Assembly (NCBI GenBank): GCA_964645795.1
Contig: CAZYCL010000006.1
Span: forward strand, 73,939 to 137,938
DNA length: 64,000 nt
Reading direction: 5' to 3'
From: an uncultured Planctomycetales bacterium
GTDB lineage: Bacteria; Omnitrophota; Gorgyraeia; Gygaellales; Profunditerraquicolaceae
How positions within the stretch are numbered: position 1 is the first letter of the stretch; the number at the start of each line of letters is the position of its first letter. The translations under genes and the position numbers were made by a program. Shown in pieces: positions 1 through 64,000 of the stretch. The notes beneath the pieces are model-generated. The model had not been told where the DNA came from. It saw only the letters and a program-made list of their open reading frames with translations, and did not search any database.

Positions 1-274
1 GAAGCTGGGTAATCTTACTTTAGGCAAAAGGCAGGGGCTGGTATTCCTTGGCCGAGACCTTATGGAGGAGCGCAACTACAGCGAGGAGACGGCGCGCCAG
101 ATTGATGAAGAAGTCAAGAAGATCATCGATGAGGCTTATGCGAAAGCCAAGGCCCTTCTTAAGCAGGAATCAGAAAAGCTGAAACTGCTCTCAGCGACGC
201 TCCTGGAAAAGGAAACCCTGGATGGAGAGGAAGTCAAGCGCCTCCTGGGGATAGACAAGAAAGACCTCACCTAA
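1..274 (+). CDS. ftsH: ATP-dependent zinc metalloprotease FtsH, C-terminal fragment (5' end lies outside the window)
   Basis: The translation ...ERNYSEETARQIDEEVKKIIDEAY... matches the conserved FtsH C-terminal helical region. The ORF runs in from the window edge. Confidence 0.75.
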   Translation, partial: KLGNLTLGKRQGLVFLGRDLMEERNYSEETARQIDEEVKKIIDEAYAKAKALLKQESEKLKLLSATLLEKETLDGEEVKRLLGIDKKDLT

Positions 275-287
275 ATAAGTTTGCGGA

Positions 288-1487
288 ATGCGTATATTTC
301 AGGCGCATAACCTTCATGAGATAAAAAGTATCATGAGGCAGATCTCGGTCGATCCTTACGGGGCCGGGATAATGCAGCCTAAGGGTTTGACCTTTTTAGT
401 CAAGCTTAGCGCTCTTTCTAATATTTGCGCCAATATCCTGAAGCAAGAAATGCTTTCTTTGGGCGCGGATGCGGCGGTTGCCAGGGGCGCCCTTACCGGC
501 AAGACCCGGGTTAGCGATTGCCTGCTGATGGGCAATCTTGATCAGCTCAATGACCTGTGCGCCAAACTTAAACGCCAGCCGTTCGGCTTAAGCAAGGTGG
601 CCGAAGACCTCAGCATGGCGCTGCGTCAATACCAGAAGCAGCATTTTCAGCTCTGCCTGGGCAGGCATAAGCTAAGGCTCGGGAGGCGCACGCACCTCAT
701 GGGCATCATTAACGCCACGCCCGATTCATTCAGCGGCGACGGAATTTACGCCAATAATCAGCTTGAGGATGTGGCGGAGTACGTCAGGAGGTTATGCGCG
801 GCAGGGGCGGATATAATCGATGTCGGAGGCGAGTCTTCCAGGCCCGGCGCGCGGGCGGTGACATTGAAGGAGGAGCTGCGCCGCACCATACCCGTGATAA
901 GAATAATAGCCCGTAGCATCAATGTCCCGGTATCCATCGATACTTGCAAGCCGCAGGTGGCCAGGCAGGCGCTGGATAACGGCGCAAGCCTCGTCAATGA
1001 CATAACCGGATTAAGGGATCCCGCGATGGCAAGGGTCATCGCCAGGCATAAAGCGGCAGTTGTCCTGATGCATATGAAGGGCAGGCCGCGCACCATGCAG
1101 AAGTCGCCCAGTTATGCCTCGCTCATCGATGATATAATCGCTTACCTGAAGAATGCCATAGACAAGGCCCTTGATGCCGGCATAAAAGAAGATAAGATAA
1201 TCATCGACCCGGGAATAGGGTTTGGAAAAACCCTGGAGCATAATCTTCAGATAATACAGAGGCTTTCCGATTTCAGGATCCTGGGCAAGCCCATACTTAT
1301 CGGGCCATCGCGAAAATCGTTTATCGGCAAGATCCTCGGTACGCAGGTATCCGACAGGGTGTTTGGGTCGGTGGCCAGTTGCTGCATAGCCGCCAAAAAC
1401 GGAGCTCACATCGTAAGGGTCCACGATATCGGGGATGTAAGGCAGGCTTTGAAAGTAGCAGACAGTATTAACAATAGCATTTCATAG
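288..1487 (+). CDS. folP: Dihydropteroate synthase with a ~130 aa N-terminal extension
   Basis: Pterin-binding DHPS motifs are present (GIINATPDSFSGDG, DIIDVGGESSRPG, NDITG, DPGIGFGKT). ftsH-folP is a common gene order. The N-terminal 130 aa have no recognisable DHPS core. Confidence 0.85.
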   Translation: MRIFQAHNLHEIKSIMRQISVDPYGAGIMQPKGLTFLVKLSALSNICANILKQEMLSLGADAAVARGALTGKTRVSDCLLMGNLDQLNDLCAKLKRQPFGLSKVAEDLSMALRQYQKQHFQLCLGRHKLRLGRRTHLMGIINATPDSFSGDGIYANNQLEDVAEYVRRLCAAGADIIDVGGESSRPGARAVTLKEELRRTIPVIRIIARSINVPVSIDTCKPQVARQALDNGASLVNDITGLRDPAMARVIARHKAAVVLMHMKGRPRTMQKSPSYASLIDDIIAYLKNAIDKALDAGIKEDKIIIDPGIGFGKTLEHNLQIIQRLSDFRILGKPILIGPSRKSFIGKILGTQVSDRVFGSVASCCIAAKNGAHIVRVHDIGDVRQALKVADSINNSIS

Positions 1488-1496
1488 GTTAGGGAC

Positions 1497-2267
1497 ATGC
1501 ATTCGATAAGCACGCTGTTGATCTGGAAACCGATACTCGAAATACTCATCCTTTGGGTCATTATCTACCACATCCTGCTTTTCTTTGAAGGCACGCGGGC
1601 GGTGCAGGTCCTTCGCGGGGTGGTGGTATTGTTGCTGATGTTTTTTTTGTTCCAGGGCCTTAAGCTGCAGGCGCTTGACTGGCTGCTTACCAAGCTTTTT
1701 GGTATCTCGGTCATCGCCATACTTATAATCTTTCACCCGGAGATCCGTCAGGGGCTGGCGCGTCTTGGCCAGCGGCATCTCTTCGCGGCAAGCTTGCGCG
1801 AAGAAGACATGGATTATATGCTTAAGGAGATCGCCAAAGCGATCGAGTGCCTTATCCGCGACAAGATCGGCGCCCTTATCGCAATCGAAAAGAAAGATTC
1901 GCTGGTAGCCTACACTGAAAACGGTATCGCGGTAGATGCCAGGGTCTCTTCGGAGCTGATACAGGCGATATTCACTCCCAATAACCCGTTGCACGACGGA
2001 GGGCTGATCATCCAGCACGGCCGCATCCTGTCAGCCGGCTGCCTGTTCCCGCTGTCCAGCGCCCAGGACATAAGCCGGATATTCGGCACAAGGCACCGGG
2101 CGGCGCTGGGCTTAAGTGAAGAGACCGACGCGGTCATAATTATCGTCTCCGAAGAGAGGAGAGATATGTCGCTGGTCTATCACGGAAGGATGTTCAGGGA
2201 CTTGTCCAAGGATGACCTGGTTTCCAAAGTTAGAGAGCTGCTTAAGAGAGGCAAAGAGTATGGCTAG
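1497..2267 (+). CDS. cdaA: Diadenylate cyclase CdaA (c-di-AMP synthase), N-terminal TM helices plus DAC domain
   Basis: A hydrophobic N-terminus is followed by DisA_N/DAC motifs (DGALII-like LHDGGLIIQ, RHRAALG). It follows folP as in many bacteria. Confidence 0.85.
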   Translation: MHSISTLLIWKPILEILILWVIIYHILLFFEGTRAVQVLRGVVVLLLMFFLFQGLKLQALDWLLTKLFGISVIAILIIFHPEIRQGLARLGQRHLFAASLREEDMDYMLKEIAKAIECLIRDKIGALIAIEKKDSLVAYTENGIAVDARVSSELIQAIFTPNNPLHDGGLIIQHGRILSAGCLFPLSSAQDISRIFGTRHRAALGLSEETDAVIIIVSEERRDMSLVYHGRMFRDLSKDDLVSKVRELLKRGKEYG

Positions 2268-2394
2268 GAAGATCAGTATTTTTTACAGGCTCAAACACGT
2301 CTTTACATACCATCCGTGGTTAAAGATCATATCCCTGGTCCTGGCCGTCATAGTGTGGTTCTACGTAAAAGGCAAGATCAGCGGCACCCCCTGA
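2260..2394 (+). CDS. Small membrane protein, possibly a truncated CdaR/YbbR-like remnant
   Basis: A 44-aa ORF with one TM helix that overlaps the cdaA stop and ends in a TGATG overlap with pdxJ. There is no homology support beyond position and hydrophobicity. Confidence 0.25.
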   Translation: MARKISIFYRLKHVFTYHPWLKIISLVLAVIVWFYVKGKISGTP

Positions 2395-3104
2395 TGAAAT
2401 TAGGCGTAAATATCGACCATGTGGCAACCGTAAGAGAGGCCAGGCGCGGGATAGAGCCGAGTCCGCTGCTGGCGGCCCTGTTGTGCGAAGCCGCGGGCGC
2501 CGACAGTATCGTCGCTCATCTGCGGGAAGACCGCAGGCATATAAAAGATGGCGACGTAGAGCTCTTGCGAAAGCTGGTGCGGACAAGGTTCAACCTGGAG
2601 ATGTCCTGCGCCAAAAAGATAGTAGATATAGCCTGCCGGATAAAGCCGGACCAGGCGACGCTTGTCCCGGAAAAAAGACAGGAGCTGACTACCGAAGGCG
2701 GGCTGGATGTTGCGGCAGGCCGTCAAAGGGTGAGGTCGGTGCTGCACAGGCTTAACGGCGAGGGCATCGAGGTCAGTCTTTTTATCGATCCGGTTAAAAA
2801 GCAGATCGACGCCGCCAGGGACATCGGCGCTTCCTGCGTTGAAATACATACGGGCGGTTACGCCGATGCCCGGACAAACTCCGAGTTGAAAAAAAGATTT
2901 GAAGAAATAAGGCAGGCGGCCATTTACGCGAAAAAGAATGGGCTGAAGGTATTCGCCGGCCACGGCCTTAATTACCATAACTGCAGAAAGATCTGCAGTA
3001 TTCAGGGGATCGAGGAGCTCAATATCGGCCACTCCATAATCTCGCGCGCGGTCATGGTCGGCCTGACTCAGGCAGTCAAAGAAATGAAGGAGATCATCGG
3101 GTAG
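2394..3104 (+). CDS. pdxJ: Pyridoxine 5'-phosphate synthase
   Basis: The N-terminus MKLGVNIDHVATVREARRG and the conserved HLREDRRHI segment are PdxJ signatures. It lies in the pdxJ-acpS arrangement. Confidence 0.85.
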   Translation: MKLGVNIDHVATVREARRGIEPSPLLAALLCEAAGADSIVAHLREDRRHIKDGDVELLRKLVRTRFNLEMSCAKKIVDIACRIKPDQATLVPEKRQELTTEGGLDVAAGRQRVRSVLHRLNGEGIEVSLFIDPVKKQIDAARDIGASCVEIHTGGYADARTNSELKKRFEEIRQAAIYAKKNGLKVFAGHGLNYHNCRKICSIQGIEELNIGHSIISRAVMVGLTQAVKEMKEIIG

Positions 3105-3190
3105 CGGGTCCTGCCTCGGCTTTTTTCTTCGCCGCTATGACGCGGCTCGGAAATCAAGCCGAGTCACCCGCGATCCGCAGAATTGTTGCA

Positions 3191-3556
3191 ATGATAGTAG
3201 GTACGGGCGTCGACATAACGGAAGTAAACAGGCTGCGCAAAGCGGTGGAGAGGTGGGGAGATTCCTTTCTCGGCCGCATCTTTACCGATAGCGAGATAAA
3301 TAACGCCAAAAAGAGGGTCAGTTTTTACCAGCACCTGGCCGGCAGATTTGCCGCAAAAGAGGCGATATTCAAGGCCGTGGGGGACAAGGACCTGGGGTGG
3401 AAAGACCTTGAGATATTAAACGACCCCCAGGGCAAGCCCTATTGCGTATTCCTCGGAAAGCGTTTTAAGAAAATGGATGTCCATGTTTCGATCTCGCATG
3501 TAAAAAATTATGCGGTTGCCAACGCGTTTGTCACAAAGAAAAGCCGCCTCTCATAA
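3191..3556 (+). CDS. acpS: Holo-[acyl-carrier-protein] synthase (4'-phosphopantetheinyl transferase)
   Basis: MIVGTGVDITEV...FAAKEAIFKA is the AcpS motif set. The internal ATG at 3191 gives the canonical N-terminus; an upstream ATG at 3137 is an alternative start. Confidence 0.8.
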   Translation: MIVGTGVDITEVNRLRKAVERWGDSFLGRIFTDSEINNAKKRVSFYQHLAGRFAAKEAIFKAVGDKDLGWKDLEILNDPQGKPYCVFLGKRFKKMDVHVSISHVKNYAVANAFVTKKSRLS

Positions 3557-4352
3557 AGGCGATTTCGGCCATGTATTTATCGTTGCCGGTTCTTTGAAAT
3601 ATTCTGGAGCAGCCCAGTTATGCGCCGAAGCTGCTCTGCGCAGCGGCGCTGGCCTGGTGACGCTGGGGGTCCCGAAAGCCATAGCCGCAGCCATGATAAA
3701 GACCAAGCCTAAAGAGCTGATGCTCCTGCCGCTGGCCCAGACTAAAGATTGCGCGCTTTCCCTGTTTGCGTTTAAGGGTATCGCGGATTTCAGCAGGAGG
3801 GCCGATGTTTTATTGATCGGCCCGGGATTGGGAGCAGAAGCCTCTACTCGCTCATTGGCGCGTAAGGTCGTATCCGGGATAGCGCTGCCCATGGTCATCG
3901 ATGCCGATGCGCTCAATGCATTTGCCGGCCAGGCGGGAAAATTACCCGGGAATTCCGTGCTTACTCCTCATCCGGGAGAAATGGCCAGGCTCCTGGGTTT
4001 AAAGGCGCAGAAGATCCAGGCTGACAGGAAGAAGTACGCTAAGGCCCTAAGCAGGCAGAGCGGCTGCGTCGTCATATTAAAAGGCCACAGGAGCATCGTT
4101 GCCTATAGGGATAAATTATACGAGAACAAGACCGGTAACCCCGGCATGGCTACAGGAGGCAGCGGTGACGTGCTTAGCGGCATTATCGGTGCGTTCATCG
4201 GGCAGGGGTTAAGTTTGTTTGATGCGGCCAAGTACGCGGTTTATCTGCATGGCTTGGCCGGTGATTTGGCCGCCAAAGATAAGTCGGAAATTTCCTTGAT
4301 TGCATCGGATATTATTGATAAAATTCCACAGGCGATTAAGCGTTGTTCTTAG
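3510..4352 (+). CDS. nnrD: ADP-dependent NAD(P)H-hydrate dehydratase (YjeF C-terminal domain)
   Basis: HKGDFGHVFIVAGS and GGSGDVLSG are carbohydrate-kinase-like YjeF_C motifs. It overlaps the acpS end in another frame. Confidence 0.8.
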   Translation: MRLPTRLSQRKAASHKGDFGHVFIVAGSLKYSGAAQLCAEAALRSGAGLVTLGVPKAIAAAMIKTKPKELMLLPLAQTKDCALSLFAFKGIADFSRRADVLLIGPGLGAEASTRSLARKVVSGIALPMVIDADALNAFAGQAGKLPGNSVLTPHPGEMARLLGLKAQKIQADRKKYAKALSRQSGCVVILKGHRSIVAYRDKLYENKTGNPGMATGGSGDVLSGIIGAFIGQGLSLFDAAKYAVYLHGLAGDLAAKDKSEISLIASDIIDKIPQAIKRCS

Positions 4353-4361
4353 GCGGATTTT

Positions 4362-4434
4362 GCCGATGTAGCTCAGCTGGTAGAGCAATTGTTTTGTAAA
4401 CAATGGGTCGGGGGTTCGATTCCCTCCATCGGCT
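4362..4434 (+). tRNA. tRNA-Thr (anticodon TGT)
   Basis: A manual cloverleaf fold: acceptor GCCGATG/CATCGGC, D-arm GCTCAGCTGGTAGAGC, anticodon loop TTTGTAA, T-arm GGGGGTTCGATTCCCTC. No CCA is encoded. Confidence 0.8.
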
Positions 4435-4479
4435 TTAATCGGATATGGTATGAACACCCGACCCGAAAGGGGTGCGGCA

Positions 4480-4510
4480 GGCACCTTGCCTTATCGGATA
4501 GGCAAGTGCC
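4480..4510. repeat. GGCACCTTGCC-TTATCGGATA-GGCAAGTGCC hairpin (family H), copy 1
   Basis: Read directly from the sequence. Confidence 0.6.
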
Positions 4511-4518
4511 CCGTTTTC

Positions 4519-4546
4519 TGCGGGGGAAGAATTTCCCCGCGGTTTT
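4519..4546 (+). terminator. GC-rich hairpin (CGGGGGAAGAATTTCCCCGCG) followed by GTTTTGG, a likely intrinsic terminator after tRNA-Thr
   Basis: Seen directly: a stem-loop followed by a T-run. Confidence 0.4.
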
Positions 4547-4612
4547 GGAATGACAGCGACGAACGCATTTTGTGTTGATCAAGCTTTTGGATAGATAAAA
4601 TTTTAATTAATT

Positions 4613-4695
4613 GGGTAGGTACCCAAGTGGCCAAAGGGGGCAGACTGTAAATCTGCTGCACTAGTGCTTCAGAGGTTCGAATCCTCTCCTGCCCA
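4613..4695 (+). tRNA. tRNA-Tyr (anticodon GTA) with a long variable arm
   Basis: Acceptor GGGTAGG/CCTGCCC, anticodon stem-loop CAGACTGTAAATCTG, long variable arm, T-arm AGGTTCGAATCCT. Confidence 0.85.
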
Positions 4696-4756
4696 TTTAA
4701 ATTTTACGACAAGGTTTTGCGCGGGTGCGCAGTATATAGAGGCACCCAAACTTATC

Positions 4757-4787
4757 GGCACCTTGCCCAAAATGACGGGCAAGTGTC
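4757..4787. repeat. GGCACCTTGCC-CAAAATGAC-GGGCAAGTG hairpin (family H), copy 2, preceded by CTTATCGG
   Basis: Read directly from the sequence. Confidence 0.6.
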
Positions 4788-4869
4788 TACCTTCTGGTAG
4801 AACGGATTGGTGCCGCGCCTGGTAAATTAGGCACCCAAATAGATGGCGGTTTGCACGCTGTTGTATTTT

Positions 4870-4918
4870 GCGCACCTGGCGCTAATAGGTATTGCGCCAG
4901 TGCGCGCTAGGTAGCGCG
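4870..4918 (+). repeat. 46-nt tRNA-5'-associated element (family U), copy 1: GCGCACCTGGCGCTAATAGGTATTGCGCCAGTGCGCGCTAGGTAGCGCG
   Basis: It is ~96% identical to 7572-7620, which abuts tRNA-Pro. Here it sits inside a duplicated tRNA-Gly leader/5' end and is flanked by GCG on each side. Confidence 0.7.
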
Positions 4919-5022
4919 GGAGTAGTTTCCCGTTCAGCTATAAGATATCGGACGGGATCCCGCCGTCTGAATTTAAGATGGTGCGGCGGGACAGTGGTAG
5001 AACAATAGCCTTCTCCCGCCGC
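4915..5022 (+). pseudogene. Degenerate tRNA-Gly-derived fragments: the 5' acceptor GCGGGAGTAGTT, then a minihelix GCGGCGGGA-CAGTGGTAGAACAATAGCCTT-CTCCCGCCGC
   Basis: Identical 21-nt D-arm/anticodon-stem segments (CAGTGGTAGAACAATAGCCTT) occur here and in the intact tRNA-Gly at 5094. The fragment has no T-arm and cannot fold into a complete tRNA. Confidence 0.45.
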
Positions 5023-5093
5023 TGCAATTGAGATTCAGGCGGGACTTCGCCGCCAGTGATTGATAGATGGCGGCTCGCAAGCTTTTCTATTTT

Positions 5094-5167
5094 GCGGGAG
5101 TAGTTCAGTGGTAGAACAATAGCCTTCCAAGCTATATATGAGGGTTCGATTCCCTTCTCCCGCTCCA
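5094..5167 (+). tRNA. tRNA-Gly (anticodon TCC), CCA encoded
   Basis: Acceptor GCGGGAG/CTCCCGC, D-arm GTTCAGTGGTAGAAC, anticodon loop CTTCCAA, T-arm GAGGGTTCGATTCCCTT, 3' TCCA. Confidence 0.85.
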
Positions 5168-5335
5168 GATTTTTCGTAGCAGGCGGGAGACCGAATTTCC
5201 TTTTAAAGTTCCAGACGCAGGAGGCGGCTGGTCCTGTGCGCTTTATGCACAGGACGATTCCCTTCTCCCGCTCCAGATTTTTCGTAGCAGGCGGGAGACT
5301 GAATTTCCTTTTAAAGTTCCAGACGCAGGAGGCGG
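5148..5335 (+). repeat. 80-nt direct repeat (5148-5227 and 5256-5335, one mismatch) made of the last 20 nt of tRNA-Gly plus 60 nt downstream; the copies are separated by a 28-nt spacer with a 9-bp hairpin (GTCCTGTGC...GCACAGGAC)
   Basis: Read directly from the sequence. Confidence 0.8.
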
Positions 5336-5351
5336 AGAAAGAAAGATTATC

Positions 5352-6104
5352 ATGCCCGAACGCCAATTCCTAGAGCCGGTACATATCGATGCCTTTGACC
5401 TGGATGACGCCTGGTTCCAGTGCTTGTCGCGCATACTCGACCATGGTCACGTCTATACGATAACCCGCGGCAGCTATGAAGGGCAGAAGAGGCTGGAGTT
5501 CGATTTTGTTACCATAAGGGTCAAAAAGCCTTCGCATCAGATCATCCCGATAATCCCGGAGGGGATGAGCATACCCGCGCCTACGGACATGGACTATATC
5601 CAGGGATACCTTAGCTACCTGCTTACGGGTGCCAAGACCGAGACCGAGGACTATACTTACGGAGAGCGCCTGGTTGATCCCAAGGTGCGGCTCAGAGAGA
5701 AAGTCGACGGAAAGGAGATGGCCAGGGAAATACCTCTTCAGGTCAACCAGATCGAAGAGGTGATCAGGATGTATAAAGACAAGGGCCACGGCACCAACCA
5801 GGCGACGATGGAGATAGGCATGCCATCCGATATAACGCTGGTAGATCCGCCGTGCCTGCGCATAATCGATACGCGCATACGTTACGGCAAGCTCAATTTC
5901 ATATTATATTTCCGCTCCTGGGATCTATGGGGAGGTTTTCCTTCTAACCTCGGAGGGCTGCAGTTGGTAAAGCAGTATATGGCCGAAGAGATCGGCGTCG
6001 AAGACGGAGAGATAATCGCGGCAAGCAAGGGCCTGCATCTTTATGATTACGCCTGGGATCTTGCCAAGATGAGGACAAATAAGACAAGTTTGGAGATAGC
6101 TTGA
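5352..6104 (+). CDS. Thymidylate synthase family protein (compact, archaeal-type ThyA-like)
   Basis: It aligns by eye to the ThyA catalytic core: DPPC (catalytic Cys), YFRSWDLW (the RSxD motif), FPSN (the Asn that specifies dUMP), and HLYDY. It is 250 aa and divergent at the N-terminus. Confidence 0.6.
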   Translation: MPERQFLEPVHIDAFDLDDAWFQCLSRILDHGHVYTITRGSYEGQKRLEFDFVTIRVKKPSHQIIPIIPEGMSIPAPTDMDYIQGYLSYLLTGAKTETEDYTYGERLVDPKVRLREKVDGKEMAREIPLQVNQIEEVIRMYKDKGHGTNQATMEIGMPSDITLVDPPCLRIIDTRIRYGKLNFILYFRSWDLWGGFPSNLGGLQLVKQYMAEEIGVEDGEIIAASKGLHLYDYAWDLAKMRTNKTSLEIA

Positions 6105-6105
6105 T

Positions 6106-6516
6106 ATGAGCGAAAACTTTTCTCGGGAACGCAGGGAGTTTGTGAGGATTGAGTATGATTCGCCTCTGTCTTTCAAAGTCTGCAAGAGCGAGACGATAAA
6201 AAAGATCCTGCAGGGTTATATTTCCAACATAAGCCAATCCGGCATACTTTGCAGTATCCGGGAAAAGGTAAGTGAGAACGATATCCTTTGGCTTTCTTTT
6301 GACCGGCAGGCGCTCAACATCTGTTCGGAGCTGGAAAAGAGAGCCCTGATATACCAGAACGGAGTTATCGGCAAGGTGGTAAGGGTAGAGGCTACGGGCG
6401 GCGGGATGTACGACCTGGGCATAAGGTTTGTTACCCGGGAGGAAGAGAGCTCAACTCATATATATCCTCCTATTAAATTTGGCGCGGATGTGGATTATGA
6501 TGACGGACAAGCTTGA
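6106..6516 (+). CDS. PilZ domain protein (c-di-GMP receptor)
   Basis: RERREFVR supplies the RxxxR motif and NISQSG the D/NxSxxG motif. Confidence 0.7.
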   Translation: MSENFSRERREFVRIEYDSPLSFKVCKSETIKKILQGYISNISQSGILCSIREKVSENDILWLSFDRQALNICSELEKRALIYQNGVIGKVVRVEATGGGMYDLGIRFVTREEESSTHIYPPIKFGADVDYDDGQA

Positions 6517-7504
6517 TATAGCGGTTTTGGGGGACGGAGGCTGGGGAACTACGCTGGCGCTGCTTCTGTCCGGCAAAGGACATAGCGTCAGCCTTTGGAG
6601 CGCCTTCAAGGATTACGCGGCATACCTCAATAAAAAAAGGGTCAATAAGACTTATCTGCCGCAGGTCAAGATCCCTGCGGACGTACATATAACCGCTAAC
6701 CTTGGTGCCGCGCTTAAGAATAAAAGACTGGTGGTCCTGGCTATACCTTCGGAGCACCTGCGTAAGATACTCGGCAGGATAAAGAAGCAGGGTTTTCTTC
6801 AGGAGGCCGTCTTCATCAGCGTGGTAAAAGGAATAGAGATCGGCACGCTTAAGCGGATGTCGCAGGTAATACATGAGGTGCTGGGAGATGTCAAGCTTGC
6901 GGTCCTTTCCGGCCCGACCATAGCCCAGGAAGTGGCAAGAGGCATCCCTACGGCAGCGGTAGTTACCTCTCAGGATATGCACATCCGCAAGTTCCTGCAG
7001 TCGGTGTTCATGACAGAAAAGTTCCGCGTTTATACTAATTATGATATAATTGGGGTTGAGCTTGGCGGCAGCCTTAAAAATATAATCGCCATCGCCTGCG
7101 GCATATCCGACGGGCTGGGATTCGGCACTAACGCGAAAGCCGCCATACTTTCGCGAGGGCTGGCAGAGATATCAAGGCTGGGCTCGGTGATGGGGGCGAA
7201 TCCGGCGACCTTCAGCGGCATAAGCGGACTGGGGGACCTCGTCACTACCTGCATCAGCCCTTACAGCCGCAACCGTTTTGTAGGCGAGCAGATAGGCAAG
7301 GGCAAATCGCTTAAAGATGTCGTCAGGCATATGCGCATGGTTGCCGAGGGAGTGCCTACTGCAAAATCCGCGTATGCCTTAAGCATAAAGTATAAGGTAG
7401 ATATGCCGATAACCGCGCAGGTCTACCAGGTTTTATATAAAAACAAACAGCCTTTAAATGCCGTGCGCGACCTGATGCTGCGCGAAGGCAAAGAAGAGAT
7501 ATAG
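6497..7504 (+). CDS. gpsA: Glycerol-3-phosphate dehydrogenase [NAD(P)+]
   Basis: DIAVLGDGGWGTTLA is a Rossmann motif, and the C-terminal GpsA motifs (GLAEISRLG, NRFVGEQIGKG) are present. The start was taken at the internal ATG that gives the canonical N-terminus. Confidence 0.85.
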   Translation: MMTDKLDIAVLGDGGWGTTLALLLSGKGHSVSLWSAFKDYAAYLNKKRVNKTYLPQVKIPADVHITANLGAALKNKRLVVLAIPSEHLRKILGRIKKQGFLQEAVFISVVKGIEIGTLKRMSQVIHEVLGDVKLAVLSGPTIAQEVARGIPTAAVVTSQDMHIRKFLQSVFMTEKFRVYTNYDIIGVELGGSLKNIIAIACGISDGLGFGTNAKAAILSRGLAEISRLGSVMGANPATFSGISGLGDLVTTCISPYSRNRFVGEQIGKGKSLKDVVRHMRMVAEGVPTAKSAYALSIKYKVDMPITAQVYQVLYKNKQPLNAVRDLMLREGKEEI

Positions 7505-7571
7505 AAGCAAATGGAATAAGTTTTCGCGCAATGACGGGGGCACCTTTGCCGAAAATACAGAGTGAATCTAT

Positions 7572-7620
7572 GCGCACCTGGCGCTGATAGGTATTGCGCC
7601 AGTGCGCGCTAGGTAGCGCG
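7572..7620 (+). repeat. Family U element, copy 2, ending at nt +2 of tRNA-Pro
   Basis: Read directly from the sequence. Confidence 0.7.
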
Positions 7621-7693
7621 GGGGATGGCTCAGCTTGGCTAGAGCGCTTGAATGGGGTTCAAGAGGTCGAGAGTTCAAATCTCTCTCCCCCGA
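7619..7693 (+). tRNA. tRNA-Pro (anticodon GGG), with a C1-G72 pair
   Basis: Acceptor CGGGGGA/TCCCCCG, D-arm GCTCAGCTTGGCTAGAGC, anticodon stem-loop CTTGAATGGGGTTCAAG, T-arm GAGAGTTCAAATCTCTC, discriminator A. Confidence 0.75.
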
Positions 7694-7781
7694 TATGTTT
7701 TTATAAGCACCAAATCCAACATGCCGTTGATTGGACTAAATTTGATTTGTCTGTTCCATAACCAACGAAAGGAGTAGGCAA

Positions 7782-8135
7782 ATGAGTTACGCTGGCCCGA
7801 ATCGCAGGAAAAGCCCCCGTGTCGTCGGCCGCTTCATCGTAAGCTACCGGATACTTGACGAGATCAATAACGTCGATATCACCCAGACCAAGAACTTCAG
7901 CCTCGGCGGGATGCTGCTTACCACCAACAGGTCGTTTGCCGCCGGCACCAAGCTTGCCCTGGAGATCCGCCTGCCCTTTGATCCCCATCCGATCATGCTT
8001 ATCGGCAAGGTGCTTGAATCCCATGAAGTCACCAAAAACCTTATCTATGATACCAGGCTCGTTTTCCTGGCTATTGACGATAGGCATAAGAAAGTGATGA
8101 ATGAGACCGTCGATTACTATTTGAAGAAAGGTTAG
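7782..8135 (+). CDS. PilZ domain protein (c-di-GMP receptor)
   Basis: RRKSPR supplies the RxxxR motif and NFSLGGM the D/NxSxxG motif. Confidence 0.7.
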   Translation: MSYAGPNRRKSPRVVGRFIVSYRILDEINNVDITQTKNFSLGGMLLTTNRSFAAGTKLALEIRLPFDPHPIMLIGKVLESHEVTKNLIYDTRLVFLAIDDRHKKVMNETVDYYLKKG

Positions 8136-8136
8136 C

Positions 8137-9435
8137 TTGATGAAGAAGATAAACGTAGGCCTTATCGGTTTCGGGACCGTCGGCTCAGGCGTAGTCAAGA
8201 TACTGCGCGAGAGAAAAGTGTTTTTGAGCCAGAAGATCGGCCTGGAGATAGAGGTCAAGAGGATCTGCGATAAGGATATCACCAGCAGACGCAACGTTTC
8301 TGTGGATAAGAGCCTTCTGGTAAAAGAGGCTGCGCGCCTGCTCGATGATCCGCAAATAGACGTGATCGTGGAGCTGATCGGGGGGATACATCCGGCGAAG
8401 GAGTTTATCCTTGAGGCCCTTAAGAAAGGCAAGAACGTGGTGACCGCCAACAAGGCGCTTTTGGCCCAGGAAGGGCAGGAGCTGTTTGCCCGGGCCGCAG
8501 ACCTGGGAAAGACCATTTACTTTGAGGCTTGCGTGGGGGCAGGCATCCCCATAATCAAATCCTTGCGCGAAGGCCTGATCGCCAACCGTTTTAATAGTAT
8601 TTTTGGGATAGTCAACGGCACTTCAAATTTTGTCCTTTCCCAGATGTCGCAGGACGCCTGTTCTTTCAGCGAGGCGCTCGCCCAGGCCAAGGCAAAGGGC
8701 TACGCCGAGAGCGACCCGTCGCTGGACATAGAGGGCCTGGATTCGGCGCACAAACTCATCCTTCTTACTTATCTGGGTTTCGGAAAGCTGGTAAAAGTTT
8801 CCGATGTTTTCATAGAGGGCATCACCAGGATCTCTCTTGCCGACGTAAACTACGCCAAGGAACTCGGCTTTGAGATAAAGCTTTTGGCCATAGCCAAGAA
8901 GGAAGCCCAGGATTTGGAGGTCAGGGTCCATCCTACGCTTATCCCCAAGAGCCACCTTCTTGCTTCGGTATCCGGGGTCAACAACGCCATATACACCACT
9001 AGCGACCTGGCAGGCAACCTGCTTTTCTACGGACCGGGAGCAGGGCAGATGTCGGCTGCTTCAGCGGTAGTATCGGACCTGGTGGATTTGACGCAGGATA
9101 TCAAGGCCGGGATGTTCAGGCCGCTTATACAGATAATCGCAGATAAGGATGTGCGCCGGATCCGCAGGATAGATGATTTTGAAAGCCGCTACTACATCCG
9201 TTTTATGGCCCCTGACAGGCCGGGTGTACTGGCAAGGATATCGGGGATACTTGCTAAATACGGGATTAGCATCGCCTCCGTGACCCAGAAGGAAAGAAGC
9301 CGCGCCAAAGTAGTGCCGTTGGTCATGATCACCCATGAGGCGAAGGAAAAAGAGCTGCGCAGCGCACTTGACGCCATTGCCAGGCTTGATGCGGTAGAAG
9401 AGAAGATCGTGGCTATCAGGATAGAAGAGTTATGA
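8137..9435 (+). CDS. hom: Homoserine dehydrogenase with a C-terminal ACT domain
   Basis: The N-terminus [15 protein letters not shown] and the central NKALLA/YFEA.VGAGIP motifs are typical of homoserine dehydrogenase. Confidence 0.85.
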
Positions 9436-10520
9436 TGCTTTTTAAAGGCAGGGACAAAGATGCCTGTCTATATCAGGGCATTATCCATAAATACGCCAAA
9501 TACCTGCCTGTAACTCAAAAAACCCCCGTCATCACCCTTAATGAGGGTAACACCCCGCTTATATTCTCGCCTTATCTAAGCACAGAGATAGGTAAAGGTT
9601 TTGAGGTCTGGCTTAAATACGAGGGGCTTAATCCCACGGGTTCATTCAAGGACCGCGGGATGACCATGGCCATCTCCAAGGCCCTGGAAGAAGGCGCGAA
9701 AGCCGTAATGTGCGCTTCTACCGGCAACACTTCCGCTTCCGCCGCCGCATACTGCGCCAGGGCCGGCATCAAATGCATTGTCCTTATCCCCAGCGGCGCT
9801 ATCGCGCTGGGTAAGTTAAGCCAGGCGATGATCCACGGTGCCGTGGTCCTGGCGGTAGAGGGGAATTTTGACGTAGCCCTGGATATGGTCAAGGAAATAA
9901 CCTCCAAGTATCCCATAGTCTTAGTCAACTCCATCAATCCTTTCCGCATCGAAGGCCAGAAGACTGCCAGCTTTGAAGTATGCGATAGCCTGGGCAGCGC
10001 TCCTGATTTCCAGGTGATGCCTGTCGGCAACGCCGGCAATATCACTGCTTACTGGAAAGGGTATAAGGAGTATAAGGAGAGAGGGGTTATCAAGGGCCTG
10101 CCCCGGATGCTCGGTTTCCAGGCAGAAGGCTCTGCCCCGATCGTGCGCGGGCATCCCGTAAAAGATCCGGAGACGATTGCTACAGCCATCCGTATCGGTA
10201 ATCCCGCCAGCTGGAAACAGGCCGAGGCGGCGCGCGATGAGTCGGATGGGCTTATCGATATGGTCTCAGACGACGAGATCCTCCAGGCTTACCAGATACT
10301 CGCCTCCAAAGACGGTGTTTTTGCCGAACCCGCATCCTGCGCCTCCGTTGCCGGCCTGCTCAAACTGAGTAAGTCGGGTTACTTTAGGCGACCAGCCAAA
10401 ATAGTCTGCATCCTCACCGGCCACGGCCTTAAGGACCCTGATCGGGCGATCAAAACCGTTAATCCTCCCAAGACGGTCAAGCCTGAGCTTAAGGAGGTTC
10501 TCAGGGAAATTGGCTACTAA
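9432..10520 (+). CDS. thrC: Threonine synthase
   Basis: The PLP-binding lysine motif FKDRGM is present, the N-terminus resembles ThrC ([20 protein letters not shown]), and the start overlaps the hom stop (ATGA). Confidence 0.85.
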
Positions 10521-11190
10521 TTATTGTTTCAAAAATAAAAAAATACTTATTACCGCAGGGCCTACCTGGGTGGCTATAGACAGCGTAAGGGTGATCAGTA
10601 ATATTGCCAGCGGCCAGACGGGGATGCTTTTGGCCAGCCGCCTGCAGCAGCTTGGCGCCAATGTCACGCTTATCCTCGGACCTATCGGCCCGCTTTGCTG
10701 CTTTAATAAGAAAATCAAGCTTATTCGTTACAGGCTGTTCGATGAGCTGAAGCCCGCATTGTTCTCCTCGCTCAAAAATCACAAATATGACGCCGTGATC
10801 CACTCTGCAGCCGTCTGTGATTACAAACCCAGAAAAAGCCTTCATAAAAAACTCAGCTCCGGTAATAAAAGCATGTGTATAGAGCTGGCCCCTACGGAAA
10901 AGCTCATCGATAGGATAAGGCCGATATTGCCGTCTGTTTATGCCGTAGGCTTCAAATTCCATCCTCAACTGGCCAAGGCCGGATTGATAAGGCAGGCCAG
11001 AAATTTGCTTGCGCGGGCGAAACTCGACCTGGTAGTAGCTAACACCACGAGTCAAGGCAGGTACCGCGCATTTTTTGTATCAAAAGATACGGTCAGTTGC
11101 GTATTAACCAGCAAGCCGGCCATGGTCTCAAGGCTTATCGATCTTATCGGGGAGGGAGTATGCAGGAACTTAAGTTGCCGCCGAAGATAA
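10510..11190 (+). CDS. coaB: Phosphopantothenate--cysteine ligase, stand-alone CoaB domain (no CoaC half), TTG start
   Basis: [29 protein letters not shown] matches the DFP/CoaB nucleotide-binding motif. The protein is only ~226 aa. Confidence 0.7.
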
Positions 11191-11885
11191 AGAAGAAGCT
11201 CGATGAGTTCGTTGCCAGGTTAAACGATATCTACCGCGCAAACCTCATCTCGATCATCGCCTACGGGAGCGCGGTCAGCAACGAGTATGTGGATAAGCAC
11301 TCAAACGTGAACCTGCTTATAGTGTTGGATAAGTTGAGCCTTCAGGAGCTCAAGCGCTCCTCTTGCGCGGTCAATAAGCTCTCCTTTGTCAGGCCGGTAT
11401 TCCTTGACCGGCATTATATCGATACCTCGACCGATATCTTTCCCATAGAGTTCCTGGATATGAAAGAGAATTACCTGCTTTTGTCGGGGATAGACGTGCT
11501 TAAGGACCTGCAGGTAGACCTCAAGCACCTGCGTTATCAATGCGAGCAGGAGCTTAAATCCAAGCTCATCAACTTAAGCCAGTCTTACGTCAAGTTTAAC
11601 AATAATCATGTCATGTTAAGGGGGCTGTTGATCAAGACATTTATCTCGATGACGCATATTTCAAGGAATCTTATCAGGCTCAAGGGCAGGGTCGTGCCCT
11701 ATCGTAAAGACGAAGTAATAAAGGCCCTTAATGCCGAGTTCGGAGTAGATATCAAAGTCTGTGAAGACCTGCTTTGGGCGCGGCAGAACCAGGAAAGGCT
11801 TAACGCCCCCAGGACAGAAGAGTTATTCTCGGCTTTTGTTGCCGAACTTGAGAAATTGGTGGATGCGGTAGACAAGATGCAGTGA
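11160..11885 (+). CDS. Nucleotidyltransferase-fold protein with a degenerate Pol-beta-like motif; hypothetical
   Basis: YGSAVSNEYVDKHSNVNLLIVLD resembles hG[GS]x9-13Dh[DE]h, but the acidic residues are replaced (S/N). A RBS GGAGGG precedes the ATG at 11160. Confidence 0.35.
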   Translation: MQELKLPPKIKKKLDEFVARLNDIYRANLISIIAYGSAVSNEYVDKHSNVNLLIVLDKLSLQELKRSSCAVNKLSFVRPVFLDRHYIDTSTDIFPIEFLDMKENYLLLSGIDVLKDLQVDLKHLRYQCEQELKSKLINLSQSYVKFNNNHVMLRGLLIKTFISMTHISRNLIRLKGRVVPYRKDEVIKALNAEFGVDIKVCEDLLWARQNQERLNAPRTEELFSAFVAELEKLVDAVDKMQ

Positions 11886-12766
11886 TGATCAAAATCCTGC
11901 TGTTCTTGATATGTCTGGCTTCATGCCTGCCGGCGCAGGCTTCCGACATTCCCCGGCCGCAGGGCTGGGTCAATGATTTTGCCGATTGTATAAGCCGGGA
12001 TTACAGGGATAAGATTAATACTCTTATCAGCGAGCTTAAGGAAAAGACTTCCGCCGAGATCGCGGTCGTTACCGTCAGCTCCATAGCGCCGTACGATGAA
12101 ACAGAGTACGCGCGCATGCTCTTTGACAGCTGGAGGCCCGGCGAAAAAGGCAAAGACAACGGGGTGCTCATTTTGCTGGCGCTCAAGGAAAGGCGCTGGC
12201 GCATAGAGACAGGTTATGGCCTGGAGGGGGTACTGCCTGACGGGTTGTGCGGCCAGATCGGCCGCCGTTATATGGTGCCTAGATTCAAGGAAGGAAATTT
12301 CTCGCAGGGGCTTTATCACGCGGCAGTCGAGATCTCCAGGATCATCGCTTCGGATGCAGGGGTTTCGCTTAATGAGCCAGATATCGAGGTCGCCGGCAGG
12401 GTGAGCGCAGCGACGCCGCTATTTATGTACATATTCCTGCCTCTTTTCTTTTTTATCTGGAACCTTCCCTGGCCATTTTTCATCGGCTTGCCGGTGACTT
12501 TGTTATTCGCGGTATCATTCTTTGCCGCATCCAGGCTCCTGGGGTATCTGGTGCTCCTTGGATATGCGGCTTCGCTGTTAGTCAGGTATCTTATCTGGAG
12601 TCATGCGCCTGCGGGCAGGAGAGGCAGTTACTGGGGAGCTCAGTCTTATGGCACAGGCAGGCATTCCGGTAGCGGCGGCTGCGGCGGCTTTGGAGGAAGC
12701 AGTGGAGGTTTCGGCGGTTTCGGCGGCGGCTCAGGCGCAGGAGGAGGGGCCGGCGGAGGTTTTTAG
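11882..12766 (+). CDS. TPM-domain (YgcG-like) membrane protein with a signal peptide, a TM helix and a Gly-rich tail
   Basis: The TPM/DUF477 signature is present (GWVNDFADCISRD...AVVTV...LILLALKERRWRIETGYG), followed by a TM segment and a GGFGG-rich C-terminus. Confidence 0.7.
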   Translation: MMIKILLFLICLASCLPAQASDIPRPQGWVNDFADCISRDYRDKINTLISELKEKTSAEIAVVTVSSIAPYDETEYARMLFDSWRPGEKGKDNGVLILLALKERRWRIETGYGLEGVLPDGLCGQIGRRYMVPRFKEGNFSQGLYHAAVEISRIIASDAGVSLNEPDIEVAGRVSAATPLFMYIFLPLFFFIWNLPWPFFIGLPVTLLFAVSFFAASRLLGYLVLLGYAASLLVRYLIWSHAPAGRRGSYWGAQSYGTGRHSGSGGCGGFGGSSGGFGGFGGGSGAGGGAGGGF

Positions 12767-12791
12767 AAATCAAAATTGATAGGAGGCATAC

Positions 12792-13352
12792 ATGAACAAA
12801 TTGCTGGTTATCCTGGGAGTAGCGGTAGTTGCCGCGGTTATTGCGTTTATTTCTGTATACAACGGGATTATTTCCCGTCAGGAAAATATCGTTGCTAAAT
12901 GGTCGCAGGTAGACAATCAGCTGCAAAGAAGGAACGACCTGATACCCAACCTCGTAAACTCCGTAAAAGGCTATGCTGCCCACGAGAAGGGAGTGTTCGA
13001 GTCCGTTACCAATGCCCGTTCCCAATGGTCAAAAGCCGCGGGGGTTGTTGAAAAGACCAAGGCTGCTTCTATCCTGGATTCAGCTTTGAGCAGGCTTCTT
13101 GCCGTGGCAGAGAATTACCCGTCGCTCAAAGCCGACCAGACGTTTTTAAAGCTGATGGATGAGCTTTCCGGAGCAGAAAACCGCATTGCTGTTGAAAGAA
13201 TGCGTTACAACGAGGCGGTGAAAGAGTATAATATTGTAGTTCGGACATTCCCCGGAAATATCGTTGCCTCAATGAACAACTTTAAGCCGGCGACGGAGTA
13301 TTTCAGGGCAGAAGACACAGCGAGGCAAGTTCCTGAAGTGAAGTTCAATTAA
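12792..13352 (+). CDS. lemA: LemA family protein
   Basis: An N-terminal TM helix is followed by the LemA conserved region (ENYPSLKADQTFLKLMDEL...RMRYNEAV). LemA is commonly paired with TPM proteins. Confidence 0.8.
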   Translation: MNKLLVILGVAVVAAVIAFISVYNGIISRQENIVAKWSQVDNQLQRRNDLIPNLVNSVKGYAAHEKGVFESVTNARSQWSKAAGVVEKTKAASILDSALSRLLAVAENYPSLKADQTFLKLMDELSGAENRIAVERMRYNEAVKEYNIVVRTFPGNIVASMNNFKPATEYFRAEDTARQVPEVKFN

Positions 13353-13360
13353 AGAACCAG

Positions 13361-13447
13361 CCACCAGTCACCGCGCCACCATGTCACCAGCCAAACGGGT
13401 GACTTGGTGACAAGTTCAATCTCATTCGCCGGGTGACTCGGTGACTC
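13361..13447. repeat. GTCACC/GGTGAC hexamer-block palindromic element (family G), copy 1
   Basis: CCACCAGTCACCGCGCCACCATGTCACC...GGGTGACTTGGTGAC...GGGTGACTCGGTGACTC, intergenic. Confidence 0.7.
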
Positions 13448-13467
13448 TGAATTGTCATTCTAATCAT

Positions 13468-14673
13468 ATGAAATATATTGTTATAGTGGGCGACGGCATG
13501 GCGGATTACCCTGTGGCTGAATTGGGCGGCCGTACTCCGCTGGAGGCGGCGCGCACCCCGAATATGGACCAGATAGTCCAGGGCGGGGTCCTGGGAATAG
13601 CTAAGACCATTCCCGCCAAGATGACGCCCGCTTCGGATGTAGCCAATATTTCCATCCTCGGGTATAATCCTGCAGAGTATTATTCTGGCAGGGCGCCGCT
13701 GGAAGCGGCAAACCTGGGAGTAGAGCTTGAGGAAGAAGATGTCGCTTTTCGCTGCAACCTTATCACTGCATCGGGCGATACGCTGCTTGATTACAGCGCC
13801 GGCCACATCCAGTCCAAAGAAGCGGCGACGCTGATAAATTGCATTGACGAGAACCTCGGCACCGATAGGATAAAATTCTATCCCGGCGTAAGCTACCGCC
13901 ACCTGATGGTCGTAAAGGGCGGCGCCAGGGAAGGATTGGACAGCCTTGAATGCAGGCCTCCTCACGATATTGCCGGCCAGAACATTTCGAAGAATTTTCC
14001 TAAGGGCCGCAACGCCGAAGTGCTTATTAAATTGATGGAAAATTCGCGCCCCATATTGGAATCGCAGGAGCTAAATCTGGTGCGCGTTGACCTCAAGGAA
14101 AACCCCGCCAACATGATCTGGCTTTGGGGGCAGGGCAGGAAACCCCGGATGCCTTCTTTTTACGATAAGTACGGCGTTACAGGCAGCGTAATTTCAGCCG
14201 TTGACCTTATCAAGGGGCTGGGCAGGGTGCTGGGGCTTGAGGTCATCAATGTGGAAGGCGCAACCGGTTATTACGATACCAACTATGCCGGCAAGGCAAA
14301 GGCCGCTATTGATTCGCTTGAAAACAATGATTTCGTTTTCGTGCACGTGGAGGCGCCTGATGAGGCCGGCCATAACGGCGACCTTCGGGAAAAGATCTCG
14401 GCTATTGAAAGGATAGACCAGTTTATCGTCTCGCAGGTGCTCAAGTCTTTTAAAGGCAGGCCGGATTTTCGTGTTATGCTGCTTCCCGACCACTGTACTC
14501 CTATTTCAGTAAGGACCCATACGTCTGATCCCGTGCCGTTTGCGATATGCGGCAGCGGTATTTCGGCGCGCGGGCTTTCTGGATACAATGAAAAGGAGGC
14601 CAAGAAATCCAGCCTTTACTTCGAAGAAGGCTGGCGACTGATGGATTATTTTATCAAAGGTTCGAATCCATGA
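13468..14673 (+). CDS. apgM: Cofactor-independent phosphoglycerate mutase, archaeal type
   Basis: IVIVGDGMAD, the metalloenzyme-superfamily motifs, and FVHVEAPDEAGH are present. The start was taken at the internal ATG at 13468. Confidence 0.8.
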   Translation: MKYIVIVGDGMADYPVAELGGRTPLEAARTPNMDQIVQGGVLGIAKTIPAKMTPASDVANISILGYNPAEYYSGRAPLEAANLGVELEEEDVAFRCNLITASGDTLLDYSAGHIQSKEAATLINCIDENLGTDRIKFYPGVSYRHLMVVKGGAREGLDSLECRPPHDIAGQNISKNFPKGRNAEVLIKLMENSRPILESQELNLVRVDLKENPANMIWLWGQGRKPRMPSFYDKYGVTGSVISAVDLIKGLGRVLGLEVINVEGATGYYDTNYAGKAKAAIDSLENNDFVFVHVEAPDEAGHNGDLREKISAIERIDQFIVSQVLKSFKGRPDFRVMLLPDHCTPISVRTHTSDPVPFAICGSGISARGLSGYNEKEAKKSSLYFEEGWRLMDYFIKGSNP

Positions 14674-16265
14674 GCTCGCTTTTTATTGTCATTCCCGCCA
14701 CCCTCTTGTTTGCCCTGGCCTATAGTTTTTTTGGCAGGCTCCTTGAACGCGTCTGGGAAGTCGATCCCAAAAAGGCCACGCCCGCCTACTCGAAGTTTGA
14801 CAGCGTCGATTACGTCCCGGCAAAAAATTGGCTCATCCTCTTCGGGCATCATTTTTCTTCCATTGCCGGAGCCGGCCCGATTATCGGCCCGACTATCGCG
14901 GTCATGCTCTGGGGTTGGGGCCCGGCGCTTGCCTGGATACTGCTGGGTAGCATTTTTATAGGCGGCGTCCATGATTTCGGCTCGCTTATGAGCTCCGTAA
15001 GGGAAGGCGGTTCTTCCATTGCCGATATCGCTGAAGACGCAATATCGCGCAAGGCCAAGATAATATTCTCAATTTTCGTGTGGCTGGCCCTGGTCCTGGT
15101 GATCGCGGTCTTCGCCTATTTATGCGCCGATATTTTCGTAAAGAAACCCGCGGTAGTGCTGCCTTCGACCGGCATAATCCCGGTAGCGATGCTTGTCGGC
15201 TGGATGCTTTATAACCTGAGAGCCGGAATCGTTACGGCAACCGCCATAGGGCTTGTTTGCCTTGCCGGGCTGCTGGTGGCAGGCAATTATTTTTCTTTTA
15301 ACCTTAGTTTGCACTCCTGGTTGGCGCTATTGCTGGTCTATTGTTTTTTCGCTTCGGTGCTTCCGGTGAATATCCTTCTGCAGCCCCGGGATTACCTTTC
15401 AAGCTTCCTTTTGTTCTTTGGAGTGGGCTGCGGTTATATCGGGCTCTTTATTAGAAGGCCTGATATAAGCATGCCGGCGTATCACCATTGGTCCTCGCAG
15501 GAAGGTTATCTTTGGCCGATGCTTTTTGTGACCATCGCCTGCGGGGCTGTCTCAGGCTTCCACTCTCTGGTATCAAGCGGCACGACCTCCAAACAGCTGG
15601 CAAACCAGCGTTACGCCAAGAGGATCGGGTTCGGGGCGATGATGGTTGAGGGGATAGTGGCCCTGCTGGCCGTGATCGCCTGCGTCATCATGTTTAGGCC
15701 CGGTGAAGATTTTGCCGGCATCCTTAAGCGCTTAAGCCCGATCGGGGTCTTCGGCGCCGGTTACGGTGAGATTACGCAGGATGTGCTGTTCGGGCACGGC
15801 TCATTTATCGCCATTACCATACTTAACGCTTTTATCTTGACTACTTTGGATACAGCCACTAGAATATCTCGTTACCTTAGCGAAGAGTTGTTCGGCCTGA
15901 AAAACCGCTTTTTGTCTACGTTCCTGGTGGTGGCTGCAAGCGGTTTGCTGGCTTTCAGCGGCAAGTGGCAGCAGATCTGGCCGGCGTTCGGCGCCTCTAA
16001 CCAGCTGGTGGCAAGCCTTACGCTTTTTGTGCTGAGCTGCTGGCTTATGAGCCGCAAGAAAGGCTCGCTCTTCGTGCTTATCCCGGCATTTTTTATGCTG
16101 TTTACCACTATTGCCGCACTTGGCCTTCAGGCTAAAAGCTATATTTTGGGCAGGCATCCCGTGCTTTCTACGATCTGCGCGGTATTGATAATATTGGCTT
16201 GCGTTATGGTTTGGGAAGTCGCTTGCGCCTATAGAAGGAGATTGAGTAAATGTCAAAAAGCTTGA
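14670..16265 (+). CDS. cstA: Carbon starvation protein A family transporter
   Basis: It carries the CstA signature LFGHHFSSIAGAGPIIGP and many TM helices. Confidence 0.8.
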   Translation: MSSLFIVIPATLLFALAYSFFGRLLERVWEVDPKKATPAYSKFDSVDYVPAKNWLILFGHHFSSIAGAGPIIGPTIAVMLWGWGPALAWILLGSIFIGGVHDFGSLMSSVREGGSSIADIAEDAISRKAKIIFSIFVWLALVLVIAVFAYLCADIFVKKPAVVLPSTGIIPVAMLVGWMLYNLRAGIVTATAIGLVCLAGLLVAGNYFSFNLSLHSWLALLLVYCFFASVLPVNILLQPRDYLSSFLLFFGVGCGYIGLFIRRPDISMPAYHHWSSQEGYLWPMLFVTIACGAVSGFHSLVSSGTTSKQLANQRYAKRIGFGAMMVEGIVALLAVIACVIMFRPGEDFAGILKRLSPIGVFGAGYGEITQDVLFGHGSFIAITILNAFILTTLDTATRISRYLSEELFGLKNRFLSTFLVVAASGLLAFSGKWQQIWPAFGASNQLVASLTLFVLSCWLMSRKKGSLFVLIPAFFMLFTTIAALGLQAKSYILGRHPVLSTICAVLIILACVMVWEVACAYRRRLSKCQKA

Positions 16266-17470
16266 TCGTTCAGAAGTTCGGCGGCTCATCCGTCGCCTGC
16301 GCCGAACGCATTCAAAACGTCGCCAGAAGAGTGGCGGAATACAAGAAGAAAGGGCATGATCTTGTGGTAGTGGTTTCTGCCATGGGGGATACCACCGACG
16401 AGATAATCGAGCTGGCCAATAAGATAAATCCCGATCCGCCGGAAAGAGAGATGGACATGCTTCTGTCAACCGGCGAGCAGATATCAGTGGCGCTCCTGGC
16501 CATGGCCTTGCACCGACTGGGCCTGGAGGCGATCTCTTTTACCGGCGCGCAGGTCGGCATCATAACCGATACCAAGCACACCAGGGCCAGGATAATCAAG
16601 ATCACCGCTGACCGTATACGTCATGAGTTGGACAGAGGCAGGATCGTCATCGTTGCCGGCTTTCAGGGGATAAACGAGAACCACGATATCACAACTCTGG
16701 GCAGGGGCGGCTCGGATCTGACTGCCGTTGCCCTGGCCAAGGCCCTGGATGCCGATGAGTGCGAGATCTATACGGATGTTGAAGGAGTCTATACTACCGA
16801 TCCGCGCATCGAGCCGAGAGCCCATAAGATCGAGATGATGACCTTCGATGAGATGCTGGAGATGGCTTCACTTGGCGCCCAGGTGATGCAGGCGCGTTCT
16901 ATCGAGGTAGCCAAGAAGTATAACGTAGTAATACACGTGCGTTCGTCTTTTTCCGATAAAAAAGGGACTTTAATCGTCAAGGAGGCCAAGAAAATGGAAG
17001 ATGTGGTAGTCAGCGCCGTGACTTTAAGCAAGAGCGAAGCCAAGATCACCATATGCGGCGTTCCGGATAAGCCCGGCGTGGCCGCTCGCATATTCAAGGA
17101 GCTTTCCGCAAACGGCATAAACGTAGGCACTATCGTTCAAAACGTCAGCCATACACGCCAGACCGATATATCGTTTACGGTCCCCAAGTCCGATTTTAAT
17201 AAGGCCGTGCGTCTGATCAGGGCGTTGGCCAGGGATATGCAGGCAGGAGAGGTGCTGGAGGATCAGGATATCGCCCGGGTTTCCATCGTGGGGGTAGGCA
17301 TGGTCACCAATCCCGGCGTGGCCGCCCAGATGTTCGATGTCCTGGCCAAGCAAAAGATTAATATCGAGATGATCTCCACATCCGATATCAGCATCTCTTG
17401 TATAATCAAGAAGAAGTCGGCCGAAAAGGCAGTAAGGTCGCTGCACGATAAGTTCGGCCTGGCTAAATAG
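16250..17470 (+). CDS. lysC: Aspartate kinase with C-terminal ACT domains
   Basis: IVQKFGGSSV and VVVVSAMGDTTDELI are aspartokinase motifs. Confidence 0.85.
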   Translation: MSKSLIVQKFGGSSVACAERIQNVARRVAEYKKKGHDLVVVVSAMGDTTDEIIELANKINPDPPEREMDMLLSTGEQISVALLAMALHRLGLEAISFTGAQVGIITDTKHTRARIIKITADRIRHELDRGRIVIVAGFQGINENHDITTLGRGGSDLTAVALAKALDADECEIYTDVEGVYTTDPRIEPRAHKIEMMTFDEMLEMASLGAQVMQARSIEVAKKYNVVIHVRSSFSDKKGTLIVKEAKKMEDVVVSAVTLSKSEAKITICGVPDKPGVAARIFKELSANGINVGTIVQNVSHTRQTDISFTVPKSDFNKAVRLIRALARDMQAGEVLEDQDIARVSIVGVGMVTNPGVAAQMFDVLAKQKINIEMISTSDISISCIIKKKSAEKAVRSLHDKFGLAK

Positions 17471-17483
17471 AAGGAAGGCTCTG

Positions 17484-19052
17484 ATGGCAGAAATCAAACT
17501 TTACGATACGACGCTGCGGGACGGCTCGCAGGGAGAAGGCATTTCTTATTCGGTCACGGATAAGGTGCGTATTGCCCAGGAGCTGGATAAGTTCGGCATC
17601 CATTATATCGAAGGGGGCTGGCCCGGTTCAAATCCCAAGGATATGGAGTTTTTCCTGAGAATGGCCAGGATTAAGCTCAAAAATTCAATGCTTGCCGCCT
17701 TCAGCATGACCCGCAGGCCCAATATAAAGGCAAAGGACGATTCCAATATCGCCTCGCTTGTCAAGTCTCAGGCAAAAGTAATTGCGATTGTCGGCAAGAC
17801 CTGGGACCTGCACGTCACCGACGTCCTGAAGGTCAGCCTCGATGAAAACCTCAATATGATAAGGGACACCGTCAGCTTCCTTGCGGGAGAAGGCCTGACT
17901 GTTTTCTATGACGCCGAACATTTCTTTGATGCCTACAAGGCAAACCAAGATTATGCCTTAAAGACGATTGCTGCGGCCCAGGAGGCCGGGGCTAAAGCCG
18001 TTTGTCTTTGCGATACCAACGGCGGCAGCCTGACTTCGCAGGTCGCGCGCCTGACCAAAGAAGTGCGCCCGCTGATAAAAGGCATACTCGGTATTCATTG
18101 CCATAACGATGCGGGTTTAGCCGTAGCCAATTCCCTGGCCGCGGTCGAGGCAGGGGCGGATATGGTCCAGGGTACGATCAACGGTTACGGAGAAAGGTGC
18201 GGCAACGCCGACCTTATACCGATCATCGCCAATCTCAAGCTGAAGATGGGCCTTGATTGCGTAAGCGGCGAAGGCCTGAAGAACCTTACAAAGCTCTCGC
18301 ACTTTGTCAGCGAAATTAGCAATATGAGGCAGAGAAACGACCAGCCTTATACCGGCTCATCCGCTTTCGCCCATAAGGGCGGCATGCACATTAACGCCGT
18401 GATGAAGAACCCCCTGGCATATGAGCACGCTGACCCCTCGCTCGTAGGCAGCCATCGCCGGTTCCTTATGTCGGAGCTGGGCGGTAAGACCGGGATCCTG
18501 CTTCGGGCAAAGGACATGGAGTTGGACCTTAGCAAGGATGACCCCCAGACAAAAAAGATCCTTAAGCTGATCCAGGATCTGGAGCATAAAGGTTATCATT
18601 TCGAGGCCGCGGAAGCTTCCCTGGAGCTGCTGATGAAGCGCGCGCTTAAGAAGTACCGCGATTTCTTCGAGCTTGAAGGTTTCCGCGTGGTCATAGAGAA
18701 GCAGTCAAAGAAGAAGATTACCTCCGAGGCGATCATCAAGGTCAAGGTAAAGGGCGCCAAGGAGCATACCGCCGCTGAGGGTGACGGCCCGGTCAACGCT
18801 TTGGATAACGCCCTGCGTAAAGCCTTAAAAGATTTTTATCCCACGCTTTCTAAAATGCATCTCTCTGATTTCAAGGTACGCGTGCTCGATGAGAAGTCCG
18901 GGACCGCGGCCAAGGTGCGCGTATTGATACAATCCCAGGACGAGTCCGACAGCTGGAGCACTATCGGGGTCCACGAGAATATAATCGAAGCCTCCTGGCA
19001 GGCTTTGGTTGACAGCGTGGAGTATAAGCTCCTGAAGGATAAAACCAAATAA
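17484..19052 (+). CDS. cimA: (R)-citramalate synthase / 2-isopropylmalate synthase family (LeuA/CimA)
   Basis: It has the LYDTTLRDGSQ HMGL-like N-terminus, the HCHND motif, and a C-terminal LeuA-dimer domain. At 522 aa it suits CimA. Confidence 0.7.
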   Translation: MAEIKLYDTTLRDGSQGEGISYSVTDKVRIAQELDKFGIHYIEGGWPGSNPKDMEFFLRMARIKLKNSMLAAFSMTRRPNIKAKDDSNIASLVKSQAKVIAIVGKTWDLHVTDVLKVSLDENLNMIRDTVSFLAGEGLTVFYDAEHFFDAYKANQDYALKTIAAAQEAGAKAVCLCDTNGGSLTSQVARLTKEVRPLIKGILGIHCHNDAGLAVANSLAAVEAGADMVQGTINGYGERCGNADLIPIIANLKLKMGLDCVSGEGLKNLTKLSHFVSEISNMRQRNDQPYTGSSAFAHKGGMHINAVMKNPLAYEHADPSLVGSHRRFLMSELGGKTGILLRAKDMELDLSKDDPQTKKILKLIQDLEHKGYHFEAAEASLELLMKRALKKYRDFFELEGFRVVIEKQSKKKITSEAIIKVKVKGAKEHTAAEGDGPVNALDNALRKALKDFYPTLSKMHLSDFKVRVLDEKSGTAAKVRVLIQSQDESDSWSTIGVHENIIEASWQALVDSVEYKLLKDKTK

Positions 19053-19059
19053 CCCTCTG

Positions 19060-21750
19060 ATGATCGAAATACCCAGTCGCTATAATCCCCACGAAACCGA
19101 GGATAAATGGTATAAGTTTTGGGAAGAGAACGGATTGTTTGCCGCAAAGAGCAATCCTTCCAAGAAGCCTTATTGCATCGTTATCCCCCCGCCCAACGTC
19201 ACCGGCATCCTGCATATGGGCCATGCCCTGAACAATACTATCCAGGATATACTTATCCGCTACCACCGCATGAAGGGCCGGGAGTCGCTCTGGATGCCCG
19301 GCACCGACCACGCCGGCATCGCCACTCAGAATGTGGTAGAGAAGAAGCTTGCCAGGGAGGGGATTAAGCGCCAGGACCTGGGCAGGGAAAAGTTCATCGA
19401 AAAGGTCTGGGAGTGGAGAGAGGAGTACGGCTCGACCATCATCCGCCAGCTCAAGAAGCTCGCAGCCTCCTGCGACTGGCCGCGGCTGCGCTTTACCATG
19501 GATGAGGATTATTCCAATGCGGTTATCGAGGTATTCAGCCGTCTTTATGAAAAAGGCCTTATCTATCGCGGCAGCTACATAATTAATTGGTGCCCGCGCT
19601 GTCAGACCGCGCTTTCTGACGAAGAGGCCCCGCATCAGGAAATGCAGGGCAGCCTTTATTACTTAAGATACCCCCTTAAAGATGTCACCAGGTCACCGGG
19701 TCACCAGGTCACCGGTCAGGAACATGTTGTTGTGGCGACAACTCGGCCTGAGACTATGCTCGGCGATACGGCGGTGGCGGTAAACCCTAAAGATAAAAGG
19801 TACAAAAAGCTCATCGGCAAAACTCTGATCTTGCCTTTGGTAAACAGAGAGATAAAAGTAATCGCTGATTCCGCGGTTGACATGAAGTTCGCAACCGGTG
19901 CGGTCAAGGTCACCCCCGCCCATGACCCCAATGATTATGCCATGGGTAAAAAGCATAACCTGGATTTCGTCAATGTCATGCAGCCGGATGGCCGCATGAA
20001 CGAGTCAGCAGGCGAGTATAAGGATATGGACCGGTTCCAGGCCCGCAAGCTCATCGTAGAACATTTAAAAGAGAAGGGGCTATTGGAGAAGATCGAGCCG
20101 CACGCGCTTTCCGCCGGCCACTGTTACCGCTGCCATACGATAATCGAGCCTTACCTTTCCAAACAGTGGTTTGTGAAGATGAAACCGCTGGCAAAAGAGG
20201 CTATTGATGTCGTCAAGACCGGCAGGATCAAGTTCCACCCTAAGCGCTGGACCAAGGTTTATCTTAACTGGATGGAGAATATCCAGGACTGGTGTATATC
20301 GCGCCAGATCTGGTGGGGCCATCGCATACCGGTCTACTACTGCAGGAACTGCGGCCAAGAGAAGTGTATCGTTTCCAAGGCCAGGCCCGAGAAGTGCCCT
20401 GATTGCAGCTCTGTTGATATTTATCAGGATGAGGATGTCCTGGATACCTGGTTTTCTTCATGGCTTTGGCCGTTTGCGACTTTTTACTGGCCGGATGACC
20501 CAAATAAGGAGGATCTGAAGTATTTTTATCCTACTTCAGTGTTAGTTACTGCTCCTGAAATCATATTCTTTTGGGTGGCGCGCATGATCATGTCGGGCTT
20601 AGAGTTCATGGGCGATATACCCTTTAAGGATGTTTATATCCACGGCACGGTGCGGGATGCCGAAGGCAAGAAGATGTCCAAGTCCCTGGGAAACAGCATC
20701 GACCCGCTTGAGATCATCAAAGAGTACGGCTGCGACGCCCTGAGGTTCAGCTTGATTTCTATTACAGCCCAGGGGCAGGATGTATTCCTGGCTAAGGAGA
20801 GGTTTGAGCAGGGCAGGAACTTTGCCAACAAGCTCTGGAATGCCTCGCGTTTCATACTCATGAACCTGGAAGATGAAGATTGCGGCAAGCGGGATTTGTG
20901 CGAGTTCTTTAAAAAGGAAGACCTGAGCCTGGTCAACCGTTGGATCTTGAGCAGGTTCTACTCGACCCTCAAAGACGTCAATAAGGAGCTCGATTCATAC
21001 CGTTTCAACGAGGCGGCCAATACCAGATATAGTTTTTTCTGGCATGAGTTTTGCGATTGGTACATAGAGATGGTTAAATCCGATATCAAGGATGCGCATA
21101 ATCAGACTGTGGCGTACAAGCTCCTGGAGAATTCGATAAGGATGCTGCATCCGTTTATGCCGTTCATCACCGAGGAGCTTTGGCAGAAAATTCAAGTCAC
21201 CAAGTCACCAAGTCACCAAGTCAGCAGTATTATGGCGGAGAGTTGGCCGCATGTTCAGGAGAATATGATCGATAAAAAGACCGAAACATTGATGAACTCT
21301 GTATTCGAGATCATCACCGCGATAAGAAATTTGCGCGCAGAGCTGGAGATCCCGCTACAGGATAAAGTGGAAATGGTCCTGTGCGTGCCGGGCAGGGAGA
21401 AGTCAAAGTTGATCGGCGGGCTCAGCCAACAGATAGCGGATCTCGCGGGGTTAAAAGGATTGTCTTTGAAGCCGGCGTACGCTGCGGCTAAAGGCCAGAT
21501 CAGTTCGGTGCTGCGTGATATGCATATCGTAATACCCGTATCCGGGATGAGCGAGCCCGCTAAATTCAGGCAGAAGATCATCGAAAGGACGGGGAGGCTG
21601 GCAGGTGAGATAGCGGTCAAGACGAAGATGCTGTCGAACCGCGATTTTGTTAAAAAAGCTCCCAAGGAGGTAGTGGAGAAAGAGAGGGCCAGGCTTTGCG
21701 AACTTAAGGATACCCTCAAAAAACTGGAGGCAGTCAAAGATGGAATCTAA
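19060..21750 (+). CDS. valS: Valine--tRNA ligase
   Basis: HMGH and KMSKS class I motifs and a C-terminal coiled coil. It contains two in-frame GTCACC-repeat insertions (19684-19720 and 21193-21224). Confidence 0.9.
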   Translation: MIEIPSRYNPHETEDKWYKFWEENGLFAAKSNPSKKPYCIVIPPPNVTGILHMGHALNNTIQDILIRYHRMKGRESLWMPGTDHAGIATQNVVEKKLAREGIKRQDLGREKFIEKVWEWREEYGSTIIRQLKKLAASCDWPRLRFTMDEDYSNAVIEVFSRLYEKGLIYRGSYIINWCPRCQTALSDEEAPHQEMQGSLYYLRYPLKDVTRSPGHQVTGQEHVVVATTRPETMLGDTAVAVNPKDKRYKKLIGKTLILPLVNREIKVIADSAVDMKFATGAVKVTPAHDPNDYAMGKKHNLDFVNVMQPDGRMNESAGEYKDMDRFQARKLIVEHLKEKGLLEKIEPHALSAGHCYRCHTIIEPYLSKQWFVKMKPLAKEAIDVVKTGRIKFHPKRWTKVYLNWMENIQDWCISRQIWWGHRIPVYYCRNCGQEKCIVSKARPEKCPDCSSVDIYQDEDVLDTWFSSWLWPFATFYWPDDPNKEDLKYFYPTSVLVTAPEIIFFWVARMIMSGLEFMGDIPFKDVYIHGTVRDAEGKKMSKSLGNSIDPLEIIKEYGCDALRFSLISITAQGQDVFLAKERFEQGRNFANKLWNASRFILMNLEDEDCGKRDLCEFFKKEDLSLVNRWILSRFYSTLKDVNKELDSYRFNEAANTRYSFFWHEFCDWYIEMVKSDIKDAHNQTVAYKLLENSIRMLHPFMPFITEELWQKIQVTKSPSHQVSSIMAESWPHVQENMIDKKTETLMNSVFEIITAIRNLRAELEIPLQDKVEMVLCVPGREKSKLIGGLSQQIADLAGLKGLSLKPAYAAAKGQISSVLRDMHIVIPVSGMSEPAKFRQKIIERTGRLAGEIAVKTKMLSNRDFVKKAPKEVVEKERARLCELKDTLKKLEAVKDGI
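19684..19720. repeat. Tandem octamer repeat GTCACCAG/GTCACCGG x4, in frame inside valS (encodes VTRSPGHQVTGQ)
   Basis: Read directly from the sequence. Confidence 0.8.
21193..21224. repeat. Tandem octamer repeat CAAGTCAC x3.5, in frame inside valS (encodes QVTKSPSHQVSS)
   Basis: Read directly from the sequence. Confidence 0.8.
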
Positions 21751-22621
21751 ATATTTTCTTTCGGATAAGAAGCCGGCACTCGATCAGACAAAAGTGGATG
21801 CAATAGTGAGGCACGCGCTGATAGAAGACATCGGCCACGGCGACATCACTACTCAGCTGACCATCCCAAAAGATAAGGAGATCAAGGCCTCTATCGTCGT
21901 AAAAGAAGATTGCGTGGTCTGCGGCCTGTTCATCGCCGAGAGGAGCTTCAAGGTCTATGACCCCGAAACCAAGTTTAGCGCACAGGTTAGCGAGGGCAGG
22001 AGCGTCAAGAAGGGCAAGGTCATCGTCAAGCTCGCAGGCAAGGCCAGCGGCATACTTACCGCGGAGCGCGTCGCCCTTAACATGCTGAGCATGCTTTCGG
22101 CAATAGCCACTAAGACCCGGGAGTTCGTGAGAGAGATCGAGCCCAATAAGACCAAGATCACTGATACCAGGAAGACATTCCCGGGGCTGCGGGAGCTGCA
22201 GAAGTATGCCGTGCGCACAGGGGGAGGCCATAACCACCGTATGGGGCTGGATGAGATGATCCTGATCAAGGACAACCATATTCAGGTGACCGAAGGCTAC
22301 GACCGCCTGCCCAGCGTCCCCAAAGGATTCAAGATCGAAATAGAGGTCCAGAACCTCGATGAGTTCAGGCACGCCCTTAAGTTCAAGCCTGACGTCATCA
22401 TGCTTGACAACATGGAGCTGGCCGACATTAAGAAGGCGGTGGAGATCCGGGACGGCACAAGCTTCGCGCATTCGCATCACCCCAGGACCAAGCTTGAGGT
22501 CTCCGGAGGCATAAACCTGGAAAATGTGAAGAAGATAGCTTCTGCCGGAGTCGATATCATTTCGGTAGGAGAGCTTACGCATTCGATAGAATCGATAGAT
22601 ATGAGCCTGGAGATAGAGTAG
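21740..22621 (+). CDS. nadC: Nicotinate-nucleotide pyrophosphorylase [carboxylating]
   Basis: The QPRTase-family motifs are present (DITT, RKT.PGLR, KDNHI, LDNM). Confidence 0.85.
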   Translation: MESKYFLSDKKPALDQTKVDAIVRHALIEDIGHGDITTQLTIPKDKEIKASIVVKEDCVVCGLFIAERSFKVYDPETKFSAQVSEGRSVKKGKVIVKLAGKASGILTAERVALNMLSMLSAIATKTREFVREIEPNKTKITDTRKTFPGLRELQKYAVRTGGGHNHRMGLDEMILIKDNHIQVTEGYDRLPSVPKGFKIEIEVQNLDEFRHALKFKPDVIMLDNMELADIKKAVEIRDGTSFAHSHHPRTKLEVSGGINLENVKKIASAGVDIISVGELTHSIESIDMSLEIE

Positions 22622-22624
22622 CCT

Positions 22625-23461
22625 TTGAACATGAAAAATACGGTCTACTGTTTGCTATTTTCGATTTTATTATTCCATACGCAGGCCTGCGCCCAGAACT
22701 TTGCGCAGCACAAGCAGAAGACCGCCATAGCCAGGCCGCATGATAAGCTTGTTGTCGGAGAACGGCTTATTTATGCCACCGAGTGGCTGGGGTTTCCGGT
22801 AGGTAAAGCCGTGCTTAAGGTGGAAAGCATTACCGGCATCAACGGCCGCGAATGTTATCATATCAGCGCCGAGGCCGTGCCTAACGATTTTCTGAGGCGT
22901 TTCATCAACCTCCAGTACCGCGTGGACAGCTTCATGGACACCAGGCTTTTATGCAGCCGTCGTTTTGAAAAGGTCAGGCAAATGAATAACGAGACCAACC
23001 ACGTGGTCATGGATTTTGACCAGGAGAACGGAACAGTCAAGTACGTCTCTGAAGGAGGGGCCGAGGCGATTGTAGTGTCGGAACAGATGCGCCAGCTCTA
23101 CGAACAGGTCCCGCCCACATATAAGATCCCGTTCAAGACCCAGGACCTGGTATCTGCTTTCTATCAGTTCCGGGTTACCGGCCTTAAAGAGAAAGGCGAG
23201 TACCCGCTTTCCATTTACTACCACGAAAGGAACTGGAAGACGATATTCAAGGCAGGCGAGCCTTACAACAGGGATTTCCGCAAGCTGGGGACGATCCAGG
23301 TCTTTGAGGTCTCTGTTTCCTCCGAGCTTAATGATTTCATCATCGGCAGGCGCGGTTTTAAGGTGGTATTCTCCAATGACGCCCGCCGCACCCCCTTGGA
23401 GTTCGTGTTCAACACCGCTATAGGCCCTATCCGTTGTCATTTGCAGCAGCCGGAAGAATAA
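22625..23461 (+). CDS. Secreted hypothetical protein (signal peptide; DUF3108-like?)
   Basis: An N-terminal signal peptide with no recognisable catalytic motif. The family call is weak. Confidence 0.35.
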   Translation: MNMKNTVYCLLFSILLFHTQACAQNFAQHKQKTAIARPHDKLVVGERLIYATEWLGFPVGKAVLKVESITGINGRECYHISAEAVPNDFLRRFINLQYRVDSFMDTRLLCSRRFEKVRQMNNETNHVVMDFDQENGTVKYVSEGGAEAIVVSEQMRQLYEQVPPTYKIPFKTQDLVSAFYQFRVTGLKEKGEYPLSIYYHERNWKTIFKAGEPYNRDFRKLGTIQVFEVSVSSELNDFIIGRRGFKVVFSNDARRTPLEFVFNTAIGPIRCHLQQPEE

Positions 23462-23467
23462 GCAATA

Positions 23468-25438
23468 ATGGAAAAGTTCAGGCTAATTTCTGATTTCAGG
23501 CCGCGCGGAGACCAGCCCGGGGCGATAAGGGGGCTTGTCGCCTCCATCAAAAGCGGCAGGCGCTACCAGGTGCTTAAAGGCGTGACCGGATCCGGCAAGA
23601 CCTTTACCCTGGCGAACGTCATCGCCGATATCAACCTGCCAACGCTGGTCATCTCTCATAATAAGACCCTTGCCGCGCAGCTCTACTCGGAGTTCAAAGA
23701 GTTTTTCCCGCATAATGCCGTAGAGTACTTTGTCAGTTACTACGATTACTATCAGCCGGAAGCCTACATACCCTCCACCGACACTTACATAGAAAAGGAC
23801 TCATCGATAAACGACCGGCTTGACCGGTTGCGCCTTTCCGCTACCACCAGCCTTATGTCGCGCAGGGATGTACTGATTGTGGCGTCGGTTTCCTGTATCT
23901 ACAATCTGGGCAGCCCTCAGGATTACCGCGATACCTTGCTGATCATCGAGAAAGGCCAGATGGTATCGCGCGACGATATCCTGTACCGGCTTATCCAGAT
24001 GCAGTATGAGCGAAACGACTACGAGTTTGTGCGGGGAAGGATCCGGCTAAGAGGCGACTGCCTTGAAGTGTTCCCCGCTTATCAGGAAAAGGCGCTGCGC
24101 ATAGAGCTTGATAAAGACAGGGTATCCCGGATCAGCGAAGTCGAGCCGGTTTCGGCGCGGGTACTTAACGTCCTCGAGAGGGCAGCGATTTATCCGGCAA
24201 AGCATTTTATCTTTTCCGAGGACAAGGTTGATAGCGCCATAGCCTCCATAAAAGCGGAGTTAGCCCGGCAGCTTGATTTTCTGCGTTCGGAAAACAAGCT
24301 TCTGGAGGCCCAGAGATTGGAGTCGCGCACCAACTATGATATGGAGATGCTCAAGGAGATCGGCTATTGCCACGGCATAGAAAATTATTCGCTTCACCTC
24401 TGTGGCCGGCCTGCCGGAAGCCGGCCTTACTGCATGATAGATTATTTCCAGGGCGACTTCCTGACCATTATCGATGAGTCCCATGTCACTGTCCCTCAGA
24501 TACGCGGGATGTATGAGGGGGACCGGGCCAGAAAAGAGACCTTGGTGCGCTACGGTTTCCGGCTTCCATCATGCCTTGATAACCGGCCGCTGAAGTTTGA
24601 GGAGTTTGACCAGATTACCCGGCAGATGATCTATGTTTCAGCTACGCCTGCCGAATACGAAGTCAGCCGGTCCGGGCATAGCGTCATCGAGCAGATGATA
24701 CGGCCCACCGGGCTGCTGGATCCAGAGATAGTCATCAGGCCCACAGACGGACAGATCGAAGACCTGGCGCAGGAGATAAAGCGGCGCTCCGGCAGGGGAG
24801 AGCGCGTGCTTGTCACGACCCTTACCAAGAGGATGGCCGAGGACCTTTGTGCCTATTTACAGGAAAAGGGTTTAAAGGTAAAATATCTACACTCCGAAAT
24901 AGAGACGATAGACCGCTCAAAGATCCTCAGGCAGCTTAGAGAAAAGGGTTTTGACTGCCTGGTAGGAGTGAATCTTCTAAGGGAGGGGCTGGACCTTCCT
25001 GAAGTTTCTTTGGTAGCGATACTGGATGCCGATAAGGAAGGGTTCTTGCGTTCGGCTACCAGCCTTATCCAGCTGGGAGGCAGGGCCGCGCGCAATATCA
25101 ACGGGATGGTGGTCATGTATGCGGATACGCTTACGGCTTCCATGAAAAAGGCCCTCCTTGAGAGCAGGCGCAGGCGCGTGCTTCAGGAGAAGTTTAATAA
25201 AAAGAACGGCATTACTCCCCGTTCGATACAGAAGGCGATAAAACAGGGTATCGAAGACCTGGAAGATGCCGAGGAGTTTGTGCAGGGGCTGACGGGTGAG
25301 CAGAGAGATGAGTATGAGCTTAGGAAATATATGGCAGAGCTAGGCTATGAAATGGAGCTGGCTGCGCGAAACCTTCAGTTCGAAAAGGCCGCCCAGCTTC
25401 GCGACAGGATAACCGAGCTTAAGAAGATAAAAGGATAA
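23468..25438 (+). CDS. uvrB: Excinuclease ABC subunit B
   Basis: Walker A GVTGSGKT, the YYDYYQPEAY beta-hairpin region, the helicase motifs, and a C-terminal UVR domain. Confidence 0.9.
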   Translation: MEKFRLISDFRPRGDQPGAIRGLVASIKSGRRYQVLKGVTGSGKTFTLANVIADINLPTLVISHNKTLAAQLYSEFKEFFPHNAVEYFVSYYDYYQPEAYIPSTDTYIEKDSSINDRLDRLRLSATTSLMSRRDVLIVASVSCIYNLGSPQDYRDTLLIIEKGQMVSRDDILYRLIQMQYERNDYEFVRGRIRLRGDCLEVFPAYQEKALRIELDKDRVSRISEVEPVSARVLNVLERAAIYPAKHFIFSEDKVDSAIASIKAELARQLDFLRSENKLLEAQRLESRTNYDMEMLKEIGYCHGIENYSLHLCGRPAGSRPYCMIDYFQGDFLTIIDESHVTVPQIRGMYEGDRARKETLVRYGFRLPSCLDNRPLKFEEFDQITRQMIYVSATPAEYEVSRSGHSVIEQMIRPTGLLDPEIVIRPTDGQIEDLAQEIKRRSGRGERVLVTTLTKRMAEDLCAYLQEKGLKVKYLHSEIETIDRSKILRQLREKGFDCLVGVNLLREGLDLPEVSLVAILDADKEGFLRSATSLIQLGGRAARNINGMVVMYADTLTASMKKALLESRRRRVLQEKFNKKNGITPRSIQKAIKQGIEDLEDAEEFVQGLTGEQRDEYELRKYMAELGYEMELAARNLQFEKAAQLRDRITELKKIKG

Positions 25439-25445
25439 TCAATAT

Positions 25446-26186
25446 ATGGTCTTAGCGGTAGATATAGGGAATACCAATATCAGCTTTGGTCTGATCGGTC
25501 CTAAAGGCAGGGTCTTTAAAAACTTCGTTCTGCCTACATCCCGTTACAGGCTTTCGCAGGTCAAGGCGAAGCTAAAAGGCCTAAGGGCGTCTGATGCCGT
25601 AATATGCAGCGTTGTCCCGCGCCTTACCGGCAGGCTTGCCGTGGACCTCAAGGGTTTTCTTAAAGGGCGGGTACTTATCGCGGGAAGGGATATGAAAGTC
25701 CCCATAAAGAACTTATATAAGTATCCGCGCCAGGTAGGCCAGGATAGGCTGGTAAACGCCTACGCGGCTCTGCGTCTATACGGGGCTCCGGTTATCTGCA
25801 TTGACTATGGTACGGCGATCACCTTTGACGCAGTAAGCGCCAGGGGCCAGTACCTGGGAGGATTGATCCTTCCGGGGTTGCGTATCTCCCTGGAAGCCTT
25901 ACATAAAAACACCGCCTTGTTGCCGAGGGTTGAGTTGGCGGCTCCCCGGGAGCTTATCGGCACAGAGACCCGCCAAAGCATGCTTGCGGGAGCAGTTTTT
26001 GGCGCCGCCTGCGTTACCGATGAGATCGTCAGGAGGCTTAAGCATCTTATCGGGAAAAAGGCACTGGTAATTGCCACCGGCGGCAATATCGGGCTCATCG
26101 CGAGGTTTTCCGGCGAGATAGACAAAGTAGAGCGGTTTTTAACGCTTAAAGGGCTTGGTTTTATATTTGGTCTTAAGCAGCCTTAA
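25446..26186 (+). CDS. coaX: Type III pantothenate kinase
   Basis: The N-terminus LAVDIGNTNISFGL and ASKHA-fold motifs. Confidence 0.85.
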   Translation: MVLAVDIGNTNISFGLIGPKGRVFKNFVLPTSRYRLSQVKAKLKGLRASDAVICSVVPRLTGRLAVDLKGFLKGRVLIAGRDMKVPIKNLYKYPRQVGQDRLVNAYAALRLYGAPVICIDYGTAITFDAVSARGQYLGGLILPGLRISLEALHKNTALLPRVELAAPRELIGTETRQSMLAGAVFGAACVTDEIVRRLKHLIGKKALVIATGGNIGLIARFSGEIDKVERFLTLKGLGFIFGLKQP

Positions 26187-27326
26187 GGCCATCGGCTTCA
26201 ATTTTTCCCCTACCAGCCTTGCGTAGGTATCCAGCCCCTCAAAGTTAAAATGCCCGAAAACGTCAGATTCGACGTAGAAGTTCTCGGGCCTTCCAGCAAA
26301 GGCCGCGATAAGGTCGGCCGTAGCGTCATAGTAGGCGGCGCCGGTCCTTGCGCATGCCAAGCTTATCGAGGATAGAACAATTGATTCTGCTTCGGTCGGT
26401 TTCTTTATGCGGATAAAATGCGAGTGATAAACTACCAGCACCCGGCGCTTGTCGCCGGTAAGCTCTATGAGGGTATCGAGCATCTCCACAAGGTTGCCTA
26501 CAAAGAAATCCTTATGTTTGGATAGCAGGCCTTCGCTTCTTCCCCCCAGGCCCCTGGTGTAATCGAGTATGAACCTGGATTCTTTTGCCAGATGCGGGTT
26601 CTTCAGCCCGATTATGTTCATGCGTATGCGCGTATGATAGAACTTCATTATGAGCCTGATAAGGTATAAAGGCTGTTTTTGGATGGCGACAAAACCTTCA
26701 AGGAACTCGCGGTATACCGGATCGGATCTGACCGCTATTATTTTGCCTTTGCGGTCACGGACCGCGAACTTATCATACCTGACCAGGTCGTCCAGGAAAT
26801 CCGTTTCATCTATATCGATGACCACCATATCCGGCTGTATTAGTGGAAGCAGCTTTTTTGCCTGGGCGGTATAGATTAGCGGTGAATAAGAGGCGCAGGC
26901 GGCATTAAGCAGCTTTATCCGATAAGAGGCCAGCTGAGTCTGCTGAAAATAGCGCCATACCTGCTGCGGGATAGTGTGCTCGTCGTCATAGCCCTCCATG
27001 AACGAATCCCCCATGAACAGTATGACAAACGGCCTGTCCTTGGCTCTATAATCGGGCCTGGCGCTTTCTATGCGCACGCCGTGCTTGTCGTAGAGTTTTT
27101 TTATCCCTTTAAGCGACGGCCAGTAATCCATTCGGAAATTGCATTCTCCGGGCGGGTTCCTGTGGTGGAGGGTGTCTGAACAGGCCAAGGCAGAAATGTG
27201 GCTGAAATCCAGCTCAACGAGCGGTCCGAGCTTTTGCTGCATCCTTAATAAGAACTCCGTCAGCGCCAGGAGTGCGAGTACGTAAAGGAAGAATTTTAAT
27301 AGCTTGGCAAGAGAAGGCAGTTGCAT
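26139..27326 (-). CDS. Membrane-anchored SGNH/GDSL-family hydrolase
   Basis: An N-terminal TM helix, then FVILFMGDSFMEG (the GDS(L) block I). The start was taken at the ATG at 27326 rather than the upstream GTG. Confidence 0.5.
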   Translation of the reverse strand: MQLPSLAKLLKFFLYVLALLALTEFLLRMQQKLGPLVELDFSHISALACSDTLHHRNPPGECNFRMDYWPSLKGIKKLYDKHGVRIESARPDYRAKDRPFVILFMGDSFMEGYDDEHTIPQQVWRYFQQTQLASYRIKLLNAACASYSPLIYTAQAKKLLPLIQPDMVVIDIDETDFLDDLVRYDKFAVRDRKGKIIAVRSDPVYREFLEGFVAIQKQPLYLIRLIMKFYHTRIRMNIIGLKNPHLAKESRFILDYTRGLGGRSEGLLSKHKDFFVGNLVEMLDTLIELTGDKRRVLVVYHSHFIRIKKPTEAESIVLSSISLACARTGAAYYDATADLIAAFAGRPENFYVESDVFGHFNFEGLDTYARLVGEKLKPMALRLLKTKYKTKPFKR

Positions 27327-27431
27327 TAAGCTATTATTATGTTTTTTGTCTGTCTTGTCAATATTTAAGCGATTTATCGGCTCAGGGCCTTGAAAACGCA
27401 CAAGGTTATGTTATAATTATCATGTAAGAAG

Positions 27432-27510
27432 AAAAGGGCAAGGGGCAAACTACCAGCGGGCAGGCAATGCCCAGGAAGTAAGAGAGAAAATTTCGCCCCC
27501 TTGCTCTTTT
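27432..27510. repeat. Long imperfect inverted repeat (AAAAGGGCAAGGGGCAAA ... TTTCGCCCCCTTGCTCTTTT) enclosing a small internal hairpin, in the divergent intergenic region
   Basis: Read directly from the sequence. Confidence 0.5.
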
Positions 27511-27514
27511 TTAT

Positions 27515-27556
27515 TTGGGGACGGTTCCGGGGACAGGTCCCAGAACCGTCCCCAAA
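27515..27556. repeat. 41-nt palindrome TTGGGGACGGTTCCGGGGAC-AGGTCCCAGAACCGTCCCCAA (family P), copy 1
   Basis: Read directly. It lies 20 nt upstream of the groES -35. Confidence 0.8.
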
Positions 27557-27573
27557 TTTTTTAAAAAAATTAC

Positions 27574-27601
27574 TTGACAACTTTTTATTTTTTCCTATAA
27601 T
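27574..27601 (+). promoter_or_regulatory. Sigma-70 promoter of groESL: -35 TTGACA (27574-27579), 16-nt spacer, -10 TATAAT (27596-27601)
   Basis: Exact consensus hexamers. Confidence 0.75.
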
Positions 27602-27627
27602 TAGCACTCTGTAGGGTGGAGTGCTAA
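27601..27627 (+). promoter_or_regulatory. CIRCE operator (HrcA binding site) TTAGCACTC-N9-GAGTGCTAA
   Basis: A perfect match to the CIRCE consensus, immediately downstream of the -10. Confidence 0.85.
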
Positions 27628-27663
27628 TAAACCATTTACAAATCTATTTAAGGAGGTGTTTGT

Positions 27664-27954
27664 ATGGAGATCAAACCCCTGGGTGATCGAGTGGTGGTTA
27701 AGCCCCTGGAAGCAGAGGCAAAGTCTAAGGGCGGGATACTTCTGCCGGACACAGCTAAGGAGAAGCCGCAGGAGGGCAAAGTCGTTGCAGTCGGAAAAGG
27801 CAAGACCCTTGATAACGGGAGCGTCGCGGCCCCCGAGGTCAAGGTCGGAGACAGGGTATTATACGGTAAGTACTCGGGAAACGAGATTACTACCAAAGAA
27901 GGCGAAGAGCTTTTGATAATGCGCGAGGAAGATATCCTTGCGGTGATTAAATAA
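27664..27954 (+). CDS. groES: Co-chaperonin GroES
   Basis: [16 protein letters not shown]...GGILLPD...GKVVAVG. A RBS AAGGAGG precedes it. Confidence 0.9.
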
Positions 27955-28064
27955 GTGAGGCCACAGCTTACGGAGCGAGCGATAGCGAGCGAACGTAAGC
28001 TGTAAGGCCGAACTTATCCCGCGCCTTTTGCGGGATGAACAAGGATAATTTAAGGAGGGTTTAT

Positions 28065-29696
28065 ATGTCAAAACAGTTGATGTTTCAGGACGAGGGGCGC
28101 AGGAAGATCCTGAGCGGCGTAGAGCAGCTGGCTAAAGCCGTAAAGGTCACCCTGGGGCCTAAAGGACGCAATGTCGTAATCGATAAGAAGTTTGGTTCGC
28201 CCACCATTACCAAGGACGGCGTTACCGTTGCCAAGGAGATCGACCTGGAGGATCCCTTTGAGAATATGGGTGCTCAGATGGTCAAAGAGGTAGCGGAGAA
28301 GACCTCTGATACCGCCGGTGACGGAACTACCACTGCTACCGTGCTTGCCGAAGCGATTTATCGCGAAGGCCTGAAGAACGTTACAGCGGGCGCCAATCCC
28401 ATGGCCCTCAAGCGCGGCATAGAGAAGTCGGTCGAGAAGGTTGTGGAGGAGCTGGGCAAGCTTTCTACTCCCATCAAGGGCAAGAAAGAAACCGCCCAGG
28501 TAGCCACCATTGCCGCCAATGCCGACAAGGTTATCGGTGAGTTGATAGCGGATGCGATGGATAAGGTAGGCAAGGACGGGGTCATAACGGTTGAAGAGGC
28601 AAAATCCACCGCCACCACTCTGGACGTGGTCGAAGGCATGCAGTTTGACCAGGGCTACTTATCGCCTTACTTTGTCACGGATGCCGAGAGGATGGAAGTG
28701 CTTCTTGAGGATCCCTATATTTTGATATACGAAAAGAAGATTTCCAATATCAAGGACGTCCTTCCTTTATTGGAGAAGGTCGCACGCGCCGGCAGGCCGC
28801 TATTGATAATTGCCGAAGAGGTCGAGGGTGAAGCCCTGGCAACTTTGGTTGTTAACAAGATCCGCGGGACGTTCGTCGCCTGCGCCGTCAAGGCCCCCGG
28901 TTACGGGGACAGACGCAAGGCCATGCTTGAGGATATCGCCATCGTTACGGGCGGCAAGGCAGTAACCGAGGATTTGGGAATAAAGCTTGAGAACGTCGAT
29001 GTAGAAGACCTTGGCCGCGCCAAGAAAGTCCGCATCGATAAAGAGAATACGACTATCGTGGAAGGCGCAGGGAAGAACCAGTCTATCAGCGCCCGTATCG
29101 CCCAGATCAAGAAGCAGATCGATGACACGGACTCGGATTACGACAAAGAGAAGCTGCAGGAGCGCCTGGCAAAGCTTGCCGGCGGAGTTGCGGTGATCAA
29201 TGTGGGTGCTGCCACCGAAACCGAGATGAAAGAAAAGAAAGCCAGGGTTGAAGACGCCCTGCACGCAACGCGCGCTGCCAGCCAGGAAGGCATTGTTCCC
29301 GGAGGCGGCGTGGCTTTTATCCGCGCTATCCCGGCCCTGGATAAGTTCAGGCTTGAAGGGGACGAGAAGATCGGCGTGGATATAGTAAAGCGGGCCATTG
29401 AAGAGCCGCTCAGGCAAATAGCCCAGAACGCCGGGCTTGAAGGCTCCGTGGTCGTTCAGCGCATCAAACAGGAGAAGACCAATATCGGTTACGACGTGTC
29501 GCAGGATGACTATGTGGACATGATCGAGGCCGGCGTTATCGATCCTACAAAGGTGACCCGTTCTGCCTTGCAGAACGCCTCAAGTATCGCAGCCTTGTTA
29601 TTGACCACCGAGGCCTTTGTTGCCGATAAACCGGAGAAAGAAGATAAGATGCCGCCTATGCCTCCGGGAGGCGGAATGGGCGGTGGGATGTATTAA
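28065..29696 (+). CDS. groEL: Chaperonin GroEL
   Basis: The [15 protein letters not shown]-terminus, [11 protein letters not shown], and a C-terminal GGM-type tail (GGGMGGGMY). The start was taken at the internal ATG after a RBS. Confidence 0.9.
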
Positions 29697-29723
29697 TCCC
29701 CGCGCCATATAGTAATTGCAGTC

Positions 29724-29762
29724 AGGGCGCTCCTTTTGTAAAAGAAAGGAGCGCCTTTTTTT
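29724..29762 (+). terminator. Rho-independent terminator after groEL (GGCGCTCCTTTT...AAAGGAGCGCC plus T7)
   Basis: A stem-loop followed by a T-run. Confidence 0.75.
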
Positions 29763-29802
29763 GCCCAGTAAGGGCACACCCAGCCATCCCCGCAGAAAGC
29801 GG

Positions 29803-29836
29803 GGCACTTGCCTTTTACTTTAAAAAGCAAGGTGCC
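29803..29836. repeat. GGCACTTGCC-loop-GCAAGGTGCC hairpin (family H, inverted orientation)
   Basis: The same arms as at 4480-4510 and 4757-4787. Confidence 0.6.
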
Positions 29837-29903
29837 GATAGGCTGGGGTGTAGGCCCAGCAAGGGCACAAAGAATTGGATTGACCATTTAATCTACGCGG
29901 GTT

Positions 29904-30623
29904 ATGATAAATCATATGTTCTGGCCTCAGAAATTGGATAAGAACGGCGAGGAGTGCTGGGCGGGCATCCGGGGCGGCGACAGGGTGGATATTGTCCTGA
30001 GCGGCGCGGGCCAGAGCACGTACTCCAGCACTATTCTGTCCGTTGATGAAGCGGGGGTTCATATCGAGACGCCCAGGCTTGGCGCCAGCGTTTTGGAGGT
30101 TGAAATAAAGAGCAAGGCGGTCCTTAACGTTTATAGCACGGAGTTCGGCATACTTAAGTTCGCCTCAAGCGTACTGGGTCAGGAGTGGGAAAAAGAACGT
30201 TCGATATATTTTTCCAAACCCGCCAGGATCGAGCGGCTTCAGAGAAGGCAGTTCGTGCGCATAAAAAAGGTGTTGAAGGTGTCTTTTGGCCTCCTGCCCC
30301 AGGACGCCAGCAACGCGCTTAGCCCCGACAGTATAAAGCTCGACCGTTCGGGCGTTACCAGGGATATCTCCGAAGGCGGGCTGCAATTGGTAAGCGGCGA
30401 GGATGTTCCTTCGGATAGCCTGGTCAGTCTTTTAATAGAGCTTGACGCTTCGGGCACGGTTTTCGCAGCAGGCAAGGTCTTAAGCCAGGAAAGCCTTGGG
30501 ATGGGAGGCAGGCAGCTGCTGCGCATTCAGTTTGTGATGATACGAAATGAAGATAAAGATATCCTTAGAAGGTATATATCCCAGGTCATAAAGCAGAAAA
30601 AGGAAGAGGGAGATCTGGTTTAG
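29904..30623 (+). CDS. PilZ domain protein (YcgR-like, with an N-terminal PilZN-like domain)
   Basis: RRQFVR supplies RxxxR and DISEGGL supplies DxSxxG. The start is uncertain (29904 or 29916), because a TTGACC-N17-TATGAT promoter overlaps 29880-29908. Confidence 0.6.
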   Translation: MINHMFWPQKLDKNGEECWAGIRGGDRVDIVLSGAGQSTYSSTILSVDEAGVHIETPRLGASVLEVEIKSKAVLNVYSTEFGILKFASSVLGQEWEKERSIYFSKPARIERLQRRQFVRIKKVLKVSFGLLPQDASNALSPDSIKLDRSGVTRDISEGGLQLVSGEDVPSDSLVSLLIELDASGTVFAAGKVLSQESLGMGGRQLLRIQFVMIRNEDKDILRRYISQVIKQKKEEGDLV

Positions 30624-30659
30624 CCCCGCCTTATCGAAATACCCTATATTTAAATATAG

Positions 30660-30688
30660 TTGACAACGAATCAAAATTATTGTAAAAT
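30660..30688 (+). promoter_or_regulatory. Sigma-70-like promoter (TTGACA-N17-TAAAAT) with a ~85-nt leader before the IMPDH-family gene
   Basis: Read directly from the sequence. Confidence 0.5.
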
Positions 30689-30773
30689 TGTCCATTCCTT
30701 TCAATCAAGCCTCATAATAAAGGGAAAAGTCTATAACCTGTTCTGAAACAATAACTTACAACTATATAAGGAG

Positions 30774-31940
30774 ATGGAGATGGCAGAGTGGATAGGTATA
30801 AGCAGGAGGGCCCGTAGATGCTACGGATTCGATGAGATCGCCTTGGTCCCGGGAGCGCAGACCGGCAATCCCAATGAAGTTGACAGCAGCTTTGAGCTGG
30901 GGGGCAAGAAGTTCAAGGTCCCGATCCTGGCTGCGGCCATGGACGGAGTTGTTGATGTAAGGTTCGCTCAAGAGATGTCGGGCCTAGGAGGGATCGCGGT
31001 ATTGAACCTTGACGGCGTGCAGACCCGTTACGAGAATGCGGACGAGGTCCTTGAAGAGATTGCCAAAGCCAGTCCCCAGAAAGCCACCGAACTTATACAG
31101 TCAATTTATACCACTCCGATAAAGGAAAAGCTTATCTTAAAGAGGGTCTCTGAAATCAAGAAAAAGAAAGGGACCGCCGTAGTTAGTTGTATCCCCGCTC
31201 ACTCCGAGAAGTTCTCCAGGATCGCCATCGGAGCCGGCGCGGACATCTTTGTGGTCCAGTCTACGGTTACCACCGTTAAGCACATAGCCAAGGAGTATAA
31301 GAGCCTGGACCTTTACAAATTCTGTAATTCAACGAAGGTCCCGGTAGTGCTGGGTAACTGCGTTACTTATGAGGTCACTCTTGAGCTGATGGAGGCAGGT
31401 GCTGCGGCGTTATTGATCGGTGTAGGGCCGGGCGCTGCCTGTACTACCCGCGGGGTCCTTGGGATAGGGGTGCCGCAGGTGACCGCAACGGTGGATGCTT
31501 CGGCTGCCAGGGATTTTTATCATAAACGCACCGGAAGGTACGTTCCCATAATTACCGATGGCGGGATGAACCGCGGCGGCGATATCTGTAAGGCTTTTGC
31601 CTGCGGCGCGGATGCGGTGATGATCGGCTCAAGCTTTGCCAGGGCCCAGGAAGCGCCCGGCAGGGGCTATCATTGGGGCATGGCTACTTCACACGTAAAC
31701 CTGCCGCGCGGTACGCGTATTTATGTAGGCACTACCGGCTCTCTGAAAGAGATCCTTTTCGGGCCCGCAAAGGTAGATGACGGTTCCCAGAATTTGATGG
31801 GGGCGTTGCGTACTTCCATGGGTTCGCTGGGAGCGATGAGCATTAAGCAGATGCATGACGTGGAGATTATTATCGCTCCTTCCATACAGACCGAAGGCAA
31901 GATATTCCAAGTAGGCCAGAGAGTGGGCATGGGTAAGTAA
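30774..31940 (+). CDS. IMP dehydrogenase/GMP reductase family protein lacking the CBS subdomain
   Basis: A TIM-barrel IMPDH active-site loop is present ([12 protein letters not shown]), along with GDGG-like GGMNRGGDI. There is no CBS pair. Confidence 0.7.
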
Positions 31941-31955
31941 ATCCGGGCCTCAGAT

Positions 31956-33374
31956 GTGGCGAAAGTAATACTCATCAATCCGCACGTTAAAGGCGCGACG
32001 GGGATCAATAGAGCGGTTACTACCGCTCCGTTAGGGCTGGCATATCTGGCGGCGGTATTAGAAAAAAACCGGCACAAGGTGCAGATCATCGACGCCTTCG
32101 TCTACGGCATCGAGGCGCATCAAATAACGAAAAGCTTCGCGTTTAGCCCGGACCTGGTAGGAATATCCACTAATATCATCAGCCATAAAGCCGGTGTTGA
32201 GTGCGCCGCCTGCATCAAAGGCGCATATCCAGGCCTGCCCGTGGTTTTCGGAGGCCCGCACAGTTCTTCATTGGCAGAAAGCGTGCTGGCCAGAAATCCT
32301 TCTATCGATGCGGTAGTGATAGGGGAAGGGGAGTATAGCCTGTTGGGATTGGTCCAGACGCTTGGCGAATCCCGCGCTTTTTCCAAGCTCCCGGGGGTTG
32401 CCTGGCGCGATGACGGCCGGATAGTTTGCAACAGCCGGCGCCAGTTGATAGAAAACCTTGATGAGCTTCCGCTGCCGGCCTACCATCTGTTGCCGAGCCT
32501 TGATAAATATAAGACGCGTTCCCGCGGGCATCCTTCAGGATATATCATTACCAGCCGCGGCTGCAGTTACCAGTGCAGTTTTTGTAACAGAAATATATTC
32601 GGCAACGCCTGGCGCGCTCATTCGGTCGACAGGATAATGGAAGAAATCGGGCTGCTGGTGGACCGCTATAAGATCAGGCAGCTTGATATCCTGGATGATA
32701 ATTTTACTTTTGACATGCGCAGGGCCGAAGAGGTCTGCGAGCGCATCAGCGCCTGCGGTTATAAGCTCAAGATCGACCTTCAGAACGGCATTAGGGTTGA
32801 CAGGGCCAGCGAAGGGCTGCTTTTGAAGATGCGCAGGGCCGGGGTTTTCAGGATCGGCTTTGGCATAGAGTCAGCTTGCCTCCAGGTCCAGAAAAAGTCA
32901 AATAAGCCGATAGACCTGGAAAGAGCAAGAACGCTTACTAACGCGGCAAGGTCGCTGGGGATTGTTACCAGCGGATTCTTTATGATCGGGCTGCCCGGCG
33001 AGACAGCCGCAAGTTTAAGAGAAACGATGGATTTTGCATTAAATCTTAACCCCCACTTTGCCAATTTTTCGCTCTGCATGCCGTTGCCGGGTACGCAGGT
33101 CTACGAAGAGGCAAAAAGAAGCGGGACGCTGCTTAAGGACGTGGATAACGGGGTTGACGCGGGGTTTTTTGGGACCGAGTTGTTCTTGAAGCCGGATTCG
33201 CTGGAGCCCGGGCAGGTCGTTTCGTATTTCAGCTACGCCTACAGGAAATTTTATCTGCGGCCGCGCAAGCTCATCGACATCCTGCTGACCATTAGGTCTT
33301 TGCATGAGCTTAGATGGTTTCTGGAAGAAGCAAAGGAGATGCTGATGCTGGCGCTGAAGAAGGAAAAACTATGA
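31956..33374 (+). CDS. B12-binding domain-containing radical SAM protein (class B rSAM)
   Basis: An N-terminal cobalamin-binding Rossmann-like domain, then the CxxxCxxC motif (SRGCSYQCSFC). GTG start. Confidence 0.75.
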   Translation: MAKVILINPHVKGATGINRAVTTAPLGLAYLAAVLEKNRHKVQIIDAFVYGIEAHQITKSFAFSPDLVGISTNIISHKAGVECAACIKGAYPGLPVVFGGPHSSSLAESVLARNPSIDAVVIGEGEYSLLGLVQTLGESRAFSKLPGVAWRDDGRIVCNSRRQLIENLDELPLPAYHLLPSLDKYKTRSRGHPSGYIITSRGCSYQCSFCNRNIFGNAWRAHSVDRIMEEIGLLVDRYKIRQLDILDDNFTFDMRRAEEVCERISACGYKLKIDLQNGIRVDRASEGLLLKMRRAGVFRIGFGIESACLQVQKKSNKPIDLERARTLTNAARSLGIVTSGFFMIGLPGETAASLRETMDFALNLNPHFANFSLCMPLPGTQVYEEAKRSGTLLKDVDNGVDAGFFGTELFLKPDSLEPGQVVSYFSYAYRKFYLRPRKLIDILLTIRSLHELRWFLEEAKEMLMLALKKEKL

Positions 33375-34912
33375 ATAGACAAACAGTAATAATCCTCGAT
33401 TTCGGTTCACAATATACGCAGTTGATAGCTCGCAGGGTAAGAGAAAGCAAGGTGTTTTCGGTGATCATGCCTTTCAATACCCCCGCAAGCCAGATCGCCT
33501 CAATGCAGCCGAAGGGCATAATCCTGTCAGGCGGGCCTGCTTCGGTAGTGGAGAAGAAGAGTCCGGTCCCGGACAAGGGCATATTTAAACTTGGCATCCC
33601 GATACTCGGCATCTGTTACGGCATGCAGGTGATATCGGAGATGCACGGCGGCAAAGTCAAGCATACCAAAGTGCGCGAATATGGCAAGGCCGAGCTTTTC
33701 GTTGACGATAACCGGGACCTGTTCGCTCATCTTCCGGGCAATTTTACCTGCTGGGCCAGCCACGGCGATTACGTCACCAGGCTGCCTGGGGGGTTCTCAA
33801 AGATCGCCCACACCATGAACGCTCCCATCGCGGCTATCGCCAATAAGAAGAAAAAGATCTACGCGGTGCAGTTCCATCCGGAAGTAACGCATACCGAAAA
33901 AGGCAATCAGATACTGAGTAACTTTTTGTTCAGGGTCTGCGGGTGTCTGGGCCGCTGGACCATGCAGTCTTTTATCAAGGAGAGCATCGAGCAGATCCGT
34001 AAGACCGTGGGCAAGGATCGCGTGGTCCTGGGCTTAAGCGGCGGAGTGGACTCTTCGGTGGCGGCACTGCTCATACACAGGGCCATAGGCAAGAACCTGC
34101 GCTCTATCTTTATAGACAACGGGCTTCTTAGGAGGGATGAGCCTGAGCAGATAAAACGTGTTTTTAAGAATATGTACCACCTGAACCTCGATTACGTGGA
34201 CAGGTCCAAAAGGTTCCTGGACCGACTTAAGGGAGTGCTTGACCCGGAAGAGAAACGCAAGATCATAGGTTCTGAGTTTGTGCGCGTATTCGAAGAGGAG
34301 GCTGCAAAGTTCAAGGGCGTAAGGTTCCTTGCCCAGGGCACGCTTTATCCGGACGTGATAGAGTCCGTATCGCCCAGTGGCGCCCCCAGCAGAAAGATAA
34401 AGAGCCATCATAATGTGGGCGGGCTGCCTGAGCACATGAAGCTAAAGCTCCTGGAGCCTTTACGGGACCTCTTTAAGGACGAGGTGCGCCTGATCGCCAA
34501 AGATCTGGGGTTGCCGGAAGAGATAGTCCACCGCCAGCCGTTCCCCGGTCCGGGGCTTGCGGTGCGGATCATCGGTGATGTGACCAGGGAACGCCTGGAG
34601 CTCTTAAGGGAAGCGGATAAGCGCGTCACCGCTGAGATCAGGAGCGCCCATTTGTACGAGCAGATCTGGCAATCTTTCGCGGTCTTATTGCCGGTAAAGA
34701 GCGTCGGCATCATGGGGGATGAGCGCACTTACGAGAACGTCTGTGCGCTGCGCTGTGTTATGAGCATGGACGGCATGACCGCTGACTGGGTGAGGCTTCC
34801 ATATGAAGTGATGGAAAAGATCGCAGGCCGTATCATCAACGAAGTAAAAGGCATCAATCGCGTCGTCTACGATATAAGCTCCAAGCCTCCCGCGACGATC
34901 GAGTGGGAGTGA
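33371..34912 (+). CDS. guaA: GMP synthase [glutamine-hydrolyzing]
   Basis: A GATase domain (GICYGMQ, HPE) and an ATP-PPase SGGVDSSV motif. ATGA overlap with the upstream gene. Confidence 0.9.
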   Translation: MNRQTVIILDFGSQYTQLIARRVRESKVFSVIMPFNTPASQIASMQPKGIILSGGPASVVEKKSPVPDKGIFKLGIPILGICYGMQVISEMHGGKVKHTKVREYGKAELFVDDNRDLFAHLPGNFTCWASHGDYVTRLPGGFSKIAHTMNAPIAAIANKKKKIYAVQFHPEVTHTEKGNQILSNFLFRVCGCLGRWTMQSFIKESIEQIRKTVGKDRVVLGLSGGVDSSVAALLIHRAIGKNLRSIFIDNGLLRRDEPEQIKRVFKNMYHLNLDYVDRSKRFLDRLKGVLDPEEKRKIIGSEFVRVFEEEAAKFKGVRFLAQGTLYPDVIESVSPSGAPSRKIKSHHNVGGLPEHMKLKLLEPLRDLFKDEVRLIAKDLGLPEEIVHRQPFPGPGLAVRIIGDVTRERLELLREADKRVTAEIRSAHLYEQIWQSFAVLLPVKSVGIMGDERTYENVCALRCVMSMDGMTADWVRLPYEVMEKIAGRIINEVKGINRVVYDISSKPPATIEWE

Positions 34913-34930
34913 TCCGATAAAAAATAGAAA

Positions 34931-34994
34931 TGGTCACCACGTCACCAAGTCACCACGTCACCGGTTTAACGTGTGACCTGGTGGCTTGGTGACC
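34931..34994. repeat. GTCACC/GGTGAC palindromic element (family G), copy 2
   Basis: GGTCACCACGTCACCAAGTCACCACGTCACCGGTTTAACGTGTGACCTGGTGGCTTGGTGACCG. The left arm is identical to copy 3. Confidence 0.8.
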
Positions 34995-35016
34995 GATTGA
35001 ATTTTCCGATAGATTT

Positions 35017-38000
35017 ATGCCGCACTCCGATTTCATCCATCTTCACCTGCATACCCAATACAGCCTTCTTGACGGAGCCTGCCGTATCCCTGAGATCATA
35101 GCTTTGGCCAAGCACCATAAAATGGACAGCCTGGCGATTACCGACCACGGCAACATGTTCGGGGCTATCGAGTTCTACCAGGAAGTCCAGAAGGCGGGGA
35201 TCAAGCCGATACTGGGCTGCGAGATGTATATTGCCCCGGCAAGCCGCTTTGACAAGACCTCCTCGATCGAAGACGCCTCATATCATCTGATATTGTTGTG
35301 TCGGGATGAGACCGGTTACCACAACCTGGTAAAGCTGGTATCCATCGGCTACCTCGAGGGTTTTTACTACCGCCCGCGCATAGACAAAGAGGTCCTGCTC
35401 ATGCATTCCAAGGGGCTGATAGGGATGTCGGCCTGCCTTAAAGGCGAGATACCCAGCCTGCTTCAGGAAAAACGCTTTAACGACGCTTTGAAGGCCGCGG
35501 ATAATTATCAGAGCATTTTCGGTAAGGACAACTTTTACCTGGAGCTGCAGCCCAACTCCATCCCCGAACAGAAGATCGTCAATGAAGGGCTGGTGAAGAT
35601 CTCAAGGCAGCTGGGCATACCGCTGGTAGCCACTAACGACGTTCATTATCTGTCCAAAGACAAGGCAGCGGCCCACGAGGCGCTCTTGTGCATCCAGACC
35701 CAGACTACCCTCGATGACCCCGACCGTATGCGCTTCCAAACCAACGAATTCTATTTTACTTCGCCGCAGGAAATGAAGGATTACTTCAGGGGCCTGCCTG
35801 AAGCGATAGATAATACCCGCAGCATAGCCGCAAGATGCAACCTGGAGCTGGATTTCTCAAAGCTGCACCTGCCAAAGTATGATCCGCCTGACGGAGAGGA
35901 TAAGGAAGTGTTCCTGCGCCGGCTTTGCGAAAAAGGCCTTAAAGACAGGTACGGCCGGGAAGACCCCGTGATCCGCCAGCGCCTTGAGCATGAACTGAAG
36001 ATCATCAAGGATATGGGTTTCATCAGCTATTTTCTCATCGTATGGGACTTCATCAATTACGCGCGCAGCCAGGGCATTCCCGTAGGTCCGGGCAGGGGCT
36101 CGGCTGCCGGCAGCATAACCAGCTACCTGCTTTACATCACCGATATAGACCCTTTAAAGTACGGTTTGCTTTTCGAGAGGTTCCTTAATCCCGAACGTAT
36201 CGGCATGCCTGATATCGATATCGATTTTTGTTACGAAAGAAGGCAGGAGGTCATCGATTACGTCACCAATAAATACGGCCAGGAGAACGTCGCCCAGATA
36301 ATTACTTTCGGTACCATGCAGGCCAGGGCCGTGGTGCGCGACGTTGGCCGGGTCATGGGCATGGCTTATGCCGATGTTGACCGTATCGCCAAGATGATAC
36401 CGCCTGACCCGAATATGACCCTGAAAGACGCCCTGGTGAGCGAGCTTGAGTTAAAGACCCTGTATAAGAACGACCCAGAGATAACCAAGCTCATTGATAC
36501 CGCGCTTTCACTGGAAGGCCTGAACCGCCACGCCTCGGTACACGCGGCAGGCGTGGTCATCGCCGATAAGCCTTTAAGCAGTTATATGCCTATCTTTAAG
36601 ACCGGCGACGACCAGATCACCACCGGCTATAGCATGGGGATGCTTGAAAAGATAGGGCTGCTTAAGGTGGATTTCCTGGGCCTAAGGACGCTTACGGTGA
36701 TATTCGAGACCATCAAGCTCATTAAAGAGACGCAGGGAAAAGATATAGATATAGTGAGGCTTCCCCTGGATGACCAGCCTACCTACAGGCTATTGGGTTC
36801 TGCGCATACTCTGGGTGTCTTCCAGGTGGAAAGCTCCGGCATGCGCGACCTGTTAAGGAAGCTTGAGCCCAGCAGGTTCGAGGACCTTATTGCCCTGCTT
36901 GCCCTGTACCGGCCCGGGCCTATCGGCTCAGGCATGCTCGATGACTTCATGAAGCGCAAGCACGGCCAGGTGCCGATAAGATATGAGCATCCCAGCCTTG
37001 AGCCGATATTGAAGGAGACCTACGGCATAATGGTCTATCAGGAGCAGATCATGCAGATCGCCTCTGTCCTTGCCGGATTCTCCATGGCCCAGGCCGATCA
37101 TCTGCGCAAGGCCATGGGCAAGAAGATACCCGAAGTCATGGAGAAGCAGAGGCACCACTTCATGCAGGGCTGCCTTAAGAACGGCATAAAAGAGTCGCTG
37201 GCAGCCAGGATCTTCGATCTCATCGAATACTTCTCGGGCTACGGTTTTAACAAATCTCATTCTACCGCTTACGCCCTTATATCCTACCGCACGGCCTACC
37301 TTAAGGCCAATTACCCCGTTGAATTCATGACGGCGCTCTTGACTTCGGAACGCGATAATACCGATAAGATTGTAGAGTATGTTAACGAGGCCGAGCGCAT
37401 GGGCCTGGAGGTCCTTTCTCCCGACGTCAATGAAAGCGAATGCCTGTTTAACGTAGTGGATCAGAAGACGATAAGGTTCGGGTTGCTGGCGATAAAGAAC
37501 GTAGGCCGCGGAGCGGCGGAGTCCATAGTCCAGTCGCGCAGGCAAAACGGCAAGTTTGCCTCTCTTCAGGATATGTGCCGCAGGATAGACCTGAGGCTGG
37601 TAAACAAGAAGGTGCTTGAGAGCCTCATAAAGTGCGGCGCGCTTGACCGCTTTGGCATGTCCCGGGCGCAGATGTTTGCCTCCCTGGAGACCATATTGGA
37701 TGCCGCTTCGCGTCATCAGAAAGAGAAGGCTACGGGACAGCTTTCTTTCTTTGACCAGGGTTTGGGTAATGCCGGCGGCGGCGGCGCCGGGAACGCCAGC
37801 CTTCCGGATATAAAGGAATGGCCGGAGCCGCAGCTTCTGGCGTTTGAAAAGGAGATGCTCGGTTTCTACGTAAGCGGCCATCCTTTGGCGCGCTACGCCC
37901 GTCAGTTAAAAAGGTTTGCCTCTACCTCAATAAGCAAGCTCACCCAGCATAACGATCAGGATGAAATTAAGCTGGTGGGCCTCATCTCCAAGGTGAAGCA

Positions 38001-38454
38001 GACTACCACCCGGGCCAAGCAGGAGAAGATGGCCATTCTCAAGGTTGAAGACCTTGACGGAGTAGTCGAGGCCCTGGTCTTTCCCAGGACTTTTCAGAAG
38101 GTATCACGCTATATCCAGCCCAACACCGTGGTGCTTATACGCGGGATCATCAACCTGAAAGAAGATACCCCTAAGATCCTGGTAAACGACATGTTCCCGG
38201 TCGACGAGATCTATCGGATGATCACGTCCATGAACATTAACCTTTCGGGATTAAGGGAGAATGTTTTCGCCAGCCTGAAAGACCTTCTGGAGTGTTCGCG
38301 CGGTACAGTGCCGATCTATCTGCATATAGACACGCCTGCGCGTTCCAAAGTGCAGCTGGTTGTCGGAGAGTCGCTGTATGTGGCAGCCAGCGAAAAGCTT
38401 ATCCGTGACATCGAAGAGCTCTTGGGCGAAGAACGCCTGAGCGTCCTTCTTTAG
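35017..38454 (+). CDS. dnaE: DNA polymerase III subunit alpha
   Basis: PHP N-terminus (HLHLHTQYSLLDG), polymerase core motifs, OB fold. 1145 aa. Confidence 0.9.
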   Translation: MPHSDFIHLHLHTQYSLLDGACRIPEIIALAKHHKMDSLAITDHGNMFGAIEFYQEVQKAGIKPILGCEMYIAPASRFDKTSSIEDASYHLILLCRDETGYHNLVKLVSIGYLEGFYYRPRIDKEVLLMHSKGLIGMSACLKGEIPSLLQEKRFNDALKAADNYQSIFGKDNFYLELQPNSIPEQKIVNEGLVKISRQLGIPLVATNDVHYLSKDKAAAHEALLCIQTQTTLDDPDRMRFQTNEFYFTSPQEMKDYFRGLPEAIDNTRSIAARCNLELDFSKLHLPKYDPPDGEDKEVFLRRLCEKGLKDRYGREDPVIRQRLEHELKIIKDMGFISYFLIVWDFINYARSQGIPVGPGRGSAAGSITSYLLYITDIDPLKYGLLFERFLNPERIGMPDIDIDFCYERRQEVIDYVTNKYGQENVAQIITFGTMQARAVVRDVGRVMGMAYADVDRIAKMIPPDPNMTLKDALVSELELKTLYKNDPEITKLIDTALSLEGLNRHASVHAAGVVIADKPLSSYMPIFKTGDDQITTGYSMGMLEKIGLLKVDFLGLRTLTVIFETIKLIKETQGKDIDIVRLPLDDQPTYRLLGSAHTLGVFQVESSGMRDLLRKLEPSRFEDLIALLALYRPGPIGSGMLDDFMKRKHGQVPIRYEHPSLEPILKETYGIMVYQEQIMQIASVLAGFSMAQADHLRKAMGKKIPEVMEKQRHHFMQGCLKNGIKESLAARIFDLIEYFSGYGFNKSHSTAYALISYRTAYLKANYPVEFMTALLTSERDNTDKIVEYVNEAERMGLEVLSPDVNESECLFNVVDQKTIRFGLLAIKNVGRGAAESIVQSRRQNGKFASLQDMCRRIDLRLVNKKVLESLIKCGALDRFGMSRAQMFASLETILDAASRHQKEKATGQLSFFDQGLGNAGGGGAGNASLPDIKEWPEPQLLAFEKEMLGFYVSGHPLARYARQLKRFASTSISKLTQHNDQDEIKLVGLISKVKQTTTRAKQEKMAILKVEDLDGVVEALVFPRTFQKVSRYIQPNTVVLIRGIINLKEDTPKILVNDMFPVDEIYRMITSMNINLSGLRENVFASLKDLLECSRGTVPIYLHIDTPARSKVQLVVGESLYVAASEKLIRDIEELLGEERLSVLL

Positions 38455-38464
38455 GCCGGCGTCC

Positions 38465-39913
38465 TTAGAGCCTGAACAAGAAATCCATCTTCAATACGTA
38501 TCTTCCCAACCCTTCCCCGTTTTGCTTCAAATCCTCGATTACGTTAGCGTAATAATCGAACGCGTTTTGTTTCTGCCCTATGTCGGTATCGTGCAGGCTG
38601 TATCTGGCTTCCACGAACAGCTTGGTCAGGAACTCAAAATCGGAAGCCGAGGATTTAAGCTTATTCGAGGCAAGTTTGGCTTGCAGCTTGGGGTCGATGA
38701 CCACGGGATAGCGCAGGCCGAAAAGAGACAGGCAGCGGCAGAGGAGTTTATAGGCCAGTATTATTGCCAGCCTGTAATCGTTGTTGCGTAAGGCCTGTTT
38801 GATCCTGGCCTTGTCCAGGAGGTAAGGGGAAAGCTTGGCCGCGATCGCCGCCAGCACCAGCATAACCAGGCCCCAGATGAGCGCGTAGATTATGATCTCG
38901 AAGATCGAGAGGCGGCTTTTTGACTCGGGTTCGGGTTGTTCTTCTCGGGGCTGCGAAGCTTCTTTTTCTGACAGTTCGCGTTCTTGCGGCGGCTGTGTCA
39001 AGCGCTCTTCCTGCGGTTGCCCCGTATCCTTGTCCTGATCGGGCTCCTGGTCCTGCGGGCTTGGTTCAGGCTCGCCCTGGAGTGTTTTTTCTTCGGTTTC
39101 TGTCGGTTTTTCGCTGTGCCAGAAGTCGGTTTTATCATCCTTGTCCCTGGGGTCGAGCAGTTTTTCCCTGGGTTGCTCTTTGGTAAAATCGGAGTTTTTT
39201 TCCGATTCATTGATACCGGTGGCGAGCTGGTCGAGGCTGGAGCTTAAGAAGCTGATGATGTTGTCTTTGGGGTAGTCGGCATAGTTTTGGGAGTAATTCT
39301 GGTTCCTGGGTATGAATACGGGAGAGGATGTCCTAATCCTGGGGATGGCCAGGTATATCGGCACGGTTGTGGCGATGATGATCGCGGCAAGTATGATGCT
39401 GAAGGCAAAATCCGCGCTGGGCTTGAGATTGCTTTTGGAAGTGGCCAGCTTTGAATTTTTTTCACTGGCCAGGTTGATCTTTCGCAATATCATCGTCCAG
39501 ATCGCCAGGAAACCGATTATGATCGCCAGGGTCATGCGGGCAGAGATGGAAGGCCAGGAGCAGGCCAGCATTATCAGGCCCAGCGATAGAACTTGTATAA
39601 GGTAGAAGTCTTTTTTTTCGTAGAGTATGAAGGTAAAAGCTACGATGACGTAGACCCAGGCCTTGATGAGTATCTTAAGCAGCTGGCCCTCTTCGGAGTT
39701 CAAGAACGGCAGGAGCGCCGTTACGGCTATAGCCAGGATCGCGGCGTTGACCGCTATTTTAAGGATGATTGGCCGCCGGTTGTATTCTGTCTGCCACCAA
39801 CTGATCCCAAGGCCTGCTGCGGCGATGAGCAGGAATATTTGAGGGTTGGAAAAGCTGTCCCCCAGCGAGAGTATCGCCAGGGCTATAAGCAGGCCGGTCA
39901 GTATGTAGGTCAT
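38465..39913 (-). CDS. Membrane protein with a C-terminal DUF4129 domain and an acidic/Pro-rich linker (third gene of the MoxR operon)
   Basis: Multiple TM helices, a low-complexity EPEP/QPQ linker, and a C-terminal DUF4129-like segment (FEFLTKLFVEARYSLHD). Confidence 0.55.
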   Translation of the reverse strand: MTYILTGLLIALAILSLGDSFSNPQIFLLIAAAGLGISWWQTEYNRRPIILKIAVNAAILAIAVTALLPFLNSEEGQLLKILIKAWVYVIVAFTFILYEKKDFYLIQVLSLGLIMLACSWPSISARMTLAIIIGFLAIWTMILRKINLASEKNSKLATSKSNLKPSADFAFSIILAAIIIATTVPIYLAIPRIRTSSPVFIPRNQNYSQNYADYPKDNIISFLSSSLDQLATGINESEKNSDFTKEQPREKLLDPRDKDDKTDFWHSEKPTETEEKTLQGEPEPSPQDQEPDQDKDTGQPQEERLTQPPQERELSEKEASQPREEQPEPESKSRLSIFEIIIYALIWGLVMLVLAAIAAKLSPYLLDKARIKQALRNNDYRLAIILAYKLLCRCLSLFGLRYPVVIDPKLQAKLASNKLKSSASDFEFLTKLFVEARYSLHDTDIGQKQNAFDYYANVIEDLKQNGEGLGRYVLKMDFLFRL

Positions 39914-41124
39914 CCCTTAAAGAATTTCAGTTCCAGGTTATCGCCCTGGTTGATCACATAGGTAACGACGTCAGAGCCTTTGACTTCCATAAAATTCGGC
40001 GCCTGGCGGGGGAGGCTGTTATTGAAGGAGGAGCTCACCAGCTGCACGTCTACCAGGGATACGCCTTTAGTATAGATGAACTTTTCCAGCGTCTTGGCCG
40101 TATCCGCATCATTGTCCAGGCGGATTACCAGCATCGTTGCTACGGCGGGGATGAGATAGTTCAATTTGTCCATGGTCTCAGAAAGCGTAAGGTGGCCGTT
40201 GGCTTCGGCCTGGGCCAGGTGCTCCAGGACCGTGAAAAGATGAGAGTAGTCTTTGCCCGCCGCAGATATCAGCGGTTTCTGGCCGTAGGCCAGCAATTGA
40301 AGAGAGTAGTTGTGCTCCAGGAAGTACTTGGCGGCCGAGGCGGCTATCTTTACCGCGTATTCCAGCGTCGTTTCTTTCCCCGAGCCCAGGTTGTTCTCCC
40401 ATTTAAGGTCGAGCATTATCACCGCGGTGTTTATCCCGGTCTGCTCAAAGTGCCTGACGATGAGCTGGTTCCTTTTGGCCGACGATGGCCAGTGGATCTT
40501 GCGCAAGCCGTCCTCCTGTTGATACTGGCGTATCCCGAAGAACTCTTCGTAATCTCCGCTGCGCCTTGCCGTTTGTGAGCCGTAGCGGGGAGTGACCATG
40601 CCGCGGTTAAAAGGAGTAAGGCTGGATATATTGAAGATATTCGGGTAAACGGTGAATTTTGACGGCTCGCTTATCAGGCGCGACTTCTTGAAAAGGCCGA
40701 GAGGATCGGAAATGGTAATGCTCAACGGGCCGATGAAGTACCTGCCTCGCTTAAAGCAGAACCCCTCGTAATCTTCGTTGACGCACTTACGGCCCCCCAG
40801 GTATGGGAATACCAGTTCTTTTTTCTGGCAGTAGGAGGCGTCAGGCGTGAACACATCGGTGACGTAAATGAAGTAGCTTCCCAGCAGGGCCGAGTTTACG
40901 AGCTGGATATTTACCTTCTGCAGTTCGTCTTCGTAAGCTACGTTGGGCAGCTTGCGCAGGCACGTAATGTTGAGGGGGGTAATGAGGAAGAAGACAAATG
41001 AGACAAGCAGCATGCTTGCCAGGGCCGCAGAGATAAAATAGATCAGCTCTATCTGCAGCAGCGATGCGATAAAAAGCGATAGGCCGAAAGATATCAGTAT
41101 GAGTTTGCACCGGTCCGTGATCAT
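39910..41124 (-). CDS. DUF58 domain protein (vWA-like)
   Basis: DUF58 signature GDYEEFFGIRQYQQEDGLRKIHWPSSAKRNQLIV. Confidence 0.75.
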   Translation of the reverse strand: MITDRCKLILISFGLSLFIASLLQIELIYFISAALASMLLVSFVFFLITPLNITCLRKLPNVAYEDELQKVNIQLVNSALLGSYFIYVTDVFTPDASYCQKKELVFPYLGGRKCVNEDYEGFCFKRGRYFIGPLSITISDPLGLFKKSRLISEPSKFTVYPNIFNISSLTPFNRGMVTPRYGSQTARRSGDYEEFFGIRQYQQEDGLRKIHWPSSAKRNQLIVRHFEQTGINTAVIMLDLKWENNLGSGKETTLEYAVKIAASAAKYFLEHNYSLQLLAYGQKPLISAAGKDYSHLFTVLEHLAQAEANGHLTLSETMDKLNYLIPAVATMLVIRLDNDADTAKTLEKFIYTKGVSLVDVQLVSSSFNNSLPRQAPNFMEVKGSDVVTYVINQGDNLELKFFKG

Positions 41125-41128
41125 CGGC

Positions 41129-42061
41129 TTATACCGGCACGGGGACCTTGGAGATTATTTCCTTTACGACATCGTGAGGCTTTATCCCCTTTACTACCAG
41201 GCTCGGGTGCAGCCCGATACGGTGGTTAAGGGCATGCACGCTGATGTCCTTGACGTCGTTGGGCGACACGAAGTCGCGGTTGTTGATCAGTGCCCAAGCC
41301 TTTGCCAGGCGCATGAGCGCCAGTGAACCTCTGGGGCTGGAGCCAAGCTTTATGCCTTGGTGGTTGCGCGTTGCCGCGACGATCTTGACTATATAGGAAA
41401 GCATATCGCGGTTTACGTGGATGTCGTTGGATTTTTGGATAAGGGAGTTGATCTCCGACAGGCTTAATACCGGCTCAAGGGATTCGATGGGGTCGCGGGT
41501 GAGGCGGTTCTCAAGTATGCTTACCTCTTCTGCTTCATTAAGATAGCCCATGCTAAAGCGCATAAGGAACCTGTCGAGCTGTGCTTCGGGAAGCGGATAG
41601 GTGCCGTAGAACTCTATGGGGTTCTGCGTGGCGATGACAAAGAACGGGTCAGGCAGGGGGTAGGTTTTACCGTCCACTGTGGTGGCGTATTCCTGCATCG
41701 CTTCCAGAAGTCCGGATTGCGTGCGCGGGGTGGTGCGGTTGATTTCGTCAGCCAGGATAATGTTGGTAAAGATCGGCCCCGGGCGGAATTCAAAGGAGTG
41801 GCTCTGTTGATTGAAGATATTGACTCCGGTTATGTCGGAGGGCAAGAGGTCCGGAGTAAACTGGATACGCTTGAAGTCGGAGTTAATGGACCTGGCCAGC
41901 GCCCTGACTAGCATTGTTTTGCCCAGCCCCGGGACGTCTTCGATCAGGATATGCCCTTTACTAAGCAGGCCGGCCAGCATAAGCTTTATGACTTCGCGTT
42001 TGCCGACTATTACCTTTTCGATATTGGCGATCAGCTTCTCTATTATATTCTGGTTGTTCAT
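41129..42061 (-). CDS. MoxR-family AAA+ ATPase
   Basis: Walker A GVPGLGKT, Walker B ILADEINR, and the MoxR C-terminal region. Confidence 0.85.
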   Translation of the reverse strand: MNNQNIIEKLIANIEKVIVGKREVIKLMLAGLLSKGHILIEDVPGLGKTMLVRALARSINSDFKRIQFTPDLLPSDITGVNIFNQQSHSFEFRPGPIFTNIILADEINRTTPRTQSGLLEAMQEYATTVDGKTYPLPDPFFVIATQNPIEFYGTYPLPEAQLDRFLMRFSMGYLNEAEEVSILENRLTRDPIESLEPVLSLSEINSLIQKSNDIHVNRDMLSYIVKIVAATRNHQGIKLGSSPRGSLALMRLAKAWALINNRDFVSPNDVKDISVHALNHRIGLHPSLVVKGIKPHDVVKEIISKVPVPV

Positions 42062-42153
42062 GCCGCCTCCTTAGTTTTGCATATTATATCACATAACCAT
42101 ATATTTTGAAATACTTTGTGAAAATTTCTCCGGAAAATTGCCAGAGTTTTTTC

Positions 42154-42182
42154 TTGACCGGGTTTTGTTTTTGTGGTATATT
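42154..42182 (+). promoter_or_regulatory. Sigma-70-like promoter TTGACC-N17-TATATT upstream of the HU gene
   Basis: Read directly from the sequence. Confidence 0.5.
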
Positions 42183-42252
42183 AGTTGCAATCATAAATGA
42201 ATGTAAGTTTCTGCCGTTATTGCAGTTAAAGAATAGAATTCAAGGAGGGGGC

Positions 42253-42525
42253 ATGACAAAGAAAGATATCATACTTAAAGTCTCGGACGAGACTAATTTG
42301 AAACAGATAGATGTGAAGAAGGTCGTGCAAAAGACTTTTGACTGCATAGTCGACGCCCTGATCAGAGGAGAGAAGATCGAGCTGCGTAACTTCGGCGTTT
42401 TCAAAATAAAGCAGAGAAAAAGCCGGACCGGAAGGAATCCTCGCACCAATCAGGTAATACCTGTCCCTCCCCGTAAGGTTGTTGTTTTCAAGGCCGGTTT
42501 GGAGATGAAGCAGAAAATTAAGTAA
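42253..42525 (+). CDS. HU/IHF-family DNA-binding protein
   Basis: A 90-aa protein with the HU fold motifs (RNFGVFKIKQRKSRTGRNPRT). RBS AGGAGGG. Confidence 0.8.
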   Translation: MTKKDIILKVSDETNLKQIDVKKVVQKTFDCIVDALIRGEKIELRNFGVFKIKQRKSRTGRNPRTNQVIPVPPRKVVVFKAGLEMKQKIK

Positions 42526-42575
42526 CTTGGCCCCCTTGATCCCGTATAATCACCTTTCATCCGACAAGCCAATAT

Positions 42576-43814
42576 ATGTATAAAAGGGTTTCCGGAACAA
42601 AAGACATCCTGCCTGATGAGACTGGTTTCTGGCAGGAGCTTGAAGAAAAAGCTCGCCTCAAATTCTCGCTCTATAATTACAGCGAGATCAGGCCGCCTCT
42701 GATCGAGGAGGCTTCGCTTTTTGACCGCTCTCTGGGCGCCTCCACCGAGATAGTCCAGAAGCAGATGTTTTTGATAAAAAATAAAGAAGAGGTCTATGCC
42801 CTGCGTCCGGAAGCCACGGCTTCGATAGTCCGCGCCTATATCGAGAATAACCTGGATAAGACCGCCGGCTTCTCCAAGTTTTATTATATCGGGCCGATGT
42901 TCAGGCTGGAGAGGCCGCAGAAAGGCCGGCTTCGCCAGTTCCATCATATCGGATGCGAAGCGATCGGCTCGGGCTCTCCCGAGCTGGATGTCGAGATCAT
43001 ATCGCTGGCTGAGTCGCTGCTTAAGGAGTTCGGGGTCTCGGGTTATAAGATCAAGATCAATACGCTTGGATGCCCCGAAGACAAGGCCGCCTTTGCCAGG
43101 GGTTTACGGGAAAAGCTGGCCGGTAGCGCCCAGGGGTTCTGTCAGGATTGCCAGGGGCGCCTGGAGAAGAATGTCCTGCGGGTCCTGGATTGCAAAGAGC
43201 AGGCTTGCCGCCGGATAGTCGAAGGGCTTGCGCTCTGCGGATCTCATGTCTGCGCACAGTGCCAGGAGCATTTTGACGGTGTAAAGAGGGGCCTGGATGC
43301 GCTTAATATCGCTTATGAAGTCTCGCCTTTGCTCGTCAGGGGGCTGGATTATTACACCCGGACTGTTTTTGAGCTTTCTCATCCGGATCTCGGCGCCCAG
43401 GATGCTTTGGGCGCAGGCGGCAGGTACAATGATCTGGTAAAGGATTTAGGCGGCAGCCCCTCCCCAGCCGTGGGTTTTGCGTTCGGGATGGAGAGGGTGA
43501 TGCTGGTTTTATCCGCCTCTCAAGCCGCCACCAAGAAAGGGCTTGTGTATCTGATTACCCTGGGTAAGGAGGCTTGCGAAAGAGGCTCACAGCTTCTTGC
43601 CCAGATGCGCCAGAACGGTATTACCTGCGACCGGGATTATGAATCCAGGTCCGTCAAGGGTGCGATGCGCAGGGCCAATGACCTTGGCGCCGGCCGAGTC
43701 CTTATCCTCGGGGAGGATGAGCTCAAGAAAAATTGCGTGACATTGAGGGATATGGCGTCGAGCCAACAAAAGGAAGTTGCCTTAGACCAATTGTTAAAGG
43801 AATTGAAATGTTAA
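42576..43814 (+). CDS. hisS: Histidine--tRNA ligase
   Basis: Class II motifs, the HisRS N-terminus (GTKDILPDE), and an anticodon-binding C-terminus. Confidence 0.9.
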   Translation: MYKRVSGTKDILPDETGFWQELEEKARLKFSLYNYSEIRPPLIEEASLFDRSLGASTEIVQKQMFLIKNKEEVYALRPEATASIVRAYIENNLDKTAGFSKFYYIGPMFRLERPQKGRLRQFHHIGCEAIGSGSPELDVEIISLAESLLKEFGVSGYKIKINTLGCPEDKAAFARGLREKLAGSAQGFCQDCQGRLEKNVLRVLDCKEQACRRIVEGLALCGSHVCAQCQEHFDGVKRGLDALNIAYEVSPLLVRGLDYYTRTVFELSHPDLGAQDALGAGGRYNDLVKDLGGSPSPAVGFAFGMERVMLVLSASQAATKKGLVYLITLGKEACERGSQLLAQMRQNGITCDRDYESRSVKGAMRRANDLGAGRVLILGEDELKKNCVTLRDMASSQQKEVALDQLLKELKC

Positions 43815-45199
43815 GGACCCATACTTGTGGCGAGCTCAACGTCTCGGATGTTAATAAGGAAGTAACGCTGGTAGGCTGGGTGGCGCGCAGGCGCGACCAC
43901 GGAAAGCTCGTTTTTATCGATATACGCGACAGGTCCGGCATGACGCAGGCCGTCTTTATCCCTAAAGAGTCAGGGCCGGCGCATACGCTTGCCCAGGAGT
44001 TAAGAAGCGAGTTTGTCATAAAAATAAGCGGTAAGGTAAATAAACGGCCGGCCAACACCATAAACCCGAAGTTGCCGACCGGCGAGATAGAGCTTTTGGT
44101 TACGGGTCTTGAGATCCTGAATTCCAGCCTTACGCCGCCTTTTGAGATCGAGAACGATATCGAGGTGACTGAAGAGATGCGCATGAAGTACCGCTACCTG
44201 GATCTAAGAAGGCCGAAGATGCTCTCCAACTTTGTCATGAGAAGCTCTCTTTATAAGATCATGCGCGGGTATCTCGACGAGCAGGGTTTTATCGAGTGCG
44301 AGACGCCGATCCTGACCAAATCCACGCCCGAGGGTGCGCGCGATTATCTTGTGCCTTCCAGGCTCAACCCCGGAGAGTTTTACGCCCTGCCGCAGTCTCC
44401 GCAGCTTTTCAAGCAGATACTTATGGTCTCCGGCATCGAGCGTTATTACCAGATCGCCAAATGCTTCCGCGATGAGGATCTGAGGGCCGACAGGCAGCCG
44501 GAGTTCACCCAGCTTGATATAGAGATGTCATTTATATCGGAAGAGGATATCTTCGCGCTGACCGAGGGGTTGATGAAAAAGGTGATGAAGGAGCTTAAGG
44601 GCATAGAGATAAAAACGCCGTTTCCCCGGCTGACCTACAAAGAGGCTCAGGACAAGTACGGCTCTGACAAGCCGGACCTGCGTAAAGACGTCGCCCAGGA
44701 GTATGCTTTTGCCTGGGTCGTGGATTTTCCGCTGTTCAAGTATAACGCGGATGAGAAGAGGTGGGAAAGCGAGCATCATCCGTTTACCGCCCCGTCACCC
44801 GATGACGTCGGCAAGCTTGACTCCTGCCCCCATGAAGTAAAATCCCGTTCATATGACCTGGTGCTTAACGGCATGGAGCTGGGCTCCGGTTCGATAAGGA
44901 TCCATGACCAGAAGCTGCAGCAGAGGATATTCAGCCTTATCGGGATAAGCGATGAGGAGGCGCAAAAGCGCTTCGGATTTTTGCTGGAGGCCTTTCAGTA
45001 CGGCGCACCGCCTCACGGAGGGGTAGCTTTTGGTATCGACCGGCTCCTGGCGATATTATCCAAAGAGCCCAGTATCAGGGAGACCATAGCTTTTCCCAAG
45101 ACCAGCGCCGGGCTCTGCCCTTTGACCGGAGCGCCATCGCCTGTTGATATCAGGCAATTAAAAGAGTTGCATTTAAGCATACTCAAGAGTAAAATATAG
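43808..45199 (+). CDS. aspS: Aspartate--tRNA ligase, bacterial-type core but lacking the GAD insertion domain
   Basis: FRDEDLRADRQPEFTQLDIEMSF and GGVAFGIDR motifs are present. DKPDLR is followed directly by WVVDFPLF with no ~130-aa GAD insert. Confidence 0.85.
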   Translation: MLRTHTCGELNVSDVNKEVTLVGWVARRRDHGKLVFIDIRDRSGMTQAVFIPKESGPAHTLAQELRSEFVIKISGKVNKRPANTINPKLPTGEIELLVTGLEILNSSLTPPFEIENDIEVTEEMRMKYRYLDLRRPKMLSNFVMRSSLYKIMRGYLDEQGFIECETPILTKSTPEGARDYLVPSRLNPGEFYALPQSPQLFKQILMVSGIERYYQIAKCFRDEDLRADRQPEFTQLDIEMSFISEEDIFALTEGLMKKVMKELKGIEIKTPFPRLTYKEAQDKYGSDKPDLRKDVAQEYAFAWVVDFPLFKYNADEKRWESEHHPFTAPSPDDVGKLDSCPHEVKSRSYDLVLNGMELGSGSIRIHDQKLQQRIFSLIGISDEEAQKRFGFLLEAFQYGAPPHGGVAFGIDRLLAILSKEPSIRETIAFPKTSAGLCPLTGAPSPVDIRQLKELHLSILKSKI

Positions 45200-45247
45200 G
45201 ATAATCGCTACGTTATCAAACGTTAAATTTTAAGAAAGGGAGGGGCG

Positions 45248-45817
45248 ATGAAGAAAAACGCATTGCTAGTTTCGGTGTTGATCAGCGCATTTTTATTGTC
45301 AGGTTGCGTCGTGCGCAGTTACCGGGTCGACAAAGACCGTGTCGACCAGGAGTTAAGCGGTAACCGCGGTTTTATCACCGGTATGGCATCGGAAGATATG
45401 GGCCCCAGGAAAGAGACGCGTTCCATAAGGGTGGTAGAGATGGAGCTGGGTCTTCCTTTCGGGCTGGGCAGGTCCGCCAAGAAAAAGAAACCCAAGAAGA
45501 TGTTCAGGCAGAAGGAGTCGGAAGTCGAGACGGCGATGCCCGTGTCGATGGAAGAGCCGTACGCCATGGAGAGCGCCCCCGGCCAGGAGTACGAAGAGTA
45601 TGTGGTTGAAAAGAACGATACCCTTCAGAAGATCTCCCAGAAGTTTTACGGCACCACAAGAAAGTGGAAGGAGATATTTGAATACAATTCGGATTCCCTG
45701 AAATCTCCGGATAAGCTTTATCCGGGTAAGACCATCAGGATCCCGGTTTCATCCGCAGCCAAAAGATCCGCTGAGCCCGCGGCCGCTTTAGAGGCACCGG
45801 CGGATTATCTCAAATAG
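45248..45817 (+). CDS. LysM-domain lipoprotein
   Basis: A lipobox LLSGC and a C-terminal LysM (YVVEKNDTLQKISQKFYG...GKTIRIP). Confidence 0.65.
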   Translation: MKKNALLVSVLISAFLLSGCVVRSYRVDKDRVDQELSGNRGFITGMASEDMGPRKETRSIRVVEMELGLPFGLGRSAKKKKPKKMFRQKESEVETAMPVSMEEPYAMESAPGQEYEEYVVEKNDTLQKISQKFYGTTRKWKEIFEYNSDSLKSPDKLYPGKTIRIPVSSAAKRSAEPAAALEAPADYLK

Positions 45818-45841
45818 ACCAGTCTTTTAGCTCGTTTCCAG

Positions 45842-45868
45842 GGCAGCCGCAGGGCATCTGCGGCTGCC
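45842..45868 (+). terminator. 11-bp perfect hairpin GGCAGCCGCAG-N5-CTGCGGCTGCC, with no strong T-run
   Basis: Read directly from the sequence. Confidence 0.35.
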
Positions 45869-45884
45869 TTATGTCGCATACCTT

Positions 45885-46844
45885 ATGGAAAAGATCATAA
45901 AGTTTCGTACCCACCGAGAGGCGCAGGTGCTCTTTGGGCCTCATGACGAAAACCTCAGGAATATCGAAAAAGAGTTCGGCGTCAAGCTTACTATCCGCGG
46001 AGAGCACCTTAAGATCAAGGGCACGGCTACGAAGATCAATAAGGCCGTTGGTCTTATCGAACACGTGCTCAATACCGTAAGGGACGGCCGCGATGAGCTC
46101 TCCAAGGCCGACTTTTCATATCTGGTATCCAACTTTAACAAAGACAGCCTGAAAGGCCAGGGGTTCGGCTCTCCTGATTTTGACCTGGCGCGTTCTACGG
46201 CAGGCAAGAGGATCGGCCCCAGGACCGAGGGGCAGAAAGAGTATGTAGAAGCCATAACCAAATACGATATAGTCTTTGGTATCGGGCCGGCGGGGACAGG
46301 CAAGACTTACCTGGCCATGGCTTCGGCGGTAGAAGCTTTAAAGAAACAGGATGTGCGCCGCATAATCCTCACCCGCCCGGCAATAGAAGCAGGCGAGTCC
46401 CTGGGTTACCTTCCCGGCGACATGCACGAGAAAATATCCCCTTACCTTAGGCCGCTCTACGATGCTTTATACGATATGATGGAGGCGGAGCGCATAGAAA
46501 AGTATCTTGATTCCGGGATTATCGAAGTTGCCCCGTTGGCGTATATGCGCGGCAGGACCCTTAACGATGCCTTTATCGTGCTCGATGAGGCGCAGAACTG
46601 CAGCGCCGAGCAGATGAAGATGTTTTTAACGCGGCTTGGCTTTGACTCCAAGGCCGTCATTACCGGCGACATGACGCAGAGCGATCTTCCCGGAGGCAAG
46701 CCCATAGGCCTCATGCAGGCCCAGGAGATACTCTCCGGCATAGAAGGGATAAAGTTCATATATTTTAGCGGTTCGGACGTGGTAAGGCATGCCCTGGTCC
46801 AGCTCATAATCGAAGCCTATGATAGATCAAACCATCAAAAATAA
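45885..46844 (+). CDS. ybeZ: PhoH-like ATPase (YbeZ)
   Basis: A KH-like N-terminus, Walker A GPAGTGKT, and the PhoH motifs. Confidence 0.85.
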   Translation: MEKIIKFRTHREAQVLFGPHDENLRNIEKEFGVKLTIRGEHLKIKGTATKINKAVGLIEHVLNTVRDGRDELSKADFSYLVSNFNKDSLKGQGFGSPDFDLARSTAGKRIGPRTEGQKEYVEAITKYDIVFGIGPAGTGKTYLAMASAVEALKKQDVRRIILTRPAIEAGESLGYLPGDMHEKISPYLRPLYDALYDMMEAERIEKYLDSGIIEVAPLAYMRGRTLNDAFIVLDEAQNCSAEQMKMFLTRLGFDSKAVITGDMTQSDLPGGKPIGLMQAQEILSGIEGIKFIYFSGSDVVRHALVQLIIEAYDRSNHQK

Positions 46845-48210
46845 GCTGTTCTTTACGCTGGCAGCGGTTTTTGTCTTCGCCTTCGCTTACTTTATACAGT
46901 TTAGCCTGGTAGTGGCGCTGTTCCTTGTGTTGTTGTGTCTCTACGCTTCAAAAAGCGCGGAGATCCAGAAGCACAAGCTGCTGCCCCAGGTCATGGTCTT
47001 TCTTATCCCGTTCGTCCTTGGTTACTATCTCATAAGGGAAAGCGTCAGCTTCGCCTACCTGCCTTTTTCTCTTGCGCCGATGCTGGTGACCATACTTTTC
47101 TCCAGCCTTGAGATGTCTTTTCTGATGGTGGTGGCCACCGCCGTTGCGATAGCCTCTATTTCAAATTCTCCGCTGCTGGTAGCTGCGCTGTTTTTGGTGA
47201 GCGGGATGATCTCCAGTTTTCTTGTCTATGGGGTACGCAGGCGAAGTACCGTTATCCGCGCCGGCATCCTTGTCGGCATTGCGCAGGTGATATCGCTGCT
47301 TTTGATAGAAAGGTTCATTGCCAACCAGGGCATCGAGACCTACCTTATTCTTTTTCTTAACGGCCTGGTCACCAGTATCGTGGTCCTGGGCGTGCTGCCG
47401 ATCTTCGAGTATCTTTTTTCAACGCTTACCAATATCAGCCTTCTGGAGCTGGCGGACTTCAATCACCCTTTGCTGCAGCGCATGGTGATGGAGGCCCCCG
47501 GCACATACCACCACAGCCTGGTTGTGGGAAATCTTTCTGAGGCCGCCTGTAGGGCGATCGGCGCGCACTCGCTTCTTGCCAGGGTCGGTTCTTATTATCA
47601 CGACATCGGCAAGCTAAATAAGCCCGGTTATTACAGCGAAAACCAGAGCGAGGAGTTCAGCAAACACGACGAACTGTCTCCCTCGATGAGCAAGATGATC
47701 ATCATGAACCATGTTAAGGAAGGCGCGGAGCTGGCCAGGAAGCACAGGTTTAGCCAGGTGCTGATCGATTTTATCCAGCAGCACCACGGAAACAGCCTTG
47801 TGTATTACTTTTACCGTCGCGCGCTGGAAAAGCTTGAGGAGGAGCAGGAGGTCCAGGAAGAGGTCTTCCGTTATCCCGGCCCCAAGCCCAATACCAAAGA
47901 GACGGCGATTGTGCTTTTGGCCGATTCGGTGGAGGCGGCGGTGCGTTCCATAAAGGACCATACCCCCAAGAAGATCGAAGAGACGGTGCACAAGATAATC
48001 AATAACAAGTTCATCGACAGGCAGCTTGACGAATGCGACCTGACCTTAAACGACCTGGAGAAGATTTCGGAAGTATTTATCCGCATTCTGTGCGGCATAT
48101 ATCACGGCAGGGCCGTCTATCCGGAAGAGGCCAAAGTTGAAGATAACAATAAAAAACCTCCAAAAGAGAATCCCAATCCATTCTCCAGGAATAAAAAAAG
48201 CAATTCTTAG
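46819..48210 (+). CDS. pgpH: 7TM receptor with an intracellular HD hydrolase (PgpH/YqfF-like c-di-AMP phosphodiesterase)
   Basis: Seven N-terminal TM helices, then an HD domain (HHSLVVGNL...YHDIGK). It sits in the phoH-pgpH-ybeY arrangement. Confidence 0.75.
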   Translation: MIDQTIKNKLFFTLAAVFVFAFAYFIQFSLVVALFLVLLCLYASKSAEIQKHKLLPQVMVFLIPFVLGYYLIRESVSFAYLPFSLAPMLVTILFSSLEMSFLMVVATAVAIASISNSPLLVAALFLVSGMISSFLVYGVRRRSTVIRAGILVGIAQVISLLLIERFIANQGIETYLILFLNGLVTSIVVLGVLPIFEYLFSTLTNISLLELADFNHPLLQRMVMEAPGTYHHSLVVGNLSEAACRAIGAHSLLARVGSYYHDIGKLNKPGYYSENQSEEFSKHDELSPSMSKMIIMNHVKEGAELARKHRFSQVLIDFIQQHHGNSLVYYFYRRALEKLEEEQEVQEEVFRYPGPKPNTKETAIVLLADSVEAAVRSIKDHTPKKIEETVHKIINNKFIDRQLDECDLTLNDLEKISEVFIRILCGIYHGRAVYPEEAKVEDNNKKPPKENPNPFSRNKKSNS

Positions 48211-48559
48211 ACTGCTTGCAAGCGAGCGTCCCGGGGCGCCGGGCGAGATCGCCGTTTACTTCGTAAGCGACGCAGAGATAAAAAAGCTCAATAAGTCCTA
48301 TTTGAAAAAAGACCGGGCAACCGACGTGCTTGCCTTTGACCTGAAGTGCGGGTTTTCCCCCGGGATCTTTGCCGATATATTCGTTTCCACCGATACCGCG
48401 GTCACCAACGCCGCTTTTTACGCTACCAGCGCGCAGTTTGAAGCCAGGCTTTATTGTCTGCACGGCCTCCTGCACATACTTGGTTACGATGACCACAGTG
48501 CCAAAGCGGCAAAACTAATGAGAAAGAAAGAGGCTGTTTATGTCCATCGATCGTTCTGA
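48137..48559 (+). CDS. ybeY: Endoribonuclease YbeY (rRNA maturation factor), TTG start
   Basis: Zinc-binding HGLLHILGYDDH motif. Confidence 0.8.
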   Translation: MKITIKNLQKRIPIHSPGIKKAILRLLASERPGAPGEIAVYFVSDAEIKKLNKSYLKKDRATDVLAFDLKCGFSPGIFADIFVSTDTAVTNAAFYATSAQFEARLYCLHGLLHILGYDDHSAKAAKLMRKKEAVYVHRSF

Positions 48560-49304
48560 CGCCATTGTATTGAGGAGGATGGATTTCCGGGAAACTTCCC
48601 TGATCGCGGATTTTTATACCCGTGATTTCGGGAAAGTCAGCGGCCTCCTGAAGGGCATACGCGCCGAGCCGGGGAAGTTTGCCAGCGCTGTGGAGCCGTT
48701 TTCCTGCAACGAGATAATCTTCTACCGCAAAAGGAACAGCTCGCTGCATCTGGTCAGCCAGTGCGACGAGAAAGAGGGCTTTGCCGCGATACGCCAGGAT
48801 ATCTCCCGGGTCGGCATCGCCAGCTTCATGATGGAGCTGGTCGGTGCGGTTATGGCGCAGGAAGACAAGAACGAAGAGGTCTTTAACCTCTCCCTTGATT
48901 GCCTGCGCGAGCTCTGCAACACGCCCTTCCCTGATAAAATATCCACTATATTCAAGATCAAGATGCTCTCGCTTTCGGGTTTTAAACCGCATTTTGATTC
49001 ATGCGTCTCCTGCGGCCAGGGGCTTGGCGGAGAGTCTCGCTTTAGCCTGGCTATGGGAGGGCTTTTATGCCCCAAGTGCCTGCGCAAAGACCCTTCAAGC
49101 CGCGCCATCTTCAGGGGCACCATCGCCACCATCCTTTATATCGAGCGCAATGATTTCAAGGCCAACCTTAATCTGGGGATGAACCCCCAGGTTAAGCGGG
49201 AGCTGGGGATGATCCTCAGCGCCTTTTTGAATTTTCACTTGGACAGGGAACTCAAGTCGCAGAAGGTAATGAACAAGATCAGCGCGGATCTCGCCGTCCT
49301 TTAA
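48540..49304 (+). CDS. recO: DNA repair protein RecO
   Basis: An OB-fold N-terminus and a C4 zinc finger (CVSCGQ...CPKC). Confidence 0.85.
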   Translation: MSIDRSDAIVLRRMDFRETSLIADFYTRDFGKVSGLLKGIRAEPGKFASAVEPFSCNEIIFYRKRNSSLHLVSQCDEKEGFAAIRQDISRVGIASFMMELVGAVMAQEDKNEEVFNLSLDCLRELCNTPFPDKISTIFKIKMLSLSGFKPHFDSCVSCGQGLGGESRFSLAMGGLLCPKCLRKDPSSRAIFRGTIATILYIERNDFKANLNLGMNPQVKRELGMILSAFLNFHLDRELKSQKVMNKISADLAVL

Positions 49305-49306
49305 TC

Positions 49307-49347
49307 TTGGGGACGGTTCTGGGGACAGGTCCCAGAACCGTCCCCAA
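49307..49347. repeat. 41-nt palindrome TTGGGGACGGTTCTGGGGAC-AGGTCCCAGAACCGTCCCCAA (family P), copy 2
   Basis: Read directly, between recO and panE. Confidence 0.85.
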
Positions 49348-49366
49348 CTCCGAAGATGGAGGTTTT

Positions 49367-50293
49367 ATGAAGATAGTGATCGTTGGGCCGGGAGCAATAG
49401 GATGTTTGTTCGCCGCGTTCCTCTCCAAGGCCAAAGAAGAGGTCTGGCTGCTTGATAAGAATAAGGAACGGGCTGAGCTTATCGGCAGGCAGGGCGTTAT
49501 CCTTGAAGGCGTTTCGGGAAACTGGCAGCAGAGTGTCAAGGTCACCGTTTGCGCCCAGGAGATAGGCAGGGTTGACCTTGCGCTGATATGCGTGAAGGCT
49601 TACGATACCAATGAGGCGCTAAAGGCCATAAAGCCTATAATCGCAGAGCCCTCCTATTGCCTTACCCTCCAGAACGGTGTCGGTAATATCGAAACGATCG
49701 CCGAGTTTACCGATGAGGACAGGGTGATCGGCGGGGTGACCAGCGAAGGCGCCACCCTTATCGAAGCCGGCCGGATCCGCCACTGCGGCAGAGGTGAAAC
49801 TGTGCTGGGGCTCGTGGATGGAAAGATCCCCGTGTTTATGCGCGAGCTGCGCGAGATCTTCAATAAAGCTGGGCTTCAGACCAGGATCTCCCGCGACATA
49901 AAAGGCCTTTTGTGGTCGAAGCTGGCTATCAACGCCGGCATCAACGCCCTTACTGCCGTCACCCGTCTAAGCAACGGCAAGCTCCTGGAGTTTGAAGGAA
50001 CGCGCAAGATCCTCAGGGAGGCCGTAGCGGAAGCGGTGAAGATCGCCAAGCGCAAACGCATCAAGCTTATTTACGATGACCCGCTGGCAAAGGCCGAGGC
50101 GGTATGCGAGGCTACCGCCCCCAACGTATCTTCGATGCTGCAGGACGTCCTGCGCAAAAAGAGGACCGAGATAGATTTTATCAACGGGGTGATCGTGCGG
50201 CAGGCCCAGGAGCTGGGGATCGCGGCACCGGTAAACGCCGTGCTTCTCGGTCTGATTAAGACCATTGAAACCAGCTACGGTTGCTCGCTTTAA
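49367..50293 (+). CDS. panE: 2-dehydropantoate 2-reductase
   Basis: MKIVIVGPGAIG is a Rossmann motif, and the ApbA/PanE family motifs are present. RBS GGAGG. Confidence 0.8.
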   Translation: MKIVIVGPGAIGCLFAAFLSKAKEEVWLLDKNKERAELIGRQGVILEGVSGNWQQSVKVTVCAQEIGRVDLALICVKAYDTNEALKAIKPIIAEPSYCLTLQNGVGNIETIAEFTDEDRVIGGVTSEGATLIEAGRIRHCGRGETVLGLVDGKIPVFMRELREIFNKAGLQTRISRDIKGLLWSKLAINAGINALTAVTRLSNGKLLEFEGTRKILREAVAEAVKIAKRKRIKLIYDDPLAKAEAVCEATAPNVSSMLQDVLRKKRTEIDFINGVIVRQAQELGIAAPVNAVLLGLIKTIETSYGCSL

Positions 50294-50308
50294 TGTTTTA
50301 ACGCCAGC

Positions 50309-51154
50309 ATGAGACTAAGACCCAGAATCAATGCGAAAAAGGCGCTTGTTTTTGTAATTGTGGCCGCTTGTGTTGTAGTTCTGGATTACTATTTTGTTTA
50401 CAATAAACCCGGTTCTGCGTTCGTAGCCGGACCCCCGAAAGCTTCTTTGCCGCAGCAGACAGGCAATCTTTCCATGAAGGAGGCTTTTGACGCGTTGAAG
50501 GCGCGCAGGGACCGCGACGCCCTGGCCCTTGCCGAGGCTGCCTTGATAAGCGAGCCTTCAAACCTTGATGCCATGTGCGTGAAGGCCGAGGTCTTAAGAA
50601 GGATGCGCAGGTATAATGAGGCAGAGGTCATCCTTACCCAGGTATTGAATAAAGACCCCGGCCGCTGCTCTGCCATTATAAGCTCTGCTTATATAAGGTA
50701 TAAGTACGCTGAGTTTGATAAGGCCCTGGAGCTTTTAAAGGCAGTGGTAGAGGGAGGGGCCTGCGATAAGGAGAACCTTGCTTTGGCCTACGCTACAATG
50801 GGGGCGGTTAATAGCAAACAGGTGGGTAACACCCTGTTATTGGGCAAACTCTACCATGTCAAGGCGATGAAAGAGTATTTCGCTAAAGCCAAGGACCTGG
50901 CGCCGGAGCTTGCGGAGACCAGGGTGGGGCTCGGTAGTTTTTATATGTTCGCCCCGTTTTTCCTGGGAGGCAACCTGGAGAAGGCGATAGTTGAGCTTGA
51001 GTATGCGGTCAAGCTCGCGCCGGATTTTGCAACTGCCAACGCCAGGCTTGCCCAGGCTTACAAAAAAAAGAAGGATACGGCCAAGTATCAGTTTTATCTC
51101 TTGCGCGCCAAAAGCCTGGACCCCGAGAACGAAGTCGTTAAAGAGATCGAATAG
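50309..51154 (+). CDS. Membrane-anchored tetratricopeptide repeat protein
   Basis: An N-terminal TM helix, then TPR-like helical repeats. Confidence 0.6.
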   Translation: MRLRPRINAKKALVFVIVAACVVVLDYYFVYNKPGSAFVAGPPKASLPQQTGNLSMKEAFDALKARRDRDALALAEAALISEPSNLDAMCVKAEVLRRMRRYNEAEVILTQVLNKDPGRCSAIISSAYIRYKYAEFDKALELLKAVVEGGACDKENLALAYATMGAVNSKQVGNTLLLGKLYHVKAMKEYFAKAKDLAPELAETRVGLGSFYMFAPFFLGGNLEKAIVELEYAVKLAPDFATANARLAQAYKKKKDTAKYQFYLLRAKSLDPENEVVKEIE

Positions 51155-51155
51155 G

Positions 51156-52865
51156 ATGGTAAACGCAGAAGTCGCCCGGATCTTCCGTTCCATAGCGCAG
51201 ATACTTCAAATTAAGGATGACAACCGCTTCCGCATCGCCGCCTACGAACGAGCCGCGCAGAACATCGAATCTCTCTCCGAGCCGCTGGAAACCATAAAAG
51301 ACGAGAACAGGCTGGGCGATATCCCGGGCATAGGCAAGGACCTCTCTTCCAAGATCTCCGAATTTATCGATTCCGGCAGCATCCGTTACTACGACGAGCT
51401 AAAACTTACCATACCTGCCGGATTGCTTGACCTGCTGGAGGTTTCCTCGATAGGCCCAAAGACCGCAAAGCTCCTTTTTGAAAAACTGGGCATCGGGGAT
51501 GTCCCGGGGCTTGAAAAGGCCATTAAATCAGGAAAGCTCAAAGGCCTGCCGGGGATAAAGCAAAAGTCCATAGAGAATATGCTTAAAGGCATAGAGCTTT
51601 ATTTCAGGCGCAGGCAGAGGATGACCCTGGCGCAGGCAGAGGAGGTTGCGGCGGAGTTTATTTCAAGGCTTTCCCGCTGCGGCGGCGTAAAACAGATCTG
51701 CGTTGCGGGAAGCTTGCGGCGCCGTACCGAGACCGTAGGCGATATAGATATACTTGTTGCTTCAGGCCATCCCGCTAAAGTCATCGATGCTTTTGTCAGG
51801 ATCGGCCAGGTAAAGGATATTCTGGCAAAAGGGAGCACAAAGGCTTCGGTGCGCACAAAAGACGGCGTGCAGCTGGACTGCCGCGTAGTCGGGAAATCGA
51901 TGTTTGGCGCGGCGCTCCTTTACTTTACCGGTTCCAAGCTTTTTAACATAAGGCTGCGCAAGCTCTCCCTAAGCCGGGGCTGCAAGCTCAACGAGTACGG
52001 TATCTTTAAGGGCAATAAGCTGCTTGCTTCTAAGACGGAAGAACAGATGTTGAAAGCCCTTAAGTTGCAGTATATCGAGCCGGAGTTAAGGGAGGATAAC
52101 GGCGAGATAGAGCTGGCTAAAAAAGGGCTGCTGCCCAAGCTTATTGAATCAAAGGACATAAAAGGCGACCTGCATGTTCATTCCGTCTGGTCCGACGGCT
52201 CCAACACCGTAGAAGAGCTGGCAGGCGGTGCGCGCAGGTTCGGTTACTCTTATATTGCCGTAACCGACCATTCTCAAAGCTTAAGGATCGCCAATGGGCT
52301 AAGCGTCCAGGACCTGGAAAATAAGCGCAAAGAGATTGAAGGGCTCAATAAGAGGCTAAAAGGGATCAGGGTGCTTTATGGTACCGAGGCGGACATCGAC
52401 CCCGAAGGGAATATTGATTACGATGACGGGGTCTTAAGGGATTTTGATATTGTCATCGCGGCCATCCACTCCGGTTTCAAGCAGGATAGGGGCAAGCTTA
52501 CCAGGCGCATCATTGAGGCCTGCAAAAATAAATACGTGCATATCATCGCCCATCCCACGGGCAGGCTCTGGGGGGTAAGGGATTCTTATGAGTTGGATTT
52601 CAGGGAAGTTTTAAAAGCCGCCAGCGACACTAATACCGCCCTTGAGATCAATTCTTTTCCCAGCCGCCTGGACCTCAATGACCTGCACAGCCGCCAGGCA
52701 AAGCAGGCGGGGGTAAGGCTGGCAATAAATACGGATTCCCACAGCGTTGACCAGTTACCCGGGATAAGGTTCGGCATATCAGTTGCCCGCCGCGGATGGG
52801 TCGAAGCATCGGGTGTCATCAATACTCTTTCCTGCGACCAACTGCTAAAAATAATCAAAAAGTAG
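51156..52865 (+). CDS. polX: DNA polymerase/3'-5' exonuclease PolX (family X polymerase plus PHP domain)
   Basis: HhH/pol-beta-like N-terminus (GIGKDLSSKI), nucleotidyltransferase GSLRRR...GDIDIL, and the C-terminal PHP motifs (HVHSVWSDG). Confidence 0.85.
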   Translation: MVNAEVARIFRSIAQILQIKDDNRFRIAAYERAAQNIESLSEPLETIKDENRLGDIPGIGKDLSSKISEFIDSGSIRYYDELKLTIPAGLLDLLEVSSIGPKTAKLLFEKLGIGDVPGLEKAIKSGKLKGLPGIKQKSIENMLKGIELYFRRRQRMTLAQAEEVAAEFISRLSRCGGVKQICVAGSLRRRTETVGDIDILVASGHPAKVIDAFVRIGQVKDILAKGSTKASVRTKDGVQLDCRVVGKSMFGAALLYFTGSKLFNIRLRKLSLSRGCKLNEYGIFKGNKLLASKTEEQMLKALKLQYIEPELREDNGEIELAKKGLLPKLIESKDIKGDLHVHSVWSDGSNTVEELAGGARRFGYSYIAVTDHSQSLRIANGLSVQDLENKRKEIEGLNKRLKGIRVLYGTEADIDPEGNIDYDDGVLRDFDIVIAAIHSGFKQDRGKLTRRIIEACKNKYVHIIAHPTGRLWGVRDSYELDFREVLKAASDTNTALEINSFPSRLDLNDLHSRQAKQAGVRLAINTDSHSVDQLPGIRFGISVARRGWVEASGVINTLSCDQLLKIIKK

Positions 52866-52917
52866 TGGGGACGGTTCTGGGGACGGTTCTGGGACCTGTC
52901 CCCAGAACCGTCCCCAA
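52866..52917. repeat. Family P palindrome, copy 3, with an internal duplication of GGGGACGGTTCT
   Basis: Read directly, between polX and apbE. Confidence 0.85.
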
Positions 52918-52924
52918 ATAAGAT

Positions 52925-53872
52925 ATGAAGTCGATATATATTATTTGCATGGTTATGCTCTTGGGCTGCCAGCACCAGGCTCATTTGTACCGCGATAACC
53001 GTGTCTTGATGGGAACGGTCGTAGAGGTCGTTACGCCTTATCCGGAGGCGGCAAATATTGTTTTCGATGAGATCCGTAGGCTGGAGAGCCTATTTGATAT
53101 TCACCGGCCGTCAAGCGAGGTATCGCGCCTGAACAGGTTCGGGCGCCTTGAGAATGCCAAAGCCGATACCGTGGATATCATAAAGCAGGCAAAGGAGTTT
53201 TACGCTATAAGCGCGGGCGCATTTGACGTGACCAGCGCCAGGCTTAGCGCTTTATGGAGGCGTTATGCAGGCGTATCGAGGCTGCCTTCAAAAGCCAGGA
53301 TCAGCGAGCAGATGCGCTTTACCGGCAGCGATAAAATCTTATTGAATGAGGACGATTATGTGATAGAATTTAAAGCTCCCGGAGTCGAGATTGATTTAGG
53401 GGCCATCGCCAAAGGTTGGGCACTTGACCGCGCCGCGCAAAGGCTAAAGAATCAAGGCATTACCGACTGCCTTATAAACGCAGGCGGACAGGTATATGCG
53501 CTGGGCAAATGCCGGGGACAGCCCTGGAAGGTGGGAATGCTTGATTTTCAAGCTGTCGGTGAGTCGATCATTATAGACCTGCAAGATGCCTCTGCTTCTA
53601 CGAGCGGAGATTCCGAACGGTCTTTTGTGATAAACGGGGTGGCCTATTCTCATATATTGGACCCCCGCACAGGCTACCCGGCAAAAGCCGGGTTATCCAG
53701 CGTTACTGTTGTCGCTGCCAGCGCTGCAGCAGCTGATGCCCTGTCTACAATAGTATTCATTCTTGGTATAGATGAGGGCCGCCGGATCGTCGAAAAATTC
53801 CCTGGTGCAAGAATAGCGCATTTTACTAAGCAGGCAGGCGATGGCAGATTGCCAGAGAAACAAAAGTTTTAA
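52925..53872 (+). CDS. apbE: FAD:protein FMN transferase (ApbE family) lipoprotein
   Basis: A lipobox LLGC, the RVLMGTVVEV motif, and the ApbE motifs. Confidence 0.8.
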   Translation: MKSIYIICMVMLLGCQHQAHLYRDNRVLMGTVVEVVTPYPEAANIVFDEIRRLESLFDIHRPSSEVSRLNRFGRLENAKADTVDIIKQAKEFYAISAGAFDVTSARLSALWRRYAGVSRLPSKARISEQMRFTGSDKILLNEDDYVIEFKAPGVEIDLGAIAKGWALDRAAQRLKNQGITDCLINAGGQVYALGKCRGQPWKVGMLDFQAVGESIIIDLQDASASTSGDSERSFVINGVAYSHILDPRTGYPAKAGLSSVTVVAASAAAADALSTIVFILGIDEGRRIVEKFPGARIAHFTKQAGDGRLPEKQKF

Positions 53873-54242
53873 AAGCGTAGTCTGTATCGCTAGCAGCGAT
53901 AGCGCAGCCAAGCAGCTTATCGGTGCCGCCAGGTCGTATAAAAGCTGCGGCAGCCGCACTATAATTATACTGGGCGGCGAGCTTAGCCGCATACAAGCTT
54001 TAGGGAAGTCGCTGTCACGGGTATCCGATGAACAGTTCTACGCCGCCAGCAACCAAGATTTTTCCAGCCGTTTAGGCGTAGTAGAGCTGCTCGGCGATCT
54101 TTTTGACTGCATTGAGAAGTCAACTCACACCCAGTATCCCGAGCTCATCCACGCTTTTGTCCCGGACGATATTGCCGGGCAGATCCTGCGGGTGGCCGAA
54201 GGCGTGAACGTAAAGACAATCATAGAACGGATAGAAGAATGA
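53841..54242 (+). CDS. Hypothetical protein
   Basis: An ORF only. It overlaps the apbE 3' end and the next gene's start. Confidence 0.3.
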   Translation: MADCQRNKSFKSVVCIASSDSAAKQLIGAARSYKSCGSRTIIILGGELSRIQALGKSLSRVSDEQFYAASNQDFSSRLGVVELLGDLFDCIEKSTHTQYPELIHAFVPDDIAGQILRVAEGVNVKTIIERIEE

Positions 54243-55567
54243 ATTATTCAACTAAGCCGATGTTCGTCTATTTCTCCAGGCTTTTGGATAAGCCCGTGGT
54301 AGACAGGAGCGGGTCGTTGATCGCAGAGGTCTATGATATCGTGGTCAGGCCTTCCGAAGTTTATCCTCAATCATCGCACCTTATCGTGCGCAAAGGCTTC
54401 CCCAACCGTAAATTCGCCATTATCGGCTGGGAAGACGTCTTGGAGGTTGATGATGACGAGAACGCCGTGCTTAAGATAGAAGAGGACAAGATTACCTGGC
54501 GCGAAAAGCACAATAATAAGGAAGAGCTGACGCTTCGCCGTGACGTGCTTGACCAGCAGGTCGTGGATACCTACAACCACAAGGTCATCCGGGTTAACGA
54601 CATTCATTTATTGCGCGTTGACAATTCGTTCATGATCGCCCATGTCGACATCAGCATGAGGGGCCTCTTTAGAAGGCTGGGTTACGAGAGGTTTATCGAC
54701 GGGTTGGTGAAGTTTTTCAACAAGGAAGCCCATTACCTGAAAAAGGAGCCGCTTATCTCCTGGAAGTATATACAGCCGTTGTCAGTGAATCCCGTAAGTA
54801 AAACCATTAAGATAAACGTTCCCCACAAGCAGCTTGATAATATACCTGCCGCTGACCTCGGCGAGATATTCCTGGACCTGGCGCCCCAGGCCCAGATAAC
54901 CCTCTTTAAGTCATTGGACGGGATTGCCCGTGCCAAGGTATTCAGGCACGTAGACTTCAAGACCCAGAAAGCGCTGGCGGAGCAGCTTCCTCTAAAAGAT
55001 GCGGTTGAGGTCTTAAACAGCATTCCCTCCGATGATGCCACCGATTTCCTGGAAAAGCTGCCGAAGGACAAGACCGGGGATTACCTGGAGATCATGGAAA
55101 GCAGGCAGTCAAAGAAGCTTTCGCAGCTGTTAGGCTACTCCAGCGATTCCGCGGGCGGCCTGATGATAGCCGAGTACCTGGCCTTCTTTAAAGACTCAAG
55201 CGTTGAATCGGTCCTGCGCCAGATAAGACAGAAGCACTTTAAGGTTGAGCCCGCCCAGTTCGTATATATTATTGATGAGGCCGGGCGGCTGGTAGGCTCG
55301 ACTAATTTCCGAAGGCTCATCTCCTCGGATCCTCATGAGCTGCTCTCCAAAACCGCTTTTCCCAAGACCTACTTCGTGCATCTTGACTCAGGAGTCAAAG
55401 AGGTCGCTTACCTCATGGAAAAGTATAAGTACTATGCGATACCCGTCGTGGATAATGACAATATCCTTCAGGGGATCATAACCGTTGATGACGTCCTCAG
55501 CCAGCTTATTGCCCTGGCCTGGAGGCGCCTTAAGAAGATAAAAGCCAAGCCTACTCCCGCGCAATGA
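54239..55567 (+). CDS. Soluble MgtE-like regulatory protein (PRC-barrel-like N-terminus, MgtE_N domain, CBS pair) with no MgtE transmembrane domain
   Basis: The MgtE_N helical repeats (PAADLGEIFLDLAPQAQ...SIPSDDATDFLEKLP) and two CBS motifs are present. The protein ends after the CBS pair, and its stop overlaps the start of the NRAMP gene (ATGA). Confidence 0.7.
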   Translation: MNYSTKPMFVYFSRLLDKPVVDRSGSLIAEVYDIVVRPSEVYPQSSHLIVRKGFPNRKFAIIGWEDVLEVDDDENAVLKIEEDKITWREKHNNKEELTLRRDVLDQQVVDTYNHKVIRVNDIHLLRVDNSFMIAHVDISMRGLFRRLGYERFIDGLVKFFNKEAHYLKKEPLISWKYIQPLSVNPVSKTIKINVPHKQLDNIPAADLGEIFLDLAPQAQITLFKSLDGIARAKVFRHVDFKTQKALAEQLPLKDAVEVLNSIPSDDATDFLEKLPKDKTGDYLEIMESRQSKKLSQLLGYSSDSAGGLMIAEYLAFFKDSSVESVLRQIRQKHFKVEPAQFVYIIDEAGRLVGSTNFRRLISSDPHELLSKTAFPKTYFVHLDSGVKEVAYLMEKYKYYAIPVVDNDNILQGIITVDDVLSQLIALAWRRLKKIKAKPTPAQ

Positions 55568-56802
55568 CCAGAGTAAGAAAATTCTGGAAAGAGTTCCTTA
55601 TATTCCTGTCCATAATGGGGCCGGGTATAATTACCGCCAACGTCGATAACGACGCCGGCGGCATTACCACTTATTCGGTGGCCGGAGCGCACTTCGGCTA
55701 TTCGCTTATCTGGTCGTTTGTGCCGATCATCATCGTCTTGGTGATCATCCAGGAGATGTGCAGCCGCATGGCCGTGGTCACCGGCAAGGGGCTTGCCGAT
55801 CTTATCAGGGAGGAGTTCGGCGTAAAGGTGACTTTTTACGCGATGATCGTCCTGATATTCTCCAACCTCTTTAACACCATAGCGGAGTTTGCCGGCATTG
55901 CCGCCAGCGCCGAGTTGTTCGGCATGAGCAAATACGCGCTTGTCCCGGCCTGCGCGGTATTCATCTGGTGGCTTATAGTCAAAGGCACCTATAAGAGCGT
56001 GGAAAAGGTATTTCTTGTTGCCTGCCTGTTCTACGTTACCTATATCATATCGGGGTTTATTTCTGCGCCGGACTGGAAAGAGGTGGCCGAAAGCTCTATT
56101 AGCCCGAAGATCTATTTCGACAAGGCGTATCTGGTGATGCTTATGGGGGTTATCGGAACGACCATCGCTCCCTGGATGCAGTTCTACCAACAATCCTCCG
56201 TCGTGGAAAAAGGCATAAGCCTCAAGGATTATAAGTACAGCAAGTGGGACGTGATCGTCGGCGCATTCGTGGTCAATATCGTAGCGGTCTTTATCGTCAT
56301 CGTCTGCGCCAACACCCTTTTTAAGAACGGAGTGCGTATTGAAACCGCAAAAGATGCGGCCTTGGCCCTGAAGCCGCTGGCAGGCCATTATTGTTTTTAT
56401 CTTTTCGCATTCGGCCTTCTTAATGCCTCAATATTCTCCGCCTGTATCCTGCCGCTTTCCACCGCCTACTCGGTCTGCGAAGGAATGGGCTGGGAGGTGG
56501 GCGTCAACCGCCGTTTTCGCGAAGCCCCGCAGTTCTATTCGCTTTATACGGCGCTAATTGTAGTGGGTGCTGCGATCATACTTATCCCCGGGATTAAGCT
56601 TATTCCCATAATGCTCATCTCTCAGGCGGCAAACGGCATACTCCTGCCGTTCGTGCTTATCTTTATGCTGCTTTTGGTAAATAACAAACGCCTTATGGGC
56701 GCCCATACCAACTCCCGTCTTTATAACATTTTCACGGTCGCCACAGTCATCGCCATGATCGGGTTATCCATTGCCCTGTTCCTGGCGGCTTTTTACGGTT
56801 AG
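55564..56802 (+). CDS. NRAMP/SLC11-family transporter with a non-canonical metal site (candidate NRMT-like Mg2+ transporter)
   Basis: The NRAMP TM1 region is GPGIITANVDNDAGG, where DNDAGG replaces the canonical DPGN. The TM6 region is IAPWMQF, where the canonical MPH has Met changed to Ala. About 11 TM helices. Confidence 0.8.
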   Translation: MTRVRKFWKEFLIFLSIMGPGIITANVDNDAGGITTYSVAGAHFGYSLIWSFVPIIIVLVIIQEMCSRMAVVTGKGLADLIREEFGVKVTFYAMIVLIFSNLFNTIAEFAGIAASAELFGMSKYALVPACAVFIWWLIVKGTYKSVEKVFLVACLFYVTYIISGFISAPDWKEVAESSISPKIYFDKAYLVMLMGVIGTTIAPWMQFYQQSSVVEKGISLKDYKYSKWDVIVGAFVVNIVAVFIVIVCANTLFKNGVRIETAKDAALALKPLAGHYCFYLFAFGLLNASIFSACILPLSTAYSVCEGMGWEVGVNRRFREAPQFYSLYTALIVVGAAIILIPGIKLIPIMLISQAANGILLPFVLIFMLLLVNNKRLMGAHTNSRLYNIFTVATVIAMIGLSIALFLAAFYG

Positions 56803-56815
56803 AGGTTTACGGATC

Positions 56816-57661
56816 ATGGACGCAAGAAAGAATACCATAAGAGATCTGATTTCCCTTAAAGGAAAGCGCAAGCTCACGATGCTGACCGCTTATGATTATC
56901 CCTTTGCCTCACTCGTTGACCGCTCCGGGATCGACATGATACTCGTCGGAGATTCCCTGGCAAACGTGGTGCTGGGCCTGGATTCCACGAATCAGGTCGG
57001 GATGGACCAGATGCTGCATCATGCCAAGGCAGTTACCCGCGCCGTAAAAAAGGCGCTGGTGATAGGGGATATGCCTTTTGAATCGTATCAGCTAAATCCG
57101 CAGGACGCCGTTAAAAACGCCGCTAAATTCATTCGCGAAGCCGGTTGTGATGCGGTCAAGGTTGAATGGTTTGACGAATGTCTTAAGGTCTGCGCCGGCA
57201 TCGTCAAGGAAGATATTCCTGTTATGGGCCATATCGGCCTGACCCCCCAGACCGCGGATAAGCTCGGAGGCTTCAAAGTCCAGGGCAAAGAAGCGGATGC
57301 TGCCCGCAGGCTCATCAATGAGGCCGTGGCCTTGGAGGATGTCGGGTGTTTTTCGCTGGTGCTGGAGTGCGTGCCGGACAAGCTCGCCGAGATCATTACC
57401 GCCAAGCTTAAGATCCCGACTATCGGCATCGGCGCCGGCCCTTATTGTGACGGGCAGGTGCTGGTGATCCACGATATGCTGGGGTTATTTGACCGTTACA
57501 AGCCGAAGTTCGTCAAACAGTATGCGGATATATCCGCTGCGATCCTAAAGGCCCTGGCTGATTATAAAGACGATGTCATCGGGATGCGGTTCCCGGCCAA
57601 AGAAAACAGCTTTGCCATAAAGGAAGAAGAGCTCCAAAAGATCAAAAAGGACAATGCATGA
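56816..57661 (+). CDS. panB: 3-methyl-2-oxobutanoate hydroxymethyltransferase
   Basis: TMLTAYDYPFA and ILVGDSLANVVLG are KPHMT motifs. Confidence 0.85.
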   Translation: MDARKNTIRDLISLKGKRKLTMLTAYDYPFASLVDRSGIDMILVGDSLANVVLGLDSTNQVGMDQMLHHAKAVTRAVKKALVIGDMPFESYQLNPQDAVKNAAKFIREAGCDAVKVEWFDECLKVCAGIVKEDIPVMGHIGLTPQTADKLGGFKVQGKEADAARRLINEAVALEDVGCFSLVLECVPDKLAEIITAKLKIPTIGIGAGPYCDGQVLVIHDMLGLFDRYKPKFVKQYADISAAILKALADYKDDVIGMRFPAKENSFAIKEEELQKIKKDNA

Positions 57662-58392
57662 GGGGTGCGGCCCGTAAGCCTAAAGGCGGTTTCTTGACTT
57701 ATGCGTATGCATCGGTACTCCTGGCACTGGCTTTGTTATTCATAGCGAAGTTTGCCGGACCGTCGCTGCTCAGGCTTTACATCCAGGGCGGCCTGGGGGA
57801 TTGCTCGAAAATGACGGTTTTTTGCAAACTCCCCTGGGAGAGCTTCGATAACGCCGCGCCTGACGGGGAGTTTATCGATAGCTGTATCGATTACGACTTC
57901 CCCAAGATGTCGGCTCTCGCCCCAAGGGGTTTTTCCGTCGTACACGAGCGGATAACCAGGGTCCCCCATAAGAAAAAGGTTGACCGCAAAGACGACTCCA
58001 TAATATATTTTTATCACGAAGGGCCGGATTTCTTCGTCAACCTTTTCCCCCAGGTCAAGAAAACCGGGATCAGCGATGATTACAAATTCATAGAAAGGGT
58101 GATGAATGCCCGTTTTAACGAAATCTCCACCATTGCCGACGCCTTTTACGTCATAGTCAAGGGGGTATTTACCCCTGACCTGGGCAAGGACCAGGCGCAG
58201 ATCCGGATGGCGCGCTTTGCCATAGCCGGCAAAAAAGGGTTTATCAATTACAGCCTTGGCACCGAAGCCAACTTTTTTGATTGCAACGTGATTGACAAAA
58301 GCGGGTACTTTAAGGTTTATATAAAGGATAAAGGCAGGCAGCTGGACATCAACAAGGTCTTATTCATTGTTTCTACCCTCAGAGGAAAATAG
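57658..58392 (+). CDS. Hypothetical membrane-anchored protein
   Basis: An N-terminal TM helix and no recognisable domain. It is translationally coupled to panB. Confidence 0.35.
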   Translation: MRGAARKPKGGFLTYAYASVLLALALLFIAKFAGPSLLRLYIQGGLGDCSKMTVFCKLPWESFDNAAPDGEFIDSCIDYDFPKMSALAPRGFSVVHERITRVPHKKKVDRKDDSIIYFYHEGPDFFVNLFPQVKKTGISDDYKFIERVMNARFNEISTIADAFYVIVKGVFTPDLGKDQAQIRMARFAIAGKKGFINYSLGTEANFFDCNVIDKSGYFKVYIKDKGRQLDINKVLFIVSTLRGK

Positions 58393-58446
58393 GCATCCGG
58401 GAATTCCCTTGACTTTTAATTTGTCTTGCGCTAATAATAAAAGGCT

Positions 58447-59766
58447 ATGGAACAGGGCTTGATAGAAAAGATCGTATCGCTTTCCAAGCGAAGGGGTTTT
58501 GTCTTCCAGTCATCCGAGATCTACGGGGGTTTAAGCAATACCTGGGATTACGGCCCCTACGGGGTAGAGCTTAAGAACAATATAAAGCGGGCATGGTGGA
58601 GGTCGGTGGTCTATGAACGCGACGATGTATACGGGCTTGATGCGGCGATCCTCATGCATCCCAGGGTCTGGGAGGCCTCCGGTCATGTCGAGAACTTCTT
58701 TGACCTGAAGAGCGACTGCAGATCGTGCAAGAAACGTTTCAAAACCGAGGACCTGAAGGGCGCCGATAAGTGCCCGGAGTGCGGCGGCGAGCTTACGGAA
58801 TCAAGGCCTTTTAACCTGATGTTTAAAACCTACCAGGGCCCGGTAGAAGACGCCGCTAATGCGATATATCTGCGGCCCGAGACCGCCCAAGGGATGTTCG
58901 TGAACTTCGCCAATATCCTGGATTCGCGCCATCCCAAGCTTCCTTTCGGCATGGCCCAGCTGGGAAAATCATTTCGCAACGAAATAACCCCCGGTAATTT
59001 TACCTTCCGCACCAGGGAGTTCGAGCAGATGGAGGTAGAGTATTTCGTCAGGCCCGCTGACGCCGAGAGCGCGCACAGGGAATGGGTGCAGGCGCGCTAT
59101 CAGTGGTACCTGCGCCTGGGTATGGACAAGGATAAGCTGCGACTGAGGGACCACGCTAAGGACGAATTGGCGCATTATGCCAAGGCCTGCACCGACATCG
59201 AATACAACTTTTCATTCTCGGGCTCCGGAGCCGGATGGGGTGAGCTGGAAGGCATAGCCAATAGAGGCGATTACGACCTAAGGCAGCATGCGGAGTCCAG
59301 CGGGCGCGACCTGGTTTTTTTCGACGACGCGACCAAGGAAAAATTCTTCCCCTACATTATCGAGCCTTCGGGCGGAGTGGACAGGAGCGTTCTGGCTTTT
59401 ATGATGAACGCCTACTGCGAAGAGAAGGTAAAGGATGAAACGCGGGTAGTCATGAAGTTCCATCCCGACCTGGCTCCGGTCAAGGCCGCGGTGCTTCCTT
59501 TGCTGAGGAACAGGCCGCAGCTGGTAGAGATGGCGCGCAAGATCGCCGCCGACCTTAAAACGTTTACCGTGGCGGTCTACGATGATACCGGCGCCATCGG
59601 CAAGCTCTACCGTCGGCAGGATGAGGTGGGCACGCTTTTCTGCATCACCGTTGATGTGCAGTCGCTTGAAGACAAGCAGGTGACCGTCCGCCACCGGGAT
59701 TCGATGCTCCAGGACCGTATCAGCGTTGACAGATTAAAGGAATATTTGTTAGAAAAGCTTAATTAA
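58447..59766 (+). CDS. glyQS: Glycine--tRNA ligase (homodimeric alpha2 type)
   Basis: Class II GlyRS N-terminus (IYGGLSNTWDYGPYG), a zinc-ribbon insertion, and an anticodon-binding C-terminus. Confidence 0.85.
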   Translation: MEQGLIEKIVSLSKRRGFVFQSSEIYGGLSNTWDYGPYGVELKNNIKRAWWRSVVYERDDVYGLDAAILMHPRVWEASGHVENFFDLKSDCRSCKKRFKTEDLKGADKCPECGGELTESRPFNLMFKTYQGPVEDAANAIYLRPETAQGMFVNFANILDSRHPKLPFGMAQLGKSFRNEITPGNFTFRTREFEQMEVEYFVRPADAESAHREWVQARYQWYLRLGMDKDKLRLRDHAKDELAHYAKACTDIEYNFSFSGSGAGWGELEGIANRGDYDLRQHAESSGRDLVFFDDATKEKFFPYIIEPSGGVDRSVLAFMMNAYCEEKVKDETRVVMKFHPDLAPVKAAVLPLLRNRPQLVEMARKIAADLKTFTVAVYDDTGAIGKLYRRQDEVGTLFCITVDVQSLEDKQVTVRHRDSMLQDRISVDRLKEYLLEKLN

Positions 59767-59915
59767 CACCTGTTGCCAAGAAGATAGATGTTTGTTGCCT
59801 GTTAACGTGTCAGGGGTTACGTGTTTTTCGCTAGAACACGCAACACGAAACGCGTAACTCAAAACAAAGATTTCTTTTTCGCGACAGCAACACGAAAAGG
59901 AGGGTTTTAAAGGAA

Positions 59916-62666
59916 ATGGCAAAGAAATATGTTTACTCCTTCGGCGGAGGAAAGGCCGACGGAAACGAAAGCATGAAAAATCTGCTGGGCGGCAAAGGCG
60001 CCAATCTTGCAGAGATGGCAGGGCACAAGGCGTTGAGGCTTCCCGTTCCGCCCGGATTCACCATAACCACCGAAGTCTGCACTTATTACTACCAGAATAA
60101 AAAGAAGTATCCCGCATCCCTTAAGGCTGAGGTGATCTCTGCCCTTAAGAAGGTGGAAAAGCTTATGGGAAGGGATTTCGGCGATCCGGAAAATCCTCTG
60201 CTGGTATCCGTCAGGAGCGGAGCGCGTAAATCCATGCCCGGGATGATGGAGACGGTATTAAACGTCGGGCTTACCGCCAAGACCATCCCCGGCCTGATAA
60301 AGCAAAGCGGCGGAAATGAGCGGTTCGTTTATGATGCATACCGTCGCCTGATCATGATGTTCTCCGACGTAGTCATGGAGAAGGCCGCCGGCATCGAGCC
60401 CAAAGACGATCAGGGCATACGCAGGCAGCTTGAGCGTATTATGGATGGGCTGAAGAAATCAAAAGGCTACAAGAGCGATACGGACATGAACACCGATGAC
60501 CTCAAAAAGCTCTGCGCCGATTTCAAGGTAAAGATAAAAGAAGTTTTAGGCAGGGAGTTTCCTGATGAGCCGATCGAGCAGCTCTGGGGAGGGATCGGTG
60601 CGGTATTCGCGTCATGGAACGGCAAACGCGCCATCTCCTACCGCCGCATCGAAAACATCCCGGATGAGTGGGGCACCGCGGTAACCGTACAGACTATGGT
60701 CTTTGGCAATATGGGTGATGATTGCGCCACGGGAGTGGCATTTTCGCGTAACCCCGGTAACGGCGAAAACAAGTTTTACGGCGAGTACCTGGTCAATGCC
60801 CAGGGTGAAGATGTCGTCGCCGGCATACGCACGCCGGCACCGGTCAACGAAGACTCAAAGTCCGAGCACAACAAAGGCCTGACCAGCCTCCAGATGTTGA
60901 TGCCCAAGCTCTACAAAGAGCTTTATGAATACCGCAATCGCCTTGAGAAACACTATCACGATATGCAGGATATAGAGTTCACCATTGAAAAGGGCAGGCT
61001 TTTTATGCTGCAGTGCCGCGTGGGAAAGAGGAATGGCCCTGCGGCAGTGCGCATGGCAGTAGAGATGGTTGGCGAAAAACTGACCGACGCCGCCACGGCC
61101 GTGATGCGCGTTACTCCTGCTCAGCTTGATGAGCTGCTGCATCCGGTGGTAGACCCTAAGGCAGAGGCTGCCAATAAGCCCCTGGTCAAAGGTCTTCCTG
61201 CCGGTCCGGGAGGGGCCTGCGGCCAGATAGTCTTTTCCGCTCATGACGCTGTAGAGTGGAGGAAGAACGGCAAAAAGGTCATACTCGTGCGCGAAGAGAC
61301 CAACCCTGAAGATGTCGAGGGTATGCGCGCGGCTGAAGCCATACTTACCGCCCGCGGCGGCATGACTTCGCATGCGGCGCTGGTTGCCCGCGGCTGGGGA
61401 AAATGCTGTATCGTAGGCTGCGGCGCGCTCCACATTGATTACGGCAAAAAAGAGATGCACGTTGAAGGCGCCAAGGTTTTCAGGGAAGGCGATTGGATAA
61501 CCCTTAACGGCACCAAGGGCGCGGTTTATGAAGGCCAGCTTCCCATGATGGATGCCGGCGAAGAGAATAAGATACTCAATGATTTTCTTAAGATGTGCAG
61601 CCGCATAAGAAAGCTGGGCATCCGCACCAACGCCGATACTCCGGAAGATGCCAGGAAAGCCAGGCAGTTCGGAGCCGAAGGCATCGGTTTATTCAGGACC
61701 GAGCATATGTTCTACGGCAAAGGCTCTGACCAGCCGCTGTTCTTATTAAGGAAGATGATCGTCTCTAAGACCCTTGATGAGCGAAGAAGCGCATTGGATG
61801 AGCTTTTCCCGTTCGTAAAGCGGGATGTCAAAGGCACGCTTGAGGCGATGGACGGATTCCCGGTGGTCTTTCGTCTGCTGGATCCTCCATTACATGAGTT
61901 CGTCCCGCGCGAGCACTCAAAGCTCGAGGAGCTGGCAAAGGACCTGAATATCTCGATGGATGAGCTAAAGGCTCGCGCCGAAGGCCTGCATGAGTCAAAC
62001 CCCATGATGGGCCATCGCGGAGTGCGTCTCGGCGTCACTTATCCCGAGGTCAGCTCCATGCAGATCCGCGCCATATTTGAGGCCGCGGCAGAGCTGATCA
62101 AGGAAGGCAAGAAGCCGTATCCCGAGATAATGATACCGGTTGTCTGCGACGTAAAAGAGCTGGATGACCAATTGGAGCTGGCAAAGAAGGTTTACGCCGA
62201 AGTCCTGTCCAAATACGCCATCAAGGCCATAAAGCATATGTTCGGTACGATGATTGAGATTCCGCGTGCAGCCCTGACTGCAGGAAAACTGGCGAAGACC
62301 GCGCAGTTCTTTTCTTTCGGGACCAATGACCTTACCCAGATGACGTTCGGTTTCTCGCGCGACGACATCGGGGGTTTTGCTCCCGAATACCTGAAGAAGG
62401 GGATTCTTGCCGAAGACCCGTTCCAGTCGGTTGACCAGGAAGGGGTAGGGGAGCTCATTCAGATCGGTATCGCTCGCGGCCGCGCCACCAATAAGAAGCT
62501 GGAAGTGGGTATCTGCGGTGAACATGGCGGAGAGCCGAAGTCTGTAGAATTCTGCCATAAGGTAGGCATGGATTACGTCAGCTGTTCGCCTTTCCGCGTG
62601 CCGATCGCCAATCTTGCGGCAGCGCAGGCGGTGCTCAAGAATTGCAAGTGTGCTAAGAAAAAATAG
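59916..62666 (+). CDS. ppdK: Pyruvate, phosphate dikinase
   Basis: ATP-grasp N-terminus (GGKGANLAEM), a phospho-His domain (GGMTSHAALVARGWG), and a PEP-utilising TIM barrel. Confidence 0.9.
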   Translation: MAKKYVYSFGGGKADGNESMKNLLGGKGANLAEMAGHKALRLPVPPGFTITTEVCTYYYQNKKKYPASLKAEVISALKKVEKLMGRDFGDPENPLLVSVRSGARKSMPGMMETVLNVGLTAKTIPGLIKQSGGNERFVYDAYRRLIMMFSDVVMEKAAGIEPKDDQGIRRQLERIMDGLKKSKGYKSDTDMNTDDLKKLCADFKVKIKEVLGREFPDEPIEQLWGGIGAVFASWNGKRAISYRRIENIPDEWGTAVTVQTMVFGNMGDDCATGVAFSRNPGNGENKFYGEYLVNAQGEDVVAGIRTPAPVNEDSKSEHNKGLTSLQMLMPKLYKELYEYRNRLEKHYHDMQDIEFTIEKGRLFMLQCRVGKRNGPAAVRMAVEMVGEKLTDAATAVMRVTPAQLDELLHPVVDPKAEAANKPLVKGLPAGPGGACGQIVFSAHDAVEWRKNGKKVILVREETNPEDVEGMRAAEAILTARGGMTSHAALVARGWGKCCIVGCGALHIDYGKKEMHVEGAKVFREGDWITLNGTKGAVYEGQLPMMDAGEENKILNDFLKMCSRIRKLGIRTNADTPEDARKARQFGAEGIGLFRTEHMFYGKGSDQPLFLLRKMIVSKTLDERRSALDELFPFVKRDVKGTLEAMDGFPVVFRLLDPPLHEFVPREHSKLEELAKDLNISMDELKARAEGLHESNPMMGHRGVRLGVTYPEVSSMQIRAIFEAAAELIKEGKKPYPEIMIPVVCDVKELDDQLELAKKVYAEVLSKYAIKAIKHMFGTMIEIPRAALTAGKLAKTAQFFSFGTNDLTQMTFGFSRDDIGGFAPEYLKKGILAEDPFQSVDQEGVGELIQIGIARGRATNKKLEVGICGEHGGEPKSVEFCHKVGMDYVSCSPFRVPIANLAAAQAVLKNCKCAKKK

Positions 62667-62685
62667 AAGTAACTCGTTGCTATTT

Positions 62686-62757
62686 GTCACCACGTCACCA
62701 AGTCACCACGTCACCGGTTTTAACGGGTGAGGTGGTGACAGGTGATCCGGTGACCGG
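62686..62757. repeat. GTCACC/GGTGAC palindromic element (family G), copy 3
   Basis: GTCACCACGTCACCAAGTCACCACGTCACCGGTTTTAACGGGTGAGGTGGTGACAGGTGATCCGGTGACCGG. Confidence 0.8.
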
Positions 62758-62779
62758 TTGTCTATAACTTAAGAGGACT

Positions 62780-63583
62780 ATGGAAGCCCTAAAATCCTAT
62801 CTGAAGGAAATCAGGCATATACCTTTGCTCACCGCAAAGGAAGAGGTGGAATTAAGTAAGCGCGCCAGGAAAGGCGATGAGCAGGCGCGCAAGAAGATGA
62901 TCCGGGCAAACCTGCGCCTGGTGATAAACATCGCCAAGAGGTATACCCATCTGGGCATACCTCTTCTGGATTTGATCGAAGAGGGTAACTTGGGCCTCAT
63001 GAAGGCGGTGGAGAGGTTTAATCCGCATAAAGGCTTCCGGTTTTCTACTTACGCGGCCTGGTGGATCAAGCAGGGTATTACCCGTTCGATAACCGAGCAG
63101 GGCAAGATCATCCGCGTGCCGGTTTACATGAACGACCTGATCTCCAGGTGGAAGAAGACGCGCGAGCAGCTTTCTCAGAAGCTCAAGCGTCTTCCTACGG
63201 ATCAAGAGATAGCCAAGAGGCTCAAGCTCACCAAGGCCAAGGCCGAACATATCAACTTCTGGATGTCCAGCTCTACTTCTTCCCTGGAAGCTCCCATCGG
63301 AGAAGACAGCGAAAGCCAGGTATCGGACCTTATTGAGGATGAAGCCGCTGTTTCGCCTGATGCCACCATCGAGCATATGATGGACAAGGAAAGAGTGGCC
63401 AGCCTCCTGGAGAATATGAGCGAGCGCGAGAAACAGGTCCTGGACATGCGTTTCGGCCTTACGGGCCACAAGAAGCCTCATACCCTGGCGGAAGTGGCAG
63501 ATGAGCTCAAGGTCTCGCGCGAAAGGGTGCGCCAGATAGAAGAAGCGGCGCTCAAGAAGCTGCGTAAATTCGCCCAGGAATAG
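62780..63583 (+). CDS. RNA polymerase sigma-70 family factor (RpoD/RpoS-like regions 1.2-4, no region 1.1)
   Basis: Region 2 DLIEEGNLGLMKAVERFNPHKGFRFSTYAAWWIKQ, and a region 4 HTH near the C-terminus. 267 aa. Confidence 0.8.
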   Translation: MEALKSYLKEIRHIPLLTAKEEVELSKRARKGDEQARKKMIRANLRLVINIAKRYTHLGIPLLDLIEEGNLGLMKAVERFNPHKGFRFSTYAAWWIKQGITRSITEQGKIIRVPVYMNDLISRWKKTREQLSQKLKRLPTDQEIAKRLKLTKAKAEHINFWMSSSTSSLEAPIGEDSESQVSDLIEDEAAVSPDATIEHMMDKERVASLLENMSEREKQVLDMRFGLTGHKKPHTLAEVADELKVSRERVRQIEEAALKKLRKFAQE

Positions 63584-63635
63584 ATTCAGTTAGGAAGCTT
63601 TCAGTTAAGAGGCTTCAGGAATAGGAGAGGCGGTA

Positions 63636-64000
63636 ATGGCACTGAAGAACAAGTTGGAGTCCTATGTAAGGAACATTCCCGATTTTCCCAAGCCCGGCAT
63701 CCTTTTCAGGGACATCACCACCCTTCTTAAGGACAAGTCGGCTTTTAAGGAGGCGGTCAGCCTCATATCCCGGAAATACAAAGATAAAAAGGTCGATTAC
63801 GTCGTAGCGGTTGAAGCAAGGGGTTTCATACTGGGCGGGGCAGTTGCCGCCAAAATTGGCGCAGGGTTTATCCCGGTGCGCAAAAAGGGAAAGCTGCCCT
63901 GGAAGACAAGGTCAGTGACTTATGAGCTTGAGTACGGAACCGATACTCTCGAGCTACATGAAGATGCGGTAAAAGAGGGCGACAGGGTCCTGGTCATCGA
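63636..64000 (+). CDS. apt: Adenine phosphoribosyltransferase, 5' part (runs off the window)
   Basis: [14 protein letters not shown] and VVAVEARGF are PRTase motifs. Confidence 0.8.

Follow-up and report, generated by a model that had tools for sequence, protein, structure and literature searches.

The window, a 64,000-nt stretch of DNA from an Omnitrophota bacterium, carries two adjoining genes on its plus strand, and their coordinates, orientation and overlap were exactly as an earlier sequence-only reading had given them. The upstream gene (54239 to 55567) encodes a 442-aa soluble MgtE-like sensor without a pore domain, and the downstream gene (55564 to 56802) encodes a 412-aa protein that is, by homology, an NRAMP-related Mg2+ transporter (NRMT). 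The two share a 4-nt ATGA stop/start overlap (55564 to 55567, plus strand) that can be read directly from the sequence. With ORFs called from the first start codon, 8 loci from genomes and 10 from metagenomes showed the same -4 overlap between sensor and NRMT genes. An identical four-gene arrangement was present in an independent read-set assembly, indicating that the locus is no assembly artefact. Searching the window for an M-box riboswitch (RF00380) gave no match, either at the gathering threshold or at E-values up to 10.

The sensor contains two PRC modules, an MgtE_N domain, a CBS pair and a basic C-terminal helix, all encoded on the plus strand. Its N-terminus has the PRC-barrel fold of PF05239: for residues 10-77 (54266 to 54469), the Pfam score was barely above threshold (21.9 against 21.2 bits), the AF2 pLDDT was about 82-94 in the full-length model, and every top Foldseek match was a PRC barrel (target TM-scores reaching 0.74). 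Residues ~97-175 (54527 to 54763; hhalign probability 88%, E=3e-6) make up another PRC repeat, diverged and followed by helices, which carries the family-wide motif LRRDxLDQQVVD...KVxRVNDxHL. Downstream lie the two cytosolic domains of the MgtE channel, namely the helical MgtE_N domain (residues 203-303, 54845 to 55147; PF03448, E=1.4e-19) and a CBS pair (residues ~310-415, 55166 to 55483). Alignment to 2yvy identified the last 27 residues (416-442, 55484 to 55564; …IALAWRRLKKIKAK…) as the equivalent of the MgtE plug helix. The HMM searches and this alignment thus confirmed the domain content proposed from the letters alone.

The same reading held that the protein stops where the MgtE pore would begin, and this was borne out. 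The alignment to Thermus thermophilus MgtE ended inside the plug helix at native residue ~268, and the sensor terminated 3 residues later. The mgtE model TIGR00400 covered only profile positions 18-255 of 450, with a score of 145 bits against a cut-off of 232.75, and Pfam detected no MgtE pore domain (PF01769) in the 442 residues. These results indicated that the sensor is a homologue of the MgtE cytosolic domain and not an MgtE channel.

We compared the metal ligands of T. thermophilus MgtE (TtMgtE) with the corresponding positions of the sensor. The Mg4 site is kept, with D265 of the MgtE_N domain at TtMgtE D91 and D418, in the first part of the C-terminal helix, at D247; the Mg6 ligand D95 is kept as D269, also in MgtE_N. 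The ligands of Mg2, Mg3, Mg5 and Mg7 are lost: R429 and R430 stand at E258 and D259 of the Mg2 and Mg3 sites, and E59, D226 and D250 are replaced by K233, K397 and S421. Among 63 sequences, comprising 62 diverse partners and the window's own sensor, Asp occupied the D91, D247 and D95 positions in 48, 47 and 60, respectively, and among 123 representatives in 107, 105 and 118. The comparative results therefore point to D265, D269 and D418 as the residues expected to sense Mg2+. At the acidic plug-helix positions of MgtE, free-standing sensors have Lys, Arg or a deletion. The window plug helix has a charge of +6, compared with -5 in TtMgtE and an average of -4.9 in pore-fused relatives. The basic tail is variable in length and missing in many partners. 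A role in ATP sensing, which had also been claimed, found no support in the binding-site residues. The ribose-binding Asp188 of MgtE is Arg359 in the window sensor and Asn203 is Phe374, while R358 is kept and Y170 and F227 remain aromatic as F341 and Y398; across sensors the ATP-site residues are poorly conserved, with Leu at the adenine-stacking Phe227 position in most partners.

The downstream protein matched PF01566 over profile positions 1-357 of 357 (E=1.5e-103), which corresponds to an NRAMP/LeuT-type fold over the whole protein. Its best solved relative was EleNRMT of Eggerthella lenta (7QIA; E=4.9e-117, 394.6 bits, colinear over residues 8-405, global identity 46%), whereas canonical Nramp structures gave E = 4e-24 or weaker, other solved SLC11 proteins scored at most 88.7 bits, and the NRAT structure 8ont scored 36 bits. 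In helix 1, the sequence-only reading had proposed DNDAGG in place of the DPGN motif; the substitution stands, and the true equivalent is D30-A31-G32-G33 (55651 to 55662, plus strand), D28 and N29 being extra. In helix 6, its reading of APW for MPH was right: the motif T199-T-I-A202-P-W204 (56158 to 56175, plus strand) has Ala at the canonical Met position and, in addition, Trp at the first His position. The second His position, in helix 6b, is Q209 and hence not His either. D30, G33, T199, A202 and W204 correspond to EleNRMT D55, G58, T224, A227 and W229, and E108 in helix 3 and Q354 in helix 10 correspond to E133 and Q379. All seven equal the NRMT-defining residues and are near-invariant in 52 NRMTs linked to a partner, where helix 1 has the Asp in 51/52 and the Gly in 52/52, and helix 6 has Thr, Ala and Trp in 51/52, 48/52 and 52/52. 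The acidic loop 8-9, C-E306-x-x-G-x-E311, is invariant.

On this sequence evidence the transporter is a member of the NRMT clade, which is a characterised one, in agreement with its proposed placement on the Mg2+ branch. The alternative that it is an ordinary H+-coupled Mn2+/Fe2+ transporter of the MntH type with an incidental neighbour could appeal to its best NCBIfam match, which is by name an MntH subfamily model, yet the score of 138.8 bits fell far below the cut-off of 430. DAGG and TTIAPW stand in place of DPGN and (A)xxMPH, the E-values of canonical Nramp structures exceeded that of EleNRMT by at least 90 orders of magnitude, and the adjacency to the sensor is conserved. We therefore rejected this reading on motif and similarity tests and attach practically no credence to it.

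The residues at the seven signature positions define Mg2+ selectivity in EleNRMT by mutagenesis and structure; EleNRMT transports Mg2+ and Mn2+, excludes Ca2+ and lacks H+ coupling (PMC8806188). Together with the genetics of the Clostridium acetobutylicum NrmT proteins, which rescued a Mg2+-transport-deficient strain without a partner and were thus sufficient for Mg2+ uptake (PMC4072509), this homology suggests that the window protein would carry Mg2+ without H+ coupling. We also weighed whether the pair could instead serve Mn2+ or another divalent ion, with the sensor answering to that ion. EleNRMT does carry Mn2+ too, the NRMT-type protein that lies beside an MgtE-like gene in A. capsulatum was apparently mainly a Mn2+ transporter (PMC4072509), and the window has no M-box. 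Against this, the window protein keeps the full EleNRMT signature, including T199, and the equivalent mutation T224A in EleNRMT abolished Mg2+ transport while retaining Mn2+ transport (PMC8806188). Moreover, homologous operons are under M-box riboswitches, and the conserved ligands of the sensor are Mg2+ sites of MgtE. A substrate other than Mg2+ therefore appears unlikely to us.

To determine how widely the two genes are linked, we surveyed 80 NRMT loci in genomes that span many phyla of bacteria and archaea; 76 of the loci were assessable. A sensor lay upstream in 66 of these: 61 had a full-length copy immediately upstream on the same strand, and 5 more had a partial or frameshifted one. It was immediately downstream in 1 locus and missing in 6. 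Conversely, 68 of 74 assessable free-standing sensors had an NRMT downstream, 64 within 400 nt and 4 farther away, while the other 6 had none within 1.9-4 kb downstream or elsewhere in the locus. About 8-10% of NRMTs, and likewise of sensors, are thus unlinked, and these exceptions showed no alternative conserved neighbour. The adjacency is therefore conserved across many phyla. An M-box preceded the sensor-NRMT pair in one locus (L058) and a lone NRMT in another (L050). Close relatives of EleNRMT (75% identity, human gut) also have a sensor gene upstream, and the adjoining sensors carry an extra C-terminal hydrophobic anchor.

We found no sensor-NRMT fusion among the best 150 representatives. 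In contrast, 18 of 141 close representatives were proteins of ~600 aa in which the PRC-MgtE_N-CBS module is followed by a pore-sized C-terminal extension, with the MgtE pore PF01769 detected by Pfam in 3 of the 5 scanned. In these pore-fused proteins the plug helix is still acidic, with E255, E258 and D259 present in 17-18 of 18. These data bear on whether the sensor might be Mg2+-responsive yet act on some other target, for example through its PRC barrels, and be merely co-expressed with the NRMT. PRC barrels are protein-interaction modules in RimM, the reaction-centre H subunit and archaeal CdpB, and both the NRMT-less sensors and the absence of fusions would suit such a role. However, two-way linkage of ~90% in bacteria and archaea, with stop/start overlaps, is far above usual co-regulation, and the unlinked cases share no other neighbour. 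Sister proteins also have the same module covalently joined to a Mg2+ pore, indicating that its ancestral job is transporter control. We regard action elsewhere as very unlikely.

The pairing had been thought uncharacterised, but Shin et al. 2014 (PLoS Genet; PMC4072509) already described 'mgtE-nramp operons' and tested one pair. The authors found that most nrmT genes adjoin one encoding a homologue of the MgtE cytoplasmic domain, the same-strand arrangement found in the window, proposed cytoplasmic feedback regulation, and reported M-box riboswitches for nrmT loci. When the A. capsulatum pair was co-expressed, growth rescue was unaffected by the sensor, with a transporter of apparent Mn2+ preference. 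Having been described in 2014 and being widespread in bacteria and archaea, the pairing is real and not new; the locus represents the known 'MgtE-like sensor + nrmT' operon in an Omnitrophota genome and brings nothing categorically new. The literature searched gave no experiment on NRMT gating by an MgtE-like partner and nothing joining PRC-barrel with MgtE. What goes beyond the searchable literature is the tandem PRC barrel of the sensor, the fusion of the same module to a true MgtE pore, the retention of the Mg4 and Mg6 ligands with a plug helix turned basic in free-standing sensors, and the poor conservation of ATP-site residues.

We observed the identities of the domains, the signature residues, the linkage of the genes, the conserved ligands and the inverted charge of the plug helix. 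From these we think it fairly probable that the NRMT is an uncoupled uniporter for Mg2+(/Mn2+) on which a cytosolic sensor of Mg2+ exerts feedback inhibition in trans; that the two proteins interact physically, which way the regulation runs and what the window protein carries are parts of this model that we infer. The NRMT, a LeuT-fold relative of SLC11 proteins, would use an enlarged site (Asp, Gly, Thr, Ala) to take largely hydrated Mg2+, and also Mn2+; by homology to EleNRMT, the ion would be driven by the membrane potential and carried independently of H+. Because such a uniporter would overload the cell, we propose that it needs feedback control. The translationally coupled sensor, with the MgtE cytosolic build behind two PRC barrels, would bind cytosolic Mg2+ at the interface of its N-domain and CBS pair, through Mg4 (D265, D418) and Mg6 (D269), and close up like the MgtE cytosolic domain. 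The closed sensor would then dock onto the NRMT from the cytoplasmic side and inhibit transport, with the basic C-terminal tail and the loop 8-9 glutamates E306 and E311 as the probable contact, and at low Mg2+ it would let go of the transporter.

It could also be argued that the sensor is a positive factor, an activator, assembly factor or metallochaperone that opens the NRMT or passes ions to it at low Mg2+. Shin et al. list 'metal chaperone activity' among their alternatives (PMC4072509), and strict operon linkage with translational coupling would also suit a stoichiometric subunit. In addition, the closing sites Mg2 and Mg3 in the plug helix are lost, so the closing logic of MgtE need not transfer. 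However, the C. acetobutylicum proteins rescued growth without a partner, co-expression did not improve the A. capsulatum rescue (PMC4072509), and EleNRMT alone transports in liposomes (PMC8806188), indicating that the partner is dispensable for activity. A positive role is thus improbable in our judgement. The sufficiency of NrmT for Mg2+ uptake fits a non-essential, probably negative, regulator, and the comparative results offer a reason why a growth-rescue assay would miss one.

Several observations count against feedback inhibition in trans: the absence of fusions, the lost ligands, the variable basic tail, the absence of an M-box in the window, the unlinked ~8-10%, the null A. capsulatum co-expression and the characterisation of EleNRMT without a partner. 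A separate observation, the hydrophobic anchor of the gut sensors, favours sensor action close to the membrane. As a broader and more tentative idea, which we hold possible though somewhat doubtful, PRC-PRC-MgtE_N-CBS may be a portable Mg2+-sensing gate, acting in cis on MgtE pores and, as a free-standing subunit that has either a plug helix turned basic or an anchor in the membrane, in trans on the LeuT-type NRMT, whose fold is unrelated, with docking at E306 and E311 of loop 8-9. If true, a carrier would have gained its detachable inhibitor from the regulatory domain of a channel. NRMTs are one of few prokaryotic Mg2+ uptake routes and are uncoupled uniporters, and the role of the partner may bear on how overload with Mg2+ or Mn2+ is avoided. 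EleNRMT is structurally tractable and its close relatives have the upstream gene, making it a practical starting system.

Among known systems, the closest match for the transporter comes from another phylum, since Eggerthella lenta belongs to the Actinomycetota and the window organism to the Omnitrophota. EleNRMT (PDB 7QIA/7QIC; Ramanadane et al. 2022, eLife, PMC8806188) is of the same clade, with the same D, G, T, A, W and Q and the same helix-3 Glu. It differs in helix 6b, where the second His position is Asn rather than Gln, and in having G53 where the window protein has D28, and it was characterised as an isolated monomer with no partner mentioned, whereas the window NRMT is paired with a sensor gene. 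The operons of Shin et al. (Ca_c0685 operon; ACP2976-ACP2977; PMC4072509) have the same architecture, with a sensor homologue directly upstream of the NRMT and the same proposed role in cytoplasmic feedback regulation. In contrast to a subset of nrmT operons, the window locus has no M-box, and its sensor is one gene where that of C. acetobutylicum is divided between two. The partner is described there as a 'small' MgtE N-terminal homologue, and the passages compared do not mention pore-fused sisters, the basic plug-helix replacement or tandem PRC barrels.

The TtMgtE cytosolic domain (2YVY/2YVX/2ZY9) has the Mg4 (D91/D247) and Mg6 (D95) ligands in common with the window sensor, which differs in having no transmembrane pore, ~190 extra N-terminal residues that form the two PRC barrels, a basic instead of an acidic plug helix, none of the Mg2, Mg3, Mg5 and Mg7 ligands, and neither the D188 nor the N203 contact. 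'Long' MgtE channels of the form PRC-MgtE_N-CBS-PF01769 (for example P0277, P0271, P0348; L110:1365-3236) match the sensor module over its full length, with about 29-34% identity, but have their own MgtE pore and retain the acidic plug helix, and the one at L110 has no adjoining NRMT. More distantly, the KtrA/TrkA RCK rings on KtrB/TrkH are separately encoded cytosolic regulators of cation transporters, and in CorB/CorC/CNNM a fused CBS pair acts on its transporter in cis. Both resemble the window pair by analogy, sharing only the concept of a ligand-sensing cytosolic module on a cation transporter, and the folds and ligands of KtrA/TrkA are unrelated to those of the window sensor.

The sensor gene (54239..55567, +, 442 aa) and the gene of the NRAMP-related Mg2+ transporter, or NRMT (55564..56802, +, 412 aa), lie exactly where the sequence-only reading had placed them, and the translational coupling it proposed can be read in the sequence, the sensor stop and the NRMT start sharing an ATGA at 55564-55567. 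Pfam searches bore out the expected sensor domains, detecting MgtE_N (residues 203-303, E=1.4e-19), CBS (residues 379-423, E=3.4e-13) and a marginal PRC barrel (residues 10-77, 21.9 bits vs 21.2 cut-off). The NCBIfam mgtE equivalog aligned with the sensor over profile positions 18-255 of 450 only, scoring below its cut-off. The nearest solved structure was the cytosolic domain of T. thermophilus MgtE (TtMgtE; 2yvy, E=3e-31), and this alignment stops within the plug helix, the pore-contacting element of MgtE, 3 residues short of the sensor C-terminus, indicating that the sensor does end where the pore would start. In an AF2 model of the full-length sensor (pLDDT 75), beta modules at residues 9-78 and 99-137, the second extended by helices to ~168, are joined by a disordered linker to the MgtE_N helical repeat, after which come the whole CBS pair (residues 314-415) and a long C-terminal helix. 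Modelling residues 1-195 separately with AF2 gave low quality (pLDDT 57, <50 in the second module), and this model was used for the first PRC barrel only.

Nramp PF01566 covered the transporter end to end (E=1.5e-103), and by far its closest solved structure was the Eggerthella lenta NRMT (EleNRMT; 7qia, E=4.9e-117), while no canonical Nramp/MntH structure matched better than 4e-24, nor did NRAT, a plant Al3+ transporter. The site residues that characterise EleNRMT are D55, G58 (for Asn of DPGN), T224 (for Ala), A227 (for Met), E133 and Q379 (Ramanadane et al. 2022, PMC8806188), and its two helix-6b histidines are replaced by Trp and Asn (PMC8806188). The window transporter carries D30, G33, T199, A202, E108 and Q354 as equivalents, along with W204 and, at the second His position, Q209. 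DPGN is thus replaced in TM1 as had been claimed, the equivalent motif being DAGG and not DNDAGG. NRMT site residues were present in 48-52 of 52 distinct NRMTs collected via the partner gene, and hence without selection on NRMT motifs. With EleNRMT as top match and the defining residues kept, the motif-based assignment to the NRMTs held, and a canonical MntH identity was ruled out by motifs and scores. A Kyte-Doolittle profile, a crude method, gave nine clear peaks plus the broken helices TM1 and TM6, which is compatible with 11 TMs but no independent proof of them. Taken together, the identity of both genes, an MgtE-type sensor and an NRMT, is virtually certain. Regarding the ion, EleNRMT transports Mg2+ and Mn2+ and excludes Ca2+, with no H+ coupling (PMC8806188). 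A rival explanation holds that Mn2+ is the true substrate, and bearing on it is the apparent Mn2+ preference described in PMC4072509 for the transporter of the A. capsulatum pair ACP2976/ACP2977.

The nearest homologues of sensor and NRMT were both labelled Candidatus Omnitrophota by their sources, and each protein had hundreds of near-full-length relatives. To survey linkage, we used an NRMT alignment to scan a single genome of each species, yielding 80 loci that span Omnitrophota, Zixibacteria, Syntrophales, Aminicenantes, Nitrospirota, Acidobacteriota, Firmicutes, methanogens and Woesearchaeota. Six-frame ORFs around them were then compared with a family HMM and the window proteins. A full-length sensor lay directly upstream on the same strand in 61 of these loci, and each of the 61 matched query residues ~7-430 as a single HMMER domain, so that the PRC region is part of the family. 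The sensor was partial or frameshifted upstream in five further loci, directly downstream in one (L045), present as partial copies elsewhere at contig edges in two, and absent from six whose flank measures 1.3 kb or more; four loci were not assessable. One locus, L048, was rejected as sensor-bearing, its match being generic, CBS-only and no partner. In the reverse direction, metagenome contigs were scanned with sensor homologues (an 11-sequence partner alignment), which also returned one pore-fused long form (L110). An NRMT lay at most 400 nt downstream of 64 of the 74 assessable free-standing sensors and 0.4-3.1 kb downstream of four more. ATGA-type overlaps occurred in at least 18 loci. These surveys indicated that the proposed adjacency is conserved in both directions. 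It is this adjacency that the rival idea of a sensor with an unrelated target has to be weighed against; the remaining six sensors, which had no NRMT and all belong to one high-GC subclade, had no recognisable alternative transporter nearby. Sensor-NRMT fusions (~850 aa), which would be Rosetta-stone evidence, were not found among the top 150 representatives, and long 'NRMT' ORFs in L065, L069, L071 and L125 were discarded as out-of-frame open-frame extensions in high-GC DNA.

Several loci departed from the usual arrangement. At L045:5884-8456 the order is reversed, NRMT then full-length sensor with a 4-nt overlap, an order shared by no other of the 80 genome loci. In a Spirochaetota MAG contig (L003:4444-5998) the sensor gene preceding the NRMT is split over three frames, either because it is a pseudogene or because of an indel error in long-read assembly. 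At L147:2952-5963 sensor and NRMT are ~3 kb apart, and the sequence between them resembles an arsenic-resistance cluster, with ArsR-, ArsM-, ArsC- and aquaporin-like N-termini as judged by eye.

In the window, the gene upstream of the pair (52925-53872) belongs to the ApbE family of FAD:protein FMN transferases and encodes a lipoprotein-like N-terminus. Such a gene is also immediately upstream of the pair in six related, Omnitrophota-like loci (L081, L082, L083, L085, L086 and L088), making apbE-sensor-NRMT a lineage-level trio; no functional link of apbE to the pair was evident. A 133-aa ORF (53841-54242) between apbE and the sensor, overlapping both (ATGA at 54239), had no Pfam match. Its resemblance to a PyrK-like FAD/NAD/Fe-S protein, of which L001:1-831 holds an intact copy, was confined to the NAD-binding part of that protein (residues 98-216). 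This ORF, probably a gene remnant, is missing in the six related loci, where apbE directly adjoins the sensor, and recurs in L161, which was assembled independently from the same organism. Four tRNA genes on the + strand (4362-4434, 4613-4695, 5094-5164 and 7619-7693; Rfam) are unrelated to the pair.

NrmT was discovered downstream of M-box riboswitches by Shin et al. (2014, PLoS Genet, PMC4072509). We found an M-box (RF00380) upstream of a lone NRMT in Peptococcaceae (L050:5554-5720, 137 bits) and another upstream of a sensor-NRMT pair in Firmicutes (L058:4438-4608, 133 bits). Neither an M-box nor any other riboswitch was detected across the whole window at the Rfam gathering threshold, and over 52500-55000 no riboswitch appeared at E up to 10, where only spurious miRNA models matched a palindromic hairpin. 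The source of those matches is a REP-like palindromic element (GGGGACGGTTCTGGG plus its inverted copy) occupying three intergenic sites, 27517-27553, 49309-49345 and 52867-52915, with seven matches vs 0.15 expected. The third copy (52866-52916), in which one arm is duplicated, sits between the stop of the upstream gene (52865) and the start of apbE (52925) and has a folding energy of -50 kcal/mol (z=-8.9). A promoter/terminator consensus scan of 49-59 kb gave counts that did not differ from shuffles and was uninformative.

In TtMgtE, Mg2+ is liganded by E258 (Mg2), D259 (Mg3), D91/D247 (Mg4), D226/D250 (Mg5), D95 (Mg6) and E59 (Mg7), and ATP is contacted by Y170, R187, D188, N203 and F227 (Maruyama et al. 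2018; Tomita et al. 2017). We mapped these ligands onto two sets, 63 sensors (that of the window and 62 from diverse partners) and 141 representatives. Mg4 is kept in the window as D265/D418 (Asp in ~75-87% of the family) and Mg6 as D269 (Asp in ~95%). Mg7, acidic in most partners, is lost to K233, and Mg5, only partly kept in the family, to K397/S421. At the Mg2/Mg3 positions the window has R429/R430, and free-standing sensors have Lys/Arg or a deletion. Conservation of the ATP site is poor, with R359 for D188 and F374 for N203 in the window and Leu at the F227 position in most partners, and the earlier suggestion that the partner senses ATP is unsupported by such poorly conserved residues.

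Searching 1.84 billion cluster representatives exhaustively with the sensor returned 363 relatives at E<1e-30, and 18 of the 141 near-full-length top relatives were long forms of 593-656 aa. This subfamily of ~600 aa comprises L110:1365-3236 and the representatives P0271, P0277, P0286, P0295, P0303, P0313-P0316, P0318, P0342, P0343, P0347-P0349, P0352, P0361 and P0376. Scanning five long forms with Pfam revealed PRC, MgtE_N and CBS in all five and the MgtE pore (PF01769) in three (P0271, P0277 and P0348). Among pore-bearing proteins, these MgtE channels with an N-terminal PRC extension are most closely related to the free-standing sensor, and no mention of PRC barrels together with MgtE was found in the searchable literature. 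Since the same module occurs both fused in cis to an MgtE pore and as a free-standing protein beside an NRMT, the 'modular' idea is sound. E255, E258 and D259 are retained in 17-18 of the 18 long forms, and the net charge of the plug region is -4.9 in long forms, +0.4 on average in 123 short forms and +6 in the window sensor. Judging from these alignments, the pore-contacting element of MgtE is remodelled in free-standing sensors. In human-gut metagenome loci (L113, L114 and L116-L119), whose NRMT is 75% identical to EleNRMT, the plug region is acidic and the sensor (L113:4004-5353 and its counterparts) is extended by 37 residues at its C-terminus, where a hydrophobic segment (FAITLAVFIVLMIPYTFFVL) apparently forms a single membrane anchor.

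The free-standing sensor combines a plug helix of inverted charge with conserved N-domain/CBS Mg2+ ligands, and the cytoplasmic loops of the NRMT hold invariant acidic residues, at E306 and E311 in loop 8-9 and in the V-E-K-G motif of loop 6-7. In MgtE, Mg2+ binding makes the cytosolic domain close, which shuts the pore. By our proposal, cytosolic Mg2+ would be bound by the sensor at Mg4/Mg6-type sites, the sensor would compact, and the compacted form would inhibit the NRMT from the cytoplasmic side, probably via the sensor C-terminal tail. We infer, with somewhat better than even confidence, that the NRMT is under feedback inhibition by the Mg2+-binding sensor. The published activity of NrmT without a partner fits an inhibitor. 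For the MgtE-like neighbour, PMC4072509 speculates on cytoplasmic feedback regulation or chaperone activity, and the sensor as activator or chaperone is a rival explanation. The same paper reports that rescue by the ACP2976/ACP2977 pair was no better on co-expression; a growth-rescue assay is blind to a negative regulator, which would account for this under feedback inhibition.

The novelty that had been claimed for the pairing falls to the same 2014 paper, which saw a gene for an MgtE cytoplasmic-domain homologue next to the majority of nrmT genes and describes 'mgtE-nramp operons' in Fig. S5. No later work on the MgtE-like partner was found in the searchable literature, and the partner gene or protein goes unmentioned in the EleNRMT paper (PMC8806188). 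The locus is an Omnitrophota example of the already known sensor-nrmT pairing. Tandem PRC barrels, pore-fused sister proteins, selective retention of Mg4/Mg6 ligands and basic replacement of the plug were not met in the searchable literature, and these four comparative features, although incremental, offer concrete handles on the question of the partner's role that dates from 2014.
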